In this document: positions 1 to 64,000 of the stretch, in pieces
Numbering within the stretch: the stretch's first letter is position 1
Layout of the letters: the number at the start of each line of letters is the position of its first letter
NCBI GenBank assembly: GCA_964513375.1
Contig: CAZEMO010000008.1
Coordinates: forward strand, 85,556-149,555
Origin: an uncultured Bacteriovoracaceae bacterium
GTDB taxonomy: Bacteria; Desulfobacterota; Desulfomonilia; UBA1062
Length of the DNA: 64,000 nt
Direction of reading: 5' to 3'
Program-made: the position numbers and the translations under genes
Notes under the pieces: model-generated
Databases searched by the model: none
Told to the model about the DNA's origin: nothing
What the model saw: only the letters and a program-made list of their open reading frames with translations

Positions 1-309
1 GCACCCATGTATCTGGGAATAAAGGCCGTCCTTGCTGTAACATTTGCCAGGATACATCGTGCTAATCTGATCAACTTCGGCATCCTGCCTGTTACAATCG
101 ATGAGACTTCGTATCAGGCAATCAGGAGCGGAGATAAAATTCTGATATCCGGCATTCTCGGGGCACTTGACGGGACAGGTATTATCAAGATTGAGAACGT
201 CTCATCAGGAAACAGTATTGCAGGGAAGCTCACGGTCTCGGAAAGGGAAGCGGCTTTGCTTAAGAAAGGCGGCCTCCTCAATTATATCAAATCCATGGCA
301 GGTGATTAA
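1..309 (+). CDS. aconitase-family protein, C-terminal swivel domain (5' partial, continues upstream of window)
   Basis: Frame 1 is open from nt 1. The FARIHRANLINFGILP motif and the C-terminal tail resemble the C-terminus of aconitate hydratase. The stop is TAA at 307-309. Confidence 0.5.
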   Translation, partial: APMYLGIKAVLAVTFARIHRANLINFGILPVTIDETSYQAIRSGDKILISGILGALDGTGIIKIENVSSGNSIAGKLTVSEREAALLKKGGLLNYIKSMAGD

Positions 310-311
310 GT

Positions 312-1715
312 ATGACAGAAATAAGGACAAGATTCGCCCCTTCACCGACAGGGCACCTCCATATAGGCGGTGCGAGGACGGCCCTTTTCGCATGGCTTTA
401 TGCAAGGCATACGGATGGAAAGTTCATTCTGAGAATTGAAGATACCGATGCCCTGCGTTCAACCGATGAATACACAGAGAAGATTCTTCAGGCAATGGAA
501 TGGCTCAACCTTAACTGGGACGAGGGCCCTTTCTTCCAGTCAAAAAGGCTGGATATCTACAGGGAATATGTGGATAAGCTTATTGAGAACGACCGCGCTT
601 TCTGGTGTGAATGCACGCCTGAAGACCTGGAGCGAAAGCGCGAGGAAGCTCTTAAAACAGGTGGAAAACCGAAATACGACGGAACATGCAGGCACAAAAA
701 TCTGGGCCCAGGATCCGGCCGCGTTGTCAGGTTCGCCTCGCCCAAAACAGGGACAACTTCTTTTGAAGATGTTATTAAGGGCACGATCAGCATTGACAAT
801 TCCGAACTGGATGACCTCATAATCCTCAGGTCAGACAACATGCCCACCTATAATTTCACAGTCGTGATAGACGATGCGACCATGAATATAAATTATGTGA
901 TCAGAGGTGATGATCATGTAAACAATACCCCCCGTCAGATCGCTCTGTATGATGCCCTCGGTTTTCCTCATCCCGTATTTGCGCATGTCCCCATGATTCT
1001 GGGTTCCGACAAGACAAGACTTTCGAAGCGCCACGGTGCGACATCGGTAATGGCCTACAAGGAAATGGGATATCTCCCCGAGGCTCTCGTAAATTATCTG
1101 GTCAGGCTCTCATGGGCACACGGCGACCAGGAGATATTTACAATGGATCAACTCGTGGAACTCTTTGACATTAAAGATGTCGGAAGAAGTGCGGCAGTAT
1201 TCAACCCCGAAAAACTCCTGTGGCTCAACCACCACTATATAAAAACGGGGGATGTCAAAAGGCTGGCCAAACTTATCAGGCCCTTTGCAGAAGATGCCGG
1301 GCTTAATCCGGGAAATGATGATTACCTTGAACATGTTGTGGAAGACGTAAGGGAGAGAACGCATACCTTGAAGGACATGCTCGATTTCGGCGATTTCTAT
1401 TTCAGGGACATAGATGAATCGCCCGAGCTTAAAGAGAAATTCCTGACTCAGGAAATGATCCCTGTCTTCAGGGAACTGGTTTCAAGCCTCGAGACTGTAA
1501 ACCTTGCAGACAGAAAAGCAACCGAGGGTGTTTTTGCAGATGTCCTTGAAAAATGCGGCATCAAATTCAAGCAGCTCGCCCAGCCCATAAGGGTTGCACT
1601 GACCGGGAAAACCGCTTCCCCCGGATTATTCGAGATCATATCGACACTCGGACCCAGGGTTATTCCGCGTTTGAAAGATGCCCTTAGTTTCATGGAATCG
1701 CGAACCGGCCGATGA
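312..1715 (+). CDS. gltX: glutamyl-tRNA synthetase
   Basis: The N-terminus RFAPSPTGHLHIGGARTALF carries the class I HIGH motif in a GluRS context, and KLSKR-like motifs are present. Length is 467 aa. Confidence 0.93.
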   Translation: MTEIRTRFAPSPTGHLHIGGARTALFAWLYARHTDGKFILRIEDTDALRSTDEYTEKILQAMEWLNLNWDEGPFFQSKRLDIYREYVDKLIENDRAFWCECTPEDLERKREEALKTGGKPKYDGTCRHKNLGPGSGRVVRFASPKTGTTSFEDVIKGTISIDNSELDDLIILRSDNMPTYNFTVVIDDATMNINYVIRGDDHVNNTPRQIALYDALGFPHPVFAHVPMILGSDKTRLSKRHGATSVMAYKEMGYLPEALVNYLVRLSWAHGDQEIFTMDQLVELFDIKDVGRSAAVFNPEKLLWLNHHYIKTGDVKRLAKLIRPFAEDAGLNPGNDDYLEHVVEDVRERTHTLKDMLDFGDFYFRDIDESPELKEKFLTQEMIPVFRELVSSLETVNLADRKATEGVFADVLEKCGIKFKQLAQPIRVALTGKTASPGLFEIISTLGPRVIPRLKDALSFMESRTGR

Positions 1716-2335
1716 TACGGGTCATACCCTTTGAATCGCGCTATTTCAGCCTTCTGAGCTATATACTGGCTGACTATGATAAAGGAGAGTGTCTCATCAT
1801 CGATCCCGCCAGGGAGATTTCTTCATCTATCGAAAGCTCACTTAAAATAAAATCGGTGATCAACACACATATACATTTTGACCATACACTGGGAAATCCC
1901 TTTTTAGGCAGGCTGAGCCTCATAAAAGCACACAAGCTTGAAAATAAACCGCTCTATCGTCTTACAAATACCCTGATATCATCCGTGATGGCCCGCAAAA
2001 AGCCTCCGAAAACAAGTTTTTCGCTTAAGGATGGCGACGAGATCGCTCTGGGCGAGACAATAATTCGCATACTGCATACGCCGGGCCATTCACCGGGTTC
2101 CATCTGCCTTTACTGGGATGGCAATCTTATTTCAGGAGATACGATATTCACAGGGGGAATAGGCAGGACAGACATACCACTCGGAAGCAGCATGTCCATA
2201 AAAAAAAGCCTCGCAATACTTCTCGATCTGCCGGATGACACACTTATCTGGCCGGGTCATGTGTATGGGTCCAGATATCCTGTCACTCTGAAGGAAAACA
2301 GACGGGCAGTCGTCTGGTCTGTGAATTCTCTATGA
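1712..2335 (+). CDS. MBL-fold metallo-hydrolase (glyoxalase II-like)
   Basis: Metal-binding motifs are HIHFDHTLGN and HTPGHSPGS. The ATGA start overlaps gltX. Confidence 0.8.
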   Translation: MIRVIPFESRYFSLLSYILADYDKGECLIIDPAREISSSIESSLKIKSVINTHIHFDHTLGNPFLGRLSLIKAHKLENKPLYRLTNTLISSVMARKKPPKTSFSLKDGDEIALGETIIRILHTPGHSPGSICLYWDGNLISGDTIFTGGIGRTDIPLGSSMSIKKSLAILLDLPDDTLIWPGHVYGSRYPVTLKENRRAVVWSVNSL

Positions 2336-2342
2336 GTATAAG

Positions 2343-2768
2343 CTAATCGAGGGGATTCGGTTTCTTTTTTACAGCTGACGGGTCTTTCAGCGCCTTATCC
2401 AGTTCCATGAAGAGTTCCTGCTTTGACGGTCCTTTTTTCATCATCCCTTCGATCTGGCTGAGTTTAGCCTCTTTTTCAGCTTTGACGCGCATCACCTCTT
2501 CCATCATTGCAGGCGCTTTAACTTCTCTGGGAATGTTTTCAATCAGAAGGTGATCCATTATATAAAATCTCTCTTCGGTTCCGCTAATTGCAGTCCTTAT
2601 AATTCCTGCATCGTCAAGCCTTCTTGAAATTCTTGCGGTTTCTTCCTGGGAAAGATTAAGAGTATCAGCGATCTCTTTTAACGAAGGAGATCTTCCCTTG
2701 CTGTGCTCTAAAATCCTGACTGCGGCGACAAACAGATGCGCCTGCCCATACATTCCCTGATCGTTCAT
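2343..2768 (-). CDS. hypothetical protein, possible winged-helix DNA-binding domain
   Basis: The ORF is 141 aa with no strong family signature. The N-terminal half looks HTH-like (SLKEIADTLNLSQEETARISRRL). Confidence 0.4.
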   Translation of the reverse strand: MNDQGMYGQAHLFVAAVRILEHSKGRSPSLKEIADTLNLSQEETARISRRLDDAGIIRTAISGTEERFYIMDHLLIENIPREVKAPAMMEEVMRVKAEKEAKLSQIEGMMKKGPSKQELFMELDKALKDPSAVKKKPNPLD

Positions 2769-2882
2769 TGAACAAATATATATTTAAAACCATTTAATCT
2801 TGCAATAATTATTCAAGAATGGCACATTCAAAACCGATATAGTATCAAAGTAAAAAACCTGTGCAATAAAGGAGGGTACGAC

Positions 2883-3866
2883 TTGAAGAAGGTTATTCCT
2901 CTAATTATCGGCTTTTCTTTCCTGCTGGCATTCAGTGCGGCCTGGGCGGATGATTCTGAAATAGTTCATACGGTCAAGAAAGGCGACACTCTTTGGGATA
3001 TCTCCAACAAATACCTGAAGACTCCCTGGAAATGGCCACTCGTTTGGGCTGAAAACGACAAGATAACAAATCCACACCTCATTTACCCCGGGGATAAGAT
3101 TGTCATCTTCAGTCAGAATGGCGTTACATCCATAAAAGTTATTCCTTATGACAAGACGTCAGGAGAAAGGATCTTCTCGTTTGATGATTTTGCCAAAATG
3201 AAAGGAAAATCCATTGTTATATCGCCTGAATATTCAACGCTTATCTATTCTGATGCCCCTTTGAAATTGAAGGGGAGCGTTATAAGAAAGGTTGAAAACG
3301 GTGATTTATCCACAGCAGATGACCAGATACTGATCAAAGGTTTTCCTGACGCAAAACCGGGAAAAATTCTGGTAATAAAATCATTGCAGAACGACGTCAA
3401 AGTTGATGATGAAGTCTATGGCTATCTTTATAGAATAGTTGCCCTGGCGAAGGTGGACACCGTAGAAAAGGATATAGCCATCTGCACTGTTACCTATTCC
3501 TATCAGGAGATTAACCAAAACGATCTTGTCGATGATGACATTTCCGGTGTAAAGCCTGTAACACTGAACCTCTCAGAAAACAAAGAATCCAGAGAATCAG
3601 TTATAATTGACGTATGGCACTTTGCGTCAGGCGGTGGAAACGGAGACATAGTATTTATTGACCGGGGGACAACAGATGGCCTCAAGACCGGTGATATCCT
3701 GAATCTTTATAGAGACGTCCCTGTCAAGGACGGGAAGGCTACCAAAGATATAAACGCTTATTCCGGCACAGCTGTGGTTATCCAGGCAATCAAAAAAAGC
3801 TCCATGGTTCTAATAACGTATGCTTTAACTTATGTTGAAGATGGCTTTGTTGCTTCGGGAAAATAG
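2883..3866 (+). CDS. LysM domain-containing secreted protein
   Basis: TTG start with an upstream AAGGAGGG RBS. It has a signal peptide and a LysM motif (VKKGDTLWDISNKY...YPGDKIVI). Confidence 0.7.
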   Translation: MKKVIPLIIGFSFLLAFSAAWADDSEIVHTVKKGDTLWDISNKYLKTPWKWPLVWAENDKITNPHLIYPGDKIVIFSQNGVTSIKVIPYDKTSGERIFSFDDFAKMKGKSIVISPEYSTLIYSDAPLKLKGSVIRKVENGDLSTADDQILIKGFPDAKPGKILVIKSLQNDVKVDDEVYGYLYRIVALAKVDTVEKDIAICTVTYSYQEINQNDLVDDDISGVKPVTLNLSENKESRESVIIDVWHFASGGGNGDIVFIDRGTTDGLKTGDILNLYRDVPVKDGKATKDINAYSGTAVVIQAIKKSSMVLITYALTYVEDGFVASGK

Positions 3867-3896
3867 GCAAATAAAAAAGAAATCAGGGGGATGTCC

Positions 3897-4205
3897 CTAA
3901 TAAGGCATCCCCCAGTTGGATATAATCGAATCTATTCCTCTCGTATCTGTTCTCGTGAATTCAATACCCATACCGTTATCTGATTTCCTTGCAACACGAC
4001 CCTGAGCCCACACTATCCTGCCCATGTTGTCAACATCGATACTTGCAAGGATATAAATCCCGACATCCTGTGGAGTTTCCGTTTGAATAAACATCCCTTC
4101 CTTGCTTATATTGTTCACCTTCCCCCTGCTGTAATTCATTGAATCTCCCATGTATATGACTTTCAGATTTACACTGGTGCGATTACTTTTTCTTCTCTCA
4201 TCCAT
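3897..4205 (-). CDS. PilZ domain protein (c-di-GMP binding candidate)
   Basis: RRKSNR is followed by NISKEGMFI, matching the RxxxR...(D/N)xSxxG PilZ signature. Length is 102 aa. Confidence 0.6.
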   Translation of the reverse strand: MDERRKSNRTSVNLKVIYMGDSMNYSRGKVNNISKEGMFIQTETPQDVGIYILASIDVDNMGRIVWAQGRVARKSDNGMGIEFTRTDTRGIDSIISNWGMPY

Positions 4206-4658
4206 GAAAGATCACCTCCCGTTTTAAAACTTAAAATACTGATATGTTTTATCGGCAAATGAAATCAAAAACTATATTATATACCAGCATTACCATACAA
4301 TATAAAGTTCAACAAGGCATAGTCTTTTATAAAGTATTCTGTGGCTAATGAAAAAGCCTTAACGGCCAGGAGAAAAACAATACTGCTGACTGCGGATCTG
4401 ATGTTATTACATAATAAATTTTCACCATCAGGTGAGTATTGCATTCAGACCGCAGCAGCATAAAATAACTGAAATGAATATGCAATTATGTAGTAATAAG
4501 CAACAGACATGCCAAATGCTATTTTCAGCATAAATATTCTTTAACCTGTTGAAAATGAGGGCCGATATTTTTCACAACAATCGTAATTAACTATTCTGAC
4601 ATGTTGTATGTCATCAACTAATGGAAATCCTGTGCTGCTGAAGGAAAATATTTCGCCA

Positions 4659-5666
4659 TTAATATCCATGAGGGTTCATTAACTGCCAGCGCCATGAATC
4701 CTCACACATCTGTTCGAGCCCCTGTTCAGCCTTCCATCCAAGCTCCCTGAATGCCTTTGTAGGATCTGCGTAACATATGGCAATATCTCCCGGTCTTCTG
4801 CCTGTTAATTTATATGATATTCTTCTGCCTGATGTCTTTTCAAACGCCTTGAGCATATCAAGGACGCTGTAGCCCTGCCCTGTTCCGAGATTGTATATCG
4901 CCACTCCAGGTTTTTCTTTTAACTTATCGATTGCTTTTATATGGCCGATTGCAAGGTCTACAACATGAATATAATCGCGTACACCCGTGCCATCATGAGT
5001 CGGATAGTCATTGCCGAAGATGCTCAGCTCCTTTAATTTCCCGACTGCTACCTGAGAAATGAAAGGCATGAGGTTGTTAGGGATGCCATTTGGATCTTCC
5101 CCGATTCTCCCGCTCTTATCTGCCCCGACGGGGTTGAAATACCTGAGCAGGATTATGTTCCATGAATCATCGGAAGCATGAAGATCCTTCATTATCTCTT
5201 CTATCATATATTTTGTTCTTCCATATGGATTGGTGGGGCCGAGCTTGTCTTCCTCTGTAATCGGGATACGCTCTGGATCTCCATAAACGGTGGCCGAAGA
5301 GCTGAAAACGATATTCTTAACATTTGCACCTTTCATAGCTTCAAGGAGCATAAGCGTTCCGGTAATGTTGTTGTGATAATAGTGAAGCGGAATGGAAACA
5401 GACTCTCCGACAGCCTTCAACCCGGCGAAGTGTATGACCGCATCAATTTCATATTTTGAAAATATCGACCTCAGGGCATCCATATCAAGCAGGTCTGCTT
5501 TATAGAAATCAACAGATTTTCCTGCAAGCTCGCTGACCCGTTTCAATGACTCTTCCTTGCTGTTTGAAAGATTGTCAACGACAACAACTTCAAACCCGAC
5601 CTTTAACAGTTCAAGCACGGCATGACTTCCTATATACCCTGCACCGCCTGTGACTAGAATCCTCAT
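4659..5666 (-). CDS. galE: UDP-glucose 4-epimerase
   Basis: [15 protein letters not shown]ossmann motif, a YxxxK catalytic region, 335 aa. Confidence 0.9.
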
Positions 5667-5799
5667 AGACTCCTCCGCTATCTAATTGTGTGTTTTATAT
5701 TCAAATCGGTATATCTGGAAAAAAAGAAAAGAGCTCTTTATAAAAAGAGGCTTCCGTTTTCATCCCGCGGAAGCCTCTGTCATTAACACAAATCAGTTT

Positions 5800-7347
5800 T
5801 TATATAAGAGAAGAGGCAATGAAACACATGCTGCTGCTTCCTCCACTGTCCGAATCAGAACCGGCTTCACTTTCAGCCTGCTGATCGTCGCTGTCTTCAT
5901 GCTCATTGGCGGAGATTATTGCCTGAGCCACTTCAATAGGCATCTTGAAGTACATTTCAACATCCCTGTCAATTTCAGTGCCTTCTTTTAAAGCATCGCC
6001 ATCGTCTTCGAAGTATGGCACTTTGTTCTTATCGACATTCTTAAGCCTGCGCATTTCGCTTCTGATCATTCCCAGGCCGTTACCCATGTCAAATACGGAT
6101 ATATTCCTCCACTCGTGGGGAAACTCGATTATTGCACTGGTATTGATATCCCAGTAGCCTGTTCCGTCCCCGTTATATTCGGCCCTTATTTTATTTACAT
6201 GTGTATGGCCGTTCACATAGGCAATGAGGTTCTTTTTAGCCATAAGCGCCTTTTTGAACTCGACACCGGTAACATAATATTTGCTGTTGTTCCTGATCAG
6301 CGGCCAGAACCAGTGAGGTCCGTGATGTGCGAATATAATGCAGAGCTTGTCCTTGTTTGCATCGATATCATTAAGGGCCCAGTTCGCCTGCTCGATGGAA
6401 AGAAAACCCAATGAAAGATTTTCAGTCGGCCTGTCGTTGCCGTTCTTCTCATATGAAAATTCGCAGGTGTTCAAGGCAATGCAATGAATAAAGGGCGCGG
6501 GATCAAATGTATATGCGCCCTTTACTTTACCGGTATCGCCGTTTTCCTCATCCATCTTGTAACCGAAATGTCTGCCTTTTTCGGAATTAATAAATATATC
6601 TATCATGTCATTAAGATAATTCATCTCAGATACATCTATTCCATAAGCAATTTCCTTTACCAGTAGACCGATAATGCCGTCTGTATTGAATGACCCCATA
6701 TATTCGACATCATGATTTCCCGTTGTTGCATAAAAATCAGTTTTAAGCCCTTCGAGCAGGAACCCGTCTTCGATATTCTCCCCGGAAGCTTTCCTGGGAA
6801 CATATGTCGCCGGTTCATCGATATTGTTATCTCCGTGATTTTTAAAGGGTGATACTATATCGCCTCCGTCAATAAGGTCGGCAAATATTTGATATTCAGG
6901 GGTTATTGAGGTGTCTGAAAAGTCGCCTGTAGCTATCATGAAATCAAGTGTTTTAATGGTATTCGCTGCATTGATATCTTCGATGACATATTCCCATAGC
7001 AGTGCCGAATAAGGACCGATAGGCCTGTCTGCCAAGGATATCGATCTGAGCAATTTACCCAGATCTGTCTGATCTTTATTGTCTATCTTTAATTCTTCAG
7101 CCCTTAAGGGATTGCCTTCATCGACTATATGAATGTCGGTCGTCTGGGCAAAATCGAGAAGCTCAGCTTTGACTCCGGTAGCCGCGGCAGAATCCGGTGC
7201 AACCGTACAGCCTTTATCTTTGCATAGATAGCGCTGAGGCAGAGCTGCATCGAGGATTGCAGCAGGTAACATGCAGAAGAGTGCTAAAAACAGACCTGCT
7301 TTAAGACAGCGTTTTGACAGGTTCGAGAAATCAATAAACATATTCAT
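5800..7347 (-). CDS. secreted calcineurin-like metallophosphoesterase with acidic Ser/Asp-rich C-terminal tail
   Basis: Signal peptide, then metallophosphoesterase motifs GDFSD, GNHD and GHTHVN. The C-terminus reads EDSDDQQAESEAGSDSDSGGSSS. Confidence 0.7.
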   Translation of the reverse strand: MNMFIDFSNLSKRCLKAGLFLALFCMLPAAILDAALPQRYLCKDKGCTVAPDSAAATGVKAELLDFAQTTDIHIVDEGNPLRAEELKIDNKDQTDLGKLLRSISLADRPIGPYSALLWEYVIEDINAANTIKTLDFMIATGDFSDTSITPEYQIFADLIDGGDIVSPFKNHGDNNIDEPATYVPRKASGENIEDGFLLEGLKTDFYATTGNHDVEYMGSFNTDGIIGLLVKEIAYGIDVSEMNYLNDMIDIFINSEKGRHFGYKMDEENGDTGKVKGAYTFDPAPFIHCIALNTCEFSYEKNGNDRPTENLSLGFLSIEQANWALNDIDANKDKLCIIFAHHGPHWFWPLIRNNSKYYVTGVEFKKALMAKKNLIAYVNGHTHVNKIRAEYNGDGTGYWDINTSAIIEFPHEWRNISVFDMGNGLGMIRSEMRRLKNVDKNKVPYFEDDGDALKEGTEIDRDVEMYFKMPIEVAQAIISANEHEDSDDQQAESEAGSDSDSGGSSSMCFIASSLI

Positions 7348-7453
7348 CCTCCTCTCTGAATAAGATAATCATATAACAACCGGTAATTCTGCAATTTATT
7401 TTCAATGAAACATGACAGAATTTTATAGTCAGATGTTCTTTCATTTGACATTT

Positions 7454-8017
7454 TTAAATGATTTTCAATATTTCAGGCACATGCCGTTCAGATGCCTGTG
7501 GAATGGACACCGGATATCCGAGTATGATGGGCGCTACGATGGTGCAGTCATCAGGAAGCCCGATTGTATCAAACAGGGACGGATCTCTGATATTGCCGCC
7601 AAGGGCGATCCAGCATGTTGAAAGCCCTCGATCGGTGGCCGAGAACATGAAATATGCAGCTGTTAATGCACTATCCACAGCAAGGGAAGAGCTGGATTCG
7701 GGTCCTGCTATCAGAACGAGACAGGGTGCATTGTAAAAGACGTTGAAGGTTTTATCCTTTAAGATGTCTGCATACATACTCAAAGTTGAGCCGGGATTAT
7801 TTCTTATATCATCAAGAAGGTTTCTTTTGCTTTCATCGGATATCTGTTTAATAAGATTCCGATCCCGGATAATGATGAATTTGCATGGCTGGGCATTACT
7901 TGCTGTGGGTGCAAGAGTCGTGTCCTGAATAATCTCTTTGATTGTTTCAAGCGGCACATCTTTGTTTTGAAAATCCCTTATGGCCCTTCTGTTTTTTAAG
8001 AGTTCACTGAAAGTCAT
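7454..8017 (-). CDS. nitroreductase family protein
   Basis: RRAIRDF...PTASNAQP is the nitroreductase signature. Length is 187 aa. Confidence 0.8.
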   Translation of the reverse strand: MTFSELLKNRRAIRDFQNKDVPLETIKEIIQDTTLAPTASNAQPCKFIIIRDRNLIKQISDESKRNLLDDIRNNPGSTLSMYADILKDKTFNVFYNAPCLVLIAGPESSSSLAVDSALTAAYFMFSATDRGLSTCWIALGGNIRDPSLFDTIGLPDDCTIVAPIILGYPVSIPQASERHVPEILKII

Positions 8018-8078
8018 AGTATACCTCCACAGCCTTTTCCTTTTGCACAGGGTCCTCGATAGAAAATGTGCTCCAGGA

Positions 8079-9236
8079 CTAATCCACTTTTACAAGCGAA
8101 CCGGCGGCCATCAATATAAATGCGATTACCACCAGCGCCTGAAAGACAGGCTTGCCAAACAGGCCGAGCTGCCACTCCGGCTCTTTCACTTCACCCTGCT
8201 TTTTAACGATATTATAAAGCGGGACCATCATTATCACTATGAGGATGGCTATCGTTCCTCCTGCAATCTGCATGAATCCAAGAAAATCGGTGGCCCTGGA
8301 AATAACAATGATGAATGAGGGGAGTGTCGCCACAAGCCAGGACAGCCTCTGTCCCCAGCCAAGCCTTTCCTGAACAACAACTGCCAGGGCAAAAGATACC
8401 GACCAGTATGTTGTGAGCATTGCAAGGAGAACGAAAATTGAACTGAAATATTTTATCCAACCGCCAACAGAATTTGCCAGACCGTTCATGGCAAATCTCG
8501 TTACCGAGTCAGAAGCGCCTATACAGATCATGACAATGGTAAATATGATGATGCAGTTTAATGCCATACCGAAGGCTACGGCCTTCGGTATGAGCTTTTT
8601 GTTCCATGAAAGCCCTTTTACAACCTGGGGAACAGAGAAAAGGGCAAAAAAGCTGAACATCATCATACCGAAAAGGGCCATCTGATATTTGAACGCCCCT
8701 ATAACCTCAGGCCTGAATGAAAGACCATGTCTGATGGAAGCAGCCAGCAGGATTATTACGAATATAAATATCGCCGTCACACCGTACTTTTCGCTGATGC
8801 CTATGGCTTTAAGGCCAAAGAACACAACACCCGCCGCAATGAGATAAACAATGCAGTGAGCGGCCCATAGGGGAATGGCAGGGAAAAGGTTATTGATGTT
8901 CTCTCCGCCGCCCGCGATAAACGCAGACAGGCTCGCTATAAATGACAGGACTATTACGGCAAACAGAAACCACAGTATATACTTTGTCACTGCTCCCTTC
9001 AGCATGTACTTGCTGAACAACTCGATTATCTGTTCGTTCCGGCCGTCTCTCAGCATAATTTCGGCGGTCATCAGATGGAATATCAGGCTGATGCCGAATG
9101 CCAGCAGCAATATGATGATAGTGGGAATAATACCGGAAAGTGAGGCCAGGTATGGTGCGGCCATAACCCCTCCTCCTATGCCGTATCCTGTTACAATCGA
9201 AGATGCCTCCAGAAAAGTCAGGTTTTTATTCTCCAT
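8079..9236 (-). CDS. amino-acid permease-like integral membrane protein (aromatic amino acid transporter family candidate)
   Basis: About 11 hydrophobic segments. The N-terminal EASSIVTGYGIGGGVMA motif resembles the TnaB/Mtr/TyrP family. Confidence 0.5.
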   Translation of the reverse strand: MENKNLTFLEASSIVTGYGIGGGVMAAPYLASLSGIIPTIIILLLAFGISLIFHLMTAEIMLRDGRNEQIIELFSKYMLKGAVTKYILWFLFAVIVLSFIASLSAFIAGGGENINNLFPAIPLWAAHCIVYLIAAGVVFFGLKAIGISEKYGVTAIFIFVIILLAASIRHGLSFRPEVIGAFKYQMALFGMMMFSFFALFSVPQVVKGLSWNKKLIPKAVAFGMALNCIIIFTIVMICIGASDSVTRFAMNGLANSVGGWIKYFSSIFVLLAMLTTYWSVSFALAVVVQERLGWGQRLSWLVATLPSFIIVISRATDFLGFMQIAGGTIAILIVIMMVPLYNIVKKQGEVKEPEWQLGLFGKPVFQALVVIAFILMAAGSLVKVD

Positions 9237-9380
9237 AATATAATCCTTTCAAAAATAAATTATTGAATAAACAGCCCGAAATGTTTTCTTAATCAATAAA
9301 ACAGTAATTCATATATTATCTTTGCGATGTTAAGAATATAACCCGTAGCCAAGCAATGACAAATAAAAAAATTCAGGGCA

Positions 9381-9412
9381 TTAAAAAAGCACCTTAAAAG
9401 GCGCTCTTTTTT
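9381..9412 (-). terminator. intrinsic terminator downstream of ahcY
   Basis: On the minus strand, AGCGCCTT-TT-AAGGUGCU forms an 8-bp stem with one G-U pair, followed by UUUUUUAA. Confidence 0.5.
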
Positions 9413-10866
9413 CAGTATCTGTAATGATCGGGTTTGAACGGACCCTCGGGTTTAATCCCAATATAATCCGCCTGCTTCCTTGTAAGCTTTGTAAGCTTTA
9501 CCCCGAGCTTATCTAAGTGAAGCCTTGCAACCTCTTCGTCAAGAGCTTTGGGCAGCGTGATGACATCAATCTTATGTCTGTTCGACCAGAGTTCGATCTG
9601 GGCAAGAGTCTGGTTTGTGAAAGAGTTAGACATCACAAAGGATGGATGGCCGGTAGCACACCCAAGGTTCACCAGCCTTCCCTCTGCAAGAAGGTAAATC
9701 GAGTGCCCGTCAGGGAATATATATTTGTCCACCTGCGGTTTTATGTTCAGCCTCTTGATGCCTTTTTTTGTGTTTAGTATGTCAACCTGTATTTCATTGT
9801 CGAAATGGCCGATGTTGCACACAATAGACTGATCAAGCATTTTTCCCATATGCTCAAGCGTAATCACTTCGCAGTTGCCGGTTGCTGTTACAAAGACATT
9901 GGCCTCTTTCAGGGCATCCTCAACGGTCAAAACCTCAAATCCTTCCATGGCCGCCTGAAGCGCGCATATAGGATCGATCTCGGTAACAAGAACCCTGGCG
10001 CCAAAACCGTGCATGGATTTCGCACAGCCTTTCCCGACATCGCCGTATCCGCAGACACACACGACTTTCCCTGCAATCATGACATCGGTTGCACGCTTGA
10101 TGCCGTCTGCAAGCGATTCCCTGCAGCCATAGAGATTGTCGAATTTGCTTTTGGTTACCGAATCATTCACGTTGATAGCAGGAAAAAGCAGCTCTCCCTT
10201 TTCTTTCATCTGATAGAGCCTGTGCACGCCTGTCGTGGTTTCCTCAGAGATGCCTCTTATCTCCTTGACCATCCTGTGCCAGAATGTTTTATCTTTTTTC
10301 AACTGCCGCTTGAGGATATCATTTATTATTTGAAGCTCTTTATTCTCAGTAGGCTCATCTAAAATTTTCGGATTCTTCTCGGCATAATAACCCCTGTGTA
10401 TCATGAGCGTTGCATCGCCGCCGTCGTCAACAATCAGATTGGGCCCTGTTCCTTTAGGAAAGCTGAGGGCCTGAAGCGTACATTCCCAGTATTCCTCAAG
10501 CGTCTCGCCTTTCCATGCAAATACCGGCGTGCCGGTAGCAGCAATACCCGCAGCTGCATGATCCTGAGTTGAAAATATGTTGCATGATGCCCATCGAACA
10601 TCCGCGCCCAGATCTTTCAGCGTTTCAATAAGGATCGCCGTCTGGATCGTCATATGAAGACTGCCGGTGATCCGCGCCCCTTTAAGCGGCTTTTTTTTCG
10701 CGTACTTTTTCCTGAGCGCCATCAGTCCCGGCATTTCATGTTCGGAAACCTCGATTTCTTTTCTTCCGAAACCGGCGAGTGACATATCAGAAACCTTGCA
10801 TGTAAGCCCTGAATAATCCAGCATATTCATATTTGTTTTCCGGGCCATTATTTGCTCCTTTATCAA
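9412..10866 (-). CDS. ahcY: adenosylhomocysteinase
   Basis: 484 aa. It carries the SAHH signatures ([11 protein letters not shown]..., an NAD-binding GYGDVGKG). Confidence 0.93.
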
Positions 10867-12023
10867 ACCAGGTTTTTGAGGGCTTCGACCTTATCTGTCT
10901 TTTCCCATGAAAATTCAGGCTCATTCCTGCCGAAATGGCCGTAACCAGCCGTCTTCTTGTATATCGGTCTGAGCAGGTCAAGCGCCTCGATTATGCGCCT
11001 TGGCTTAAGCGGGAAAACTTCTCTCACCATTGCCGAGAGCTTTTCTTCGGAAACAGTTGAAGTACCCCATGTGTCAATCATAACGGATACTGGATCGGCC
11101 ACACCTATTACATAGGCAAGCTGTACCGTGCATTTTTTAACAAGACCTGCAGCTACGATGTTCTTTGCGATATAGCGAGCCATGTATGCGGCGCTTCGGT
11201 CGACCTTGGAAGGGTCCTTGCCGGAAAAAGCTCCGCCGCCGTGAGGAGCAAAACCGCCATAGGTATCAACTATGATCTTCCTGCCGGTCAGACCGCAGTC
11301 GGCATGAGGCCCTCCCAGAACAAACCTGCCAGTTGCATTTATATAATATTTGGTATTGTCATCAATCAGTTCAGTCGGGATTATTTTTTTAATCACCTCT
11401 TCGATAATGCCTTCCTTCAGCCTGTCGTAGCTAATATCCTCATTATGCTGTGCCGCAACGACAATGCCGTCTATTCTCTTTGGAACCCCATCCTTATATT
11501 CTACTGTGACCTGAGTTTTGCCGTCCGGCCTCAAAAACTCGAGTACTCCTTGTTTTCTGGCATCGGAAAGTCTCTTTGAAAGCCCCTGCGCATAATATAT
11601 AGGGGCCGGCATAAGTGTCGGGGTCTCATCGCATGCAAAACCGAACATCATACCCTGGTCACCTGCCCCCTGTTCCGCAAACATGCCTTCACCCTCGTTG
11701 ACGCCCTGTGCTATGTCTGGTGACTGCTTATCAAGGGTAACCATTACACCGCAGGTGTCCCAGGAAAAACCCATACCGCTGTCAGTATAGCCAATCTCTT
11801 TTATTGTCTGTCTGGCGACACGCTGGACATCAAAATTATGTTTAGTCGTTATTTCCCCAGCAACAACGACAAGACCTGTCGTTACAAGTGTTTCACAGGC
11901 AACACGCGCCGCAGTGTCATGAGCCAGTATCTCGTCCAGAACCGCATCCGAAATATGATCGGAAACCTTGTCAGGATGGCCTTCCGTTACTGATTCTGAA
12001 GAAAACAAAAAATCCTTTACCAT
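10863..12023 (-). CDS. metK: S-adenosylmethionine synthetase
   Basis: [16 protein letters not shown] and [19 protein letters not shown] motifs. The start overlaps ahcY. Confidence 0.95.
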
Positions 12024-12064
12024 TCTTTTCCTCCTTGATATCTCTGTTTATTCAGTGTTGATTC

Positions 12065-13456
12065 CTAGCCCTTTTTCTGGAGGCCAAGATACTCTGCAAC
12101 TTTTGTTGGATCAAGTTCAAGTCCGACTGGAGTATTCCTGTATTCGTCTCTTATTACAACCCCGTATTCAGGAGCAAAGCTGTCATCGAAATACATCTGC
12201 TGGAAACCCGAGAACTTGAGCTGGTGAGAGGTTGAATCCACAACGAAATTCGTATCCTTATCAAGCATGCCTGCCTTGAGCGCTTTCTTAAGTCCGGCGA
12301 CAGACTCGCCACCCTGGGTGCACACGACATGCCCATGTCTGTTTGATTTCAGCATGCCTTCCATAATTTCCGTCTCGGTTACGGTAATAGTCATGAATTT
12401 GTCGCTATAGAAACCCTCGACAAGTCTCTTGACTTTAGGAAAACTCACAGGATCGCCGATCATGGCTGCCTGAGCTACTGATGGAGACACCTTCATCGGG
12501 TGGAATTCACCGCTTTCTCGCCATTTAACAACGGGATCAGCATGATGACTCTGCACACCGAGAATTACGGGAAGCTCCTCTATTATACCCAGGTTAAGAA
12601 GGTCAAGGAACCCTTCCATAATCGCGGTTACATTGCCTGCATTTCCTATTGGAACTACCACAGCCAAGTTACCGGTCTTCCATCTCATCTGCTGCGCTAC
12701 CTCAAATGCATATGATTTCTGGCCCAGTATCCTTACAGGATTTTTGGAATTAAGCAGAAACACCTTGTAATCCTGAGCAAGCCTTTCTACAACACGCATG
12801 CAATCATCAAAAACACCCGGCAGTTCAATGACCGTCGCACCTGAGCCGAGAGGCTGAGAAAGCTGTTGGCTAGTTACTTTCCCTTTCGGAAGAAGAACTA
12901 CTGTTTTCACCTTGTCCTTGGGAAGATAGCTCAGGTAAAGTGCCGCCGCTGCCGATGTATCACCGGTTGAAGCACATATGCCCAGCACGCTATCCAATTT
13001 TCTGACCCTGATGACATGGTTCAGATAGCTTATGGCGGATGCCATCCCGCGGTCCTTGAAACTTGCAGACGGGTTGAATCCGTCATTCTTAACAATAAAC
13101 GGGGCGCCGACCCATTCCGAGAGTTCAGGATTCGCCTTTACGATAGGGGTGTTTCCCTCCCCGAGATAGATGATATCCTTTACCGGGAGTATGGGCAGTA
13201 TCAGCTCATGGAATCTGAATATACCTGAAAGGCTGTGAGTGTTTGTGGCCCTTCTGGCATCGAATATATCGCGCCATCTGCCTGGCGATTTTTTTTTCAG
13301 ATTACTAAATTCGGTATTTTCGATTATCAGCAGGGAATCGCACTGGGGGCATGTATAAATGAAATCATAGATGTCATAATTGTTGCCGCAGCCTATGCAT
13401 TTATAGGCAAGGGAACCACACATCTCTGGCATGTTTTCTTCAGCCATAGCAAACAA
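12065..13456 (-). CDS. thrC: threonine synthase (long form with N-terminal Cys4 zinc ribbon)
   Basis: SFKDRGMA places the PLP lysine in the correct motif. An N-terminal CxxC...CxxC zinc ribbon is present. Length is 463 aa. Confidence 0.75.
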   Translation of the reverse strand: MFAMAEENMPEMCGSLAYKCIGCGNNYDIYDFIYTCPQCDSLLIIENTEFSNLKKKSPGRWRDIFDARRATNTHSLSGIFRFHELILPILPVKDIIYLGEGNTPIVKANPELSEWVGAPFIVKNDGFNPSASFKDRGMASAISYLNHVIRVRKLDSVLGICASTGDTSAAAALYLSYLPKDKVKTVVLLPKGKVTSQQLSQPLGSGATVIELPGVFDDCMRVVERLAQDYKVFLLNSKNPVRILGQKSYAFEVAQQMRWKTGNLAVVVPIGNAGNVTAIMEGFLDLLNLGIIEELPVILGVQSHHADPVVKWRESGEFHPMKVSPSVAQAAMIGDPVSFPKVKRLVEGFYSDKFMTITVTETEIMEGMLKSNRHGHVVCTQGGESVAGLKKALKAGMLDKDTNFVVDSTSHQLKFSGFQQMYFDDSFAPEYGVVIRDEYRNTPVGLELDPTKVAEYLGLQKKG

Positions 13457-13562
13457 ATCCTATTAAAGACGTCTTTTGGAATGCCAAGTCATATAATACG
13501 CTATTGACTTTTTCAATACTTTTTTGGCACCCTAGCGCTCTACTACATAATAAGGAGATCAT

Positions 13563-14456
13563 ATGGCGGCTTTATCAAATTATGAGATTCCTGGCGGCAG
13601 GAAAATATCGAGCGGCAAGGTCAGAGAAATCTTCGATGTGGATGATAACCACCTCCTTATGGTTACCACTGACAGGCTTTCGGCATTCGACGTGGTGATG
13701 CCTGATCCGATCCCCGACAAGGGAGCAGTTCTCAATCGCATTTCGCTCTGGTGGTTTGATAAAATGAAGACTGTCATAAAAAACCATGTTGTCAGTTCAG
13801 ACATAAACGATTACCCCGCCCCCTTCAAAGGGGACGTCAGGCTGAAGGACCGTTCGATGCTGGTAATAAAGGCCAGACCACTGACAATTGAATGCATAGT
13901 CAGGGGCTACATCTCCGGCTCCGGCTGGAAGGAGTACAGGGAAAAGGGTTCCATTTCCGGCATAAAGCTTCCTGAAGGATTAAAGGAGTCCGACAGGCTG
14001 ACTGAGCCTATTTTCACGCCATCGACAAAAGCGGAAATGGGTCAGCATGATGAAAATGTCTCAGAAGAGGTGGCGAAAGAGCTTGTCGGCAGCGTAGTCT
14101 TCAACAAGGTAAAAGAGGCCGCATTGAAGATTTACAAAACAGCGGCTGACGAGGCACTGAAAAAAGGTATTATCATCGCTGACACCAAGTTCGAATTCGG
14201 TATAAGAAATGGCGAGATAATACTGATCGATGAAGTTCTTACTCCGGACTCTTCACGCTTCTGGCCGCTTGACAAATATGCTCCGGGAAAGGCCCAGCCG
14301 AGCTATGACAAACAGTTCGTCCGCGATTACCTTGAAACGCTTGACTGGGGGAAAAAGGCCCCGGGTCCGAAACTGCCTGAAGAAATCATCGTGAAGACTC
14401 GTGAAAACTATATTGAGGCATACGAGAAGCTTACCGGACTGAAATTCTCATCCTGA
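13563..14456 (+). CDS. purC: phosphoribosylaminoimidazole-succinocarboxamide synthase
   Basis: [11 protein letters not shown]...[13 protein letters not shown] is the SAICAR synthetase signature. An AAGGAG RBS lies upstream. Confidence 0.9.
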
Positions 14457-14457
14457 T

Positions 14458-15414
14458 ATGCACTTGAGGACCGCAGTCAAACTGCCTGTCATTCTTCTGC
14501 TTGTCTTTTCAATAAACGGCTGCGGCCTTTTTGCGGGACACGTTTCAAAAAGCCATATCCCCTGTTCCGTCGGGCATGACCATTTCATCAAGGTGAGTGG
14601 CGTCAACTATCACTACACCGAATATCCTGCATCGGGCAGGGATATACTGCTTATTCACGGTTTTGCATCATCTTCATATACTTGGGAAAGTATAGCGCCT
14701 CTTCTGCAGAAAAACGGCTTTCATGTCTGGGCGCTTGACATAAAAGGATCGGGATGGTCCGACAAACCGGCCCCTGACATTAATACAAAATATGACCTTG
14801 TCACACTGACGGATGAGATCGTCTTATGGATGGACGCGGTCGGCCTCAAAAAGCCTGTTGTTGCTGGGAATTCGCTAGGCGGGGCAATGTGTCTGCTGAT
14901 GGCTATCCGATATCCCGAGAGCATGGACGGTCTTATTCTCATCGATTCTGCTGCATACCCCAATCCGAAAATGAACAGGCTCAGAACAGCCGCTTCAACT
15001 CCAGGGACATTTGTTCTGAAAACATTTTTCAGCAGATCCATCATGAAAGGTCTGCTTAAATCCGGTTTTTATAATGATGAATTGATTACAGACGAACTGG
15101 TTGAAGGATATTATATGAGGCTTTCCAGTAATGGGGCAATCGATGCCCAGATCGCCATAATCAGAAACCTCGATCAGGCTGATTCGCTTATTATGCCTTA
15201 TATATCCAGGATACCGGATATTTCTTTGAGAACACTTCTGATCTGGGGAGACAATGATGAATGGGTTCCTCTCGACACGGTAGCCAGAGAATATAATGCA
15301 AGAATCAAGGGCTCAACGCTCGTTGTAATAGATAACTGCGGCCATTATCCGCAGGAAGAGGCGCCTGAAGCCACATCAAAGGCAATTAATGACTTCATTC
15401 TGTCAATGAATTAG
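14458..15414 (+). CDS. alpha/beta-fold hydrolase, lipoprotein signal
   Basis: Signal peptide with a Cys lipobox (SINGCG). HGFASS and GNSLGG form the nucleophile elbow. Confidence 0.75.
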   Translation: MHLRTAVKLPVILLLVFSINGCGLFAGHVSKSHIPCSVGHDHFIKVSGVNYHYTEYPASGRDILLIHGFASSSYTWESIAPLLQKNGFHVWALDIKGSGWSDKPAPDINTKYDLVTLTDEIVLWMDAVGLKKPVVAGNSLGGAMCLLMAIRYPESMDGLILIDSAAYPNPKMNRLRTAASTPGTFVLKTFFSRSIMKGLLKSGFYNDELITDELVEGYYMRLSSNGAIDAQIAIIRNLDQADSLIMPYISRIPDISLRTLLIWGDNDEWVPLDTVAREYNARIKGSTLVVIDNCGHYPQEEAPEATSKAINDFILSMN

Positions 15415-15452
15415 CCACAACCAGGGAATAATTCTAAAAATCAGATCATCTA

Positions 15453-16166
15453 TTATCTATATGCTTCCTGAGAAGCGACAACAGAGAGTATCCACTCTCT
15501 TGCGGTTTCAGTTACGGATTTTGTCGCCGGTTCCCTGCCCAAAAGGACTTCAGCAAACTGGCGCAGCATCTTGGCGGTCGCACCCCAGATAACTCCGTCA
15601 ACTGTCTCCAGACAAAAAAGTTCGAATTCATGGCCTTTGATCGATGCCTTCTCCATCATCCACGCATCATCTGACAGCACATCGGCAAGGGGTAGAAAAA
15701 GAAGCGTCTCTGATTCACTGTTTATTTTAAGCTCATACGGCCAGGGGACAATTCCCACAGCAGGGGTGATATGAAAACTGGATATGGTAATATAGTCATC
15801 AAGCAGCCCCAGTACATCAACATCATGGGGTCTGAGACCTATTTCCTCTTCAGCCTCCCTCAGAGCTGTTTCAACAGGTGATGCATCATCGGGTTCTGCA
15901 TGGCCCCCGGGAAATGAAATCTCACCCTTATGGTGTTCGACGCTCATTGAACGTTTTGTAAGAATAATCTGCGGTCTGTCATCGATAAAAGAGATCGGCA
16001 CGAGCACGGCGGCAGGTTTCATCCTTCCTGCGAAAATCTCTTTTCTAGTCCTGTTTCCCAGTCTGGAGCTTATCAGATATGCCAGTTTCTCTCTGCTTGC
16101 CAACTCGTCCATAGCGAAACAATGTAGCATATTCAGAGGGTAATGAACAGTCTTGACCGCCAGCAT
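15453..16166 (-). CDS. NUDIX hydrolase, CoA pyrophosphatase-like
   Basis: The Nudix box is GGHAEPDDASPVETALREAEEEIGL. The start is uncertain. The longest ORF (to 16352) overlaps the divergent gene at 16191, so I chose the internal Met at 16166. Alternatives are 16130 and 16112. Confidence 0.65.
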   Translation of the reverse strand: MLAVKTVHYPLNMLHCFAMDELASREKLAYLISSRLGNRTRKEIFAGRMKPAAVLVPISFIDDRPQIILTKRSMSVEHHKGEISFPGGHAEPDDASPVETALREAEEEIGLRPHDVDVLGLLDDYITISSFHITPAVGIVPWPYELKINSESETLLFLPLADVLSDDAWMMEKASIKGHEFELFCLETVDGVIWGATAKMLRQFAEVLLGREPATKSVTETAREWILSVVASQEAYR

Positions 16167-16190
16167 TATTGCTGTGTATAGATATGGGTC

Positions 16191-16781
16191 ATGAAGACAA
16201 CTTACCCCATAGAAGAATTCATCGAATTCATGGAAGACATGATGAATGATCTGGATCAGCTTCTTGAAAGCCCGACGGTTGAGAAGAAATCCGCCATAAA
16301 GTGGAGAGAGGATACAAAGAAGAAAATTTCCACGGTCTTCGGAGAAAACCATCCGTATGTCAGGGAATTCGAGGCTATCGATTTTGCAACCCCGTTCATT
16401 GACGGTTCTGACAAAGTCATGGTCGAGGACACATACAGACTTGGACTTGAAGACGGGAAATCATATCTGATCGCCATGATGGATGAACTTGAAAGCGAAT
16501 ACTACAACGTATTCGGCATGATGGATATTGAGACAACTTTTTATGAGATGGGCAAGTACATAATTGCAAAGATAGAAGACCCCGCCGTCAGGGAAGACCT
16601 GCTTCAGAGAATCTCGATTCTGAGCGAGGGGCTCGTTTCCGGGGACATCGACGGCAAGGTCATATCCGAACAGCTCAGATACATAAGCCAGATGGACAAG
16701 GGCCTTTTTAAGATGATCGTTCCGGTCTTTGCATGGTATTATGTGGGTGCAGACAAATCAGGCGACACGATCCCGAACTGA
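16191..16781 (+). CDS. hypothetical protein
   Basis: 196 aa, acidic, with no recognisable motif. The codon usage matches the neighbouring genes. Confidence 0.45.
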   Translation: MKTTYPIEEFIEFMEDMMNDLDQLLESPTVEKKSAIKWREDTKKKISTVFGENHPYVREFEAIDFATPFIDGSDKVMVEDTYRLGLEDGKSYLIAMMDELESEYYNVFGMMDIETTFYEMGKYIIAKIEDPAVREDLLQRISILSEGLVSGDIDGKVISEQLRYISQMDKGLFKMIVPVFAWYYVGADKSGDTIPN

Positions 16782-16822
16782 AAAAGAAATACGACAGCAA
16801 ACCAAAAACATAAGGAGTAATA

Positions 16823-18394
16823 ATGCCAAAAATTGAGAGGGTATTGATCAGCGTAACAGACAAGGCCGGGATAGCCGCTTTTGCAAAAGACCTTGCTTCT
16901 TTCGGCGTGGAGATAATATCAACAGGCGGGACTGCAAAAATGCTAAGGGAGAGCGGCCTTGCCGTAATAGACATATCGGACTTCACCGGTTTTCCCGAGA
17001 TGATGGATGGAAGGCTCAAGACCCTTCATCCGAAAGTACACGGCGGCATGCTTGCACTCAGAAGCAACCCGGGACATGTGGCTTCGATGAAGGAGCACGG
17101 TATAAAGCCGATAGATATGCTTGTGGTAAACCTTTATCGCTTCGAAGACACAGTGGCCAAGGGCGCAGAGCTTCATGAGGCCATAGAGAATATAGACATC
17201 GGCGGGCCGGCAATGCTTCGCGCCGCATCAAAAAACTACGAATTCGTGAGCGTAGTCACGGATCCGGCAGACTATGCACCCATCATCGAAGAAATGACTG
17301 CTTCGGGAGGAGCCGTCAGCGCAAAGACCAACTTCAACCTTGCCAGAAAGGCTTTCTCCCTGACCGCCCGCTATGACGCTGCCATTTCGAATCACCTTCA
17401 GGGCATAGACGTGGAAGAAGGCCAGTTCCCTCTTACATATACCGTGCAGTATAACCGCAGGCAGATCATGAGATACGGCGAGAACCCGCATCAGAAGGCT
17501 GCCTTCTATGCCGAGACAAAAATCGATCAGCCTTCAATAGCAACTGCGGAACAGCTCTGGGGTAAGGAGCTTTCATACAACAACATCATGGACTCGGATG
17601 CCGCGCTCGATATGATAATGGATTTCGACAAGCCAGCGTGCGTCATTCTGAAACATTCCAATCCATGCGGGGCCGCACAGTCGGACTCATCTCTAGTAGA
17701 AGCCTACAGGAATGCATTCGCCGTCGATAAGGTCAGCGCATTCGGGGGCATAGTCGGACTGAACAGGATTGTCGATGCCGAGACCGCCCGGGCTATTGGA
17801 GAGGTGTTCACCGAGGTCGTCGTTGCGCCCGGTTATACCGACGAAGCCTTGAAGATTCTCGAAGAAAAGAAAAATATCAGATTACTTAACGTCCCTGAAA
17901 TACTTGCAGGTCCCAGCGCCAAAAAGCAGATGGCATCAACGCGCAGGGTTGTGGGCGGGCTTCTGCTACAGGACAGGGATATGGGGACCATCGACCTCAA
18001 AAATGCAAAGTTCGTCACAAAAAGAGCCCCGACCGCGGAAGAGCTTGAAGCGCTTCAGTTCGCATGGCGCATAGTAAAGTTCGTCAAGTCTAACGCCGTT
18101 GTCTATGCCTCAAAGAACCAGCTCATAGGCGTCGGCGCAGGACAGATGAGCCGTGTCGATTCCTCAAGGCTTGCTATCCTCAAAGCGGAAAATGCAGGGC
18201 TGTCGCTCAAAGGTTCGGTCGTTGCATCGGATGCTTTTTTCCCGTTCAGGGACGGCATCGACGAGGCAGCGGGTGCGGGTGCGACTGCGGTTGTTCAGCC
18301 GGGCGGATCGGTACGCGATGAAGAGGTCATCGAAGCTGCCAACGAGCACAATATGGCGATGGTATTTACAGGGATGCGACATTTCCGCCATTAG
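16823..18394 (+). CDS. purH: bifunctional AICAR transformylase / IMP cyclohydrolase
   Basis: [12 protein letters not shown]...[12 protein letters not shown] covers the MGS-like domain and the AICARFT domain. Length is 523 aa. Confidence 0.95.
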
Positions 18395-18518
18395 TTTTGC
18401 TTCGCATTCAAGCCCTATCATTGTCGGCTGCGTCAGAACGCTCCTCAGCATACGTTAAAGTATGCCTGCGTCGCTTCCTCCTGGCCTCCTCGATATCATC
18501 TTGAATGCAAAGCAAAAC
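18394..18518 (+). repeat. MITE-like inverted-repeat element, copy A
   Basis: 19-bp terminal inverted repeats: GTTTTGCTTCGCATTCAAG ... CTTGAATGCAAAGCAAAAC. The core is about 85 % identical to the reverse complement of 46650-46755. Confidence 0.75.
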
Positions 18519-18759
18519 TTTATAAAGAGCTCGATTACAACAGCAATCCGCGTCGCTCCTTGACTTGCTTTGTTATAACGCCATGTAAGAAACTTGATAT
18601 TTAATAAGGTCAGGAGTGTTGCAATAAAAAAATTAAATGGAAACATTCTGGTTTCAGCATTGTAAAATTTCATCTTTACAATAACTTTTTTTATTGACCT
18701 CTCAAGTTAACTGTTGCATGTATTAAACTACTTGGAATAATAAGTGGGGAGATACGTAT

Positions 18760-19029
18760 ATGATCATTGATTCTTCAAGGATGATACCGGTAACAAGACT
18801 TCAAAAGGAGCTTCCTGCAAAAATCCGCGAGGTGAGCTCGGGAGATGAACCGCTTTATGTACTGAAAAACAACCATATGGAGGCCGTTATTGTCTCCGCC
18901 GCTGAATATGAACAATTAAAAAACGCACTTGATGTAGTCGAGCAGTTTGAAATCGGCGACATCGTAAAAAAACGCATGAAGAAATATGACAGGTCTCAAA
19001 ATATCTCTTGGGATGAGCTCAAAAAATAA
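18760..19029 (+). CDS. type II antitoxin, Phd/YefM-like
   Basis: 89 aa. It sits immediately upstream of the RelE/ParE toxin and overlaps it by 1 nt in a TAATG arrangement. Confidence 0.65.
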   Translation: MIIDSSRMIPVTRLQKELPAKIREVSSGDEPLYVLKNNHMEAVIVSAAEYEQLKNALDVVEQFEIGDIVKKRMKKYDRSQNISWDELKK

Positions 19030-19343
19030 TGGCCGCCAGGATAGAGTTTATAATTGATGCAGTTATTGATTACAAAAAGCTCGAAGGAAGTGTAAGAAAA
19101 AAGGTTGATAAACGACTCCTTGAACTCTCGGAAAACCCATTTATCGGAGAACACCTTGGAAACAAGTTTAACATAAACCTAACAGGATTTTACAAACTTT
19201 ATGCCGACAGTAAAAGGATAAGGATCATTTATAGACTCATCGGCGATGAAATCGAAATCATAGAAATCTGGGGAATAGGGAAAAGAGAAAAAGAAGAGAT
19301 TTACAGACTGATCGGGCATCGTCTTAAAAAGAAATCGAAATAA
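19029..19343 (+). CDS. type II toxin, RelE/ParE family
   Basis: 104 aa. The pattern KRIRIIYRLIGDEIEIIEIWG matches RelE/ParE. Confidence 0.7.
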   Translation: MAARIEFIIDAVIDYKKLEGSVRKKVDKRLLELSENPFIGEHLGNKFNINLTGFYKLYADSKRIRIIYRLIGDEIEIIEIWGIGKREKEEIYRLIGHRLKKKSK

Positions 19344-19406
19344 CATTCTAATTCTGTTAATTAAATCTAGTCATAACTGAAACAAAAACAATCCGGAGGA
19401 TGAAGA

Positions 19407-20684
19407 ATGAAAGTTCTCGTTATAGGTTCTGGAGGCAGGGAACATGCCCTTTGCTTCAAAATAGCCAAAAGTCCGCTGGTCGATACGGTTTTCTGTGCGC
19501 CGGGAAACGGCGGCATAGCTACAGATGCCGAATGCGTGAACATTGACGTAAGCGATTTCGCATCGCTTATCAGATTTGTAAAATCAAACGATGTAGGACT
19601 TACGGTGGTCGGACCCGAAGTCCCGCTTTCAGAGGGTATTGTCGATGTTTTCTCCGCAGAAGGGCTCAAAATTTTTGGACCGGACAAGAAGGCTGCCATG
19701 CTGGAAGGCTCAAAGGTTTTTTCAAAGGAGTCCATGAAGGAATTCTGCATTCCTACAGCTGAATTCTGTACCTTTAATGACTACGATTCTGCAAAAGACT
19801 ATGTAGGAAAGGCATGCTTTGAGCTTGTCGTCAAAGCGGACGGCCTTGCCGCAGGGAAAGGAGTCATAGTCACATGCGACAAGGACGAAGCTTTCAGAGC
19901 GCTCGACGAGGTCATGCTGGACAAGGCTTACGGCAGCGCCGGGAATACTGTAGTCCTCGAAGAAAGGCTTATCGGCGAGGAGGCTTCCTTCATCGCAATA
20001 TGCGACGGTGAGAATATCGTTCCACTTGCATCTTCGCAGGACCATAAACCCGTCTTCGATAACGACGAGGGGCCCAACACCGGAGGCATGGGTGCATATT
20101 CACCTGCGCCCGTAGTTGATGAAAAGATATTCGGCGAAGTCATGAATAATGTACTTTATCCACTTGTCAGAGGGCTCAAGAAAAAGGGCATCACATATAA
20201 AGGCGTCATTTATGCGGGTCTCATGATCACGGATAAAGGTGTTTACGTGCTTGAATACAATGTCAGGATGGGAGACCCGGAGACTCAGCCCCTCCTTATG
20301 AGGCTCAAAAGCGATATCGTACCTGTTATGCTGGAAGTGGCTTCGGGCGGCAGCATAAAGGACATGTTACTTGAGTGGGAGAATGGCGCAACGGTCTGCG
20401 TTGTAATGGCCTCAGGCGGCTATCCCGGTGGTTACAAGAAGGGCTTGCCCATATCCGGCATCGAAAAAGCCGACGCCATACCCGGCGTAAAGGTCTTTCA
20501 TGCTGGCACAAAAAAAGACGGCGACACCATAGTGACATCGGGAGGTCGGGTGCTCGGCGTGACAGCACTGGGGCCGGACGTCAAATCAGCCATAGATAAG
20601 GCATACAAGGCGGCAAAGCTCATAAATTTCGAGAGCATGCATTACAGGAAAGACATCGGGAGAAAGGCGCTTATCAGAGAATAG
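19407..20684 (+). CDS. purD: phosphoribosylamine--glycine ligase
   Basis: MKVLVIGSGGREHAL and an ATP-grasp domain. GGAGG RBS upstream. Confidence 0.95.
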   Translation: MKVLVIGSGGREHALCFKIAKSPLVDTVFCAPGNGGIATDAECVNIDVSDFASLIRFVKSNDVGLTVVGPEVPLSEGIVDVFSAEGLKIFGPDKKAAMLEGSKVFSKESMKEFCIPTAEFCTFNDYDSAKDYVGKACFELVVKADGLAAGKGVIVTCDKDEAFRALDEVMLDKAYGSAGNTVVLEERLIGEEASFIAICDGENIVPLASSQDHKPVFDNDEGPNTGGMGAYSPAPVVDEKIFGEVMNNVLYPLVRGLKKKGITYKGVIYAGLMITDKGVYVLEYNVRMGDPETQPLLMRLKSDIVPVMLEVASGGSIKDMLLEWENGATVCVVMASGGYPGGYKKGLPISGIEKADAIPGVKVFHAGTKKDGDTIVTSGGRVLGVTALGPDVKSAIDKAYKAAKLINFESMHYRKDIGRKALIRE

Positions 20685-20704
20685 TGGTGAGTCAGGAGTG
20701 TTGA

Positions 20705-21430
20705 GTGGTGAGCAATAAAGAATCAAATACAAATACTTGGATTAATGTACTCTACAAATATAATTATCCCTATAATTTGAAGCATTATATGAATGCTTCA
20801 AATCATAATAGTTGGTTCAGTTTATCTAGTAAAACAGGTAACAGAGATGACACAATAAAATTTGAGGATCATTTCAGAAATCATGCAAAAGATGCAATTG
20901 CCCCTTGGCTTGAAGTGATTTTCTGGAAAATGTTTAGCACTGGAATAGATGCAGCAAATGATAGATCTGAAAAAACAGAAAGATTCTTCAAAGTTCAAAA
21001 TACTAACCCTTCCGAATTATGGGATACTTGTAATGACTTTACAAAAGTTCCTACCAAAGAAAATCTAAAAAGAATTATGAGTCTTTTAAATATATATTCT
21101 GGAATAGCTATTGCTATGACTTTCCCTGCATTTGTTAACCCAGAACAATTTCCAATGATAGATAAACACATTGCTTGTTGGATCAATAAAAACTATTTCA
21201 AATTTAATTCATTTATTCCTTCCGAATACCAATTGAGGAAGCAATCTTCACTTGGTAAACTTTCAATTATTGATTATGATTTTTGTAAAAGTTGGATTGG
21301 ATGGTGCAAATATATGGCAGGAAAATTGTCTGAAATTACTGATATTAAATGGAGAGCAAGAGATGTTGAAATGGCTGTATTTACTGCGAATAGAACAGGT
21401 ATAAATCTTGAACCATTAGTAGTACTTTGA
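20705..21430 (+). CDS. hypothetical protein encoded on a low-GC (~33 %) insert
   Basis: GTG start. The composition is strongly AT-rich compared with the flanking genes. I recognised no family. Confidence 0.45.
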   Translation: MVSNKESNTNTWINVLYKYNYPYNLKHYMNASNHNSWFSLSSKTGNRDDTIKFEDHFRNHAKDAIAPWLEVIFWKMFSTGIDAANDRSEKTERFFKVQNTNPSELWDTCNDFTKVPTKENLKRIMSLLNIYSGIAIAMTFPAFVNPEQFPMIDKHIACWINKNYFKFNSFIPSEYQLRKQSSLGKLSIIDYDFCKSWIGWCKYMAGKLSEITDIKWRARDVEMAVFTANRTGINLEPLVVL

Positions 21431-21453
21431 TTGTGAAATAGGCCAATATAATC

Positions 21454-22260
21454 ATGCTTAAAATAGATAATTTTGAAGGTATCACACAGATTCGGATGAG
21501 CCGGGAGATTGACGGCAAGCCTGTTTACTGGGTGGCGGCTTATCTGATTGACGGTCTGCTGATCGACACCGGATGTTTCTATACGGCTGCCGAACTCATG
21601 AACTTCCTGAGCGATAAGCATGTAAAGTTGGCGGTCAACACACATTTCCACGAAGACCACATCGGCGCCAACAAGATCCTCATGGATAAACTGGGAATCG
21701 ACATATTCGCGCACCCGGATTCCGTAAAGCGCATCTGCAAAAAGATAGAGCTTTATCCCTATCAGGAAACGGTCTGGGGCTACCCGGAACCGACTGAAAC
21801 AAAACCTGTCCCGAATGAAATAAAGACTGATAATCATACGTTTCAGGTCATAGAGACCCCTGGCCACAGCACAGGCCATATCTCTCTGGTTGAACTTTCA
21901 AACGGCTGGTGCTTCTCGGGCGACATATTCGCACGTGAAAAGCCGAAATTTATAAGGCCTGAAGAAGACGTAAGCGGCATGATAAAATCCATGCGCTCGC
22001 TGATCGGCCTGCCATGTGAAAGGCTCGTGCTTTTGACCTCGGTCGGAAAGATCGTCATTGATGGAAGAAAAGCTATGTCAGAATGCACAGACTATCTGAC
22101 TGACATGGCATCCAGGGTAAAAGAGCTTGCAGATGAAGGTCGTGATGTGAAAGATATTATGGGCGTACTCTTCGGAGGAGAACACAACTTCGCCTCAATC
22201 ACGAACAATCACTATTCGACATATAACTTTGTCAAATCATTGCTGATGTGTAATAATTGA
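21454..22260 (+). CDS. MBL-fold metallo-hydrolase
   Basis: HFHEDHIG and TPGHSTGHISL motifs. Confidence 0.8.
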   Translation: MLKIDNFEGITQIRMSREIDGKPVYWVAAYLIDGLLIDTGCFYTAAELMNFLSDKHVKLAVNTHFHEDHIGANKILMDKLGIDIFAHPDSVKRICKKIELYPYQETVWGYPEPTETKPVPNEIKTDNHTFQVIETPGHSTGHISLVELSNGWCFSGDIFAREKPKFIRPEEDVSGMIKSMRSLIGLPCERLVLLTSVGKIVIDGRKAMSECTDYLTDMASRVKELADEGRDVKDIMGVLFGGEHNFASITNNHYSTYNFVKSLLMCNN

Positions 22261-22419
22261 GCAATTGCAAAGACATAAGGACTACAGGGCGTCAGAACAA
22301 AGCAGACCGCGAAGCAACGAAGATGAGGAGTGAGACATACTTTTATGGTATGTCGCAACGACGAATCGAGGCGCGACAAAGGTATGCGAAGTTATCACGC
22401 CCTGTATTATGGAGGGGAA

Positions 22420-22908
22420 ATGAAGGTTGCCGTTATAATGGGAAGCAAATCCGACCTGCCGGTAATGGAAGAGACCATAGCTCTGCTCAAGCAGTTCGGT
22501 ATCGAGACCGAGATGAGGGTGCTTTCCGCGCACAGGTGCCCCGAGGAGGTTGCTGAATTCGCAAAAGCCGCAGCCGGAAACGGTTTCTCTGCAATCATAG
22601 CAGGCGCAGGCATGGCTGCGCATCTGCCGGGAGTAATCGCATCGTACACGACACTTCCGGTAATCGGCGTACCCATAGATGCTTCATCGCTTGACGGAAT
22701 CGATGCCCTGCTGTCGATCGTTCAGATGCCCCCGGGAATTCCTGTCGCTACAGTAGGCATAGGCAAGGCAGGCGCCAAAAACGCGGCGCTCCTTGCAGTG
22801 GAAATCCTGGCCCTTGCTGAACCGTCTCTCAAAAACAAGCTTTCGTCCTTCAGGGATGGCCAGAAAAAAACCATTCTTGCCGCCGACGCAGAGGTGAAAA
22901 ACACCTAG
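22420..22908 (+). CDS. purE: N5-carboxyaminoimidazole ribonucleotide mutase
   Basis: Internal start after a GGAGGGG RBS. KVAVIMGSKSD...SAHR is the PurE signature. Confidence 0.9.
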   Translation: MKVAVIMGSKSDLPVMEETIALLKQFGIETEMRVLSAHRCPEEVAEFAKAAAGNGFSAIIAGAGMAAHLPGVIASYTTLPVIGVPIDASSLDGIDALLSIVQMPPGIPVATVGIGKAGAKNAALLAVEILALAEPSLKNKLSSFRDGQKKTILAADAEVKNT

Positions 22909-22909
22909 G

Positions 22910-23533
22910 ATGCTTATCACCACCTCTGCCGAAGAGATCGCAACGCTGACAAAAAACAGACCGGGAACGGTTTTCGCCTACCCCACCGAGACGGTTTACG
23001 GCCTGGGCTGCCCGATTACGGATACTCAGGCAATAGAGCGCATAATCAGTATAAAAGGCCGAGACGCGGCAAAAGGCATGATTGTGCTTGTCTCGGATAT
23101 GAATCAGGCAAAGGCGCTTGCGGAAATCGATCCCCTGCAGGAATTGCTGCTGAGCAGATTCTGGCCCGGTGCATTAAGTGCTGTTATGAAAATCAATTCC
23201 AGTCTACGTGAACCTGTCATGTATATCCATAACGGGACAATCGCAATAAGAGTGACTCCCCATCCGCTTGCATCAGAACTTGCAGGACTTCTGGGCCCCA
23301 TCATATCGACATCGGCAAATCCGTCGGGGATGAGCCCTGCCAGCTGCAAAGAAGATATACTTTCATACGGACTAGATATCGATGCGATCCTGGACGGCGG
23401 GAAAATCCCGGGCGGGTTGCCGTCAACTCTCATTGATCTCACAGGCAAAGAGCCAGTCTCTTTACGAGCTGGAGCGGTTCCTTTCGAGAAAGTGCTTGAG
23501 TGCTGGCATAAGTCACCCTTGAAGAATAAATGA
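22910..23533 (+). CDS. tsaC: L-threonylcarbamoyladenylate synthase (YrdC/TsaC)
   Basis: YPTETVYGLGC matches the YrdC domain. Length is 207 aa. Confidence 0.8.
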   Translation: MLITTSAEEIATLTKNRPGTVFAYPTETVYGLGCPITDTQAIERIISIKGRDAAKGMIVLVSDMNQAKALAEIDPLQELLLSRFWPGALSAVMKINSSLREPVMYIHNGTIAIRVTPHPLASELAGLLGPIISTSANPSGMSPASCKEDILSYGLDIDAILDGGKIPGGLPSTLIDLTGKEPVSLRAGAVPFEKVLECWHKSPLKNK

Positions 23534-24687
23534 CTGCCTTCGTTGAGAAAATGTACATGAATGAAATCAATGCCTCCATAATCGTACCGACTTACAAAGA
23601 AGCGAAAAATATAACACCATTATCCGAACAGATCGATCAGGCCATGAAGGGTTCCGGACTTACTTACGAGATCATAGTTGTGGATGATAATTCGAAAGAC
23701 GGAATCATTGAAGCAGTTGATCTGATCAAGGATAGGTACAATATACGTTTGAAAGTAAGAGAATCAGAACGGGGTCTGTCTTCCGCAGTAATTGCAGGGT
23801 TTGGCCTGGCTAAGGGTGAGGCCATCGTTGTCATGGATGCCGACCTGAGCCACCCGCCTTTTAAAATTCCGGAGCTTGTTATCCCGATACTGAATGATAG
23901 ATATGATTTCATCATCGGAAGCAGGTTTGTCAAAGGCGGTTCCGCAACGCATTTCAACTGGTATAGGAGGCTCAATGCCCTGGTGTCAAAGATAATAGCC
24001 AGGCCTTTTACCAGTGTATCGGACCCGATGGCCGGTTTTTTCGCCTTTCACAGGAAACTCTTAAGGCCCGGGCTGATGCTCAATCCCCTCGGCTTCAAGA
24101 TAGGCATTGAGATGATAGTCAAGGCTGCCCCTGAGAGAATTACGGAAATCCCAATTCAATTCCGGGAAAGGGAATTCGGGGAGAGCAAACTCTCACTGAA
24201 GGAACAGATTAATTATCTTATCCACATTAAAAGGCTTTTTGAATATAAATACGAAACCATTGCGGAATTCATCAAGTTTTGCCTTATCGGCAGCTCAGGA
24301 ATGATGGTAGATCTCGCCATAGTCTTTCTGTCTATGCAGATATTTATGATTTCAGGCATTATCTCTACGCCATACCGGTTTCGCACTGCACGGGTAATCG
24401 GCTATATTTTTGCTGTCACATCGAATTTCCTGTTGAACAGGAAGTTCACTTTCCCCGAAGCTGCGCAGGGAAATATCCATCGGCAATATCTGTCTTTCTT
24501 CATAGTGTCTCTGCTGGGTTTTATCGTAAACTTTTCCATCTCCGTCTATCTTCACGAACATATCGCTTTCTTCAACAAATACTACCTTCTAGCAGCATTT
24601 ATGGGCATCCTTGGAGGCACTCTTATAAATTTCTCAGGCAGCAGGCTCTTTGTGTTCAAACACGGGGAATCAAAGAAACCTGAGTAA
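23530..24687 (+). CDS. family 2 glycosyltransferase (polyprenyl-phosphate sugar synthase-like) fused to a GtrA-like membrane domain
   Basis: SIIVPTYKEAKNI...VVDDNSKDG and DADLSHPP are GT2 DPM-synthase motifs. The C-terminus has four TM helices of GtrA type. Confidence 0.75.
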   Translation: MTAFVEKMYMNEINASIIVPTYKEAKNITPLSEQIDQAMKGSGLTYEIIVVDDNSKDGIIEAVDLIKDRYNIRLKVRESERGLSSAVIAGFGLAKGEAIVVMDADLSHPPFKIPELVIPILNDRYDFIIGSRFVKGGSATHFNWYRRLNALVSKIIARPFTSVSDPMAGFFAFHRKLLRPGLMLNPLGFKIGIEMIVKAAPERITEIPIQFREREFGESKLSLKEQINYLIHIKRLFEYKYETIAEFIKFCLIGSSGMMVDLAIVFLSMQIFMISGIISTPYRFRTARVIGYIFAVTSNFLLNRKFTFPEAAQGNIHRQYLSFFIVSLLGFIVNFSISVYLHEHIAFFNKYYLLAAFMGILGGTLINFSGSRLFVFKHGESKKPE

Positions 24688-24863
24688 AAACAACCAGGAT
24701 TTAAATACTTTTAGACAAGTATTTTGATAAAACATTTTCTACCGGGAAGTACCCGCCATCTTTGCCCTGATGTCAAATGAATTTTCCATTGTTGTATTTT
24801 TACCGGTTTTCTGCGAAAAATCAGTTTCCAGAGGCTTATCGAGATGACATTACCGGAGGGTTA

Positions 24864-25643
24864 ATGCTGAGCAAGAGAATCATCATCTGCCTGGACGTGA
24901 GGAACGGCAAAACAACAAAAGGCGTAAAGTTCCTAAGCAACATCGACATCGGAGACCCTGTAAAAATGGCAAAAGAGTATTACGAGCAGGGAGTGGATGA
25001 ACTGGTCTTTTACGACATAACAGCCTCGTCCGACAAAAGGAACATCATGATAGATGTGGTCGACAGGGTCGCCCGCAACATATTCATACCCTTTTCCGTG
25101 GGCGGTGGACTCCGCACCATTGACGATATGTATCGCGTGCTTGACGCAGGCGCTGAAAAGGTAAGTGTTAACAGTGCGGCGGTCGAAAACCCCTCAATAA
25201 TTTCTGAAGGGGCCCGCGTTTTCGGAAACCAGTGCATAGTCCTAGGAATGGATGCCAAACATGTTGGGATAAGCGCGAAGATACCCTGCGGCTATGAAGT
25301 GTTCATCAACGGCGGCAGAACGCCTATGGGCATAGATGCCCTTGCCTGGGCGAAACATGCGGAAGATCTCGGCGCCGGCGAAATATGCCTTAACTCTATC
25401 GATGCTGACGGTACAAATGATGGCTATGAGCTTACTATAACCAGGATGATCTCGGATAGTGTTGGCATACCGGTCATTGCATCAGGAGGCGCCGGAAGGC
25501 CCGAACATCTGAGGGACGTGCTGTCTGCCGGAAACGCCGATGCCGCGCTTATCGCCTCGATGGTTCATTATGGCACATACACAGTCCGTCAGATAAAGGA
25601 ATATCTCGATAAGGAAGGTATCCCTGTAAGGAAAAAATGCTGA
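24864..25643 (+). CDS. hisF: imidazole glycerol phosphate synthase cyclase subunit
   Basis: Internal start after a [17 protein letters not shown]...[12 protein letters not shown]...SVGGG is the HisF TIM barrel. Confidence 0.85.
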
Positions 25644-26206
25644 TGAAAAAGACCATATTACTTTTCGTGGCTTTGGTAATGATATTCATCTTGGGATCAA
25701 GCGCTTCATATGCTTCCGGTCCGGCCGCATTGAAGCATTCTCCTCCTAAAATGCCTGAAAACAACGTCTACACCGACCCGTTCAGCTACTGCAACTGCGC
25801 CGGAACCATAGACGCTCCGGATAAGAGATATCAGGGAGAAAAAGTGCCCGATTCAATAGTACCAAGCATTCGAAAAGTCATGAAGCTAGGCAGCGACACG
25901 CCTTCCGATTATATAAAACAGACCACGTTCTGGCGCTGCATGGACAGAAAAGTCTTTGTCTGCATGGTGGGAGCAAATCTTCCCTGCAGGGAAAAAGCTG
26001 ATCTGAGAAAAATACCTGATGCTGCCATGAGGGATTATTGCGGGAACAACCCGGATGCGGATTTCATACCTGCCTATGTAACCGGCCGGTCAACCGTTTA
26101 CGAGTGGCGCTGTTCAGGAAAAGTTCCTGCCATATCCAAACAGCTGTTCAAGCCGGACGCCAGAGGCTTCATTTCCGATATCTGGTATGAGCTTCCGGCG
26201 CAGTAG
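25643..26206 (+). CDS. secreted Cys-rich hypothetical protein
   Basis: The start overlaps the hisF stop (TGATG). It has a signal peptide and ten Cys residues. Confidence 0.45.
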   Translation: MKKTILLFVALVMIFILGSSASYASGPAALKHSPPKMPENNVYTDPFSYCNCAGTIDAPDKRYQGEKVPDSIVPSIRKVMKLGSDTPSDYIKQTTFWRCMDRKVFVCMVGANLPCREKADLRKIPDAAMRDYCGNNPDADFIPAYVTGRSTVYEWRCSGKVPAISKQLFKPDARGFISDIWYELPAQ

Positions 26207-26220
26207 GTTTTTACCTATAC

Positions 26221-28431
26221 TCAATCGGATTTTAACACTTTTATCAGTTCAGGACTGTCCATGAAAAGCCTGATAACATCGATCATTTTACAGATAAGAG
26301 AAGAGAGGTCATAGAGGAATATCTCCTGATGAAGGAGTCCTTTCCTGTCTATGGCGGCGGCTTTGTCAGAAGTTTCTTTCTCAAGCAGGTTTTCACACTC
26401 CTTCCAGAGCATGGATGATTTTTCTTCAAGGGTACCGATGTCGCTTACAGCATCTCCTTTAAGCAGATTTTTCCAGTTATCATGCAGCATGTTCAAAAGA
26501 TTCATGGCCTCACCAACCGACTTTTCAATGTTTCTGTTCAAACCGTCCCCTCCGATGAATTTCAATATAAAGAAGACCGATACGAAATTACGGTAGATAT
26601 AATAGACTGCATCTTCGTTAAGAACAGGGTTGTTGAACTTCTTATCAAGGAAAAGCATGTCCCATTTCAGGTCCCGCAAAAGGTCTATGTAGCCCGAAGT
26701 CAGCCTTCTGAGGCTTGTCCAGGTTTCATCCATCTCATCGAAGGAGTCTGTCTTTCCGGTAACTATGCCGTTGATTATATCGAAACCCTTTATATAAATC
26801 GATGCAAGTCCGCCAATCGAAACCTCAAGCATACGCCTCAAGTTTACTGGAAGGACGAACTTCATGATAAGCGTCGCCATAAGCCCGCCGAATATCATCC
26901 CTGCAGTACTTTTCATGATCAGACTGTAATGTTCAGGCATGCCGGCCAGCGGCCCTATGCAAATGATGAATGTTATGCCGCCGTTGACTCCGATTGCACT
27001 CCAGTCCTCCTCGCCTAAACCGATATAGGAAAAAACAAAAAGTATTACGCTGATAACGCCGGTCATGAACAGATTTATATGGCCGGAAATATAAAAAAAG
27101 GCGAGACCTGCTGCGCTGCCCGCCACCGCGCCCAACGCCAGAAAAATAAATCTTCTCAGTGACTGCCCTTTGTATCCCGTATACGAAACCAGGACGGCAG
27201 GCACCATGGCCTGCATGCTCTTAAAAGGTATTACCCAGAGGATGACGGATAAAAAAACCGACAGCGCACCCTTGAACGCACCTGCCACAGCTTCAGAGTT
27301 AAACCTTTTCAACCTTGCAATACCCTCTTTCAACGATGGTTCGCTCCCCGATGAAGCGGGGACTTCAATTTTCATCCTGTTCCGGGACATCTTCGAAAGT
27401 TCAAGAAGTATCTTAACAAGATAAAACAGCAGCCTTATTCTGCTGAAAATAAGCTCCCGGCTCTTTCCTTCATGAGCAAGCCAGCCGTGAGGTTCAATGA
27501 TCTCACTGTTGAGGTGCGACTGTAACCCTGCCAGGGTTTCTCCATGTCCTGAAAGGTAACCGATGACATCTTTTGCAGGCGTGCGCAGTATTTCTTCCAT
27601 CATATCCGTGAGATTAATCAGGAAAGACGAACCGGCAAAGTCGTCATTTAGTTCTGCGGAATACTCTTCAGACATAATCCTGTGCAGATGAAGCATGTGG
27701 GAGAGCAAGGCCCTGCATAAAGAAACCGCGAGCCTGTATTGATCCTGACCTACTGCTGATGATTGTCCGATATTGGAATTCTGTATGAAATTGTTGGCCC
27801 TTTTCACCATTTTGCGGAATTCATACACTTCTTTTTCAATGTCGATCCCGGAGTTTCCCTTCAGGATATTTATTGAAATGTAGATGTTCTTTTTTATAAG
27901 GTTTCCCAGGCTCTTTGTAAGAACCTCTTCATCATTCACCGGAAAGACGAAATATACGACCGCCCAGGATATGCACACGCCTATCAGTATATCCAGCATC
28001 CTCAAAAAGGAACGGCTGAATGCCTGGTCTATCAGCGCATCGCCCATATAGGCTATAATCAGCGGCGTAAATGCCGCAAGCAGTGCGCCGAAAGGATATA
28101 TCCCGTTCATGCCTATATAGAACATTATGAATACCCAGAAGAAGCCAAGAACTGCGATGACAATGGGCTGCCCCTGGAACGTATATACAGCGAGAAATCC
28201 GGCAATGCATCCGATGACGGTTGCGGCTATGCGAATAACACCCTTGCTTATTGTCATCCTCATGGTGAGCTGCGTCGAAAGAAACGTGGTGAATACTATC
28301 CAGTAGCTGTTTTTAAGATCAAAGGCATATGAAATCAATTCGGCTATCAGGCATGCGATGCATGTTTTCAGGGCGAGCCTTAACCTGAGAGGGTCGGCCA
28401 GCTCGAATTTCAGGTATTCGGAAATCGTCAT
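26221..28431 (-). CDS. FUSC-family (fusaric acid resistance / aromatic acid exporter-like) membrane protein
   Basis: 736 aa with two multi-TM bundles separated by a cytoplasmic helical region. The N-terminal pattern is typical of YccS/FUSC proteins. Confidence 0.65.
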   Translation of the reverse strand: MTISEYLKFELADPLRLRLALKTCIACLIAELISYAFDLKNSYWIVFTTFLSTQLTMRMTISKGVIRIAATVIGCIAGFLAVYTFQGQPIVIAVLGFFWVFIMFYIGMNGIYPFGALLAAFTPLIIAYMGDALIDQAFSRSFLRMLDILIGVCISWAVVYFVFPVNDEEVLTKSLGNLIKKNIYISINILKGNSGIDIEKEVYEFRKMVKRANNFIQNSNIGQSSAVGQDQYRLAVSLCRALLSHMLHLHRIMSEEYSAELNDDFAGSSFLINLTDMMEEILRTPAKDVIGYLSGHGETLAGLQSHLNSEIIEPHGWLAHEGKSRELIFSRIRLLFYLVKILLELSKMSRNRMKIEVPASSGSEPSLKEGIARLKRFNSEAVAGAFKGALSVFLSVILWVIPFKSMQAMVPAVLVSYTGYKGQSLRRFIFLALGAVAGSAAGLAFFYISGHINLFMTGVISVILFVFSYIGLGEEDWSAIGVNGGITFIICIGPLAGMPEHYSLIMKSTAGMIFGGLMATLIMKFVLPVNLRRMLEVSIGGLASIYIKGFDIINGIVTGKTDSFDEMDETWTSLRRLTSGYIDLLRDLKWDMLFLDKKFNNPVLNEDAVYYIYRNFVSVFFILKFIGGDGLNRNIEKSVGEAMNLLNMLHDNWKNLLKGDAVSDIGTLEEKSSMLWKECENLLEKETSDKAAAIDRKGLLHQEIFLYDLSSLICKMIDVIRLFMDSPELIKVLKSD

Positions 28432-28636
28432 GTCAGCTAAATCGGAATAGAACCCGCCAGGTATAAATAAATATTTGTTCCTGCCCGAACATATACCATT
28501 TATAATTTACACATGGCGCTCAGGAAAAATTATCAAGCGGACATGCGCGATATCCTCGAAAATTCGACTGTATTCATAAAACAGTTTTCATCCTCAAAAA
28601 ATATGGTTACTATCTGAATCGATCCGGAGGTCAAAT

Positions 28637-29392
28637 ATGAAGGACGCACTTCTCCTGGGTATCTGGAAATACATCATGCGGGTGCCGGGTTTTGCATGGA
28701 AGTCTCAGGTCGGCAGCGCTGCAAAAGAAAACGCCTTCAGGCTGGATTTCATGACTGAAGATCATCACAGAATTCGTGATCTGGCAGTAACAGGGATTGC
28801 AGAAAAAGGCACACCGCTGACGCCGGAATATTTCTCGCAGTCATTAGGTATCGGCATCGCAAGAGTAAACGATATCCTGGCTGAACTCGAACGCCATATG
28901 ACCTTCCTGTTCAGAAATTCTGATGGTAATGTGGCCTGGGCATACCCGGTGACTGCCGACAAAACGCCTCACAGGCTAACATTCAGCACAGGAGAGCGAA
29001 TCTACGCCGCCTGAGCGGTTGACGCGCTTGCGGCGCCCTTCGTGCAGGGGCTTCTAAAAATGAGGGAACTTACGGTAAGTATTGAAACGGAATGCGCGTG
29101 CTGCAAAGAGACTCTTGTAATGGAGGTTGACAGCTCCATGAAATACAGGGTGCTCACCGCAGGAGCGGAACCCGTTGCGTTCGCACCCATGGTTGATTTC
29201 GACAGGCTCGATGAGCCAAGCATCATAAACTCTTTTTGAAAGCTTTCCGTTTTCTTCCGGTCGGAAGAACATGCAAGAAAATTCAGAAAGACAGGCAAAT
29301 GCTCCAAAGGGACCTATTTCAACCTGGACCAGGGCATGTACATAACCCCAATAATACAGGGCGCGCTCTTTGACGTAAACCGCAAAAGATAA
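28637..29392 (+). CDS. organomercurial lyase (MerB) family protein, candidate selenoprotein with two in-frame UGA (Sec) codons at 29012-29014 and 29237-29239
   Basis: GGAGG RBS 6 nt upstream. The single frame aligns with MerB along its length (DGNV ~ DGNI; RIYAA-U-AVDAL ~ RLYAW-C96-ALD99TL; INSF-U-KLSVFF ~ RQSF-C159-CHVHFF). Both TGAs fall at catalytic-Cys positions. A SECIS-like hairpin follows TGA2. Confidence 0.55.
29252..29269 (+). promoter_or_regulatory. candidate bacterial SECIS hairpin (TTCTTCC-GGTC-GGAAGAA) 13 nt downstream of the second in-frame UGA
   Basis: Perfect 7-bp stem with a 4-nt GGUC apical loop. The loop G/U lie about 23-25 nt from the U of UGA, as in E. coli fdhF. Confidence 0.45.
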
Positions 29393-29484
29393 TTTCCGGT
29401 TGCAGCTTTATTTTCAGTTCAACCGGGAATAGTTTATTAACGAGCGCGGCTATTCGGCTTAGGCTTAAATGTCAACGACCATTT

Positions 29485-29820
29485 CTATTTGATCAGAACA
29501 AGCAGCATTTTGAATCTGGTCACGGCCTTCAGCGCATGCGGATGATCGGCGGGCATGATTATCATCTGCCCGGCTTCAGTAAGATGTGGCTTGCCGTCAA
29601 TGATGACTTCAGCCTTTCCTTCAAGGATAAAGACCAGCGCATCAAACGGCGCGGTATGCTCACTCAGGCCCTCGCCCTCATCAAATGCGAATACGCTTAC
29701 CGTTCCAGCAGGCTTCCTTATTATCTCCCTGCTCACAACCGAATGAGCCTGATAGGCAGCCATACCTCCGAGGTCGATCGCTCTTCCCAGAATATCCGGA
29801 TTGACCTTGCTTTCAACCAT
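29485..29820 (-). CDS. cupin domain protein
   Basis: Start chosen at MVESK after an AAGGAG RBS. It has a cupin-2 fold (GEGLSEH...HALKA). Confidence 0.6.
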   Translation of the reverse strand: MVESKVNPDILGRAIDLGGMAAYQAHSVVSREIIRKPAGTVSVFAFDEGEGLSEHTAPFDALVFILEGKAEVIIDGKPHLTEAGQMIIMPADHPHALKAVTRFKMLLVLIK

Positions 29821-30339
29821 GTACATCTCCTTTTTTGATTTGAGTATTGCATAAAACAATCGGGCTTGATTTGACCTGGGTCAAACCATTTGAAGTAATT
29901 ATTTTTGAATGTCCCTTAATTTTGCAAAATTTCAGCTAAGATAAAATGAGAATCAGAGTTATCAATAATATTGTAATCTCTGTTTTATCTTATGATAATA
30001 TACTAACCATAGCTTTCTTGGTCCGCTTTCTCGCATGTATTACCAGCAATAAACATAGTGACATTGCTTATATTGCTAATATAGTTGATAAGTTATCCAT
30101 ATTACATGACTATTTTGCTGTGAACAACATTCTGTTTTTTCATTATTAACAACACACCTTTTCAAATTAAAATAACATAAATACTATATACAGTTGGTCT
30201 TTATTTAATACATATTGAATCTAAGGATCAAGAACTACAATCTTAGATTTTCCTCAAGTCCTGTAAAATATCATTCAAGTATTTCGAGTAGCAGATTTTT
30301 GAGATGCTGAAAGCATATCACAAATCCGCTAATCGATAC

Positions 30340-30359
30340 CCCCCTTTTGATAAAGGGGG
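30340..30359. other. strong GC-clamped hairpin CCCCCTTT-TGAT-AAAGGGGG
   Basis: Perfect 8-bp stem 20 nt past the 3' end of the minus-strand lipoprotein gene. There is no U-tract on either strand. Confidence 0.4.
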
Positions 30360-30380
30360 CATGGGGAATAGAATATTTCT

Positions 30381-32456
30381 TTATCTGGGGCCAGTCCCTG
30401 TCTTGTAATAAGTCCTCATCGCATTTGCGAAATCCAGTTCCAGGGACTTTCCGTCAAAGTCGATGACGGTCTTTTCGGTTCCGAACTCCTGTGAGCAGTA
30501 TTTGTTGTCAAATCGCTTATAGGGGCCAATATCCACAGGACTGCCGTTTACCGTCATGGGGCCGTCCCATCCTACGCTAACAAGCCCCTGCGACGGCGAC
30601 TGATACGTTACGTCAAAACCTCTGCATTTTATTTTGGCATCTATTCCGGCATTGGTAAGGGCGCTTGTAAACGATTCGAATGAGCCATTCTCGGACATGC
30701 TCCCCATCTCGACGATATAGAAGTTGTGTTTTCCCGGAACCCTAAGTTCTATGCCGTTTTTCTGCCAGAACGGTTTGAAAAATGAGTAAAGACCGACATA
30801 ACCGTCATCTTTGCGGCCGAATACCCAGTGGCCCTTTGTGACGACTTCGTCGAAAGCCCATTTCGGGAAATATGCAAGGTTGTAGTATTCAGGCCCCATG
30901 GCAAGCATGAACAATTCGATCAGAGGCAGTTCGAGATTGCGGTCATACTGGATTATGCCCACGTTTTTATAAAGCGTGGCCCTCGGTTTCCAGCCGCCAA
31001 CATATTCCTCTCCCCTGAGAGTGGGGCCTGAGTTCGTGAAAACCGTGGCATACATATCGAGACTTCCCTGCCATATAAGCTCCTGCATGCTGGACATGCC
31101 CTTCTGGTGGTCCTGAACACCTGAGAGTTGATAGTCCGGCGTACGGTAAGTATATGTGTTGGGCGACTCGAGCATTATCCCTCTCGTCAGGTCGGCAAGC
31201 ATCTTGCTATACCCTGTCGGGTCAGTCAGATGCGCAATTGATGAAACTTTAATAAAAGTTGAAAAATCGTCGTCACTCATCCCGAGATCACTGCTTACAT
31301 CGGCGCCGAGGTTGTATTTGTCCATGAGCATGATGGAACCGTCAACCACATAGGGAGCGACCATGCCTGTCATCGTCCACCAGTATATGATATCTTCCTC
31401 CTTCGAAAAACCGACGTCAAAGCTGGCTGCATCGTCGAGAGACAGGCTCATTCTCTCTTTGTGTTCAATTGCCGGGGCGGCATCTGCTGCAATCTCCTCG
31501 AGTATTGCCGGGGGCACATAGCTGCTGGTGGCAAGGAAGGCAGCCGTAAAATGGCCGGGGTCGAGGTGAGTGCCAATCCCCAGCATGAGCCATGCCGTTT
31601 CATGGGTTGACTCCCTGTTTGGCAATTTGTCTGTGCCTAACCCAACTTCTTTACCATCTTCCGTGCGGCCATGGGCAGTGGCGTATGAGCCTTTGAAATA
31701 ATTGCATGCAAAATCAAAGGCCATCAGGTCGAGCAATATTGAGGCTTTTGCTGATATTTCGACATCGTCAGAGAAGTCCACCAGATTGATAAGTGCAGGC
31801 ATGGTCTCGTTATAGTAGATGTTGGAATGATACTCGGTAAACCCGAATTTTCCCCTGAAGCCAAGCCATGAATTGACCCAGTGCAACGCATGCTCTACAT
31901 GCTGAAGGCCGGTCATGCCTGAATTTGTAAATGTCTCATCGGGATATAGCCTTCCGGCCAGAAGTTCGGCTGTGTTGAACAGAATCTGGTGGTTTTCGGT
32001 CGTGGTTATCGTTTCGGTCTCACCCGGCTCGTCATACCAGTATCTGAAGTTGAGAACAGTAGTTTTCATCTTATCCCGCAGCTCTGTCGGCAGCGAGTTC
32101 GTGCTCCTGTCAATGCAAAGCATTCGGATGATCGCATTCAGCCCGAAATCCGCACAGTCCTTCCTGGCATCGGCCTTTGCGAGCGCTGCAAGTACAGGCG
32201 CTTCTGTTACCGGTTCTCCCTTTGCAACATGAACGACCTGCGCATAAAGGCCCTCACTTAAAAGGGCGTCGATTATATACTGAGATTTGCGCAATTGATA
32301 ACCCTCGCTTGGGGTGATCGGAACAGGCACTGCGATGCTGCTGGAATCTTGCTGAGGCGCAAGGTATTGATTATCCGGTCCGGAATTGTCGTTACCCGAA
32401 CAGCCTATGATAACCATTATTGTTAGAATAAAAGCTAAACCGAAATATTTCCTCAT
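30381..32456 (-). CDS. large lipoprotein, hypothetical (possibly polysaccharide lyase / heparinase II/III-like)
   Basis: Signal peptide with a lipobox (IIGCSG). 691 aa. The family call is weak. Confidence 0.55.
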   Translation of the reverse strand: MRKYFGLAFILTIMVIIGCSGNDNSGPDNQYLAPQQDSSSIAVPVPITPSEGYQLRKSQYIIDALLSEGLYAQVVHVAKGEPVTEAPVLAALAKADARKDCADFGLNAIIRMLCIDRSTNSLPTELRDKMKTTVLNFRYWYDEPGETETITTTENHQILFNTAELLAGRLYPDETFTNSGMTGLQHVEHALHWVNSWLGFRGKFGFTEYHSNIYYNETMPALINLVDFSDDVEISAKASILLDLMAFDFACNYFKGSYATAHGRTEDGKEVGLGTDKLPNRESTHETAWLMLGIGTHLDPGHFTAAFLATSSYVPPAILEEIAADAAPAIEHKERMSLSLDDAASFDVGFSKEEDIIYWWTMTGMVAPYVVDGSIMLMDKYNLGADVSSDLGMSDDDFSTFIKVSSIAHLTDPTGYSKMLADLTRGIMLESPNTYTYRTPDYQLSGVQDHQKGMSSMQELIWQGSLDMYATVFTNSGPTLRGEEYVGGWKPRATLYKNVGIIQYDRNLELPLIELFMLAMGPEYYNLAYFPKWAFDEVVTKGHWVFGRKDDGYVGLYSFFKPFWQKNGIELRVPGKHNFYIVEMGSMSENGSFESFTSALTNAGIDAKIKCRGFDVTYQSPSQGLVSVGWDGPMTVNGSPVDIGPYKRFDNKYCSQEFGTEKTVIDFDGKSLELDFANAMRTYYKTGTGPR

Positions 32457-32682
32457 ATAAACCTCCAGATAAACTGCTCATTTGCCCTTTACTATTTTTT
32501 TGCAACATCCATGCCCTTATACACCTGTTGCCGGGTCATTGCACTACATCTGAAAATCCTTTATTGTTACATACATGCGCCGGGCATAGTTCAATTCATT
32601 TCCTGCTGCATCCAGTACCATCGTAATTCAGGCAATTTTGTTTCCTGTTTTTATGAAATTATTTCGTCACATATAAGAACTT

Positions 32683-33714
32683 TTATTCATTTATTATTTC
32701 CAGAAACCTCGTGTCCGTTTCCTCGGTTTTTCCTGTTGCAGCGGATCTATAAACGGCTTCAATTGCAGCCAGCACAGGCAGTGACTGTGAGGCGGGGGTC
32801 AGAAAAGGCCTGTTCTCTATCACCCATGCCCTGAAGCCTTCAATACTTCGAAACAGCGCATGAAGACCTTTGGCCGGAACCTGATAATGAGAAGGCTTTA
32901 TTCCTGCGAATCTTACTTTCGGTGATGAAAAGCCCGAGTAAACGGCGGTCGCCCTGCTGCCGTAGACGTCAATTGTTACCTTCTGTTCAGTTGCGGCTGC
33001 CATAGACGAAGCCGCCTGGATAAGTATGCCGTTTTCAAGCTCGATCACGGCCATAGCCAGGTCTTCCACCTCCACATCCCTGAAACATTTTCTGGCAGTC
33101 ATCCCGGTGGCCCTGAGAGGGGCTTTGCCGCATGCCCACAGGAGCACATCAAGCGCATGGCTGCCCTGCGTCAGCAGAGTCCCACCGCCTGAGGTCTCAA
33201 GGTATCTGTGCCAGGGGGATGCGGAAAAGTATTTATCTGTCCTGTGCCAGGGCACATTGCAGCGGCCATAGAGGATTTCACCCATTTCCCCTGAACGCGC
33301 AGCTTGCGCCATGGCATAGCAGCCGCTGTCATAACGGTACTGATAATTGATGCCCAGCTTGACCCCGGCTTTTCCTGCAAGTCTGCATACATCGAGAGCG
33401 TCGTCCATATTTGTCGTTACGGGCTTTTCGCAGAAAACATGCCTGCCGTCTGCGATCGCCTCTTTTATCATAGGCGTATGAAGGAAATGCGGCACTGCAA
33501 GGTAGACCACATCCGGCTTTGCCTTTCTCAGCATCTCGGAATAATCGCAATAATATTGGGGAATCCTGAACCACCGGCTGAAGGATTTCGCCCTGTTGAT
33601 ATTCTTGTCGCAGCATGCAACCGTCCTGATACCGCTGTTCAGAATGAAGCCTATTGCTGTAAACCTCGCTATGTCTCCGCAACCGACAATTGCCACACTT
33701 AGTTTATTCTTCAT
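32683..33714 (-). CDS. Gfo/Idh/MocA family oxidoreductase
   Basis: LSVAIVGCGDIAR forms the Rossmann motif, and EKP is the conserved catalytic motif. Confidence 0.85.
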   Translation of the reverse strand: MKNKLSVAIVGCGDIARFTAIGFILNSGIRTVACCDKNINRAKSFSRWFRIPQYYCDYSEMLRKAKPDVVYLAVPHFLHTPMIKEAIADGRHVFCEKPVTTNMDDALDVCRLAGKAGVKLGINYQYRYDSGCYAMAQAARSGEMGEILYGRCNVPWHRTDKYFSASPWHRYLETSGGGTLLTQGSHALDVLLWACGKAPLRATGMTARKCFRDVEVEDLAMAVIELENGILIQAASSMAAATEQKVTIDVYGSRATAVYSGFSSPKVRFAGIKPSHYQVPAKGLHALFRSIEGFRAWVIENRPFLTPASQSLPVLAAIEAVYRSAATGKTEETDTRFLEIINE

Positions 33715-33715
33715 C

Positions 33716-34318
33716 TTATCCTCCGCAAACCCACGTAAGACCTTCCCTTATAACTGTCGCCACTTCAGGAACCTCTAGTGATGCCGCTACATGGCCCGGT
33801 TCGATATAGCACACCCGACCTTTGCCGTAATTCTGCGTCCATACCACAGGTATCACTTTGCCGGCCATTTCCGTCGTATAAGAGACCGACATTCCGGGCC
33901 TGGTTTCATGAATATAAAGTTCATCCCTCACGGTAAAAGATCCGGGCGTAAATATTTCAGAACCGGTTGAGGTCGAGGTAAAAGGAACAACCTCCTCGTG
34001 GGAGACGAACCGGCCTCCCATGAGATTGAACCAGCCTGCGGACTTCTTGAAGGACGCGGTTGCAGAGTGTATGCCCAGAAGTCCTCCGCCATGCGCCGTA
34101 AAACTCTCCATCGCGAACAGCGCCTCATCGCTAATCTTCTGTCTGTGAAGATAGATCACGGCCGCATCGAACATGCCTCGCTTCAATATACAGGCACCTT
34201 CAATGGAAGGCGTCTGAACAACCGTGCACATCCCCGAGACAATCTCAAAAAGCCTTTTTCTCGCCAAAAGGCTGGGATGAACAAACCCTGCCGAGATAAG
34301 AAGAACATGTTTTTTCAT
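33716..34318 (-). CDS. ThuA-like (type 1 glutamine amidotransferase-like) protein
   Basis: Start MKKHVLL after a GGAGGT RBS. HGGGLLGIH is the ThuA-like motif. It overlaps its neighbour in an ATGA arrangement. Confidence 0.6.
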   Translation of the reverse strand: MKKHVLLISAGFVHPSLLARKRLFEIVSGMCTVVQTPSIEGACILKRGMFDAAVIYLHRQKISDEALFAMESFTAHGGGLLGIHSATASFKKSAGWFNLMGGRFVSHEEVVPFTSTSTGSEIFTPGSFTVRDELYIHETRPGMSVSYTTEMAGKVIPVVWTQNYGKGRVCYIEPGHVAASLEVPEVATVIREGLTWVCGG

Positions 34319-36417
34319 GACTCGAACACCTCCCCTTTTTTGAACCTTGCCCATACAGCTTCGAACCAGTCATCAGGATCGGGCACGGGCCTTACCGGCA
34401 CAAATTCGCTGTGTGTATTTCCCCTTTTATCGAACCATGTTTCGATAACCATACCGGTCAATGCCTTGCCTTTACCGGGCCTGCTTTTGGATTTTCCTTC
34501 TGCCGGAATACATACGGAATCTTCATTCCCCTTTTCTCTATAAATAAACGACCCTCTCCCCTGCCTGAGACTTTCAAGCAGCTTAAGCGATGCATCAAGC
34601 ATGGCCCTCTCGGCAATAAGAATATCTATGTTTTTAAGCCAGGCCCTCACCTCTGATATTTCTTTAACGCCGGAGGAGAGGTGCTTACGCAGTTGTCCCG
34701 AATTTGCGGACATGGCCTTTTTTGTCCCTGAAATGCCCCTTATTATTCCAAGAGCAGAAGACGCTCTCTTCTGTATTTTCAGCCTTTCTTCAACGGGGTT
34801 TATCCGTTTCTTTGATTGAAGCGCACTCTCAATGACTTCAGGCAGCCCACTGATGTTGACGGCATTTCCGCTCCGGGCGTTCTTTTCTGTCTTGATCCTG
34901 TGCGCAATGCACTGGGCCGCCCTCAGACTGCCGACCTGCCCCGCATTAAGAGCGCTGCCTCCGGGACGGTATATGCCGTGAGTCCCTGCCGCCTCTCCTA
35001 CGGCAAAAAGATTCTTTACGCTTGTTTCCCACCATTTGCCCACTGCAAGCCCGCCGTTTAAATGCTGGTTGCATACCGCTATCTCAAGGGGCCTTTTCTT
35101 AAGGTCCACGCCTTTAGAAAGATAAAGCTCATAAGCTGCCATGTTCATCTTCATCAAACGCTCAACCGGCTTGTCTCCGACTGCCCCTGATTTTTTAAGA
35201 TACTCTTTTGCAACTTCAGGCAGTCCGTTTATCGAGAAACTCTTTCCAGAATAAACCGGATTGCGGGTGAAATCCATATAGACCTTCCTCCCAAACTCCA
35301 CCCTCTCCCTGTAAACAAGGAGGTCGATCATCGAAGAGCCCGGCACCTTCCTCACATCGAACGGCCATTCATAGCCTTTAAGGAAAATCATCCCGCACAT
35401 CGTCTGCCAGTCTTCAAAATAAGGCGTCAGAAAATGCCTCTTATCCGTTCCGTCGGCATTCATTGAAAAATAATCAGGTATAACCTGCTGAAAACTCCCT
35501 GACAGATTCCACCTCGGATTCACCGAAGAAATGCCGAACTGGCTCTCGGTCAGATTGCACCCCCTTGCGCCGGATAAAAGCGCTACCCCGAGAGAACCGG
35601 TCTGCTCACTTGGATACACACTGTCAGCATATAAAGCAGCAGGACCTCCTGTCCCCCAGATCACATAATCTGCCAGTATCACCTGCATGCAGTTACTACT
35701 GTCCAACGCAACAACACCCCGGACAGAATTCTCCCTATCTCCCACCCCTCTTTCCCTCAAGGGAAAGAGGGCAGTAGATTTATCTAATCCGCACACGTGC
35801 GGATTAGATAAATGTTTAGCCTCCTCCTGGACAGGAGGGGGATGGGGGAGGTCGAATCCGTCATTGTCAGTAAGTATTTTTATAACTTCCATCTTTTCGA
35901 TGATAGTGACGCAAAGACGTTTTGCTTCGGCCAGGAGTTTTTCATGCATCATAATCGAGGTGCGTGGTCCGGCCGAGGTCGCCCGGGACGCGGTATCATG
36001 GTCTGTCCTGTAGCCAGGGTAGATTCCGTATTCGTTGAAGGGGAACTCCACGCCCAGACTGCACAGATGGGAAAACGACTCGGATGAAAGTGCGGCCTCG
36101 ATCAGTGCGGTATCGCCATGCATGGCCCCGCCAGAGAAAAGGTCTTGAGCCATTTTATATGCACTGTCTCCGGATGGAGAGCACGGGTTGAGCCTGTAAT
36201 AAGTCTGCTTGTCGGAGCCGGTATTTGCAGATGTCCCCAGGTTTGAGCCCTCTGTTATTATGGCTATATCGTCGATTCCGAATCTTTTGAGCCTGATTGC
36301 CGCATTGAGCGATGACGCGCCCGAGCCGATTATGGCGACTTGATAAAACAGTGGTGAGTGGTCAGTGGTGAGTGGTGAGTTAATAGAAATATCTGATTTG
36401 GAGGATTTCTTTTTCAT
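34315..36417 (-). CDS. FAD-dependent oxidoreductase (fumarate reductase/succinate dehydrogenase flavoprotein-like), 700 aa
   Basis: VAIIGSGASSLNAA is a dinucleotide-binding motif. The N-terminal roughly 25 codons are encoded by a short tandem DNA repeat, so the start is uncertain. Confidence 0.7.
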   Translation of the reverse strand: MKKKSSKSDISINSPLTTDHSPLFYQVAIIGSGASSLNAAIRLKRFGIDDIAIITEGSNLGTSANTGSDKQTYYRLNPCSPSGDSAYKMAQDLFSGGAMHGDTALIEAALSSESFSHLCSLGVEFPFNEYGIYPGYRTDHDTASRATSAGPRTSIMMHEKLLAEAKRLCVTIIEKMEVIKILTDNDGFDLPHPPPVQEEAKHLSNPHVCGLDKSTALFPLRERGVGDRENSVRGVVALDSSNCMQVILADYVIWGTGGPAALYADSVYPSEQTGSLGVALLSGARGCNLTESQFGISSVNPRWNLSGSFQQVIPDYFSMNADGTDKRHFLTPYFEDWQTMCGMIFLKGYEWPFDVRKVPGSSMIDLLVYRERVEFGRKVYMDFTRNPVYSGKSFSINGLPEVAKEYLKKSGAVGDKPVERLMKMNMAAYELYLSKGVDLKKRPLEIAVCNQHLNGGLAVGKWWETSVKNLFAVGEAAGTHGIYRPGGSALNAGQVGSLRAAQCIAHRIKTEKNARSGNAVNISGLPEVIESALQSKKRINPVEERLKIQKRASSALGIIRGISGTKKAMSANSGQLRKHLSSGVKEISEVRAWLKNIDILIAERAMLDASLKLLESLRQGRGSFIYREKGNEDSVCIPAEGKSKSRPGKGKALTGMVIETWFDKRGNTHSEFVPVRPVPDPDDWFEAVWARFKKGEVFES

Positions 36418-36474
36418 AATTTTTTTCTCATGTCTCTTAACTCCTGACTCCTTACTCCAATCTCATGCATTATC

Positions 36475-37233
36475 TCACAGTCTCCTGATATGAAAGCCGC
36501 CGTCCACGTTTATTGCCTCTCCGGTAGAATACGGGAGGTATCCCAGCACTATCATCTCCACCGCCTTTGCTATATCTTCCGGATGCCCCCATCTGGACAT
36601 GGGCAGAAGATCTTCTGCTATAAGCCTGTCATATTTTTCCCTGACCGGAACCGTCATATCGGTTGAAATTATACCCGGCCTTATCTCGAACACGCCTATA
36701 TTGTCATTTGCAAGCCGAGCCGCGTAAAGCTGCGTCATCATGGACATGCCGGCCTTGCTGATGCAGTAGTCGCCCCGGTTCGTACTGACGGTGTATGACG
36801 AAATGGATGCGATATTGATGATATATGAGCGTTTGGCCCTTTCTTTCATGAGAGGAACAAGTGCGGATGAAAGCAGCATAGGGCCGATAAGGTTCACCCG
36901 AAAGACATCGAGAATATCCTCTTCAAGAAGCGCAAGTATATCCTTTCTGCCGGATGTCGTCCTGCCCGCATTATTGATAAGAACATCGAGCCCTCCAACT
37001 TTTCCGACAGCTTCAATTATCTTTTTTCTGGTCTCTTCTTCTGCAATGTCACCTTTGACATAGACGCATCCGCCTGAGGCTGATTCAATTTCAGCAACAA
37101 GCGCGGCCGCTTCACCGGCCTCGCGTCTGCCGTTTATGATCACATGATAACCCAGCTTTGCGAGCATCAATGCCACAGCCCTGCCGATACCTGCTGTCGA
37201 CCCGGTTACAAGTGCGGTCTTCTTTTCATCCAT
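36475..37233 (-). CDS. SDR family oxidoreductase
   Basis: TALVTGSTAGIGRA, NNAG and YxxxK motifs. Confidence 0.85.
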   Translation of the reverse strand: MDEKKTALVTGSTAGIGRAVALMLAKLGYHVIINGRREAGEAAALVAEIESASGGCVYVKGDIAEEETRKKIIEAVGKVGGLDVLINNAGRTTSGRKDILALLEEDILDVFRVNLIGPMLLSSALVPLMKERAKRSYIINIASISSYTVSTNRGDYCISKAGMSMMTQLYAARLANDNIGVFEIRPGIISTDMTVPVREKYDRLIAEDLLPMSRWGHPEDIAKAVEMIVLGYLPYSTGEAINVDGGFHIRRL

Positions 37234-37308
37234 TCTTTAGCTCCATAATAATATAATTTGTTGAGCTGTCGAATCATTCATTTATTAAGAAGGCAGCTTA
37301 TCAGCTTA

Positions 37309-38286
37309 TTAAACCGTCTCACCCTCAATAAGCTCCCCTTCTATCTCAAGCCTCAGCGTCCTGTTAGTCTTGTGGACAATGTTGTCCTTAAGCCATCTGG
37401 CGGCGTAAAAGCCCATTTCATAGGTCGACAGGCTCACGGTTGTTATGAGAGGCCTGAAGAGCTTCCTCATGGGCGAGTCGTCAAATCCTGTTATTGATAT
37501 GTCTGCTGGCACCGATTTTCCCAGCCTGTTTATCTCAGATATAAGACTTATCGCAAAATTATCATTAAAGCACATTACGGCATCGCAGTTTTTCAGATAA
37601 CAGCGTGCGTCGGCATCGCTGATACCGTAGAGACCTTTTGCATTTCGTATTAACTCGCTATTGAAGATCCCGGACTCCATCATGGCCAAAGTATATCCCC
37701 TGAGTCTGTCCTTATTGACAGGGTTATCCGGGTATCCCAGGTAGCCGATCGATTTCTTGCCTTTTGAGATCAGGTATCCGGCCAGCTTCAGCATACCCTT
37801 GAAATTGTTGCAGGAGACATAGTTCCCCTCGGTCCTGTTCAGAAAAACGTAAGGTATCTCTTTCAGCTCAAGCTTATGAAGAAGCGTTTTCTGTGCAGAG
37901 CCGAAGGCGAAAATGACGCCGTCCGCATGTATGTCCTTTCTGAGCATCGCTTCCGAAAGTTCGTTATAGCATATCACCTCTATCGTTTTCCATGTCCCGT
38001 CAAATACGCTGTTTATCGAAGACATCAACTCGGTCATGGCAAAAAAGGGGTTTGCCGAGGTCTGGTCCGTATCGGGTATGACGATGAGAATCCTGAGCTG
38101 CGTCCTCGACATATGCCTCTTTCGTTTTTTTGGGGAAAAGTCATGTTCCTGCAGGGATTCGATCACTTTCTGCCGGACATCGCCGGAAATGCCCGGTGCA
38201 TTGTTAAGAACCCGGGAAACGGTACTGACGGATACGCCGCACCTGGAGGCAATATCCGCAAGGGTCAGTACCGGATGGTCTTTCAT
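37309..38286 (-). CDS. LacI family transcriptional regulator
   Basis: N-terminal HTH (LADIASRCGVSVSTVSRVLNN) and a periplasmic-binding-fold domain. Confidence 0.9.
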   Translation of the reverse strand: MKDHPVLTLADIASRCGVSVSTVSRVLNNAPGISGDVRQKVIESLQEHDFSPKKRKRHMSRTQLRILIVIPDTDQTSANPFFAMTELMSSINSVFDGTWKTIEVICYNELSEAMLRKDIHADGVIFAFGSAQKTLLHKLELKEIPYVFLNRTEGNYVSCNNFKGMLKLAGYLISKGKKSIGYLGYPDNPVNKDRLRGYTLAMMESGIFNSELIRNAKGLYGISDADARCYLKNCDAVMCFNDNFAISLISEINRLGKSVPADISITGFDDSPMRKLFRPLITTVSLSTYEMGFYAARWLKDNIVHKTNRTLRLEIEGELIEGETV

Positions 38287-39416
38287 TTATCCTCCCTGTT
38301 AAGGAGGCAGAATACATTCTTCATTGACTTTAAAAGTTTTGAACATCCGCCGCACAGCCTGCACCACCTGATTGAGCCGGGATTTTCCTGAAGTTTGATC
38401 GGGAATAAAGGATCGGCAAGGTTCTGTCGGCCTAATCCTGCAAGGTCAGTATAGCCCTTGCCGATGTTCTCGTCAGCAAAACCTGCGGAAGCGTGTAAAC
38501 CTGCCGAATACGCGGAACCGATTATAGTTGTATCCGGGAATTTATCTTTGAGAACTTTCGCATATCTGAAATGTGTGTACATGTTGAAAATGCCGTCTTC
38601 GCCGGGACGGGTAAGTTTGGGAGTAACCGAAGGTATGCCTGCCGAGACGTTTATATAATCGACCCCTGCCCTGACGATAAAGCCGACCTCTTCGATAATA
38701 CCAGCAGGGTCCTCGATTATCTCATCCGCAGAAGATGTGCCGCATCCGCCCCTTATGCCTTCATAAAAAGAAATGCGTGAACCCATGATGAGACCGGGGA
38801 AATTTCTTTTCGCTTCCCTTATTATATCGCATATAAGCCTTGCGCGGTTCTCTGCGTTTCCGCCGTACACATCCCGCCTTCTGTTGAGGGGTCTCAGCAT
38901 TTCGCCCAGGAGATAACCGTGGCACGCCTTTATGTCCACACCATCGGCACCCGCTTCACGGGCCATTCCGCAGGCCCGGATAAATTCGTCTTTTATCCTT
39001 TCGATTTCGGAGGTCGTCAGTTCAGGTATGCCGTCGCTGCCGTTATTGTACACACAGGTCTTTTTTGAAAAATCACCGGCAACGCGCCCTGCATGTGTAA
39101 GCTGGAACATGATAAGAGCCTTGTCATCATTGCCCTTGAATTCTTCAACAAGCCTTCTGAATCCGCCAAGATTTTCCCGTGTCATGACAAGGCCGTGCTT
39201 CCTTGCCAGTGAAGCGCCGGTTACCGATATCGCTTCGACAAAAACAATCCCCCATTTTCCCCGGGCAAGTTTATTGTAGCGCGAGAGTATCTTTTCGCTC
39301 ACGCACCCGCCCGCACCTGAAGAGTTGATCTCCATTGCCTGAGCCACAAGCCTGTTGCGCACAGACGTATCCTTCAAGCGAAACGGTTTGAATATATTAT
39401 TCATTGAATTTTCCAT
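38283..39416 (-). CDS. NADH:flavin oxidoreductase (Old Yellow Enzyme family)
   Basis: The OYE TIM barrel signature includes the HAGR motif. Length is 377 aa. Confidence 0.8.
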   Translation of the reverse strand: MENSMNNIFKPFRLKDTSVRNRLVAQAMEINSSGAGGCVSEKILSRYNKLARGKWGIVFVEAISVTGASLARKHGLVMTRENLGGFRRLVEEFKGNDDKALIMFQLTHAGRVAGDFSKKTCVYNNGSDGIPELTTSEIERIKDEFIRACGMAREAGADGVDIKACHGYLLGEMLRPLNRRRDVYGGNAENRARLICDIIREAKRNFPGLIMGSRISFYEGIRGGCGTSSADEIIEDPAGIIEEVGFIVRAGVDYINVSAGIPSVTPKLTRPGEDGIFNMYTHFRYAKVLKDKFPDTTIIGSAYSAGLHASAGFADENIGKGYTDLAGLGRQNLADPLFPIKLQENPGSIRWCRLCGGCSKLLKSMKNVFCLLNREDK

Positions 39417-39535
39417 GATGTGTTCAATTATAGCATATTAAATTAATTGTTGCATGCAAATTTTGCAATTTCTTTTCCTTTTGACAAATCAGCTTTATCC
39501 CCTTAATTTGTTGATTTGAATTTCAGGAGGTAGCC

Positions 39536-40351
39536 ATGAGCGAAAACTATACTTTCTACAAGATCATCAAAGAAGCCCCTATAGCGTGGGTTTATCTGAA
39601 CAGGCCCGAAAAGAAAAACGCTATGGGACCGGCGGCCTGGACCGAGATCATCCCTATTTTCGATGACCTCGACAAGGACGATTCCATCCGCTGCGTCATA
39701 ATCGCAGGCGAAGGCAAGGATTTTACGGCAGGCATAGACCTAATGGCCATGGGAAACGAAGTACCAGGCCTTAAGGACTGGGACATGAAACCCGCAACAA
39801 AGATCAAACTCTTCAAGAGCATCTTCCCATTGCAGGATACCATGAGCTGCATCGAGAAGTGCAGCAAGCCCGTCATCTGCGCAATGCACGGCTACTGCAT
39901 AGGAGCCGCGCTCGACATGGCCAGCGCATGCGATATAAGGCTGGCTTCGGCTGACGCCAGAATGTCTGTGCGCGAGGCAGCGGTTGCGATAGTTGCGGAT
40001 GTCGGAAGCCTTCAAAGACTCCCGCACATAATAGGCCAGGGCTATACCCGCGAGCTTACCTATACAGCCAAATATTTCGATGCCGCGCGCGCCAAAGAGA
40101 TGCACCTTGTAAACGATGTCTATCCCGATAAGGAATCGCTGCTCGCAGCCGCCAAGGAAATGGCCCTTGAGATATCTTCATGCTCGCCTCTGGCAGTCCA
40201 GAGCGCAAAGGATGTCCTGAACTACTGCCGGGGAAAAAGCATTGCCGACGGCCTCGAATATGTTGCGGCCAGAAGCTCGATGATACTTCCATCGGATGAC
40301 CTCAAGGAAACAATAACCGCGATGCTTGAAAAGCGGAAACCCAAATTTTAA
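39536..40351 (+). CDS. enoyl-CoA hydratase/isomerase (crotonase) family
   Basis: IAGEGKDFTAGIDL is the crotonase signature. Confidence 0.85.
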   Translation: MSENYTFYKIIKEAPIAWVYLNRPEKKNAMGPAAWTEIIPIFDDLDKDDSIRCVIIAGEGKDFTAGIDLMAMGNEVPGLKDWDMKPATKIKLFKSIFPLQDTMSCIEKCSKPVICAMHGYCIGAALDMASACDIRLASADARMSVREAAVAIVADVGSLQRLPHIIGQGYTRELTYTAKYFDAARAKEMHLVNDVYPDKESLLAAAKEMALEISSCSPLAVQSAKDVLNYCRGKSIADGLEYVAARSSMILPSDDLKETITAMLEKRKPKF

Positions 40352-40364
40352 AGGAAAATTCAAT

Positions 40365-40910
40365 ATGGCTAAAGCTAAGGAAACAAAAAAATCTTTCGGC
40401 CAGAGTGTTAAATCCTATCGCGAGGACAGAGGTCTCAGCATCAAGGAACTCGCCCACGAAACAGGCTATCCAGCTGACCTTCTCGAAAAGGTTGAATGCG
40501 ATGAAATAACGCCTCCCGTGGCCCTTGTCCTTCAGCTGAGCAGAACACTCAAGGTGGATGTCAACACACTTGATGATGCAGCCCAGAAGGCATCCAACCG
40601 CGTAAAGAGCCAGAAAAGACGGGCCGGTTCATATGCCTATAATCAGCTCACGAAATCAGGCTCGGACAAACATCTGGGCGCATATCTGGTAACTATCGAA
40701 CCGAACACGGAACACAAGGGTGTGGAATACCACCATGATGGCGAAGAGTTCGTGTATGTCCTGAAGGGCAAACTCACTATCTCTGTCGGCAAGAATACAA
40801 GTAACCTGGAGAAGGGAGAACATATTCACTTCAATTCGGCCCTGCACCATGCTCTTAGCAACCCCTCCGACGAGAAGGCCGAGTTGCTTGTAGTGCTGTA
40901 CATACCATAG
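40365..40910 (+). CDS. XRE-family HTH transcriptional regulator with C-terminal cupin domain
   Basis: Start MAKAKE after an AAAGGA RBS. HTH (LSIKELAHETGY) plus cupin (GEEFVYVLKG...HH). Confidence 0.75.
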   Translation: MAKAKETKKSFGQSVKSYREDRGLSIKELAHETGYPADLLEKVECDEITPPVALVLQLSRTLKVDVNTLDDAAQKASNRVKSQKRRAGSYAYNQLTKSGSDKHLGAYLVTIEPNTEHKGVEYHHDGEEFVYVLKGKLTISVGKNTSNLEKGEHIHFNSALHHALSNPSDEKAELLVVLYIP

Positions 40911-40919
40911 GCCATCCTG

Positions 40920-42059
40920 ATGACATTCGAACTTTCAAGCGAACAGACGATGATAAGGCTCATGGCGAGAGACTTCGCCAGGAAAGAACTCGAACCCAAA
41001 GCATCCGATTGGGACAAACAGGGAATATTCCCGATAGACGCCATAAAAAAGATGGGTGAACTCGGGCTTCTTGGCATGATGGTCCCTCCCGAATACGGCG
41101 GTTCTGGGGCCGGTGCAGTTGCATACAGCCTTGCGCTTCAGGAAATAGCCTATTCATGTGCGTCTAGCGCCGTCACCATGTCGGTTGCCAACCTCTCGAC
41201 AGAACCACTATTGAAATTCGGCAGCGAAGAGCAGAAAAGACGATGGCTTACAGGCCTTGCGGAAGGAATCAAGCTCGGCGCATTCGGCCTTACCGAACCC
41301 GGTGCAGGTTCGGACCCGGGCAGCATGTCGACAAAGGCGGAACTCAAAGGCGGCAATTATATCATCAACGGAACCAAGGTGTTTATCACCCACGGTGAGT
41401 ATGCGGACATAATAAACCTTATTGCAAGAACAGGACAGGATAAGGGACCTAAAGGACTTTCAGCGTTCGTCATTACCCCAGATCTGCCGGGCTTCAAAAT
41501 CGGCACAAGGGAAGACAAGCTCGGGCTTAAGGCATCCAATACAGTTGAACTGGTATTTGAGGACTGCATCGTCCCTGCTGCAAACCTGCTAGGCAATCCC
41601 GGCGAAGGCTTCAAGGTCGCCATGAGCGCATTGGACAGTGGACGCGTCGGCATCGCCTCACAGGCGACAGGAATCGCCAGGGCATGTCTTGACGAGGCAA
41701 TTTTATATACAAAAGAAAGACGGCAGTTCGGAAAGGCAATCAACTCGTTCCAGGCCATACAGTTCATGATCGCGGATGCGGCAACAAGGATCGAAGCGGC
41801 TTCATGGCTCACGCTGTCCGCCGCCTACCGCAAGGACAAGGGCCTTAAATTCACGAAAGAGTCATCAATGGCAAAACTTTTTGCATCGGAGACCGCCAAC
41901 AAAACAGCCTACATGGCGCTTCAGGTTCACGGCGGTTACGGATATACAAAAGACTACAAAGTCGAGAGATTATTCAGGGATGCAAGGGCAACAACTATCT
42001 ATGAAGGGACCTCGGAGATTCAGCGCATTGTTATTGCAAGAGAAATGATCAAGGAATAA
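40920..42059 (+). CDS. acyl-CoA dehydrogenase (short/butyryl-chain type)
   Basis: ACAD signatures (GAFGLTEPGAGSD, YEGTSEIQR). Length is 379 aa. Confidence 0.9.
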   Translation: MTFELSSEQTMIRLMARDFARKELEPKASDWDKQGIFPIDAIKKMGELGLLGMMVPPEYGGSGAGAVAYSLALQEIAYSCASSAVTMSVANLSTEPLLKFGSEEQKRRWLTGLAEGIKLGAFGLTEPGAGSDPGSMSTKAELKGGNYIINGTKVFITHGEYADIINLIARTGQDKGPKGLSAFVITPDLPGFKIGTREDKLGLKASNTVELVFEDCIVPAANLLGNPGEGFKVAMSALDSGRVGIASQATGIARACLDEAILYTKERRQFGKAINSFQAIQFMIADAATRIEAASWLTLSAAYRKDKGLKFTKESSMAKLFASETANKTAYMALQVHGGYGYTKDYKVERLFRDARATTIYEGTSEIQRIVIAREMIKE

Positions 42060-42068
42060 CAACGGGTT

Positions 42069-43196
42069 ATGATAAGTAAAAATAATTTTTCAAATAATTA
42101 TAAAACAAATGATTTTATCGCTAAAGTTTTTAGTGCAGGCAATCCGATTATATCTTCAATGGAAGAAAAGCGAGAAAGCAGACGAAGAAGTACAAACAAT
42201 TTACATGACCTCTATGCCAATGTGAAAATTGACAGACATAAGGTCAAGATGCCGGTCCTTGACATTTCAATCGGCGGTATGGGCATTCTGATTTCAGACG
42301 GTTTCTCCTATTTCAAGGAAGGCAAAGAGCTTACCATTGAAACACTGGAGAAAGGCGGAAATGTTATCGCTGCTGATATAACCGGGAAGATTGCCTATCT
42401 GGGACCTGGGGTCCCGTCACGTGCAGGCATTGAATTTTCTCCGCAGGATACCCCTATAGAGGCCTATACAAAACTCAGGAATGTCAACGATAAGAGCATC
42501 CGCGTCATCAAAGGCGAAGATAATATTTTTGAACTCTTCAGCGAGATCAAAAGATGGTCGCGAGGATTCGGTGACATGCTGATGGTGAATAAAAACAAAG
42601 CAATCCCTGCCGAATTTTTCTATCTGAGGCCTGATGATAACAACATGGTTCTCAGGATAGTGAGGATTTCTGAACTGAGGCTTCCATTCGAGCCTGAAGC
42701 CGGAAAGACATATACATTCTACCTCTTCAAGGGAATCAATGTAATGATCTTCACGGTCAAGGTCGTGAATATTATCAAGAATATACTGGAGACCACATGG
42801 CCGGCAGAGGTGAGCTATATAAGCCGGCGCAGCATGGCAAGATACCTGATAACCGGAGACGAGCCACTTACGGCATCTCTCGTACACCCAATCAGTTCAA
42901 AGAAATTTCCGGTTGTTATTTGGGATATAAGCATCGAAGGCATGGGGGCCGAGATTCTCGAAGAAGAAATTCCGGTCATCGACGGCATGAACCTTCCTGA
43001 CATAAAGATAAATCTGCCCAAGGGAGATGTTACTGGAAGGGGAATCATACGTTCGGTAAGGTCTGAAAATGATTTGCAGAATACACAGCTGGGAATTGAA
43101 TTCATAGACAATCCTGACAGCTTCAGGGACAAAATCCTCGAGTTCATACTGGATAAGAATCTTCCTTCAGACGAGATGCTGAAAGGCAAAAACTGA
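42069..43196 (+). CDS. tandem (di-)PilZ domain protein
   Basis: Two PilZ signatures: RESRRR...LDISIGGMG and SRRSMAR...WDISIEGMG. Confidence 0.6.
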   Translation: MISKNNFSNNYKTNDFIAKVFSAGNPIISSMEEKRESRRRSTNNLHDLYANVKIDRHKVKMPVLDISIGGMGILISDGFSYFKEGKELTIETLEKGGNVIAADITGKIAYLGPGVPSRAGIEFSPQDTPIEAYTKLRNVNDKSIRVIKGEDNIFELFSEIKRWSRGFGDMLMVNKNKAIPAEFFYLRPDDNNMVLRIVRISELRLPFEPEAGKTYTFYLFKGINVMIFTVKVVNIIKNILETTWPAEVSYISRRSMARYLITGDEPLTASLVHPISSKKFPVVIWDISIEGMGAEILEEEIPVIDGMNLPDIKINLPKGDVTGRGIIRSVRSENDLQNTQLGIEFIDNPDSFRDKILEFILDKNLPSDEMLKGKN

Positions 43197-43319
43197 TTCC
43201 ATTCGCATTCAATGGCTTTCCGCGCTCAAATGCCCGTAAAAGCTGATAAGCCTTTAAGCTGATGAGCTGTCAGGAAAATCAAGTCCTCTTCTGATTCTGT
43301 TTATCAGCTTGATAGCTCA

Positions 43320-44216
43320 TCATTGCTCGGCTTCAGCGTCCCTGGACATGAATTTTTCTGGCATCATATCTACATGCTGAGGACCCTTTAATGCCTCGCT
43401 TAAATCAATTTCCGTGAATCCCTTGCATGAATAAATTGCTTTGCTCAAACCCGTAATGCCTGTAAGGAAATCCATGACAGCTGGCGGGAAAAGCGCCTTT
43501 ATAACGGGCAGTGCAAATACGGTCAGCGGCTTGGCGACGAGTTTTCTATCCTTCAAAATCCCATTTATTACAGCATCGGCCATTGCTTCAGGCTTAAGCG
43601 CCGGCTGCCAGAAAGGCGTTTTCATGCCCTCGAACATGCCGGTATTGATAATGTATGGACAGACAACGGTTGTCTTGATCTTTGAATTATTATTTCTGAG
43701 TTCGTTTCTGAGGGCTTCATTCAGACCCATTAAAGCAAACTTTGTCGCACTGTAAATACCCATGCCGGGCATCGCCAGCAGGCCGGCTGCTGAAGCTATG
43801 GTTACAAGGTGGCCGTCATTCCTTTTCACCATATCAGGCACAAAGGCTTTTATCATCCAGAGGGTTCCAAGTAAGTTGATCTCTACCTGCCTTAAATGCT
43901 TATCATCCGGAAGTGTCAGAATCTCACCGGTGAATACTATTCCGGCATTGTTTATAAGGATATCAATCTTGCCGGTTTCTTTGAGGATGATTTTTGACGC
44001 CTCATATACCTTTTCCCGATCTGAAATGTCAAAAGCATGAGCATATACTGTCGTTCCTTTCTTCCTGATTTCATCAGCTGTCTTTTCGAGGCCTTCCCTG
44101 TTGACATCGCAAAGGACAAGCGACGCGCCATGTGCGGCTATTTTTTCAGCCATCAGCTTGCCTATTCCATGAGCCGCCCCTGTTATGAGAACTATCTTTT
44201 TTTTGAAATCGGTCAT
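43320..44216 (-). CDS. SDR family oxidoreductase
   Basis: Start MTDFKK after a GGAGG RBS. IVLITGAAHGIGK, NNAG and YSATK motifs. Confidence 0.85.
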   Translation of the reverse strand: MTDFKKKIVLITGAAHGIGKLMAEKIAAHGASLVLCDVNREGLEKTADEIRKKGTTVYAHAFDISDREKVYEASKIILKETGKIDILINNAGIVFTGEILTLPDDKHLRQVEINLLGTLWMIKAFVPDMVKRNDGHLVTIASAAGLLAMPGMGIYSATKFALMGLNEALRNELRNNNSKIKTTVVCPYIINTGMFEGMKTPFWQPALKPEAMADAVINGILKDRKLVAKPLTVFALPVIKALFPPAVMDFLTGITGLSKAIYSCKGFTEIDLSEALKGPQHVDMMPEKFMSRDAEAEQ

Positions 44217-44578
44217 AATAACCTCCAAAAATAAATTGAATTATTTGATTATAATGGTTTTACTGGACATAATCCACATTTTTATTAGAAATAAACCGGG
44301 TACACCCGGTGAAACTATGCTTATAAGCAAATGTCTTTAAAAGCAATATATCTAAATGATTGTTAACCACTTAGGGCACAAAGGACTCGAAGAGAAGCTA
44401 ATAAAATCAGACTATCCCGTGGAATGCAGAAAGCATTCCTCAATCTCAGCCTTTCAAATCGCCAATCTTTCTCCCGGCGATTTGAAAGTGGGTTCTTCGT
44501 GCCCGACGCGATCTTCGTGGTTAATCTTCATTTCAGCGATATGCAGGCAATAAGCCGTGTCATATGCTGGTTTGAGTA

Positions 44579-45406
44579 TCAGATGATTTTGCCTTCGAGC
44601 TTTCTTATGTATGCCACAGCTTGCATTGCAGCGCTGAAATCATCGGGCTCAGGCAACATTTCCATACCGATCGCGTTCGTGCAATCTGCTTCTATGAGCG
44701 CAGCTAGTATCTTCCTGAAATCAATATGGCCAAATCCAGGCGCATGCCTGTTGCTGTCAGCGAAATGAACGAATCCGATGTGTGATTTATATTTAAGGAT
44801 GCTTTCCTCAATCGACTTCTCCTCGATATTCATGTGGAAGACATCAGGAAGGAGCTTCAGATTGTCGCTTCGCACCTCCTCGATAAAACTCACGCCTTCA
44901 TGAAGAGTGTTTATGACATTGGTTTCGTATCTGTTTATGGGCTCAAGCAGAAGAGTAACGCCTTTATCTTCAGCGTGTTTCAGGCATTGACATATGGCCT
45001 GTCTGCCGCTCTGTTCCTGCCTGAGCCTTTCGCGCTCGTCACGGGCTGTTACCTTTCCTCTTACACCCCCGATTATGACCATGGCGCCAAGCCTCGATGC
45101 AAAATCTATATGGGATTTAATCCGGGTAACGGCCATATCTCTCTTGTCCACTTCGGCGCCGTAAAGTGAATATCCGTCGTTGTAATATGTCTGGCCGGTA
45201 GCTATCGTGTAGACCTTCAGATTGAGACTCCCTGTTTCTTCGATTATCCAGTCCTGGTCAAGGGCGTCTGAATCCAGCAGGCTCAGATCCACACCGCTGT
45301 AGCCCAGCCTGCTTACGTTTCTGAAGCCTTCCTCCAGATCGCCGGAAAAGAGCAGAGGGCTGAACGGCGACTTGATCGGAGAAAGACTGACGCTCAAATC
45401 AAACAT
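44579..45406 (-). CDS. sugar phosphate isomerase/epimerase (xylose isomerase-like TIM barrel)
   Basis: Typical length (275 aa) and metal-site residues of AP-endonuclease-2/TIM family proteins. Confidence 0.75.
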   Translation of the reverse strand: MFDLSVSLSPIKSPFSPLLFSGDLEEGFRNVSRLGYSGVDLSLLDSDALDQDWIIEETGSLNLKVYTIATGQTYYNDGYSLYGAEVDKRDMAVTRIKSHIDFASRLGAMVIIGGVRGKVTARDERERLRQEQSGRQAICQCLKHAEDKGVTLLLEPINRYETNVINTLHEGVSFIEEVRSDNLKLLPDVFHMNIEEKSIEESILKYKSHIGFVHFADSNRHAPGFGHIDFRKILAALIEADCTNAIGMEMLPEPDDFSAAMQAVAYIRKLEGKII

Positions 45407-45422
45407 ATATTTTCTGTGCCTG

Positions 45423-46628
45423 CTACTTTGTCATGTCGAAAATCACTTTGAGAGGGTCGCTCTCAAGTGATGTCTCGACAGCCTTCTGAGCATCATCCAG
45501 TTTGAACCTGTGCGTAATGAGCTTTTCAAAAGGATACTCCTTCGAGTACTTCTGCATCATGTTCATGTGCTGATAATAGCCGGTATGGGGATGATTGGTG
45601 TTTCCGATAAGGAGTACGTTTTTAGCCGCAATATCCCTGTGGATGTTTAGCGCCACTTCCCCGCAGTCGACAAAATTCCCGGTCTCTATGTAGGTGCCGC
45701 CCCTTCTGGTCATTTCGAGGCCTTCCTTCACGCATTCCGCGGTCCCGACCACTTCAACGACGACATCCGCACCCCTTCCGTCCGTGAGGTCCTTGATAAT
45801 CTTAATCCTCTCCTCCTTAGTGGTTACGCTTATGTCGATTCCGTAATCCGCGCCGAATTCCTTTGCTATCTCGAGTTTTTTCTTTGACGGGTCTACCAGT
45901 ATTATTTTGCCCGCACCGAGCATCTTCGCCTTTGCTATGTGCATCAGGCCCATTGCCCCGCCGCCCTGGATTACAACGGTGTCGGCAAACCCGAAGCCCC
46001 TTGATTCGATTCTTGAGAACTCCTTGGCCCTGTCAAGCGTCGAGGTCACCACGAATATCTCGGCCATGGCCCCGAATTCATCCGGCATGCCTTCGGGCAC
46101 TTTATAGACCCAGGCCCCTTTCGGAACGTACATGTACTCGGCCCATCCGCCCGCCACATACGGGTGGACGTTGCTCGGATACGACAGTCCGATGGTCGTG
46201 TTCTTTGCGCAGAACGGATAAGCGAATATGTGCCTGCAGTACCAGCAGTTTCTGCATACGACATTCGGGCACATCGTGACCCTGTCCCCGATCTTGAGCT
46301 CGCCGCCGTGATACTCGATCAGATTCTTATCCTCGAGATGCATCTCCACTATCTCGCCCACGTTCTCGTGACCGTGTACCGCCGGATACGCCATCTCCTG
46401 CTCGGCCTCGGTGCCGCCGTATAAGATTCTTTCCTCGCCGCCCCTGTAGGCATGCTTGTCTGTCCCGCATATGCCGGACATGCGCATCTTGAGGATAAGC
46501 GCGCCCCTTTTGAGCTTGGGCCAGGGCAGCTGCTGAACTTCCATCCTGCCGGGCTCGACCATGACAGCCGCTTTTATCGTCTTTCCTTCTACGTAATCCT
46601 TCTCACCATTTATATAAGTCTCCATCAT
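45423..46628 (-). CDS. zinc-dependent alcohol dehydrogenase family protein
   Basis: GICGTDKHAYRGG is the catalytic Zn motif. A Rossmann motif GGGAMG is present. Confidence 0.8.
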   Translation of the reverse strand: MMETYINGEKDYVEGKTIKAAVMVEPGRMEVQQLPWPKLKRGALILKMRMSGICGTDKHAYRGGEERILYGGTEAEQEMAYPAVHGHENVGEIVEMHLEDKNLIEYHGGELKIGDRVTMCPNVVCRNCWYCRHIFAYPFCAKNTTIGLSYPSNVHPYVAGGWAEYMYVPKGAWVYKVPEGMPDEFGAMAEIFVVTSTLDRAKEFSRIESRGFGFADTVVIQGGGAMGLMHIAKAKMLGAGKIILVDPSKKKLEIAKEFGADYGIDISVTTKEERIKIIKDLTDGRGADVVVEVVGTAECVKEGLEMTRRGGTYIETGNFVDCGEVALNIHRDIAAKNVLLIGNTNHPHTGYYQHMNMMQKYSKEYPFEKLITHRFKLDDAQKAVETSLESDPLKVIFDMTK

Positions 46629-46640
46629 TCACTCTCCTAA

Positions 46641-46760
46641 TTTCGCTTTGCATTCAAGATGACACCGAGGAGGCTAGGAAGGAGCGACGCAGGCATACTG
46701 TTAACGTATGTCGAGGAGCATCCTGACGAAGCCGACAAAGGAGCCGCTTGAATGCAATGC
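46641..46760 (-). repeat. MITE-like inverted-repeat element, copy B (inverted relative to copy A)
   Basis: Ends are GCATTCAAG ... CTTGAATGC. The core is about 85 % identical to the reverse complement of 18403-18509. Confidence 0.75.
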
Positions 46761-46767
46761 GGAATAA

Positions 46768-47733
46768 TCATGTTGGGTAGCTTATTGTGTAAATGTGTGC
46801 GCCACCGTTCCTTGGCCCTTTTATGACCGATTCGATTTGCTCTTTAGGCCTCTGCGTCATCTTATCGATCGGGGGAAGCTTTCCAGCCGGGAATTTCGTC
46901 ATGATTTCATTGACGAGGTCTTCCAGATAATCCATTGCCGCTTCCACTCCCGGTTTCGCTTTTTCGGCGGACGCAAGCGTGCTTTTTCCGACAACGCCTT
47001 CAGGCGTGCACAGCAGTTCCATTCCAGTAAGCCCCATATGATCATAAAACCTCATGGGATATCCGTAGGCGAGCCCTGACTTATCAACGATGCCGTCCTT
47101 TATGAACATCTCACCCTTTGTATCGACAGCGTCCTTCATCTTTATCATTTCAGGAAAGAGCGCCAGGGAAAAGGATGTTTCGCATTCGTCAGCATGGACG
47201 AAAGGCGTCTCAAAAGGCCCTCCATGCGCCTTGTCCCTTATGTGCGGCCTTATAGAAAACCACCAGTTGAGATACGCGATCACTGCGGGAACCTGGTATT
47301 TCTTACCGAACTGATGGATAGCCATGGGTATGACATAGTCCTGCGCGTGGCCGTTGATGAATATCTGCTTTCTGAAGCCCGCGTTCCAGAAGCCGGCAAT
47401 CATCGCACGGAGATATGCGGCCAGATCTTCCTCCGGAACCACGATTGTGCCGGGCATTCCCAGATGATTGAACGGATGAGACCCATACCATACCGGCTGG
47501 GCAACGGTGCATCCTGTTGCAAGGGCCACCTGCTCGGCAAGCCTTGTCAAGAGGAACGTGTCCTCGCCTGCGCAGGCCTGAGGGCCATGATTTTCAGTGC
47601 TGCCCACAGGAATGATTATAAGGTCGTTCTTTGTGAGTCTTTCCTCGATTTCCCTGCCGGTCATGTTCTGAAAATATATGCCGCTCGCCAGATCCATATG
47701 GCCGCCATCAGGTGGAATTTTCCATTTTCCCAT
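46768..47733 (-). CDS. creatininase (creatinine amidohydrolase) family protein
   Basis: LIIIPVGSTENHGP is the creatininase family signature. Confidence 0.7.
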   Translation of the reverse strand: MGKWKIPPDGGHMDLASGIYFQNMTGREIEERLTKNDLIIIPVGSTENHGPQACAGEDTFLLTRLAEQVALATGCTVAQPVWYGSHPFNHLGMPGTIVVPEEDLAAYLRAMIAGFWNAGFRKQIFINGHAQDYVIPMAIHQFGKKYQVPAVIAYLNWWFSIRPHIRDKAHGGPFETPFVHADECETSFSLALFPEMIKMKDAVDTKGEMFIKDGIVDKSGLAYGYPMRFYDHMGLTGMELLCTPEGVVGKSTLASAEKAKPGVEAAMDYLEDLVNEIMTKFPAGKLPPIDKMTQRPKEQIESVIKGPRNGGAHIYTISYPT

Positions 47734-47851
47734 TTCGGACCTCCTTGTTCGATTCGATGTATCTCTCAGATTTATCGATATAAATTCAACCTATTATAAT
47801 GTTGCCGTGATCCAATTATCAATAAATTTCTGATTGAAATTTAAAGGCTGA

Positions 47852-49237
47852 CTACCCCCCGCATCGTCTGCCTGCCTGAATATCTTCAACCATTTTTTTG
47901 TGCATTGCCTCATCTATGGGATAGAACAGGATTATGATGATGCCCGCTGCAATGAAAATGCACGGGATGACCGACATAAGCAGCTTTATCCCGAAAAGGG
48001 TTATCGCCTGCTGTTTTATATTCGGAACATACTTGAAGAGATCAAGTCCAAGACCTACCGCGAAGCCGGCGAACGCCGAGGAGAACTTGAACGCGAAATT
48101 GAAGAAGCCGTAGAGTATCCCTTCTCGTCTGAGCCCGGTTTTCCACTGTGAATACTCGACAGTGTCCGGGATCATGGCCCATGGGCAGAGATAGAGAGTG
48201 GACAGGCCTATGCCAGCCACGACAAAAAGGCCGAAGATAAGCCCTCTGTCGGGATTATGGAGAAAGAATAACATGAGCGTCACAATTGCGAGCAGGCCGG
48301 TGCCTGCTGCAAGGACGTTTTTCTTGGCGATCTTTTTTGTCATGTATACCCAGAACGGCATGCATACAAACGCGACCACAAACATGCACATGAACGCAAT
48401 CGGTATGTCGGATTCCCTGCCGAGATTGTATTTAAAGTAGTAGTTGATCATGATCGCAACAAGGTTCAACCCAACCATCTGCAGTATGGTCGAGACTGTG
48501 AGCAGAATGAAAGGGCTGTTCTTCGATACCATCTTCAGGTCCTCCCTGAAGGACTTCTTCTCTTCTGATGGCGGGGCAGCACGCTCCCTAACAGTTGCGA
48601 ATGTTGTAAGAAGGACCAGAACGCATATGCCTCCAAATACGGCGCCTATAAACCTGAAGCCTGTGACCTCGCTTGAAAACATGGCGATGAGAGGTTTTGT
48701 GGCGCCTGCTGTGGCGAGCGTTCCGAGTATGGCGCAAGCCATACGAATGCCGGTAAGAGTCGAGCGTTCGTTGCCGTCCATGGTAATGCTTGCAGTAAGC
48801 GAACCGTAGGGTATGTTAACCACCGAGTAACACGCGGAAAAGAGAAGGAAGGTTATAAGTGCGTAGATCGAACGCCAGAAGATCGGAATCTGAGGGGAAA
48901 GAAATATGAGGAAGAAGGCTAAACCAAGAGGGATTGCCCCGAAAAGGAGAAAAGGCCTGTTTTTGCCCCATCTTGAATGAGTCCTGTCAGTAATGAAGCC
49001 CATGGTCGGGTCGCATACGGCGTTCCAGATCTTGGCTATGAAGAAAATGGTACCCGCTACTGTTGCGCCTATCATGAAGACATCTGTGAAGAAATACACA
49101 AGATAAAGGGTGATGGTCTGAAAGACGATGTTGCATGCGAAATCGCCTATGCCATAGCCGACTTTCATTTTAAGGGGGATTTTTACAGACAGGTTTTCTT
49201 TCAGTTCGTCTGGCGGGTATTGAGTACCCTTTTCCAT
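47852..49237 (-). CDS. MFS transporter, glycoside-pentoside-hexuronide (GPH):cation symporter family
   Basis: Twelve TM helices. The N-terminal GYGIGDFACN...DPTMG pattern resembles MelB/GPH. Confidence 0.75.
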   Translation of the reverse strand: MEKGTQYPPDELKENLSVKIPLKMKVGYGIGDFACNIVFQTITLYLVYFFTDVFMIGATVAGTIFFIAKIWNAVCDPTMGFITDRTHSRWGKNRPFLLFGAIPLGLAFFLIFLSPQIPIFWRSIYALITFLLFSACYSVVNIPYGSLTASITMDGNERSTLTGIRMACAILGTLATAGATKPLIAMFSSEVTGFRFIGAVFGGICVLVLLTTFATVRERAAPPSEEKKSFREDLKMVSKNSPFILLTVSTILQMVGLNLVAIMINYYFKYNLGRESDIPIAFMCMFVVAFVCMPFWVYMTKKIAKKNVLAAGTGLLAIVTLMLFFLHNPDRGLIFGLFVVAGIGLSTLYLCPWAMIPDTVEYSQWKTGLRREGILYGFFNFAFKFSSAFAGFAVGLGLDLFKYVPNIKQQAITLFGIKLLMSVIPCIFIAAGIIIILFYPIDEAMHKKMVEDIQAGRRCGG

Positions 49238-49253
49238 AACTTCCTCCTTACTG

Positions 49254-49805
49254 CTATTTGTTGGTCTCCTTCATGATATAGCGGAAGAGGCAGAAGTCTT
49301 TCCCTGTCTTATGCCGCTGTTCAAGTACAAGTTTTATATCGGGATTGTAGCCTTCAAGGATCGCGTAGTCGGCGTATTTGCAGTAGATGCTCGAATACTC
49401 ATCGAGCCCCCATTCGCAGGCGGCATTATTGAAGGAGCACCCTTTCACGGGTGCAAGGAGATCATTGTTATCTATGTAAGCCTTGACCGGAAAATTGCCG
49501 CCGTCAATATCCGTGTAGATAAGCCAGTTTTTAAAGGACAGCGGTTTGCCCTGTGCAGCTACCTTTTGGGCAATGCGTTTGCCTCGTTCGCGTCCGAAAT
49601 TCTGCACTGCTTCCTTGATCAGTTCTTCACCCTCGACAGGGCCGAGCCTCTTGATGATAACCTTGCACATCGAAGCAAAGAGCTGAGCCGCCAGTCCGAA
49701 CCCGGGTGTCTGATAGCGTTTGCCGATAATCTTTCGTCTGAGCATCACGTCCTTGAGGTACCATAAACTCAATCCTTTTCTCTTCTCTCTCTTTAAATCA
49801 TCCAT
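49254..49805 (-). CDS. hypothetical protein, possibly L-2-amino-thiazoline-4-carboxylate hydrolase-like
   Basis: 183 aa. The C-terminal Cys pattern (GCSFNNAACEWG...CKYAD) is reminiscent of the ATC-hydrolase family. This is a weak call. Confidence 0.35.
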   Translation of the reverse strand: MDDLKREKRKGLSLWYLKDVMLRRKIIGKRYQTPGFGLAAQLFASMCKVIIKRLGPVEGEELIKEAVQNFGRERGKRIAQKVAAQGKPLSFKNWLIYTDIDGGNFPVKAYIDNNDLLAPVKGCSFNNAACEWGLDEYSSIYCKYADYAILEGYNPDIKLVLEQRHKTGKDFCLFRYIMKETNK

Positions 49806-50122
49806 TGGGCCTCTCCTTAGGTGTTCCGTTATAAACGTTTTAAAAACTGTTGCCGTCAGTGAGCATCTCTGTCTGATTCTTTAAGCGATGTTTTACATTG
49901 ATGGGTAAAAAAAGCAGACTCGGTAATATCCCTACTGCGTTTCATATATGACAGTTCGGTTAACTTTAACAAGCCGTTATATGTCCGGAGCATGCAGTAA
50001 TTTGGCAGTTACAATTACTGTGAAAATATTTAGGGCACATTATTTTACGGAAGTTTCCTTGTTTTTGAGGTATTATTAATGCTTGCCGCCCAAAATATAA
50101 AACAAAAAGTGAGAAAAACGAA

Positions 50123-51037
50123 ATGCTGAAACGCATAGCCTATCGATTTATCGGAAGTATTGTTTTGTTTCTGCTCGTATTGAACACCCTTTTCTGTGCT
50201 GTGGTGCTCTTTCCCCTTGCGCTCATTAAATTCATAATACCGATCCCCTGGTGGCGTTTCATCACCGGAAAAGTTCTGATAAGAGTGGCCAGCAACTGGG
50301 TCTTTGTAAATTCCTGTTTTATACATTTATTTTATCCCATTCATTGGAGAATTACCGGAATTGAAAAATTGGAGAAAAACGACTGGTATCTTGTAATATC
50401 GAATCACCAGTCATGGATTGACATAGTGGTTCTCCAGAAAGTTCTCTACGGCAAAATCCCGTTTATCAAATTTTTCCTTAAAAAAGAGCTTATCTGGGTC
50501 CCGGTAATCGGTCTTGCATGGTGGGCTCTGGATTTCCCATTTATGAAGCGTTTCACTAAAGAGGAAATCGAGAAAAACCCCAGGCTCAAAGGCAAGGATA
50601 TTGAGATCACACGCAAGGCATGCGAGAAATTTAAAACCGATTATGTTGCGGTTATGACATTTCCCGAGGGAACCAGGTTCACAAAGGAAAAGCACGACAA
50701 ACAGAATTCTCCGTATAAGCATCTTTTAAAGCCGAAAGCAGGCGGCCTTTCCTTTACGATTTCGGCAATGGGAGACAGATTCAACGGACTGCTGAATATA
50801 ACAATCATATATCCAGACGGGGTCAGGTCCATATGGGAATTTCTCTGCGGTAAGGTAAGGAGAATCGATGTCATTGTAGAAACGCTTCCGATTCCCGAAA
50901 AATTTGCAACAGCGGATATTAACGATGAAGTATTTAAGAGCGAATTTAATGACTGGCTTAACGGGATTTGGCTGAAAAAAGACAACCTGATAGATTCAAA
51001 CCGGGAATCCGACTGGATAACAGTCAACCCGGTTTGA
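50123..51037 (+). CDS. lysophospholipid acyltransferase (PlsC/YihG-like)
   Basis: N-terminal TM helices. The HX4D motif is NHQSWIDI, and FPEGTR is present. Confidence 0.8.
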   Translation: MLKRIAYRFIGSIVLFLLVLNTLFCAVVLFPLALIKFIIPIPWWRFITGKVLIRVASNWVFVNSCFIHLFYPIHWRITGIEKLEKNDWYLVISNHQSWIDIVVLQKVLYGKIPFIKFFLKKELIWVPVIGLAWWALDFPFMKRFTKEEIEKNPRLKGKDIEITRKACEKFKTDYVAVMTFPEGTRFTKEKHDKQNSPYKHLLKPKAGGLSFTISAMGDRFNGLLNITIIYPDGVRSIWEFLCGKVRRIDVIVETLPIPEKFATADINDEVFKSEFNDWLNGIWLKKDNLIDSNRESDWITVNPV

Positions 51038-51044
51038 TATACCG

Positions 51045-52361
51045 TTGTACCGGCGGCCCTTCCCGTCTATAAATCAGGCTATGGCTCACCAAACCATGCA
51101 ATCTGTTTACAGCCGTCTGGCTGACAGGCTCAACCGTTTCCCGCAGGGAGCGCCGCCAACAGAAACCCTTTATAAAATCCTGGAACTGCTTTTTTCAACA
51201 AAGGAGGCAGACTATGTATCGCGCCTTCCGATTAAACCTTTTACAGTAAAGACTGCAGCAACCGTCTGGAAAATGCCTGATGCAGAAGCGCACAAGATTC
51301 TCGATACCCTGGCTGGAAAGGCTATCCTGCTGGATATAGACAATAACGGTGAAAGCATTTATGTCCTGCCTCCGCCCATGGCTGGATTCTTCGAGTTCTC
51401 AATGATGCGTATAAGGCAGGATATTGACCAGAAACTTCTGGCCGAACTGTTCTACCGATATCTCAACGAGGAGGATGACTTTATTCTTGATCTCTTCGGT
51501 AAAGGAGAGACAAGGCTCGGCCGGGTCTTTGTCCAGGAACCCGCCCTGCCGCCCGAACACTGTCTTGAAGTTCTCGATTATGAAAAGGCGGGCGAGGTTA
51601 TCCGAACCTCACCTTTCATAGGTGTAGGAATATGCTACTGCCGCCACAAGATGCAGCATATGGGCCGCAACTGTGACGCCCCCCTTGATATATGCATGAC
51701 CTTTAACAACTCTGCGGCTTCCCTCATAAAACACGGGATCATTCGTCAGGTAAGCGCAGCTGAGTGTATGGATCTCCTTGATAAGGCTTATGAACTCAAT
51801 CTGGTCCAGTTCGGGGACAATGTGCGCCAGCATGTCAACTTTATATGCAACTGCTGCGGGTGCTGCTGCGAGGCCATGATCGCCGCCCGCAAGATCGGAT
51901 TTACAGCCCCCGTGCATACCACCAACTTCCTTCCGGCCATTGACGAAAAGACATGCAACGGCTGCGGCAAGTGCGTGAGCGCCTGTCCAATAGAAGCGCT
52001 GGGTCTAGTGGCAGCCAATGACCCTCATGATCACAGGAGACGCAAGGCTCACATTGACTATGATATCTGCCTGGGTTGCGGTGTATGCGTACGTAACTGC
52101 CCGAAAAATAGCATCAGACTCAAGCCGAGGACCAGGCGAGTTATCACGCCTCTTAATTCAACACACCGCGCAGTTGTTATGGCAATAGAGCGCGGAAAGC
52201 TGGCTGAGCTGATCTTCGACAACAAGGCACTGTGGAACCACCGGCTCATGGCGGCGATTCTGGGTGCTGTTCTCAAACTGGGTCCGATACATCGCACCAT
52301 GGCCAGTTCTCAGGTCAAATCCCGATACCTCGAAAAGCTAATCACACGTATGAAGCTGTAA
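51045..52361 (+). CDS. 4Fe-4S dicluster domain-containing protein with additional Cys-rich motif (CNCCGCCCE)
   Basis: Two ferredoxin-type motifs (CNGCGKCVSACP and CLGCGVCVRNCP) and a CxCCGCCC cluster. Length is 438 aa. Confidence 0.6.
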   Translation: MYRRPFPSINQAMAHQTMQSVYSRLADRLNRFPQGAPPTETLYKILELLFSTKEADYVSRLPIKPFTVKTAATVWKMPDAEAHKILDTLAGKAILLDIDNNGESIYVLPPPMAGFFEFSMMRIRQDIDQKLLAELFYRYLNEEDDFILDLFGKGETRLGRVFVQEPALPPEHCLEVLDYEKAGEVIRTSPFIGVGICYCRHKMQHMGRNCDAPLDICMTFNNSAASLIKHGIIRQVSAAECMDLLDKAYELNLVQFGDNVRQHVNFICNCCGCCCEAMIAARKIGFTAPVHTTNFLPAIDEKTCNGCGKCVSACPIEALGLVAANDPHDHRRRKAHIDYDICLGCGVCVRNCPKNSIRLKPRTRRVITPLNSTHRAVVMAIERGKLAELIFDNKALWNHRLMAAILGAVLKLGPIHRTMASSQVKSRYLEKLITRMKL

Positions 52362-52475
52362 TCCTGATACCGGCATCATAGAGAACGAAATAAACGACCT
52401 GACATAGCGTGAAAAAGTCAGGTCAGGGATAACGGCTATTCAATTATCAGGCCTCAAGATTCCCGGACTGTAAAT

Positions 52476-53432
52476 TTATGGGATAAGCCTGTCCTCACAC
52501 CAGTTTTCAAGTGTCCATTCTTCACTCGTTTTGCTCAAGGTTGCAGTTGTTTCGTCGAATGTGACGGTGATTTCGACAACACCATCCTCGTCGGCGTCTT
52601 CATCTTCACTGTTATCCGCATATATTGTAAGGGTTCCGTCAGTCCAGAAGTAATCGCTGTCGCGGGTAATGGATGAACCGTCGACCTCAAAACTGTTGCC
52701 ACCGATACTGAATATGCCTGAAATATCTGATACTTCATCCGAGGACTGATCAAAGTATAAATATGAGAATACGATCTCAAATGTTTCATCATCATCCGTG
52801 TTTGTCACGGTGACCGTGCCGTCAATGGTAAGGCCAGGATAATTTGAATCGGCATCATCCACCTCTACGCTGAACAATGAATATTTGGATTCATAACTAT
52901 CCGAATCATTGACTGTTGTAAGAGAATTCGTTTCGAGCGTTCCTCCAGTAACTACAAGCTCTCCAGTTTCGGCGTCAACAGTTACAATCAAATCAAGCAC
53001 CTTCAGGGTTCCTGAATATGTAATGCTGCCCGCATCAAATCCGCTGAATTTAAGCGTGGCATCGATACTCCAGGATGTTTGACTGGCCAGGGAAAAAGCC
53101 AGGACTCCATATGTGATCCCGTCAGGAAGCTCAATTTCACCCTCATTTTTAAGAGCGATCAGGTCCATATTTGACGGCAATTCACCAAATTCTATATAAT
53201 AATTATAAAGATACGCTTGAAGGCTTTCGTTTGAAATAACCGCTTCCAGGGCATTCATCAGATCGCCGTAGACGATATCATTCATGGGTTCATCCGGATT
53301 CGTGCAGGCATATGTCATAAAGAGTGCTGTGTCATAATCGCTTGACGATGAGGAATCCCCGCCGCATCCGGCAAGAAACATAACGATTACCGCTGCAAAT
53401 AAATAAATCAGCTTATTTTTGTGTATTTTCAT
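52476..53432 (-). CDS. hypothetical lipoprotein, Asp/Thr/Ser-rich
   Basis: Start MKIHKNK. Lipobox LAGCGG. The composition is low-complexity and acidic. Confidence 0.5.
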   Translation of the reverse strand: MKIHKNKLIYLFAAVIVMFLAGCGGDSSSSSDYDTALFMTYACTNPDEPMNDIVYGDLMNALEAVISNESLQAYLYNYYIEFGELPSNMDLIALKNEGEIELPDGITYGVLAFSLASQTSWSIDATLKFSGFDAGSITYSGTLKVLDLIVTVDAETGELVVTGGTLETNSLTTVNDSDSYESKYSLFSVEVDDADSNYPGLTIDGTVTVTNTDDDETFEIVFSYLYFDQSSDEVSDISGIFSIGGNSFEVDGSSITRDSDYFWTDGTLTIYADNSEDEDADEDGVVEITVTFDETTATLSKTSEEWTLENWCEDRLIP

Positions 53433-53779
53433 ATTCCCATCTGCCTTTAAATAATTATTTTTCATATCTCACTTAATTATTTCTTCTCATACATTTATTT
53501 CTTGTCATACATTTTGTCAAATCCCATTCTAAACAAAAGCTCCGTCTATCCTGTTAATCAGGCTAATGTATTATTTTTAAATGAGAATTTCCGTTTAGAA
53601 TTTTCCTGTTCTCCCTGTACATTTCCGGATAAAATACTTGGGGCGATAACTCGCAGGAATCATGTGGGGTCTTAGGTGAACTGCATAAGCGAGAATTGAC
53701 TGATCTGGAATAAAATGATAATTGGTTGGACCATTGACTCAATGGAACAATAACCACAATATTTCAAAGGGGGCTTCAG

Positions 53780-54487
53780 ATGTCATCCGTTGAAGTGGCG
53801 GCATATGTACTCACACGTTCCAGATTGAGCGAAGATATTTCTAGAATCCTACAGAAGCAGATCATGTCCGGAGAGATTGCCGCTGGCACTAAACTGCCCC
53901 CCGAGCGCGAACTTGCAGACTCATTCAGGGTAAACCGAACAACCATGCGCGAGGCACTGCGAAGACTCGAGGGAATGGAACTTCTCGAGATCCGCCATGG
54001 CGACGGCGTTTATGCAAAAAACTACCTTGAGAGCAGCAATTTCAATTTGATAAATGCCATCTTTGACATGGACGAGAGCAATGAATCAATTCTTTATGTA
54101 CTCGAGGTTCGTCGCATCGTCGCACCCGAAATGGCATACCTTGCAGCTAAAAGATGCACTGACATAGATCTTGAAGAACTCGAAAAGATCATTTTCAATG
54201 AAAATATGGACATGATTAAAAAGGAAATCAAGGTTCATCAGGGGATTGCTCGTGCCACCCGCAATCCGGTTTACACGATCATGCAGAATTTTTTCTATCA
54301 GATCACATGCAAATATTCCTGTCTGTATTTCGATCACGAAGAAGCTGTAGCGCGTGCAGGCAGGTTCTACAGCAGGATATTCAATGCCATAAAACGAAGG
54401 GATGCCCCTGCAGCCCGCCGTCTCATGCGTGATGCAATGATACACTCAGAAGAAAGACTTAAGAAATATCTGATAGAGAAACATTAG
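53780..54487 (+). CDS. GntR family transcriptional regulator (FadR/FCD subfamily)
   Basis: N-terminal wHTH (LPPERELADSFRVNRTTMREALRRLE) and a C-terminal FCD-like helical domain. Confidence 0.85.
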   Translation: MSSVEVAAYVLTRSRLSEDISRILQKQIMSGEIAAGTKLPPERELADSFRVNRTTMREALRRLEGMELLEIRHGDGVYAKNYLESSNFNLINAIFDMDESNESILYVLEVRRIVAPEMAYLAAKRCTDIDLEELEKIIFNENMDMIKKEIKVHQGIARATRNPVYTIMQNFFYQITCKYSCLYFDHEEAVARAGRFYSRIFNAIKRRDAPAARRLMRDAMIHSEERLKKYLIEKH

Positions 54488-54504
54488 ATTATGAAGGGGA
54501 AATT

Positions 54505-55341
54505 ATGGAAGCAGAAGCAAATTCAATGAGAGAGCTGAAAAACATAAAGCCTCCCAATGATCTCCTCAGTCATCATGACGGCAACATACGCGGGGTCATG
54601 TTCGACATCGACGACACCTTCACCCTCAACGGCCGCATTCCGGGAGAGGCCTTTTCTTCCCTATGGAGGCTCTTCGAGCGAGGGTTCACGCTCGTTCCCA
54701 TAACCGGGAGGCCGGCCGGATGGTGCGACCATATCGCACGGATGTGGCCAGTTCATGGTGTTATCGGCGAGAACGGCGCCTTCTACTATTATTACTCTGC
54801 CGAGGAACACAGGCTCTTCAGGCGTTATGTGATGGAACCGGATGATGTCATACAGAAGCGTCTGCTGATGGAGAATATCAGCCGTGAAGCACTCAGCAAG
54901 GTTCCGGGAGCTGCGATTGCAGCCGATCAGCCCTTCAGGCTGTTCGACCTGGCTATCGATTTCGCCGAAGACGTTCGGCACCTCTCTGATGAGGAAATAA
55001 GGAAAATATGCACGGTTTTTTCTGAGCATGGCGCTGTATGCAAGGTGAGTTCCATACATGTGAACGGCTGGTTCGGCGGATACAACAAGCTAACCACCAC
55101 GAAGCTGTTCCTCGAAGAGCGCCTGAAGATTCCCTGGGAACAGGCCAGAGAAGCGTTCGTCTTCATAGGCGACTCTCCGAACGATGAGCCCATGTTTGAG
55201 GCCTTCCCACACTCGGTGGGAGTCGCAAATGTCAGGAGGTTCCTGCCGGACATGCGCCATAAACCAGCATACATAACATCAAGGGAGGGCGGCCTCGGCT
55301 TTTCGGAAATGGCGGAAATACTTCTCGGAAGCAACCCCTAA
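54505..55341 (+). CDS. HAD-superfamily hydrolase (Cof/HAD-IIB-like phosphatase)
   Basis: DIDDTF is HAD motif I. PITGRP and GDSPND are the downstream motifs. Confidence 0.7.
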   Translation: MEAEANSMRELKNIKPPNDLLSHHDGNIRGVMFDIDDTFTLNGRIPGEAFSSLWRLFERGFTLVPITGRPAGWCDHIARMWPVHGVIGENGAFYYYYSAEEHRLFRRYVMEPDDVIQKRLLMENISREALSKVPGAAIAADQPFRLFDLAIDFAEDVRHLSDEEIRKICTVFSEHGAVCKVSSIHVNGWFGGYNKLTTTKLFLEERLKIPWEQAREAFVFIGDSPNDEPMFEAFPHSVGVANVRRFLPDMRHKPAYITSREGGLGFSEMAEILLGSNP

Positions 55342-55384
55342 TATTAACTGATAATAATATAAATAACAAAACAGGAGATATTCA

Positions 55385-56758
55385 ATGAGCGAGAAACCCA
55401 AGGTATCCATAGTGAAAAAGGACATGCCCGTAAGCTCCACAGACATCGACGCCATGGTGAGCAAGGCGGTCGAACTTATCGGCGGACTAAAAGGCAAATT
55501 CAAAAAGGGCGGCCATGTCGTAATCAAGCCGAATCTCTTTGCACCTTATCCTCCCCCAATATCTGTGGATCGCCGGGTCATCGCATCGGCCGTAAAACTG
55601 GCCCGGGAGGCCGGAGCCGGCAGGGTAACGGTTATCGAGGGCGTAAGCATGGGGACGCTGATGAAGCGCGTCAATCCATCTCATTCAGGCGTATGCATGC
55701 GGCGCGGGTACACCACGCTCGAGGTGATGCAGATGCTTGGCGTGAAAAAGGCTGTAGAGGATGCGGGCGGCGAAGTCCTTGGAGTCGAAGATGCTGAGAA
55801 GGTCGCAGTTGAAATAAAAGGAGGCATGGCGCTTCACAACGTTATGTATCCTAAGATCATCATGGAGGCCGACTATTTCATCAACATGCCGGCGCTGAAG
55901 ACGCACACCATGACAATGGTGACGTTGTCTATAAAGAACCTTCAGGGGCTGCTGGATGAAAAGAGCCGGTATTACTCACACCGCGACGACCTTGACCAGC
56001 ACATGGTCGATGTCAATAAAATCCGCCTGCCGGACCTGATTATACTGGACGGGCTTATCGGTATGGAGGGAATGGGTGCGGGCGAAGGCGGGACACCGGT
56101 TGATATGGGTATAATAATGGCTGGGCACGACCCGGTTGCAGTGGACTCCATCGCCTCCATGTGCATGGGGATAGATAATCCGTTTGTCGTCGGCACCACT
56201 CGCATCGGTCAGCGAGACGGCCTCGGGTGCGCGAATCCTTTTCTTATCGAAGTCAAAGGAGAGAACGTGGAGAGCGTAAAGAAAAAATTCGTCCTCCCCA
56301 TCAATTTCACGCAGCCGCTTGAAAGTCTTGTGACCGGGCTTTACCCAAACATAGACCTTTATATTGGAGGCGCATGTTCCTCGTGCTGGCTCATGACCAT
56401 GATGGTGGAAAGCCTGCTTGCAAAGGTGCCCGGAAAGTTTTCCCTGATAGTGGGCGTAGACCCTAAGGTGCCAATGAAGCTCGCGACGGACCTCGAGCAC
56501 ACTTTTTTCCTCGGGGAGTGCGCCCTTGCGACAACCGGGGACCTTAGAGACATGCGCAACGAGATGCAGCTCAAGGGTCTCGATATGTTCCTTGGCGGCT
56601 GCCCGCCCTATGAGCAGGCGCTTGTGAAGCTTGAGGACATGCTGGTGCGCCAGGGGCATCTGAGCGAAAAGGATATGATTGCCAAAGCGCATGAACACAG
56701 GAAGCATTTCTTTGACTATTATATGGAGCGAGACTCATCGTGGAAGCCTGAGATTTAA
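55385..56758 (+). CDS. DUF362 domain protein with C-terminal Cys-rich extension
   Basis: GHVVIKPNL is the typical DUF362 N-terminal motif. Length is 457 aa. Confidence 0.65.
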   Translation: MSEKPKVSIVKKDMPVSSTDIDAMVSKAVELIGGLKGKFKKGGHVVIKPNLFAPYPPPISVDRRVIASAVKLAREAGAGRVTVIEGVSMGTLMKRVNPSHSGVCMRRGYTTLEVMQMLGVKKAVEDAGGEVLGVEDAEKVAVEIKGGMALHNVMYPKIIMEADYFINMPALKTHTMTMVTLSIKNLQGLLDEKSRYYSHRDDLDQHMVDVNKIRLPDLIILDGLIGMEGMGAGEGGTPVDMGIIMAGHDPVAVDSIASMCMGIDNPFVVGTTRIGQRDGLGCANPFLIEVKGENVESVKKKFVLPINFTQPLESLVTGLYPNIDLYIGGACSSCWLMTMMVESLLAKVPGKFSLIVGVDPKVPMKLATDLEHTFFLGECALATTGDLRDMRNEMQLKGLDMFLGGCPPYEQALVKLEDMLVRQGHLSEKDMIAKAHEHRKHFFDYYMERDSSWKPEI

Positions 56759-56796
56759 AAACCCTTACCGCGAATAGGGCAAAGAAGGAGCATTAA

Positions 56797-58356
56797 ATGG
56801 CTGAAAGAAAATATGTGATCGCAATCGATTCAGGAACTCAGAGTGTCCGCGCCATCATCTTCGATTGCGAAGGAAGGGAGATCGCTGTCTCTCAGGTGCA
56901 GCACGAACCATATTTCTCGCTGAACCCGGGCTGGGCGGAACAGAACACCGATGATTACTGGTCATGTTTCTGCAGAGTCACAAAGGCTGCGATGGAAAAA
57001 TCAGGGGTGAACCCGAATCTTATCGCAGGCCTGGGCATAACCACCCAGAGGACAACCTGCATACCAGTGGACCGTGACGGCAAGGCCCTGCGCCCGGCAA
57101 TAATATGGCTCGATCAGCGAAAGGTGGAAAATCCGCCGGCACTTTCCCTGGCTGCAAAAGCGATTTTCGGCGCAGCCGGGCTATACGAGGCCATCAAGTA
57201 TGTGCGTAAAAATTCCAAGTTCCTGTGGATAAAGCACAACGAGCCGGAAATTTATAAAAAGACATACAAGTTCATGCCGGTATCAGGCTGGCTTGTCAAA
57301 AGGCTTACCGGTGAGTTCAAGGATTCTGTGGGGATGGTCACCGGTCTCTGGCCGCTGGATTTCAAAAATCTCGCATGGCACACCATGGGTGTTGCATACG
57401 AGGCCTTTGGCCTTGAGCGTGAACACATGGTGGACATATACCCGCCGGATACCATTCTGGGACATGTCAGCAGAACGGCCTCGGCAGAGACCGGCCTTCC
57501 TGAAGGGCTTCCTATCGTTGTGGGCGCAGGCGACAAGCAGTCCGAACTCTTAGGCGCAGGCGGCATCGACCCTGGCATAGGGGTCATGAGCTTCGGGACT
57601 GCAACATGTATGGACGTCATCACAAGAAAGTTCGTTTCGGACAAAAGCTTGAAGTTCTTTACCTGGCCGGGCGCTGTACCCCGGACGTGGAACATAGAGA
57701 TGTTTATCTATCGCGGCTTCTGGATGGTCACGTGGTTCAAGCAGGAGTTCGGCTACCGCGAGTCACTTGATGCCGTAAAACGAGGCATAGCACCCGAGGC
57801 GATCTTCGACGAGGTGATTCGGACCATTCCGGCCGGCTCCATGGGACTGATGCTGCAGCCGCACTGGACTCCCATGACAAGTTCCAAGTACAACAAGGGT
57901 TCCATCATCGGCTTTGGCGACGTTCACACACGTGCCCATATCTACCGTGCCATACTCGAGGGGATAGGCTACGAACTCAGACGGCTTTACGAGATAGTCA
58001 ACAAGAAAACCGGGATCACGCTTAACGAAATACGTGTAGGAGGCGGCGGGTCACGCAGCGATACAGCCGTGCAGATAGCCGCCGACAACTTCAACCTGCC
58101 GGTCTCGCGTCTTGCCACCTCTGAGATATGCACTCTGGGCGCAGCCATCAACGCAGCAGTCGGATGCGGGATGTTCAAGACGTTCGAGGATGCTGTGGCC
58201 TCGATGGTTAAAAAGGGCCGGACTTTCGAACCCATCGCCGCGAATCACCGCATTTACGACGATCTCTACCGGGAGGTGTACCTGAAAACATATTCAAGAC
58301 TCGAGCCGCTCTATCAGAAGATTGCAGAGATTACAGGATATCCGCCGGTAGAGTAG
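56797..58356 (+). CDS. FGGY-family carbohydrate kinase
   Basis: YVIAIDSGTQSVRAIIFD is the FGGY N-terminal motif. Length is 519 aa. Confidence 0.85.
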   Translation: MAERKYVIAIDSGTQSVRAIIFDCEGREIAVSQVQHEPYFSLNPGWAEQNTDDYWSCFCRVTKAAMEKSGVNPNLIAGLGITTQRTTCIPVDRDGKALRPAIIWLDQRKVENPPALSLAAKAIFGAAGLYEAIKYVRKNSKFLWIKHNEPEIYKKTYKFMPVSGWLVKRLTGEFKDSVGMVTGLWPLDFKNLAWHTMGVAYEAFGLEREHMVDIYPPDTILGHVSRTASAETGLPEGLPIVVGAGDKQSELLGAGGIDPGIGVMSFGTATCMDVITRKFVSDKSLKFFTWPGAVPRTWNIEMFIYRGFWMVTWFKQEFGYRESLDAVKRGIAPEAIFDEVIRTIPAGSMGLMLQPHWTPMTSSKYNKGSIIGFGDVHTRAHIYRAILEGIGYELRRLYEIVNKKTGITLNEIRVGGGGSRSDTAVQIAADNFNLPVSRLATSEICTLGAAINAAVGCGMFKTFEDAVASMVKKGRTFEPIAANHRIYDDLYREVYLKTYSRLEPLYQKIAEITGYPPVE

Positions 58357-58464
58357 TTGCAGACGGGATTACGGTAGTTTCAACCTTCAGGGACATTATG
58401 CCTCAGTCTATGGCTACACTTCTATGAGTTCCGGGATTTCTCAAGGTATCCCATCCCATGCAGG

Positions 58465-59259
58465 CTAAAACTGATAGTCGTACGAGAGAGCGATGGTCCA
58501 GTCCATGCTCCGGCTCGAAAGGCCTTTTAAGACCGAAATCCCGACTGAATTCTGCGGATTAAGGTTTCTTGTATAACTCACTCCCGCAAGAACTCTCGCT
58601 GTGCCGTCTTCAAACTGATCCGGCGTGTATCCCGAGAACTGGACGCTTATCTCGTTTGACTCATCGGGACAGTAATCGAGTTCGGCCTGGAATGAATAGT
58701 TGAAATAATAATCATCTTCTTCTGAATCGGCAAGATATGTCGACCCCAGTGTAAGCGAGGCCGTGAAATTACCGAATCCCCTGCTTGCCTCAAGCCACAG
58801 GGTCGGCTCGGCCACCGCTTCGGCAAATGCGGCTGATCCTGTAGGCAGCTCAAGATAGCCGATAAGCGCCAGATTTACATATTTATCAAAAAAGTCCCAT
58901 CTGAGGCCTAAAGATATATCCGAGATTCCCAGGTCCGGATCCTGATAAGTGACGGTATCGCTTGCGAACTGGATTTCAATTTTATCTGTAATATCCGCAC
59001 TGACATAGACGCCCAGGGCATAATAATCCGCTCCATCCCTCTCTATCTCCACGTAGGGTGCAAGCTCTATCAGATATTTAAAGTTTTGATCATCTCTTCT
59101 GACATCGGGTAAAAGCTGTGTTATCGGCGGCTTGAAGGATTGTTCCACTGCAAATGCATCGTGGCAAAATAGAACAGACAGAATAAGCAATGCCATGAGC
59201 CGTAATGAAGAATATGGTTGCCTGCTTTGGTTATTTAGAAATTCAATCGTTCTTTTCAA
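58465..59259 (-). CDS. putative outer-membrane beta-barrel protein
   Basis: Signal peptide. Alternating-hydrophobic beta-strand pattern with a C-terminal ...YDYQF. The start is uncertain (TTG at 59259, or ATG at 59196). Confidence 0.45.
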   Translation of the reverse strand: MKRTIEFLNNQSRQPYSSLRLMALLILSVLFCHDAFAVEQSFKPPITQLLPDVRRDDQNFKYLIELAPYVEIERDGADYYALGVYVSADITDKIEIQFASDTVTYQDPDLGISDISLGLRWDFFDKYVNLALIGYLELPTGSAAFAEAVAEPTLWLEASRGFGNFTASLTLGSTYLADSEEDDYYFNYSFQAELDYCPDESNEISVQFSGYTPDQFEDGTARVLAGVSYTRNLNPQNSVGISVLKGLSSRSMDWTIALSYDYQF

Positions 59260-59356
59260 TCAGTACCAGCCTCAGATAATATGGTATAAATAGCCTTTTG
59301 CCCTTCATCGCATTCATCTTATCAGCAAAATATGTTAAATGATGCCATGATTATAA

Positions 59357-60373
59357 ATGAAAAAAAGGGCTTTGAGGAGGACAGTCTTGAAAAAAACAGT
59401 AATATTGCTGTCTGTCATTTCAATCCTGCTGACAGCTTCATCTGCATGGGCGGATGTCACCATAGATAGATGGACCAGATCGAATTTCGCCATAGGTTTT
59501 GAATCAACCTCAACCACAAAGATTCAGGGGTTGAAAGAGTACAGCCGCAATAATGTCAAATTTGACAGCAAGCTGATCGGCTATTTTGCAAATGATGCCC
59601 CGATTGTTATCATAACAAGGGTTGACAAAGGCCTGATCTGGAATCTGAACGATAGAAAAAAGACATATATCGAGGCCCCTCTTAGCTCCTTTGATTTTGA
59701 TAAGATGATAAAAAATAAACAGGCAAAGAACAGGGATGAAAAGGCCCCGGATAAAACCAGATACAGGCTCATAAATATTGAATTCAAGGTAAAAATGACC
59801 GGCGCAAAAGAAATCATCAATGGCTTTGACTGCGATGAATACGATGCTACCCTAACTGCAGTGATCGAAGATACGGAAACTGGAGGAAGGCTTACGGAAA
59901 TAATTGAAACGATCCTCTTCACAACACCTGAAACCGGAATGATTATTGAGGTGCAAAATGAAGAGGCCGCATATTATGACGCCCTCTTTAAAAAACTGGG
60001 TCTGGATGGAAAATCAGGAATGATCTTAAGAATACTGAACATGGACAAGGTAAATTCTCCGTTTAAGCTTACAGAGGGCGTCCTGAAAAAATATGCCTCG
60101 GAATTCTCCAGGATCGAAGGTTATCCGATCAGGACTGTCGTTAAATCCCGGACGATAGAGGATGAAAAACAAAAGACCGCCCGTCTGAAAAGTGAGCAGC
60201 AGGAAAACAAGGGCCAGACAAAACAAAAGCAGAAATATGACAGCAGACAAAAAGAGGCCGACAGGGACAAACCAGTGGTATGGTTTACAAGCGAAGTCAG
60301 AAAGATAAGCCTTGACCCCGTCAAGGCGAGCACTTTTGAAATCCCTGCAAAATACAAGAAGATTCAGGATTGA
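59357..60373 (+). CDS. secreted hypothetical protein with Lys/Gln-rich C-terminal tail
   Basis: Signal peptide ending AWA. I recognised no family. Confidence 0.5.
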   Translation: MKKRALRRTVLKKTVILLSVISILLTASSAWADVTIDRWTRSNFAIGFESTSTTKIQGLKEYSRNNVKFDSKLIGYFANDAPIVIITRVDKGLIWNLNDRKKTYIEAPLSSFDFDKMIKNKQAKNRDEKAPDKTRYRLINIEFKVKMTGAKEIINGFDCDEYDATLTAVIEDTETGGRLTEIIETILFTTPETGMIIEVQNEEAAYYDALFKKLGLDGKSGMILRILNMDKVNSPFKLTEGVLKKYASEFSRIEGYPIRTVVKSRTIEDEKQKTARLKSEQQENKGQTKQKQKYDSRQKEADRDKPVVWFTSEVRKISLDPVKASTFEIPAKYKKIQD

Positions 60374-60456
60374 GATTGATTTTCAAGTTTTAAACAAAAG
60401 TCGGAATTTAAGCCCACTCTTAAAAAGTAGTGATCCGGCAAATAGCGGGCCTATTT

Positions 60457-60488
60457 GATAAAATGCAGAAATCTTGACTTATTCTGCA
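60457..60488 (-). terminator. candidate intrinsic terminator downstream of aminotransferase gene
   Basis: TGCAGAA-(11 nt)-TTCTGCA forms a 7-bp stem, followed on the minus strand by UUUUAUC. Confidence 0.35.
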
Positions 60489-60511
60489 CTATTCCTTTCT
60501 ATTGATACCCC

Positions 60512-61675
60512 TCAGCCAAGAGCCTTCTTAATTCTTTCAAGCCCTTCTATGATGTTTTTATCAGAGGTGGCGAAAGAAAGCCTGAAATGCTCGTCGCTGC
60601 CGAACTCGATCCCCGGAATTATTGCAACAAGCGCCTTATCAAGAAGGAAATTAGCAAAATCGGTCGAACCTGAGAACCTGCCTAGAAGACCCTTCATTGA
60701 AGGGAAGCAGTAAAACGCGCCTTCAGGCGGAATGATTTCGAGCCCTGGTATTTCCCTTATTTTGGAAACCATCAGATCACGGCGCTTCTCGAATATCTTC
60801 GTACGTTCGGCCACTATGCTCTGATCACCTGTCAATGACTGGTAGGCACCATACTGGGCAAATGAAGTCGCATTTGATGTGCTCTGACTCTGAAGCCTAC
60901 CCATTGCTGCAATCACATCCTTGTCGCCCACGCAGTAGCCGATTCTCCATCCGGTCATGGAAAATGTCTTTGATGCGCCTATTACTATGAATGATCTGGC
61001 GGCAACTTCAGGCCCGAGTGAAGCTATGCTCGTGAAGGTGTTCCCGGAAAAAACGAGCTTCTGATAGATGTCATCAGCCACTATTGCTATATCGTGTTTG
61101 ATGCAAAGCTCTGCAATTTTCTCAAGCTCCTTCTTTTCGATTATCATTCCTGTCGGGTTTGATGGAGAGTTGATTATTATACCCCGGGTTTTCGGGGTAA
61201 TGGCCTGCTTCACCTGCTCGGCCTGAAGCTTGAGCCCTGAATCCTTTGTATCGACAAAGACGGGTTTGGCGCCTGCAATCTCAATCATGGCCGAATAAGA
61301 TACCCAGTAGGGTGATGGGCATATAACCTCATCACCGGCATCGAATATTGTTACAAAGAGATTATACAGGCTGTGCTTCGCGCCGCATGATACTAATACA
61401 TTTGCTGGTGTCGCTGTTGTCCCGTATTCCTTGTTTACAATATCGGATACCGCTTTTCGAAGTTCAGGAATGCCTGCAACAGGTGTATATTTTGTCTTGC
61501 CGTCTTTTATCGCCTTGATTGCAGCCTCTTTTATATCATCCGGCGTATCGAAATCAGGCTCTCCTGCACCGAAGCCTATTATATCCTTTCCTTCTGCCTT
61601 CAGCGCATTTACCTTGGCCGTGATAGCTAAAGTCGCCGATTCCTCAATTCCTGATACAAGTTTAGAAATCTTCAT
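60512..61675 (-). CDS. pyridoxal-phosphate-dependent aminotransferase class I (aspartate aminotransferase-like)
   Basis: GEPDFDTP motif and a SKTFSMTGWRIGY region containing the PLP lysine. Confidence 0.85.
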   Translation of the reverse strand: MKISKLVSGIEESATLAITAKVNALKAEGKDIIGFGAGEPDFDTPDDIKEAAIKAIKDGKTKYTPVAGIPELRKAVSDIVNKEYGTTATPANVLVSCGAKHSLYNLFVTIFDAGDEVICPSPYWVSYSAMIEIAGAKPVFVDTKDSGLKLQAEQVKQAITPKTRGIIINSPSNPTGMIIEKKELEKIAELCIKHDIAIVADDIYQKLVFSGNTFTSIASLGPEVAARSFIVIGASKTFSMTGWRIGYCVGDKDVIAAMGRLQSQSTSNATSFAQYGAYQSLTGDQSIVAERTKIFEKRRDLMVSKIREIPGLEIIPPEGAFYCFPSMKGLLGRFSGSTDFANFLLDKALVAIIPGIEFGSDEHFRLSFATSDKNIIEGLERIKKALG

Positions 61676-61710
61676 ATTTTCTCCTCCAAGTTTAACGGAT
61701 TTTATGAAAT

Positions 61711-62211
61711 TTAATCAGTGCTCATAAACGGATATTTTTCTTTGAGCTTATATAATACAGGGTCCGGCACCAGTCCTCTGACAGAACCTCCTGCCGAGAC
61801 TGTTGCCTTTATAATAGTTGAGCTTACAAAAAGGTTCCTGAAATCTGTCATTAAAAAATAAGTATCGACTTCACTGTAAAGCTTTCTGTTCATAAGGGAG
61901 AGCTGCATTTCCCATTCAAAATCCGATACAACCCTCAAGCCTCTCAATATTGCACAGGCGCCTATCTTTTTTACATAATCAACAAGCAGTCCTTCAAAGA
62001 CATCCACACTGATTCTGCCATTTGATGGAGCAACGCATTCCTTTATCATTTCCACTTTCTCTTCTGTAGTAAATAAATCCTGTTTCAAGGCATTATGGCC
62101 GACAGCTACAACGACCCTGTCAAAGACCCCCAGACCTCTTCTTATAATATCAATATGACCGTTCGTTATCGGATCGAATGAACCGGGACATACAGCTATT
62201 TTTTCGCTCAT
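61711..62211 (-). CDS. coaD: phosphopantetheine adenylyltransferase
   Basis: IAVCPGSFDPITNGHIDII is the PPAT signature. Confidence 0.9.
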   Translation of the reverse strand: MSEKIAVCPGSFDPITNGHIDIIRRGLGVFDRVVVAVGHNALKQDLFTTEEKVEMIKECVAPSNGRISVDVFEGLLVDYVKKIGACAILRGLRVVSDFEWEMQLSLMNRKLYSEVDTYFLMTDFRNLFVSSTIIKATVSAGGSVRGLVPDPVLYKLKEKYPFMSTD

Positions 62212-62736
62212 TTACGGCTCCCTTCTTATAAAAGTCAGCATCGTATCTCCGTATTGCTTTTGCTTGTATGCGTTCATATTGAGCGGTTCTCTGGGTGAAT
62301 GTTCAACAACCATTGTCCCGCCCGGCTTAATCAGAAAATATAGCTCAGGTGCAAGCTGAGAAGCAAGACCTTTATTATATGGCGGGTCCATAAAAATAAG
62401 ATCGTATGTATGCTTGCATTTCCTTATATATGCCATGACATCCGATTTGATAATGACACATTTATCTTCAATGCCGATCAGGGAAACATTTTTTTTTATA
62501 TTGGCGATGCTTGAGGCGGAACTGTCAACAAATGTTGCCGATTTCGCACCCCTGCTTAACGCTTCAATTCCGAGAGAACCGCTACCTGCAAAAGCATCAA
62601 GAACGTCAAGATCCCTGAGCTCTACCAGCAAAGCTGAAAACAGGGCTTCCTTAACCCTGTCGGAAGTCGGTCTGATATCATCAGGACAGGTTATCCTTCT
62701 CGATTTATAAAGTCCCGAACATATTCTTACTGACAT
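62212..62736 (-). CDS. rsmD: 16S rRNA (guanine966-N2)-methyltransferase
   Basis: RPTSDRVKEALF...DAFAGSGSLGIEALSRGA...DPPY. The start was chosen at the internal Met (MSVRICSG), which fits RsmD N-termini. Confidence 0.7.
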   Translation of the reverse strand: MSVRICSGLYKSRRITCPDDIRPTSDRVKEALFSALLVELRDLDVLDAFAGSGSLGIEALSRGAKSATFVDSSASSIANIKKNVSLIGIEDKCVIIKSDVMAYIRKCKHTYDLIFMDPPYNKGLASQLAPELYFLIKPGGTMVVEHSPREPLNMNAYKQKQYGDTMLTFIRREP

Positions 62737-63059
62737 GATATTTGAGTTATACATCAGATTATAAATGGTCAAGTAATTAACATAATCTTCTGTGTGTAAT
62801 ATATTTCCCATTTATAGAAGGTAAAACTCTTCGGCAATGTGTAATATATTTCCCATATATCTTTTAAATTTCCGCTTATCATTTTGCTCCCAAACAGGTT
62901 ATAATCATTATATATTGACAACGGGAACCGCGTTATTCATAATAACTCGAAATTTAAAGATTTTATGCGGTTTTCAATATGCAGGGGGAAGAGAATCCAA
63001 CATTCACAATAATCGGGCATACCCTTTGCATTATTAAAATCCCAGGAGGGTCTAAGCAT

Positions 63060-64000
63060 ATGAAGAAGATCAGTAAACTTGTCGTAGCGGCCTTGATACT
63101 GTTAGGTCTAACAATCTCAGCATGCGATAAACGTTCGGATGTAACCAGAGACAGCCTTTCTTTCGAGGGTATCAATACCGAAGAAGTCCTCAGCGGCGAA
63201 GATACCAAGGAGTTGAGCAAACTTCTCGGCAACCTGACATTCGGACAGGTTCTGGATCTTCTCGGCAACAGCCTGAAGACACTCGATGCTCTGGGCAAGC
63301 AGGGATACACGACACGGGAAGATTATCAGACGCTGCTTAATATTATAAAGAATACTTATACATATATGCTCGAAGAAAAAGCCGCATATGAAGCAGACCC
63401 CAAAGCATATAACGAAGCGCATCCGGAAACTGCAAGCCCTATATCCCCACTCTTTAAAATGGCTGTAGATGCCAAGGTGGGCTTCCTTCTCAACCGGGTC
63501 ATCAAACAGGCCGGTTCACAGTGCATCACACAGAACATTTATCCCATGATAGCCTACGCACTTAATGCTGATGACGATATATTAAAGAATGCAATCAGTG
63601 GCGGATCAGAAAGCCCCGAAATTCAAAAAATAAGCCGCGAAGAGTTCAACAAGCTCATTACACTTGTCAACAAGCTTGTTGATAAAGATGGTGAATACAA
63701 TGCTCTGCACAGCAGCCTTTCAACATTCCGTGGCACTTTGGATATTGAACCCAATTCAGTAACCGTGGATGACGTCAAGGCTTTATTAAAAGATCTGGAT
63801 ACCCTTTCAGGTCCATACGGCACATCTGAGCCGGAAGAAACAGTACCCGGTCCATATACTGACGAGCAGAGCGATCAGATATGGGACAGCGCGGGACAGG
63901 TAATTAAAAACACCTTCAAGAACGACGACACTGTACAAGATGATTTAAAAGATTTTTCCAAGGCTCTCGGCATATATATGGCTTCAAATGATTTCAAATC
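63060..64000 (+). CDS. hypothetical lipoprotein (3' partial, runs off window)
   Basis: GGAGGG RBS. Signal peptide with lipobox LTISAC. Open frame to the window end. It was missing from the ORF track because it is truncated. Confidence 0.5.
   Translation, partial: MKKISKLVVAALILLGLTISACDKRSDVTRDSLSFEGINTEEVLSGEDTKELSKLLGNLTFGQVLDLLGNSLKTLDALGKQGYTTREDYQTLLNIIKNTYTYMLEEKAAYEADPKAYNEAHPETASPISPLFKMAVDAKVGFLLNRVIKQAGSQCITQNIYPMIAYALNADDDILKNAISGGSESPEIQKISREEFNKLITLVNKLVDKDGEYNALHSSLSTFRGTLDIEPNSVTVDDVKALLKDLDTLSGPYGTSEPEETVPGPYTDEQSDQIWDSAGQVIKNTFKNDDTVQDDLKDFSKALGIYMASNDFK

Follow-up and report, generated by a model that had tools for sequence, protein, structure and literature searches.

The window analysed here is a stretch of DNA of 64 kb, in which positions 18394-18518 and 46638-46762 hold two copies (A and B) of one element, an imperfect palindrome; the copies are inverted relative to each other and share about 84% identity. 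Copy A comprises 123 nt (18395..18517), has its C-rich strand on the plus strand and is recovered by the family profile with E = 3e-36 (nhmmer). It lies behind purH (AICAR transformylase/IMP cyclohydrolase; 16823..18394, plus strand), an ORF whose assignment is based on the Pfam domains MGS and AICARFT_IMPCHas of an identical protein. The stop codon of purH, TAG (18392-18394), directly adjoins the element. An overlap of the two had been described in the first-pass annotation, where the boundary was drawn one base too far out; the family consensus starts at 18395, after the TAG.

The segment 18394-18518 opens with GTTTTGCTTCGCATTCAAG and closes with CTTGAATGCAAAGCAAAAC, and these two sequences match as an inverted repeat at 18 of 19 positions, exactly as had been proposed (19 bp with one mismatch). 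Within the limits of the consensus, the left terminal inverted repeat of copy A is TTTTGCTTCGCATTCAAG (18395..18412, plus strand) and the right one is CTTGAATGCAAAGCAAAA (18500..18517, plus strand), as delimited by the alignment of 79 copies, in which the GCATTCAAG core shows little or no variation. The tips of copy A are degenerate, that is, TTTT...AAAA compared with TTCC...GGAA in the family, and no clean target duplication remains at its flanks (TAG and CTT). Copy A is most likely an older insertion at the purH stop, which is probably no longer mobile because its tips are mutated.

Copy B (124 nt; 46641..46764) has its C-rich strand on the minus strand, shows the termini TTCC...GAAA on that strand and is found with E = 8e-36 (nhmmer). 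Upstream and within the same operon there is a gene of the creatininase family (46768..47733, minus strand; an ORF, with Pfam PF02633 on the same gene in L156). Its stop codon TGA (46768-46770) is immediately followed on the minus strand by the triplet TTA (46765-46767), the element, a second TTA (46638-46640) and GGAGAGTGA, after which comes the ATG of a Zn-dependent alcohol dehydrogenase gene (45423..46625, minus strand; the 400-aa form begins at 46625). The second TTA stands right before the ribosome-binding site GGAGAG of the latter gene.

The repeat search and alignment paired 18399-18517 with 46641-46760 in inverted orientation, in two halves, one of 59 nt with 90% identity and the other of 60 nt with 78%. 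The core 16-mer has exact matches at copies A and B only in the 64-kb window, in which 0.29 matches with up to three mismatches are expected by chance, and the family profile detected no third copy there. At the center of copy A, sequence and folding indicate the hairpin GCATAC-GTTAAA-GTATGC (18448..18465, plus strand; arms 18448-18453 and 18460-18465). The same GCATAC-N6-GTATGC hairpin had been ascribed to both copies, but it is accurate for copy A only; in copy B the corresponding structure is GCATAC-TGTTAAC-GTATGT (46693..46711, plus strand; first arm 46693-46698), with a loop of 7 nt and one G-T wobble.

Both copies are predicted to fold far more strongly than their dinucleotide shuffles (z from -3.5 to -9.9), with energies of -57.2 and -51.4 kcal/mol for the G-rich strand and of -41.6 and -40.9 kcal/mol for the C-rich strand. 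There is no credible ORF within either copy, in agreement with the first-pass annotation. Some frames stay open across the element, without indicating a conserved protein.

Distribution and consensus of the family

The pattern GCATTCAAG...CATAC...CTTGAATGC was scanned across 185,579 species genomes and provided 30 loci, where about 11 matches would be expected by chance according to our own estimate. In approximately 24 of these loci the repeat cores are separated by 103-106 nt, and these align with the window copies over their full length; the remaining six show other lengths and unrelated interiors. The hosts are metagenome-assembled genomes (MAGs) labelled by their submitters as Desulfobacteraceae, Desulfosalsimonadaceae, Desulfococcus, Desulfomonilia (four copies), "Deltaproteobacteria", Acidobacteriota and Bacteriovoracaceae, that is, mostly Desulfobacterota. 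One "Bacteriovoracaceae" MAG, a close relative of the genome of the window, includes six copies.

A scan of metagenomes with one terminal repeat added at least 68 full-length copies, so that more than 90 are located outside the window, in unrelated gene contexts. The family is real and dispersed, and it is widespread in sediment bacteria. The BLAST search of a plasmid collection returned no real match to the element or to its terminal repeat, and viral contigs gave no match to an 18-mer. In three independent short-read assemblies with an identical purH, all three contigs end within copy A, 84 nt downstream of the stop codon, since repeats have this effect on assemblers.

The element measures 121-124 nt, and the alignment of 79 distinct copies leads to a consensus of about 123 nt, TTCC-N5-GCATTCAAG ... 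CTTGAATGC-N5-GGAA. Its interior contains the conserved blocks CTGCGTCG and CCTCC and a central hairpin of 4-7 bp, followed by (ATCAT)CTTGAATGC-N5-GGAA. The core stem of the terminal repeats is paired in 99.6% of the cells of this alignment. The element is asymmetric: one end runs on as ...CAAGCGGC/CCCT and the other as ...CAAGATGA, and therefore its orientation can be defined.

Target sites, gene ends and constraint

The triplets flanking the element are identical in 48 of 82 copies and are always of the form TNA (TTA 21, TAA 19, TGA 6 and TCA 2). As a control, the next triplets outward are identical in a single copy out of the 82. In the reconstructed targets a C precedes the triplet in 20/48 cases and a G follows it in 28/48. 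A duplication of the dinucleotide TA does not describe these flanks, as TGA (six copies) and TCA (two copies) contain no TA.

In the case of copy B, the empty site can be approached through the closest homologue of the dehydrogenase (P0001, 91% amino-acid identity). The spacer between its creatininase and dehydrogenase genes is 15 nt, compared with 142 nt in the window, and the difference of 127 nt equals the 124 nt of the element plus one duplicated triplet. The P0001 spacer is thus of the length predicted for the empty site (142 - 124 - 3 = 15), a comparison of gene coordinates and of length only. In three relatives at 84-85% identity the element is absent and the two genes are 60, 34 and 102 nt apart, and L156, the same genome re-assembled, has the filled site. 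As judged from its flanks, copy B is a clean insertion with a duplicated TTA in the 15-nt spacer of two co-oriented genes, and from this position it is almost certainly transcribed within the mRNA of the operon.

Many copies are found at the ends of genes. With genes called crudely as ORFs of 80 codons or more, so that the numbers are approximate, the duplicated triplet doubles as a stop codon in 33 of the 82 copies, and a stop codon of such an ORF is located within 6 nt in 43 of the 82. In the same loci, stop codons make up about 7.8% of the intergenic-plus-stop TNA sites. All four TNA triplets read as a stop codon on one of the two strands (TAA and TGA directly, TTA and TCA as their complements), and therefore an insertion on a stop codon regenerates it. 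Recognition of the stop codon as such was rejected: within the spacers that carry an insertion, the stop codon was used in 9 out of 30, with 8.0 expected, and 12 of these 30 are below 45 nt in length. It is therefore very short junctions and gene ends, or survival there, that the bias favors.

Among the copies that adjoin a stop, the upstream gene reads into the C-rich orientation more often than into the opposite one (24 vs 10, p = 0.024). A short protein on the G-rich strand, starting at the ATG in CAAGATGA, was considered and discarded; the lengths of this ORF vary from 5 codons to read-through, and the substitutions between subfamilies are not biased to synonymous ones. Similarly, the translation of an ORF that spans the element in L027 and L031 looks spurious.

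Orthologous copies diverge slowly. The related "Bacteriovoracaceae" MAG (L025) is collinear with window positions 10728-18555 at 90.1% identity and carries the orthologue of copy A at the same purH stop codon. The two copies differ at 5 of 123 nt (4.1%), compared with 92 of 257 four-fold sites of purH (35.8%; binomial p = 3e-17), and two of the five changes together form one compensatory pair from A-U to G-C. A second orthologous pair, that of L027 and L031, has 8 differences in 121 nt, six of which fall in one patch of 10 nt, and 28 of 81 neighboring four-fold sites differ. In both pairs the copies are 4-7% diverged, compared with about 35% at the four-fold sites next to them.

Family-wide, the proposed stems (the central hairpin and an inner stem) are paired in 97.2% of the cells. 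Covariation is visible in the central hairpin, for instance G-C 52, A-U 16 and U-A 9 at one pair, and C-G 67 and U-A 7 at another. The covariation score of the stems is 0.200; shuffles score 0.106, and sliding the partners lowers it to 0.046 or less.

These observations raise the possibility that many copies, copy A included, were exapted and function at present as a transcript hairpin, namely a 3'-end stabilizer, a processing site or an intercistronic regulator. Such a role would be added to an origin as a miniature inverted-repeat transposable element (MITE) and would not replace it. It is suggested by the conservation of orthologous copies in relation to four-fold sites, the compensatory change in copy A, the covariation in the stems and the bias in orientation, as well as by the placement of both window copies where co-transcription must occur. 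On the other hand, complementary ends are expected of any transposon, the relatedness of the copies inflates the covariation counts, and template switching between the arms of the palindrome or gene conversion among copies can mimic compensatory changes without selection. In addition, no intrinsic terminator was predicted at copy A or copy B, and the whole window has no Rfam match at the gathering score; with E values up to 10, the region 18300-18800 showed only two chance-level matches, both outside the element. The signs of constraint would fit selection on a transcript hairpin, and also gene conversion or template switching, and the functional role is considered a rather unlikely addition to the MITE origin.

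A probable IS630-family partner

A search for a cognate transposase with matching terminal repeats, as recommended in the first-pass annotation, led to the IS630 family. Among the metagenome matches listed, 54 matches to the terminal repeat are located outside the canonical copies. When the partner repeat was searched inward from them, a sharp class of 1112 bp appeared in at least nine loci (L046, L051, L073, L109, L125, L127, L130, L132 and L139), and related elements of 1123, 1151 and 1158 bp carry the same ends among these matches.

The 1112-bp element has two intact overlapping frames (orfA and orfB) which are joined at an A8 run, as in a frameshifted transposase. The first encodes a helix-turn-helix protein and the second a DDE domain (...MFQDEARFG...VVDGASSH...LPPYSPELNPAE...). 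Fused, the two frames give a product that scores 159.8 bits (cut-off 100) with the NCBIfam model NF033545, "IS630 family transposase", and has Pfam matches to DDE_3 (1.9e-18) and HTH_33. In L051 the left end of the element, TTCCTATTTGCATTCAAGATGACAC, equals the right end of the MITE almost base for base. The right end of the 1112-bp element is a looser copy, and the reading frame runs into this repeat. Between copies of the insertion sequence the protein diverges by as much as about 50%, and yet all copies retain these ends.

Other miniature elements with the same ends and different interiors were found as well (85, 160, 168, 211 and 235 nt, and L006). The interior of the MITE shows no similarity to that of the insertion sequence, and thus the MITE is not a simple deletion derivative. 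With tblastn, neither the window nor the 30 genome loci yielded a transposase gene, and the only solitary terminal repeat in these 30 loci is a duplicated fragment in L028. Given their matching ends, the insertion sequences of about 1.1 kb would be the autonomous partner of the family.

Copies A and B are most probably (with a probability of roughly 0.9) non-coding MITEs of about 123 nt which borrow an IS630-family transposase, a mode of mobilization to which the shared ends point. The small, non-autonomous and dispersed family that had been proposed is borne out by the copies counted in genomes (about 24) and metagenomes (at least 68), by their target duplications and by the empty site of copy B.

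IS630 elements classically duplicate TA, often within CTAG, and the IS5 family and PIF/Harbinger are the classic source of 3-bp TNA or TWA duplications. The flanks of the autonomous copies are a direct TNA in 6 out of 11 cases and TAA...TTA in 4-5 out of 11, three of them as C-TAA...TTA-G. The latter form would fit a TA duplication at a C-TA-G site, with an extra A/T at the tips of the element, better than a duplication of 3 bp. A bacterial subgroup of IS630 with a TNA duplication is plausible, although not proven, since the IS630-Tc1-mariner group is already known to include 3-base TAA duplications, those of the Fot/pogo elements (PMC7386202).

An alternative origin, as a Tourist-like MITE moved by a transposase of the IS5 family or of PIF/Harbinger type, was suggested by the TNA duplication, which is typical of IS5 subgroups and of PIF/Harbinger, and was dropped once the partner was found to be IS630. 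It is very improbable, as the elements with the same ends encode a transposase of the IS630 family and not of the IS5/DDE_Tnp_4 type, and a 3-base duplication is already known in the Fot/pogo elements mentioned above.

Even less probable are an integron attC site and a REP/BIME palindrome dispersed by a RAYT tyrosine transposase, to which the intergenic and palindromic character of the element, its position after stop codons and its multiple copies might point. REP/BIME sequences are palindromes of 20-40 nt, associated with RAYT and without target duplication. The present element has 123 nt, terminal inverted repeats of 18-25 bp, a 3-bp target duplication and a DDE transposase as partner, and its ends are at odds with the attC core sites RYYYAAC/GTTRRRY. 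Consequently, of the earlier label "MITE/REP-like", the first part stands and the second does not, as REPs have neither such terminal inverted repeats nor target duplications. A local duplication limited to two copies, considered in the first-pass annotation as well, or a chance palindrome without a family, would agree with the two copies in the 64-kb window and is practically dismissed by the more than 90 found elsewhere in unrelated gene contexts.

For the MITE moved by an IS630-family transposase, the following course of events can be proposed. The ends of the MITE, 18-25 bp of the form TTCC-N5-GCATTCAAG(ATGA), are those of the 1.1-kb insertion sequences, and the DDE transposase, produced from the two overlapping frames across the slippery A8 run, would bind them in trans. 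On the model of IS630/Tc1-mariner elements, the N-terminal helix-turn-helix domains would bind the repeats, the DDE domain would excise the element in a cut-and-paste manner, and insertion would take place at a staggered cut, the repair of which yields the duplication. Integration takes place at TNA, with a preference for C-TNA-G, and three bases are duplicated, as the flanks show. The surviving copies are located mainly at stop codons and in very short gene junctions, where the stop is re-formed by the duplicated TNA and no essential sequence is interrupted.

Known systems and significance

The family belongs to a well-known kind of element, and the closest known system is RUP/IS630-Spn1 of the pneumococcus. 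RUP of Streptococcus pneumoniae is a MITE of 107 bp, whose link to IS630-Spn1 lies in its terminal repeats and its TA target (PMC2229807). As in the present family, it is a non-coding intergenic MITE of about 100 nt, and its ends match those of an insertion sequence of the IS630 family which presumably mobilizes it in trans (PMC2229807). The two differ in length and target (107 bp at TA in RUP, about 123 nt with a TNA duplication here), their sequences are unrelated, and the host of RUP belongs to the Firmicutes, whereas the MAGs of this study are labelled Desulfobacterota and others. Furthermore, RUP tends to land in insertion sequences and the present family at gene ends.

The Correia/NEMIS elements of Neisseria are also short MITEs with terminal inverted repeats, co-transcribed with their neighbors and forming long mRNA hairpins, and some of their size classes have open frames (PMC2229807); no identified cognate transposase is cited for them in the same source. 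They differ in their TA target, and they have an IHF site and are processed by RNase III. In Stowaway of plants and Fot/pogo of fungi, members of the IS630-Tc1-mariner group, the likeness consists in non-autonomous derivatives that are moved via shared terminal repeats. Stowaway uses TA, Fot duplicates TAA specifically and not TNA, and both are eukaryotic. The ERIC/IRU sequences of enterobacteria resemble the family in that they are imperfectly palindromic, measure about 127 bp and occupy transcribed intergenic regions, but they are unrelated in sequence. Their orthologous copies show greater conservation than neutral DNA would, and no matching transposase is known for ERIC.

Four features set the family apart from RUP, Correia/NEMIS and ERIC: the sequence, the hosts, the duplication of 3 bp (TNA) and the crowding in very short gene junctions. 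In the searchable literature there was no named MITE in Desulfobacterota, no IS630 member with a TNA duplication and no description of this family. It can be regarded as mildly unusual in three respects, namely the TNA duplication, the crowding at stop codons and very short junctions, and the fact that orthologous copies diverge slowly and show compensatory changes in their stems.

A broader proposal joins these features. The copies at gene ends may be kept by selection as structured parts of transcripts, and they may belong to an IS630-type subgroup with a 3-base stagger (C-TNA-G) which is able to land on stop codons and regenerate them. Selection of this kind would explain the 4-7% vs 35% divergence, the compensatory changes in the stems and the bias in orientation. 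Taken as a whole, the proposal is possible and rather unlikely.

For annotation, the family is of practical importance, as it breaks short-read assemblies and sits within operons of uncultured sediment bacteria; the consensus, the ends and the partner permit the masking and dating of copies. Concerning the mechanism, it would be a case, found in nature in bacteria, of an IS630-type element that duplicates three bases (TNA), in a family where ISY100 is a well-studied TA-specific element. The understanding of MITEs in general is left unchanged. As for the host, the slow divergence of orthologous copies hints that such hitch-hikers may become useful parts of transcripts.

Elements sharing the terminal repeats and their flanks

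The 1112-bp autonomous elements of the IS630 family, which have the same ends as the MITE, are located in the metagenome loci L046, L051 (e.g., positions 23-1134), L073, L109, L125, L127, L130, L132, and L139. MITEs and autonomous copies differ in their flanks: the former are bordered by a direct TNA repeat, whereas the latter often show the form TAA...TTA. In detail, this form replaces the direct repeat in 4 out of 11 autonomous IS630-type copies, three of which have it as C-TAA...TTA-G.

A distinct element of ~127 nt, located in L006 (3827-3954), carries the terminal repeats of the family (GCATTCAAGATGACA) at both ends and is flanked by a TTA duplication. Its interior is unrelated to the MITE and contains a GGGCGCAA-AGCA-TTGCGCCC hairpin. 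Other size classes among the metagenome loci are 85, 160, 168, 211, and 235 nt.

Open frames in the 123-nt class

In the family alignment, the 123-nt class comprises 49 of 82 copies, and together with its duplication the element amounts to 126 nt, a length divisible by three. Of the six possible frames, three run through the entire element without a stop codon in 32-36 of these 49 copies. In this respect, the class is reminiscent of repeats which are tolerated in frame, such as RPE or the 107-bp form of Correia. Base composition alone may be the simple cause of the open frames.

Other repeats and the spacer downstream of copy A

Short GTGGTGAG-rich repeats (e.g., AGTGGTGAGTCAGGAGTGTTGAGTGGTGAG) are placed directly 3′ of stop codons at window positions 20680-20714 and 36347-36381, the latter accompanied by a CT-rich complementary stretch (36420-36460), and at 2600-2625 of locus L028. 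They appear to be a second small repeat motif of the lineage, unrelated to the MITE. L028 also shows a local tandem duplication of ~126 nt (2700-2870), which contains a lone terminal repeat of the element (2738-2770) beside a full copy (2867-2989).

Downstream of copy A, two spacer blocks (window 18519-18560 and 18575-18620), which include CTTTATAAAGAGCTCGATTACAACAGCAATCCGCGTCGC and TTTGTTATAACGCCATGTAAGAAACTTGATATTT, are likewise well conserved in the collinear locus L025 of a close relative. A possible role of these blocks is regulation of the gene that follows. The L025 spacer holds an additional insert of ~80 nt (~7835-7915) with a TTGACG...CGTCAA palindrome and without counterpart in the window (~18568), which may be another small mobile element.

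Divergence of orthologous copies

Two pairs of orthologous copies were compared, that is, copy A (window 18395-18517) with L025 7666-7788, and L027 6830-6950 with L031 2191-2311. The copies have diverged by 4-7%, as opposed to ~35% at the four-fold degenerate sites of the adjoining genes. In the L027/L031 pair, a single 10-nt patch holds six of the eight differences. The low divergence points to either selection or gene conversion.

Follow-up and report, generated by a model that had tools for sequence, protein, structure and literature searches.

The 64-kb stretch of DNA analyzed here (the window) very probably encodes a real MerB-fold enzyme of 251 residues with two selenocysteines (Sec), each inserted at an in-frame UGA by means of a SECIS element of its own, and the protein would act, by analogy with the organomercurial lyase MerB, as an organometal lyase. 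Predicted Sec126, Asp129, and predicted Sec201 fill the catalytic triad positions of MerB, i.e., chalcogen, Asp, chalcogen. The initial annotation of this DNA had proposed that both catalytic Cys codons are replaced by UGA read as Sec, and this proposal is now supported by the presence of both UGAs in orthologs throughout, by SECIS-type hairpins, and by selection on the sequence past the UGAs.

Gene, reading frame, and chromosomal setting

All coordinates (Table 1) are positions in the window, and the letters were checked by direct translation and reading. Translation of the open reading frame (ORF) gave 251 codons followed by TAA, with exactly two internal stops, each of them TGA, in agreement with the initial annotation. 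The orthologs end at codons 242 to 261 or later. The CxxC motif lies in the context TECAHCG in the family and TECACC in the window protein.

Table 1. Positions in the window of the gene, its functional elements, and its neighbors
Feature	Position	Strand	Remarks
MerB-fold selenoprotein coding sequence (predicted)	28637..29392	+	ATG start, two in-frame UGA, TAA stop
Shine-Dalgarno sequence GGAGG	28626..28630	+	6 nt 5' of ATG; read from the sequence
UGA-1, codon 126	29012..29014	+	Predicted Sec at the MerB Cys96 position; alignment, conservation
Asp129 codon GAC	29021..29023	+	MerB Asp99 position (proton donor in MerB); Asp in 83/83 sequences
SECIS-type hairpin 1	29035..29051	+	Codons of Pro134-Phe-Val-Gln-Gly138 (PFVQG)
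Cys153-x-x-Cys156 motif	29093..29104	+	Cys153 corresponds to MerB Cys117; Cys153 100% and Cys156 95% conserved
UGA-2, codon 201	29237..29239	+	Predicted Sec at the MerB Cys159 position; alignment, conservation
SECIS-type hairpin 2	29252..29269	+	Codons of Phe206-Phe-Arg/Trp-Ser-Glu-Glu211 (FFWSEE)
True stop TAA	29390..29392	+	Read from the sequence
FUSC-family exporter (neighbor)	26221-28431	-	ORF annotation
Cupin_2 protein (neighbor)	29485-29859	-	ORF annotation

The gene is monocistronic, with both flanking genes on the opposite strand. It had been described as standing alone beside a FUSC exporter and a cupin protein, and this is what the annotated ORFs of the window show; no mer genes were seen among them. 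The chromosomal surroundings are housekeeping-like (hisF, tsaC, gltX) and do not resemble a mobile element. TGA is an ordinary stop here, as had been stated in favor of a standard genetic code: the 52 long ORFs of the window end with TGA in 20 cases, TAA in 17, and TAG in 15. The sole other read-through candidate outside the known ORFs of the window (15453-16760, minus strand) was rejected, since it consists of a Nudix-like gene preceded by a non-coding stretch.

The protein belongs to the MerB superfamily

When Cys was put at both UGA positions, the window protein matched the Pfam MerB family PF03243 with an E value of 7.6e-14 and a score of 52.2 bits (gathering score, 27), so the homology claimed in the initial annotation holds against the profile; the same family was matched by all 12 of the 12 family members tested. 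Comparison of the family profile with R831b MerB by hhalign, for which the reference sequence was 100% identical to PDB 1S6L/3F0O/3F0P, gave a probability of 95.9% and an E value of 5.6e-9. The alignment paired codon 126 with Cys96, Asp129 with Asp99, codon 201 with Cys159, and Cys153 with Cys117 and thereby reproduced exactly the alignment proposed before, with the UGAs on Cys96 and Cys159 and Asp99 kept. A direct sequence search of the PDB reached MerB2 alone (E = 0.12); canonical MerB was reached by profile comparison.

The fold leads to the same family. An AF2 model of the ortholog P0003, in which Trp stands at both sites, had a pLDDT of 87.5 and a pTM of 0.86, and in a Foldseek search of this model against the PDB, the top 11 matches were all MerB or MerB2, with target TM-scores of 0.74 to 0.82 for ten crystal structures and 0.61 for an NMR model. 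From rank 12 onward, the N-terminal part of the model resembles MarR-type winged-helix domains. By profile match and fold, the window gene is a member of the MerB superfamily.

Both UGA codons are conserved and the sequence past them is under selection

TGA was found at both sites, with no other in-frame stop, in 80/80 loci of GTDB species representatives (the best 80 of at least 309). These 80 orthologs have 42 to 94% identity, come from many phyla, and contain no frameshifts. The alignment comprised 83 sequences, i.e., the window gene and 82 orthologs (80 genome derived and 2 metagenome derived), and all 83 have TGA at site 1 (codon 126), as do all 83 at site 2 (codon 201). Metagenome contigs (at least 120) were chosen by hairpin 2 alone, with the third base of the codon left free; TGA was present 15 nt 5' of hairpin 2 in 120/120 sampled contigs, and site 1 had TGA in 90 of the 91 in which it could be located. 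Close relatives show none of the decay that the initial annotation had considered the mark of a pseudogene: the two TGAs recur in them, unaccompanied by additional stops or frameshifts.

A minority lineage has a Cys codon (TGC or TGT) at site 1 (the C..U forms L003, L084, L085, L087, L090, and L126), and TGA at site 2 was kept in 4/4 of the C..U forms examined. Conversely, Cys occupies site 2 in the S..C forms P0059 and P0064, which have Ser at site 1, and relatives with neither catalytic residue also exist. The occurrence of Cys homologs at both predicted Sec positions (C..U forms, S..C forms, and MerB) supports the reading of UGA as Sec.

Past each TGA, amino acids are conserved, and free variation is seen among their synonymous codons. 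Between the window gene and the related locus L004, the synonymous and nonsynonymous differences stand at 17:4, 13:6, and 9:2 in the three ORF segments, and all three segments, including the sequence past both UGAs, are under purifying selection.

The family is large, with at least 309 species-level genomes, 793 cluster representatives, and at least 120 metagenome contigs. In a search of 1.84 billion proteins, profile position 125 or 200 is the exact end of most family representatives. Database proteins of "full-length" size (JGI and ENA) carry W at the two sites where the underlying DNA reads TGA, because the gene callers used code 4. Genuine Trp codons within the same gene are TGG. The best 80 loci are mostly from Chloroflexota and Desulfobacterota, and the carriers as a whole belong to anaerobe-rich lineages (Anaerolineae and other Chloroflexota, Desulfobacterota, Acidobacteriota, Binatia, and others). 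The closest relatives belong to Desulfomonilia (Thermodesulfobacteriota), a phylum described as selenoprotein rich. The metagenome-assembled genomes with the gene include CAYNVT01, whose ortholog is 94% identical, CAXXDQ01 from Desulfomonilia, and long-contig assemblies from Anaerolineae.

Two hairpins behave as SECIS elements

Within the coding sequence, a hairpin follows each UGA. Hairpin 1 (G-CCCUU, loop CGUGC, AGGGG-C) starts 23 nt after the U of UGA-1, and its loop lies at +29 to +33 from this U. In hairpin 2 (UUCUUCC, loop GGUC, GGAAGAA), the stem begins at +15 from the U of UGA-2, and the loop lies at +22 to +25. Criteria of the bSECISearch type describe a stem-loop 3' of the UGA with an apical loop that carries G-U at about 16 to 37 nt from the UGA; both hairpins have the stem-loop, the G-U apical loop, and the spacing.

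Codon entropy drops to about 0 bits only at codons 134 to 138 and 206 to 211 and is 0.7 to 2.4 bits at other conserved residues. Among the hairpin 1 codons, CCC was counted in 80/81, TTC in 83/83, GTG in 83/83, and GGG in 83/83. RNAalifold gave five pairs for hairpin 1, with wobble changes only. Hairpin 2 has a consensus stem of 7 bp, with compensatory double changes at two pairs (U-A to C-G in nine sequences, including that of the window, and C-G to U-A in one). The window hairpin 2 folded with a z of -2.25 compared to shuffled sequences. When the region after UGA-1 was folded as a single sequence, the result was no better than for shuffles (z = +1.18 and -1.01); hairpin 1 is supported by comparative data instead. 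In forms with Cys at site 1, hairpin 1 had decayed in 5/7, and hairpin 2 was kept there. Since the hairpins are short (5 to 7 bp) and built from conserved amino acid motifs, the conservation of their sequence is partly protein driven; the freeze of synonymous sites together with the covariation argues for selection at the RNA level. Rfam gave no match over the window at gathering thresholds, and a permissive scan of 28950-29350 found no SECIS family but just a spurious lncRNA match. Judged from the aligned sequences, the two hairpins behave as two SECIS elements.

Sec machinery and gene neighborhood

No tRNA-Sec was found in the 64-kb window or in the approximately 20-kb flanks of 60 related loci, and no selA, selB, or selD was found among the window ORFs tested or in these flanks. 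In the window, the ORFs whose size would fit SelA or SelD are gltX, thrC, ahcY, galE, a GPH transporter, and similar genes. For the stretches covered, these absences are uninformative rather than negative.

Clustering of 769 neighboring ORFs from about 84 loci revealed no conserved operon: no neighbor family occurred in more than 9 of the approximately 84 loci, and the recurrent ones were generic (SDR, histidine kinase, hydrolase). Likewise, mer genes were absent among 121 immediate neighbors in related loci, and no SAO genes were present among the recurrent neighbors at the approximately 84 loci. MerR-family regulators were located upstream in four loci, and these regulators do not have the metal-binding Cys. 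The gene is stand-alone, outside a mer or SAO operon, and with no mer, SAO, or conserved partners among the neighbors covered, the neighborhood gives no pointer to the substrate.

Alternative explanations

A MerB homolog decaying as a pseudogene after two chance nonsense mutations would be in line with the two in-frame stops and with database entries that are truncated hypothetical fragments. Its probability is practically nil, given the same TGAs in 80/80 orthologs with no other stops or frameshifts; this conservation, the variation at the codon level, and the purifying selection in every segment refute it. It is extremely unlikely that TGA specifies a standard amino acid such as Trp or Gly by an alternative code or generic read-through, as might be suggested by the Trp that the JGI and ENA gene callers put at the two sites of their full-length proteins: TGA terminates many long ORFs of the window, the carriers are spread over many standard-code phyla, real Trp is TGG, and the TGAs are located exactly on catalytic Cys positions, where they alternate with Cys codons in relatives and are each followed by a dedicated hairpin. 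Decoding of UGA as Sec always competes with release factor 2, and it could therefore be argued that the UGAs are mainly regulated terminators, the usual product being a winged-helix fragment of 125 residues and the full-length protein being made only with selenium. The MarR-type likeness of the N-terminal part in the fold search would fit, but the 125 codons downstream are selected as strongly as the N-terminal part, the N-terminal region of MerB is part of the enzyme fold, and nothing points to an independent function of the fragment, which makes this idea very improbable.

The protein could also be a real two-Sec selenoprotein with the MerB fold that is not a catalytic organomercurial lyase; we regard this as possible, if somewhat doubtful. 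It might then capture Hg(II) or another soft metal with very high affinity as a trap or chaperone, cleave other bonds between carbon and a metal(loid) (tin, lead, arsenic, or cobalt), or undergo selenenyl-selenide redox chemistry between Sec126 and Sec201. The strength of Hg-Se bonds, which would make the product hard to release, speaks for such a role, as do the lack of a merA, merT, merP, or merR partner and of a conserved operon, the housekeeping-like chromosomal setting, and the relatives that have Ser at site 1 or neither catalytic residue. Furthermore, the scores against the canonical MerB equivalog models NCBIfam NF009710 and NF033555 (48.9 versus 193 bits and 40.6 versus 200 bits, respectively) are far below the cut-offs, and the argument of Haft and Gwadz that the substrate profile of SaoL may have shifted away from mercury points in the same direction. 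However, the full triad is kept at the sequence level, including an invariant Asp for which a mere metal trap would have no use, and the fold match spans the whole MerB structure.

Proposed mechanism

For the preferred reading, a two-Sec enzyme with organometal lyase activity, the following sequence of events can be envisaged. SelB carrying Sec-tRNA(Sec) would bind each hairpin loop and insert Sec instead of allowing termination; we infer this insertion from the features of the DNA described above. In the folded protein, Sec126, Asp129, and Sec201 would occupy the places of Cys96, Asp99, and Cys159 in the MerB triad. By analogy with MerB, from which we infer both the lyase chemistry and the substrate, the two selenolates may coordinate the metal in an organometallic compound, e.g., methylmercury, and Asp129 may protonate the leaving carbon while the metal ion stays on the bis-selenolate site. 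The Cys153-x-x-Cys156 pair is a candidate for passing the metal on. The affinity of a bis-selenolate for Hg(II) would be extremely high, and catalytic turnover is thus questionable.

Implications

To our knowledge, the enzymes of mer-independent demethylation have not been known so far. The carriers come from anoxic habitats in which methylmercury is produced and destroyed, and the gene is a concrete candidate for demethylation. It is conceivable, although unlikely in our estimation, that this stand-alone two-Sec enzyme is the missing catalyst of mer-operon-independent degradation of methylmercury or other organometals in anoxic sediments, soils, and groundwater. If so, a bis-selenolate site would enable anaerobes, among them Anaerolineae, Syntrophia, Desulfomonilia, and Binatia, to capture organomercurials present at trace concentrations and then cleave them, and the protein would be the first known enzyme with two Sec as paired metal ligands of one catalytic site.

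The family has consequences for annotation as well. Public entries are "hypothetical" fragments of 125 or 200 residues or Trp artifacts of code 4, and recognition of the Sec codons corrects them. The selenoprotein catalogue would gain a family with two widely separated Sec, which is rare in bacteria. For enzymology, the family would be a natural experiment in the exchange of sulfur for selenium in the cleavage of carbon-metal bonds, with both metal ligands of the MerB triad predicted to be selenolates. The SECIS-type hairpins are near-invariant across phyla and overlap motifs of the catalytic core, a clear case of dual coding for protein and RNA, and they provide a probe of 17 to 18 nt for gene finding.

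Comparison with known systems

A Sec-containing MerB was not known to the initial annotation as an established selenoprotein family. This has to be corrected: SaoL (NCBIfam NF040728) is already known as a MerB-like selenoprotein with one Sec at the Cys159 equivalent (Haft and Gwadz, bioRxiv 10.1101/2022.07.06.499078). SaoL and the window family share the PF03243 superfamily, a UGA-encoded Sec at the Cys159 position (predicted in the window family), Asp at the Asp99 position, an occurrence in anaerobes, and database entries truncated at UGA. This precedent supports the two-Sec reading. The differences are nevertheless pronounced. In SaoL, the single Sec forms part of a Cys-Sec (CU) dipeptide and the Cys96 position is still Cys, whereas the window protein has predicted Sec at both positions, and site 2 of its family reads [FY]-U-[RKH...], typically F-U-K/R, without the adjacent Cys. 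The SaoL model was matched by 12/12 members, with scores shown of 47.8 (window protein) and 36.2 bits and a best E value of 2.8e-13, far under the cut-off of 140 bits. SaoL marks a nine-gene SAO locus (ABC transporter SaoABP, SaoE, SaoC, SaoT, and SaoD) and is known from about 50 species, mostly Firmicutes; in contrast, the two-Sec family has no conserved neighbors and at least 309 species-level matches. For SaoL, it was suggested that Sec at the metal site may shift the substrates away from mercury so that the protein serves metabolism rather than resistance (10.1101/2022.07.06.499078). The novelty is limited to a double-Sec, non-SAO family, since the idea of a Sec-containing MerB-like protein has its precedent in SaoL.

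R831b MerB (PDB 3F0P, EC 4.99.1.2) resembles the window family in its fold (target TM-scores of 0.74 to 0.78 for the crystal structures, E of about 1e-11) and in the alignment of C96, D99, C159, and the structural C117 with U126, D129, U201, and C153. Its metal ligands are Cys, whereas those of the window family are predicted to be Sec at both sites, and the place of its Cys160 is taken in that family by Lys or Arg. The window family has, in addition, Cys156 as the partner in the CxxC motif and an N-terminal extension of about 38 residues; it is only about 18% identical to R831b MerB, and the window gene is without a mer operon and remains below the equivalog level of canonical MerB. The closest solved structure, both by sequence (profile E = 8.4e-6) and by fold (target TM-score, 0.82), is that of MerB2 of Bacillus megaterium (PDB 5C17); in the alignment, the UGA codons fall on both of its active-site Cys. 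MerB2, which is encoded in a mer resistance locus, differs in that both sites are Cys and the Asp is replaced by Ser.

As far as the literature could be searched, no description of a two-Sec MerB-like family was found, and none of the 119 selenoprotein families and subfamilies listed in a 2026 review (PMC13188914), of which a small subset carries two or three Sec, matches it. That review includes the UxxU metal-binding protein NF041115, with two Sec three residues apart in one motif. In both proteins, two Sec would presumably bind a soft metal together, but the predicted Sec pair of the window protein is 75 codons apart, has a SECIS-type hairpin for each member, and would be joined only by the protein fold.

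Two in-frame UGA codons in a MerB-like gene

Translation of the MerB-like ORF bore out the initial annotation in that exactly two internal stops were found, both TGA. A ribosome-binding site (GGAGG) lies 6 nt upstream of the ATG. With Cys at both sites, the window protein matched Pfam MerB (PF03243) with 52.2 bits, above the gathering score of 27, and thus the proposed homology to MerB held in an HMM search. The family profile was also aligned by hhalign with R831b MerB, the canonical reference (100% identical to PDB 1S6L/3F0O/3F0P), with a probability of 95.9% (E = 5.6e-9), and this reproduced exactly the alignment proposed earlier, with the TGAs on Cys96 and Cys159 and Asp99 kept. For an AlphaFold2 model of the ortholog P0003 (pLDDT, 87.5; pTM, 0.86), the 11 top-ranked PDB structures were all MerB or MerB2, with target TM-scores of 0.74 to 0.82 for the ten crystal structures among them. 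The CxxC motif of Cys153 and Cys156 was 95 to 100% conserved in 83 aligned sequences, Cys156 being specific to the family.

Features of the MerB-like gene, residue equivalences, and upstream regulators (window positions unless a locus of a relative is named)
Feature	Position	Strand	Remark
MerB-like ORF	28637-29392	+	Translation: 251 codons, then TAA
UGA-1 (TGA), codon 126 (site 1)	29012-14	+	Internal stop in translation
UGA-2 (TGA), codon 201 (site 2)	29237-39	+	Internal stop in translation
Hairpin 1, after UGA-1	29035-29051	+	Stem (G)CCCUU / AAGGG(C), loop CGUGC; codons 134-138
Hairpin 2, after UGA-2	29252-29269	+	Stem UUCUUCU / AGAAGAA, loop GGUC; codons 206-211
Codon 126 (UGA)			MerB Cys96 (hhalign)
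Asp129			MerB Asp99 (hhalign)
Cys153			MerB Cys117 (hhalign)
Codon 201 (UGA)			MerB Cys159 (hhalign)
MerR-family regulator	L040 9413-9928; L059 9394-9924; L066 9373-9948; L068 2981-3559		Directly upstream, co-directional

Conservation of both UGA codons

A protein search gave 58 homologs in three length classes, which were explained by the alignment: homologs of about 150 residues stop exactly ahead of site 1, those of about 200 residues read through site 1 as Cys and stop exactly ahead of site 2, and the "full-length" ones of about 250 residues have Trp at both sites. DNA look-ups revealed that this Trp is TGA translated with code 4 by metagenome gene callers; genuine Trp in the same genes is encoded by TGG. 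The artefact, seen with the JGI and ENA gene callers on short contigs (proteins P0001-P0003 and P0005-P0013; L001 59-805 and L002 515-1273), masks Sec codons and may lead alignments astray. When 1.84 billion cluster representatives were searched exhaustively with an HMM, 793 matched, and most of the top 150 ended at position 125 or 200 of the profile.

Among GTDB species, each represented by one genome, 309 relatives were found. In all of the best 80 (42 to 94% identity), sites 1 and 2 were both TGA and the frame was otherwise open up to its natural end; for these loci, the answer to the earlier question of Cys or TGA in orthologs was TGA. As labelled, about 39 of the 80 were Chloroflexota and about 19 Desulfobacterota or "delta proteobacteria"; the remainder were Acidobacteriota, Binatia, Rokubacteria, Nitrospirota, Gemmatimonadota, and others. 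Comparison of the window gene with the 94%-identical ortholog in locus L004 gave synonymous:nonsynonymous differences of 17:4 before, 13:6 between, and 9:2 after the TGAs, and by this synonymous excess all three segments are translated and under selection. Since selection extends across all segments and both TGAs stand without other in-frame stops in 80/80 loci, a pseudogene was rejected. A recoded genome was rejected as well: of the 52 long ORFs in the window, 20 end in TGA, 17 in TAA, and 15 in TAG, in line with the initial view that TGA is an ordinary stop here and a reassigned code not the explanation. The sequence context of UGA-1 (window 29009-29015) is constrained: the preceding Ala codon was GCC or GCT in 71/73 sequences and the base directly 3' of the TGA was G in 83/83; directly 3' of UGA-2, A or C was present in 82/83.

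Distant full-length relatives without TGA were also found. P0059, P0064, and P0066 have Ser at site 1, with the codon TCA one step from TGA, and Cys at site 2; in P0065, P0067, P0072, P0121, and P0140, both catalytic residues are missing and Cys is found elsewhere (FFCSEEHA). These relatives may be paralogs that lack catalysis or are wired differently.

SECIS-like hairpins

Codon-usage entropy, computed over the 83 sequences at positions with a conserved amino acid only, was 0.7 to 2.4 bits at all conserved positions outside codons 134-138 and 206-211. Codons 134-138 (Pro-Phe-Val-Gln-Gly) were CCC (80/81), TTC (83/83), GTG (83/83), CAA (76; CAG, 7), and GGG (83/83), and in codons 206-211 (Phe-Phe-Trp-Ser-Glu-Glu), the two Phe were TTC (83 and 82), Ser was TCA (74; TCG, 9), and the two Glu were GAA (82) and GAA (73; GAG, 8). 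Variation in hairpin 1 was limited to G·U wobble pairs. Hairpin 2 showed genuine covariation: Trp208 changed to Arg (TGG to CGG) always together with Ser209 TCA to TCG (9 sequences, including the window), and in one sequence TTC to TTT was coupled with GAA to AAA. Both loops contain G-U, 23 to 32 nt from the U of UGA, a distance within the limits described for SECIS elements of bacteria. The loop of hairpin 2, GGUC, is similar to that of the E. coli fdhF SECIS.

Hairpin 1 had decayed (for example, GGG to TCG) in 5 of 7 forms with Cys at site 1 (L003, L085, L090, L126, and one TGT contig), and hairpin 2 was intact in these forms where examined. A metagenome scan with hairpin 2 as the query, in which the upstream codon was given as TGN with any third base allowed, matched at least 120 contigs; site 2 was TGA in all 120 listed, and among the matches listed site 1 was TGA in 90 of the 91 in which it could be located. 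The decay of hairpin 1 with Cys at site 1 and the TGA in 120/120 listed contigs tie the hairpins to the UGAs, and each UGA is accompanied by its own SECIS-like hairpin under RNA-level selection. Rfam SECIS models gave no match in the window. Across phyla, both hairpins are near-identical in nucleotide sequence in the window and all orthologs, with proteins only about 45% identical. Bacterial SECIS elements usually drift in sequence, and such uniformity is unusual; it suggests a tight dual constraint by protein motif and SelB recognition.

Two metagenome contigs, L091 (~1931-1965, minus strand) and L099 (~224-258, minus strand), carry the site-2 TGA and hairpin, and their upstream frames are not family-like: the frame either has several stops or belongs to a different protein that terminates 8 codons earlier. 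Gene fragments, rearrangements, or chimeric assembly may account for these contigs.

Genomic neighborhood and Sec machinery

No neighborhood was conserved, and across about 84 loci, no neighbor family was present in more than 9; immediate neighbors (n = 121) included MarR (5), MerR (4), SDR (3), and MFS (3). The upstream MerR-family regulators of four loci (three Desulfobacterota-type, one Nitrospirota) are conserved, with 172 to 193 residues and a conserved, Trp/His-rich C-terminal domain (DKWHxEFE...HQEFLE), and the Cys ligands of Hg/Cu/Zn sensors are absent from all four. In L051, L064, and L072, a MarR-family regulator holds this position. A few neighbor-gene clusters of the window were also present at one or two further loci. 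Pfam and NCBIfam gave no match for a 691-residue predicted lipoprotein (window 30381-32456, minus strand) or a 189-residue Cys-rich secreted protein (25637-26206, plus strand). Within 15453-16823 (minus strand), a Nudix-like ORF of 299 residues has its frame open upstream through a TGA at ~16463; the upstream translation looks non-coding, and ~470 bp (16352-16823) contain no convincing gene.

Neither tRNA-Sec nor sel genes were found in the 64-kb window or the flanks of 60 loci, which is uninformative since Sec-insertion genes can lie far from the MerB-like gene. The closest relatives of the window gene are in L004 (CAYNVT010000047.1; 94% identical), from a MAG labelled "uncultured Bacteriovoracaceae," and L005 (CAXXDQ010000007.1; 71%), from a Desulfomonilia MAG. 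The former label and that of L070 ("Enterobacteriaceae") look doubtful. The Thermodesulfobacteriota have been described as among the most selenoprotein-rich groups.

Putative function

The main interpretation, a MerB homolog with both catalytic Cys replaced by UGA-encoded Sec, was supported by UGA conservation, the hairpins, and selection on all three segments, and the gene very probably encodes a real two-Sec selenoprotein of the MerB fold. SelB loaded with Sec-tRNA(Sec) would recognize both hairpins, so that codons 126 and 201 are read as Sec, and the folded protein would place Sec126, Asp129, and Sec201 as MerB places its catalytic residues. MerB binds the mercury of R-Hg+ through two thiolates, with Asp99 as the proton donor to the carbon; in the window protein, two selenolates would bind the metal instead. 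Selenolates are fully ionized at neutral pH and have a greater affinity for soft metals, which would favor the capture of trace organomercurials. The same high affinity would make release of the metal product difficult, and Cys156, paired with Cys153 in the CxxC motif, is a candidate metal hand-off site. By analogy with MerB, a catalytic organomercurial or organometal lyase is a tentative assignment, at slightly less than an even chance; the balance falls to a metal trap or chaperone, another substrate, or a redox role.

Comparison with SaoL and MerB

The initial annotation was unaware of any established Sec-containing MerB family, but SaoL, a MerB-like selenoprotein encoded within an SAO locus of nine genes and found in about 50 anaerobic species, had already been described by Haft and Gwadz (bioRxiv 10.1101/2022.07.06.499078). 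In SaoL, the position of Cys96 is occupied by Cys and the only Sec is part of a Cys-Sec dipeptide at the position of Cys159, and according to the same authors, no selenoprotein was known in characterized mercury-resistance families. The window protein reached only 47.8 bits with the SaoL model (cut-off, 140), lacks the CU motif, and would carry Sec at both ligand positions instead of one; moreover, its family has no counterpart to the conserved SAO locus. The MerB models, with cut-offs of 193 and 200, gave 48.9 and 40.6 bits for the window protein. A 2026 review of 119 prokaryotic selenoprotein families or subfamilies (PMC13188914) includes a sole MerB-like entry, SaoL, with one Sec in a CU motif, a full-text search found no further MerB-type selenoprotein within the accessible literature, and no model of NCBIfam release 20.0 claims the window family, whose NCBI entries are truncated "hypothetical proteins." With its putative function, a two-Sec MerB-like family is obviously relevant to organomercury cycling in anoxic environments. 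The differences from SaoL and MerB, together with the review, literature, and NCBIfam searches, point to a MerB-like selenoprotein family previously uncatalogued within the accessible literature, and this two-Sec family is well supported and widespread.

Follow-up and report, generated by a model that had tools for sequence, protein, structure and literature searches.

A hairpin downstream of the second in-frame UGA codon of a MerB-like gene is very probably a bacterial SECIS element

Results and discussion

The window, by which we mean the whole 64-kb stretch of DNA analysed here, contains a MerB-like gene (28637–29392, plus strand, as for all features of the gene given below) of 251 sense codons with two in-frame UGA codons and a TAA stop (29390–29392). 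This locus raises the question of whether the UGA codons end translation, are read as a standard amino acid or are recoded as selenocysteine (Sec), and whether the hairpin that closely follows the second of them (UGA2) directs such recoding. On the basis of its structure, its position, its conservation and covariation, and a constraint that is coupled to the presence of UGA, we propose that the hairpin at 29252–29269 is very probably a functional SECIS element for UGA2, located inside the coding region. The first-pass annotation had offered the hairpin as support for recoding at UGA2; that view is strengthened by the alignment of UGA2 to a catalytic Cys, the presence of TGA in relatives, the conservation of the hairpin, its relaxation in Cys-containing forms and the standard genetic code of the window.

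The host gene and its relatives

Assignment of the gene was based on its translation, Pfam annotation and a fold model of a family member. The window protein scores 52.2 bits against Pfam MerB (PF03243; cutoff 27), above the gathering threshold, and so belongs to this family. Scores against the NCBIfam models were lower than their cutoffs: 40.6 bits versus 200 for MerB NF033555, 48.9 versus 193 for MerB NF009710, and 47.8 versus 140 for SaoL NF040728, such that no NCBIfam model claims the protein. With these scores and no mer operon it falls outside organomercurial lyase MerB proper, and with its SaoL score, no Cys before Sec and no sao neighbors it falls outside SaoL. Evidence for the fold comes from family member P0003 rather than from the window protein: its AlphaFold model (pLDDT 86.5) was compared with the PDB using Foldseek, and the top 11 matches were all MerB or MerB2, with E values of 5e-11 to 7e-8 and target-normalised TM scores of 0.62–0.80.

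Sequence and profile alignment to MerB2 (5c17) places the two UGA codons on the two catalytic Cys residues. UGA1 (29012–29014) lies at the Cys96-equivalent position within a U-A-V-D motif, the Asp of which is equivalent to Asp99, and UGA2 (29237–29239) lies at the Cys159-equivalent position within F-U-K. The ligand positions Cys96/Asp99/Cys159 would thus be occupied by Sec/Asp/Sec in the window protein, and we infer from the alignment that this site would support catalytic chemistry.

A scan of one genome per species showed that at least 329 genomes encode a relative. Eighty loci were kept, which together with the window form a comparison set of 81 sequences. These loci were retrieved using the peptide pattern D..A.PFVQG, which lies inside the first of two blocks of frozen codons described below; the amino acids PFVQG were therefore ascertained by the search, while codon choice was not, and the second block lies wholly outside the pattern. 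The 80 loci are mostly labelled Chloroflexota (Anaerolineae) or Thermodesulfobacteriota/delta-proteobacteria, with some Acidobacteriota, Nitrospirota and Bacteroidota, and identities between pairs of proteins span 41–95% (median 56%). All 81 sequences have TGA at both positions, separated by 75 codons in 80 of them and by 76 in L053. Beyond TGA2 the frame stays open and conserved for approximately 45–50 codons in the relatives; in the window it runs 50 codons to the TAA at 29390.

At the protein level the window gene is most similar to L001 (CAYNVT010000047.1; 94% identity), which carries the label 'uncultured Bacteriovoracaceae'. The second most similar relative (71%) is from a Desulfomonilia MAG, and the taxonomic label of L001 may therefore be unreliable.

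The family as a whole is a Sec/Cys mosaic: U/U forms (all 80 genome loci) occur alongside C/U, U/C and Ser/Cys forms (L081–L083, L086, L087, L089–L095 and L097). Among more distant relatives, position 1 is Glu or Gly in P0065, P0067, P0072, P0121 and P0140, and these have Cys at the codon that contributes to the hairpin loop (Trp/Arg elsewhere). The protein P0008 has Trp, presumably encoded as TGA, at both Sec positions and carries FFCSEEHA instead of FFWSEEHA; a TGY codon at this site would turn the GGUC loop into GYUC, a possible natural loop variant.

Anatomy and folding of the hairpin downstream of UGA2

Direct reading of the window around TGA2 gives the codons ...TTT TGA AAG CTT TCC GTT TTC TTC CGG TCG GAA GAA CAT.... 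A 12-nt spacer (29240–29251), the sequence of which varies among relatives, separates UGA2 from the 5' arm UUCUUCC (29252–29258), formed by two Phe codons and the first base of the Arg codon. The apical tetraloop GGUC (29259–29262) is followed by the 3' arm GGAAGAA (29263–29269), formed by the third base of the Ser codon and two Glu codons. The stem comprises 7 bp, all Watson–Crick, and the distance from UGA2 to the first loop base is 19 nt. Counting the U of UGA2 as 1, the loop bases are G23, G24, U25 and C26. The first-pass annotation had described just such a perfect 7-bp stem 12 nt past TGA2, with the loop G and U some 23–25 nt from the U of UGA, and both descriptions agree with the sequence. 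Folding of 29237–29290 with RNAfold, suggested at that stage as a check, recovered the hairpin in both the MFE and the centroid structure, and the isolated 18-mer has a predicted stability of −7.5 kcal/mol.

Taken as a single sequence, the window hairpin is not clearly beyond chance. Comparison with dinucleotide shuffles gave z = −1.19, with 26 of 200 shuffles folding equally well. Perfect 7-bp hairpins number 47 per strand in the window, from which the chance of one starting 8–16 nt past a given TGA is approximately 0.7%. The case that the hairpin is more than chance derives instead from another 84 sequences that carry TGA at position 2 (the 80 genome loci and four forms with Cys at position 1); across these, the hairpin recurs at an unchanged position, its synonymous sites are frozen and one of its pairs covaries.

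No terminator-like site with a U-tract overlaps the hairpin, and an Rfam scan of 28600–29450 returned only noise and nothing related to SECIS elements. The window MFE also includes a lower-stem extension pairing 29249–50 with 29271–72. This was rejected as a conserved element: it lies in Ile/His codons without covariation and is unpaired in 22 of 79 distinct sequences. In a 50-nt context, the hairpin is found within the MFE of only 57 of the 81 sequences.

Synonymous sites and covariation

The hairpin could be a by-product of protein conservation. The peptide Phe-Phe-x-Ser-Glu-Glu is self-complementary at the RNA level, as UUY pairs with GAR, and any recoding of UGA2 would then be independent of the hairpin. 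Consistent with this explanation, wobble pairing remains possible with any synonymous Phe or Glu codon, there is no variation in five of the seven stem pairs, and MerB2 has a related peptide, YFSSVEHA. What the protein sequence leaves unexplained is the choice of codons, which we compared with backgrounds taken from the same genes. The two Phe codons (+5 and +6 after TGA2) are TTC in all 81 sequences (162/162; background TTC 62%, TTT 38%), and the first Glu codon is GAA in 81/81 (background GAA 53%, GAG 47%). The sole synonymous alternatives, UUU and GAG, would give wobble pairs and are found in 0/162 and 0/81 cases, against backgrounds of 38% and 47%. The Ser codon is only ever TCA (65) or TCG (16), two codons with a combined background of 25%, and the second Glu codon is GAA in 73 sequences (background 53%), GAG in six and GAT in two. 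With five of the seven pairs fixed, the classical covariation signal comes from a single pair; the fixed pairs are uninformative for covariation and, given their frozen codons, informative for selection.

The informative pair closes the loop. Base 7 of the 5' arm is U in 67 sequences and C in 14, according to whether the codon that it opens is TGG (Trp, 67) or CGG (Arg, 14), and the third base of the Ser codon tracks this base. The closing pair is U-A in 65 sequences, C-G in 14, U-G in two and C-A in none (U-A 63, C-G 14 and U-G 2 among the 79 distinct rows). Replacement of Trp by Arg is thus always accompanied by a silent TCA to TCG change, and the pair undergoes approximately eight state changes on a neighbor-joining (NJ) tree. 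The GGUC loop is invariant in all 85 sequences with TGA at position 2, that is, the 81 and the four forms with Cys at position 1. The RNAalifold consensus is exactly the 7-bp/GGUC hairpin, and 99.6% of helix cells are paired; sliding the 3' partners by 1–3 columns leaves no more than 67% of all cells paired. The examination of orthologues for covariation that the first-pass annotation had called for therefore finds the stem kept in all relatives and a compensatory U-A/C-G closing pair.

We also profiled codon usage along the gene, taking the 77 alignment columns that conserve a single amino acid with more than one codon. Values of 0.92 or more for the major-codon fraction are confined to 29036–29048 and 29252–29267, with exceptions inside these frozen blocks at a CAA (0.85) and a TCA (0.80) codon; outside the two blocks the fraction ranges from 0.25 to 0.84. 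The sole other frozen block in the gene thus follows the other UGA. Together, the sequences point to selection on the hairpin at the RNA level and to its conservation in orthologues.

The first block coincides with a putative SECIS for UGA1 (29035–29051; GCCCUU/CGUGC/AGGGGC), suggested by folding, RNAalifold and codon freezing. Its general form is G CCC UU/CGUGC/AA GGG C, with AG GGG C on the 3' side in the window, and its codons are nearly fixed: CCC in 80/81 sequences and TTC, GTG and GGG in 81/81 each. Loop bases G31 and U32, counted from the U of UGA1, lie 7 nt further from the UGA than in the hairpin after TGA2.

Cysteine-containing relatives as a natural control

Nine relatives with TGC or TGT at position 2 (L081–L083, L086, L087 and L089–L092) allow the protein and RNA constraints to be separated. 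Two of these (L081 and L083) came from the representative search, another is L082, and six were among nine matches of a degenerate DNA pattern over metagenomes. The peptide FFWSE(E) is retained in L081–L083 and L086–L092, and since FF[W/R]SEE is also kept in Cys forms, part of the conservation operates at the level of the protein. The codons drift once Cys replaces Sec. Phe is encoded as TTT in 4/18 cases in Cys forms versus 0/170 in Sec forms (Fisher P = 6e-5), the first Glu as GAG in 3/9 versus 0/85 (P = 6e-4), and the second Glu as GAG in 5/7 versus 6/83 (P = 2e-4); the closing pair is U.G in 7/9 versus 2/85 (P = 1e-7). As the nine Cys forms represent only about four lineages, these P values overstate the independence of the observations. 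The hairpins of the Cys forms are correspondingly weaker, and the drift runs in the direction that a SECIS predicts. In all four forms that combine Cys at position 1 with TGA at position 2, the sequence TTC TTC TGG TCA GAA GAA is retained. In light of these synonymous-site data, the explanation of the hairpin as a by-product of protein conservation is largely refuted as we read the sequences, and we consider it very unlikely.

At the first hairpin, the codons are retained in three of the four forms that have Cys at position 1; in L093 GGG is changed to TCG.

Reading of the UGA codons

An explanation that we judge slightly less likely again is that UGA is read as a standard amino acid instead of Sec, through a reassigned code (UGA as Trp or Gly) or through near-cognate read-through stimulated by the hairpin. 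Downstream hairpins can stimulate read-through in other systems, and full-length database entries (P0001–P0013) give Trp at both Sec positions. These Trp calls are annotation artefacts: the DNA for P0003 (L098 401–1159) has TGA at both sites, and its translation with table 11 differs from the deposited protein, so the Trp stems from gene calling with code 4/25 (UGA = Trp) on short contigs. In the window, TGA ends 22 of 51 long open stretches and is the commonest stop of long ORFs, which excludes an alternative genetic code. Moreover, the UGA positions are Cys in MerB2 and in natural variants, the classic Sec/Cys pattern; Trp or Gly at both MerB metal ligands would be expected to abolish the chemistry; and the loop is a SelB-type GGUC. 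Least probable of all, and hardly credible, is that both TGA codons are real stops in a decayed or split MerB pseudogene or in three short ORFs, with the hairpin irrelevant or a transcript-stability element: public protein sets do present the family mostly as fragments of 125 or ~200 aa where gene callers end it, besides the full-length Trp entries, and the window holds no Sec machinery, but the codons sit at the exact catalytic Cys positions in 81/81 sequences across phyla with their spacing and an open, conserved downstream frame retained, pseudogenes would show TAA or TAG codons, frameshifts and random positions, and the hairpin lacks the U-tract of a terminator.

Comparison with known SECIS elements and MerB-like proteins

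Turning back to the proposed SECIS, the minimal element of E. coli fdhF spans nt 15–31, begins 11 nt from the UGA and has a bulged U17, essential for E. coli SelB, with G23 and U24 as the critical loop bases (PMC8659212). A general rule for bacterial SECIS elements puts the apical loop at a distance of 16–37 nt from the UGA (PMC10778597). The window hairpin is a stem-loop within the ORF just 3' of a UGA, starting 12 nt after it; its 19-nt UGA-to-loop distance falls within this range, its invariant GGUC loop offers the G (and U) for SelB in all 85 sequences, and its UGA corresponds to Cys in homologues (MerB2 and the natural Cys forms). The fdhF sequence used for comparison, TGACACGGCCCATCGGTTGCAGGTCTGCACC, is a 100% match to fdhF in the records listed and occurs with at least 95% identity in 5419 of 5426 E. 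coli genomes.

Both the fdhF and the window elements consist of a short stem in the ORF just 3' of the UGA, capped by an identical GGUC tetraloop with G and U approximately 23–25 nt from the U of UGA. The match to fdhF geometry claimed in the first-pass annotation holds for the loop but is otherwise inexact: the spacer is 12 nt rather than 11, the loop is offset by 1 nt (nt 23–26 versus 22–25), and the 7-bp stem is perfectly paired, lacking the bulged U17. There is also no conserved lower stem here, with the 13:36 pair among those open in 22/79 distinct sequences. As isolated hairpins, the window element is the more stable (−7.5 versus −4.2 kcal/mol). The specific fdhF type, with its 11-nt spacer, 17-nt upper stem-loop and bulged U17, thus does not describe the window hairpin, which by analogy would function as fdhF-type elements do while differing from them in structural detail.

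Another point of comparison is the SaoC SECIS (Haft & Gwadz), UUACUUG-GGU-CAAGUAA, which shares a perfect 7-bp stem, a G-rich loop starting GGU and a position approximately 10–13 nt past the UGA. It differs in stem sequence, in its 3-nt loop, in its Firmicutes host and in its location at the end of the ORF.

Among MerB-like proteins, SaoL (NF040728; Haft & Gwadz 2022) likewise belongs to the MerB family, has Sec at the Cys159-equivalent position and is routinely truncated in databases, and it too is found in anaerobes and has an uncertain true substrate. The single Sec of SaoL lies within a Cys-Sec dipeptide, and its Cys96 site is still a Cys, whereas the window protein has Sec at both sites and its second Sec, in the context F-U-K, has no preceding Cys; SaoL also belongs to a nine-gene sao locus, unlike the window gene. 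MerB and MerB2 (PDB 3F0O, 5C17) share the fold, as judged from the P0003 model (Foldseek E of ~1e-10, target-normalised TM 0.74–0.80), and the ligand positions; they differ in having Cys-Asp-Cys in place of Sec-Asp-Sec and are ~17–19% identical, and the window gene has no mer operon.

Proposed mechanism and significance

Following the E. coli and Moorella paradigm, SelB would bind the hairpin and Sec would be inserted at UGA2. With a ribosome at UGA2, the hairpin, ~12 nt downstream, would be situated at the mRNA entrance, where its GGUC loop could be bound by SelB carrying GTP and Sec-tRNA(Sec). SelB would then bring selenocysteine into the A site, competing with release factor 2 and allowing translation to continue to the TAA. 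UGA1 would be served by its own separate hairpin. The predicted product is a MerB-fold enzyme in which the metal-ligating nucleophiles at the Cys96 and Cys159 positions are both selenocysteine, with the Asp99-equivalent Asp retained.

The hairpin belongs to a known class of element, the bacterial SECIS, and novelty lies in its host gene. SaoL is the only MerB-like selenoprotein named in the searchable reviews and preprint, and within the limited literature and curated lists that could be reached, there appears to be no description of a MerB-like family that has a Sec-Asp-Sec site and two in-frame SECIS elements. More tentatively, and with slightly more doubt than confidence, we suggest that two dedicated SECIS elements operate in an apparently uncurated, widespread MerB-like family in which both metal-ligating catalytic Cys residues are Sec (U-x-x-D ... 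U), and that such a diselenol lyase could cleave organomercury or other organometal(loid) compounds in anoxic environments, overlooked by merB surveys because gene callers cut it at 125 aa. A Sec-Asp-Sec MerB-fold enzyme that is common in uncultured bacteria of the phyla listed above would be a candidate for cleavage of carbon–metal bonds in organometal(loid)s, and one invisible to current merB surveys.

The locus also illustrates cleanly, in a natural setting, how the same nucleotides could serve both a SECIS and a protein motif, with Phe-Phe and Glu-Glu codons locked to the synonyms that give Watson–Crick pairs and a Trp/Arg change offset by a silent Ser change. A GGUC loop of the fdhF type would be used across distant phyla without the bulged U of E. 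coli. For annotation, hundreds of genomes carry the gene fragmented or mistranslated with Trp, and recognition of both SECIS elements could lead to correct full-length calls.

Gene neighborhood

No selA, selB, selD or tRNA-Sec gene was found within the window or in the flanking sequence retrieved for relatives, and Pfam annotation of 50 window ORFs revealed no SelA, SelB or SelD and no mer operon. The window genes are mostly housekeeping (gltX, metK, ahcY and pur genes). The neighbors of the MerB-like gene are an unrelated FUSC transporter and cupin protein, with no merA, merT, merP or merR. Six sizeable ORFs have no Pfam match: 30381–32456 (−), 20705–21430 (+), 25637–26206 (+), 52476–53465 (−), 58465–59259 (−) and 59357–60373 (+); one of them, two genes downstream from the MerB-like gene, encodes a protein of 691 aa. 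When the window was scanned ad hoc for further cases of TGA read-through, 92 unfiltered candidates emerged, none convincing.

ARAGORN found no tRNA genes in 45 related loci of ~10.7 kb each (~480 kb in total), a count somewhat below expectation for bacterial DNA. Neighborhood conservation across the loci of relatives is weak, and a mer or sao operon is absent. In nine loci a MerR-type regulator adjoins the gene, eight of them upstream on the same strand and one downstream; nine other loci have a MarR-type regulator immediately upstream in the same orientation. Regulator types were judged by sequence motifs, with additional Pfam MarR support in L093; the regulator loci include L071 4338–4925, L069 4501–4950 and 16 others.
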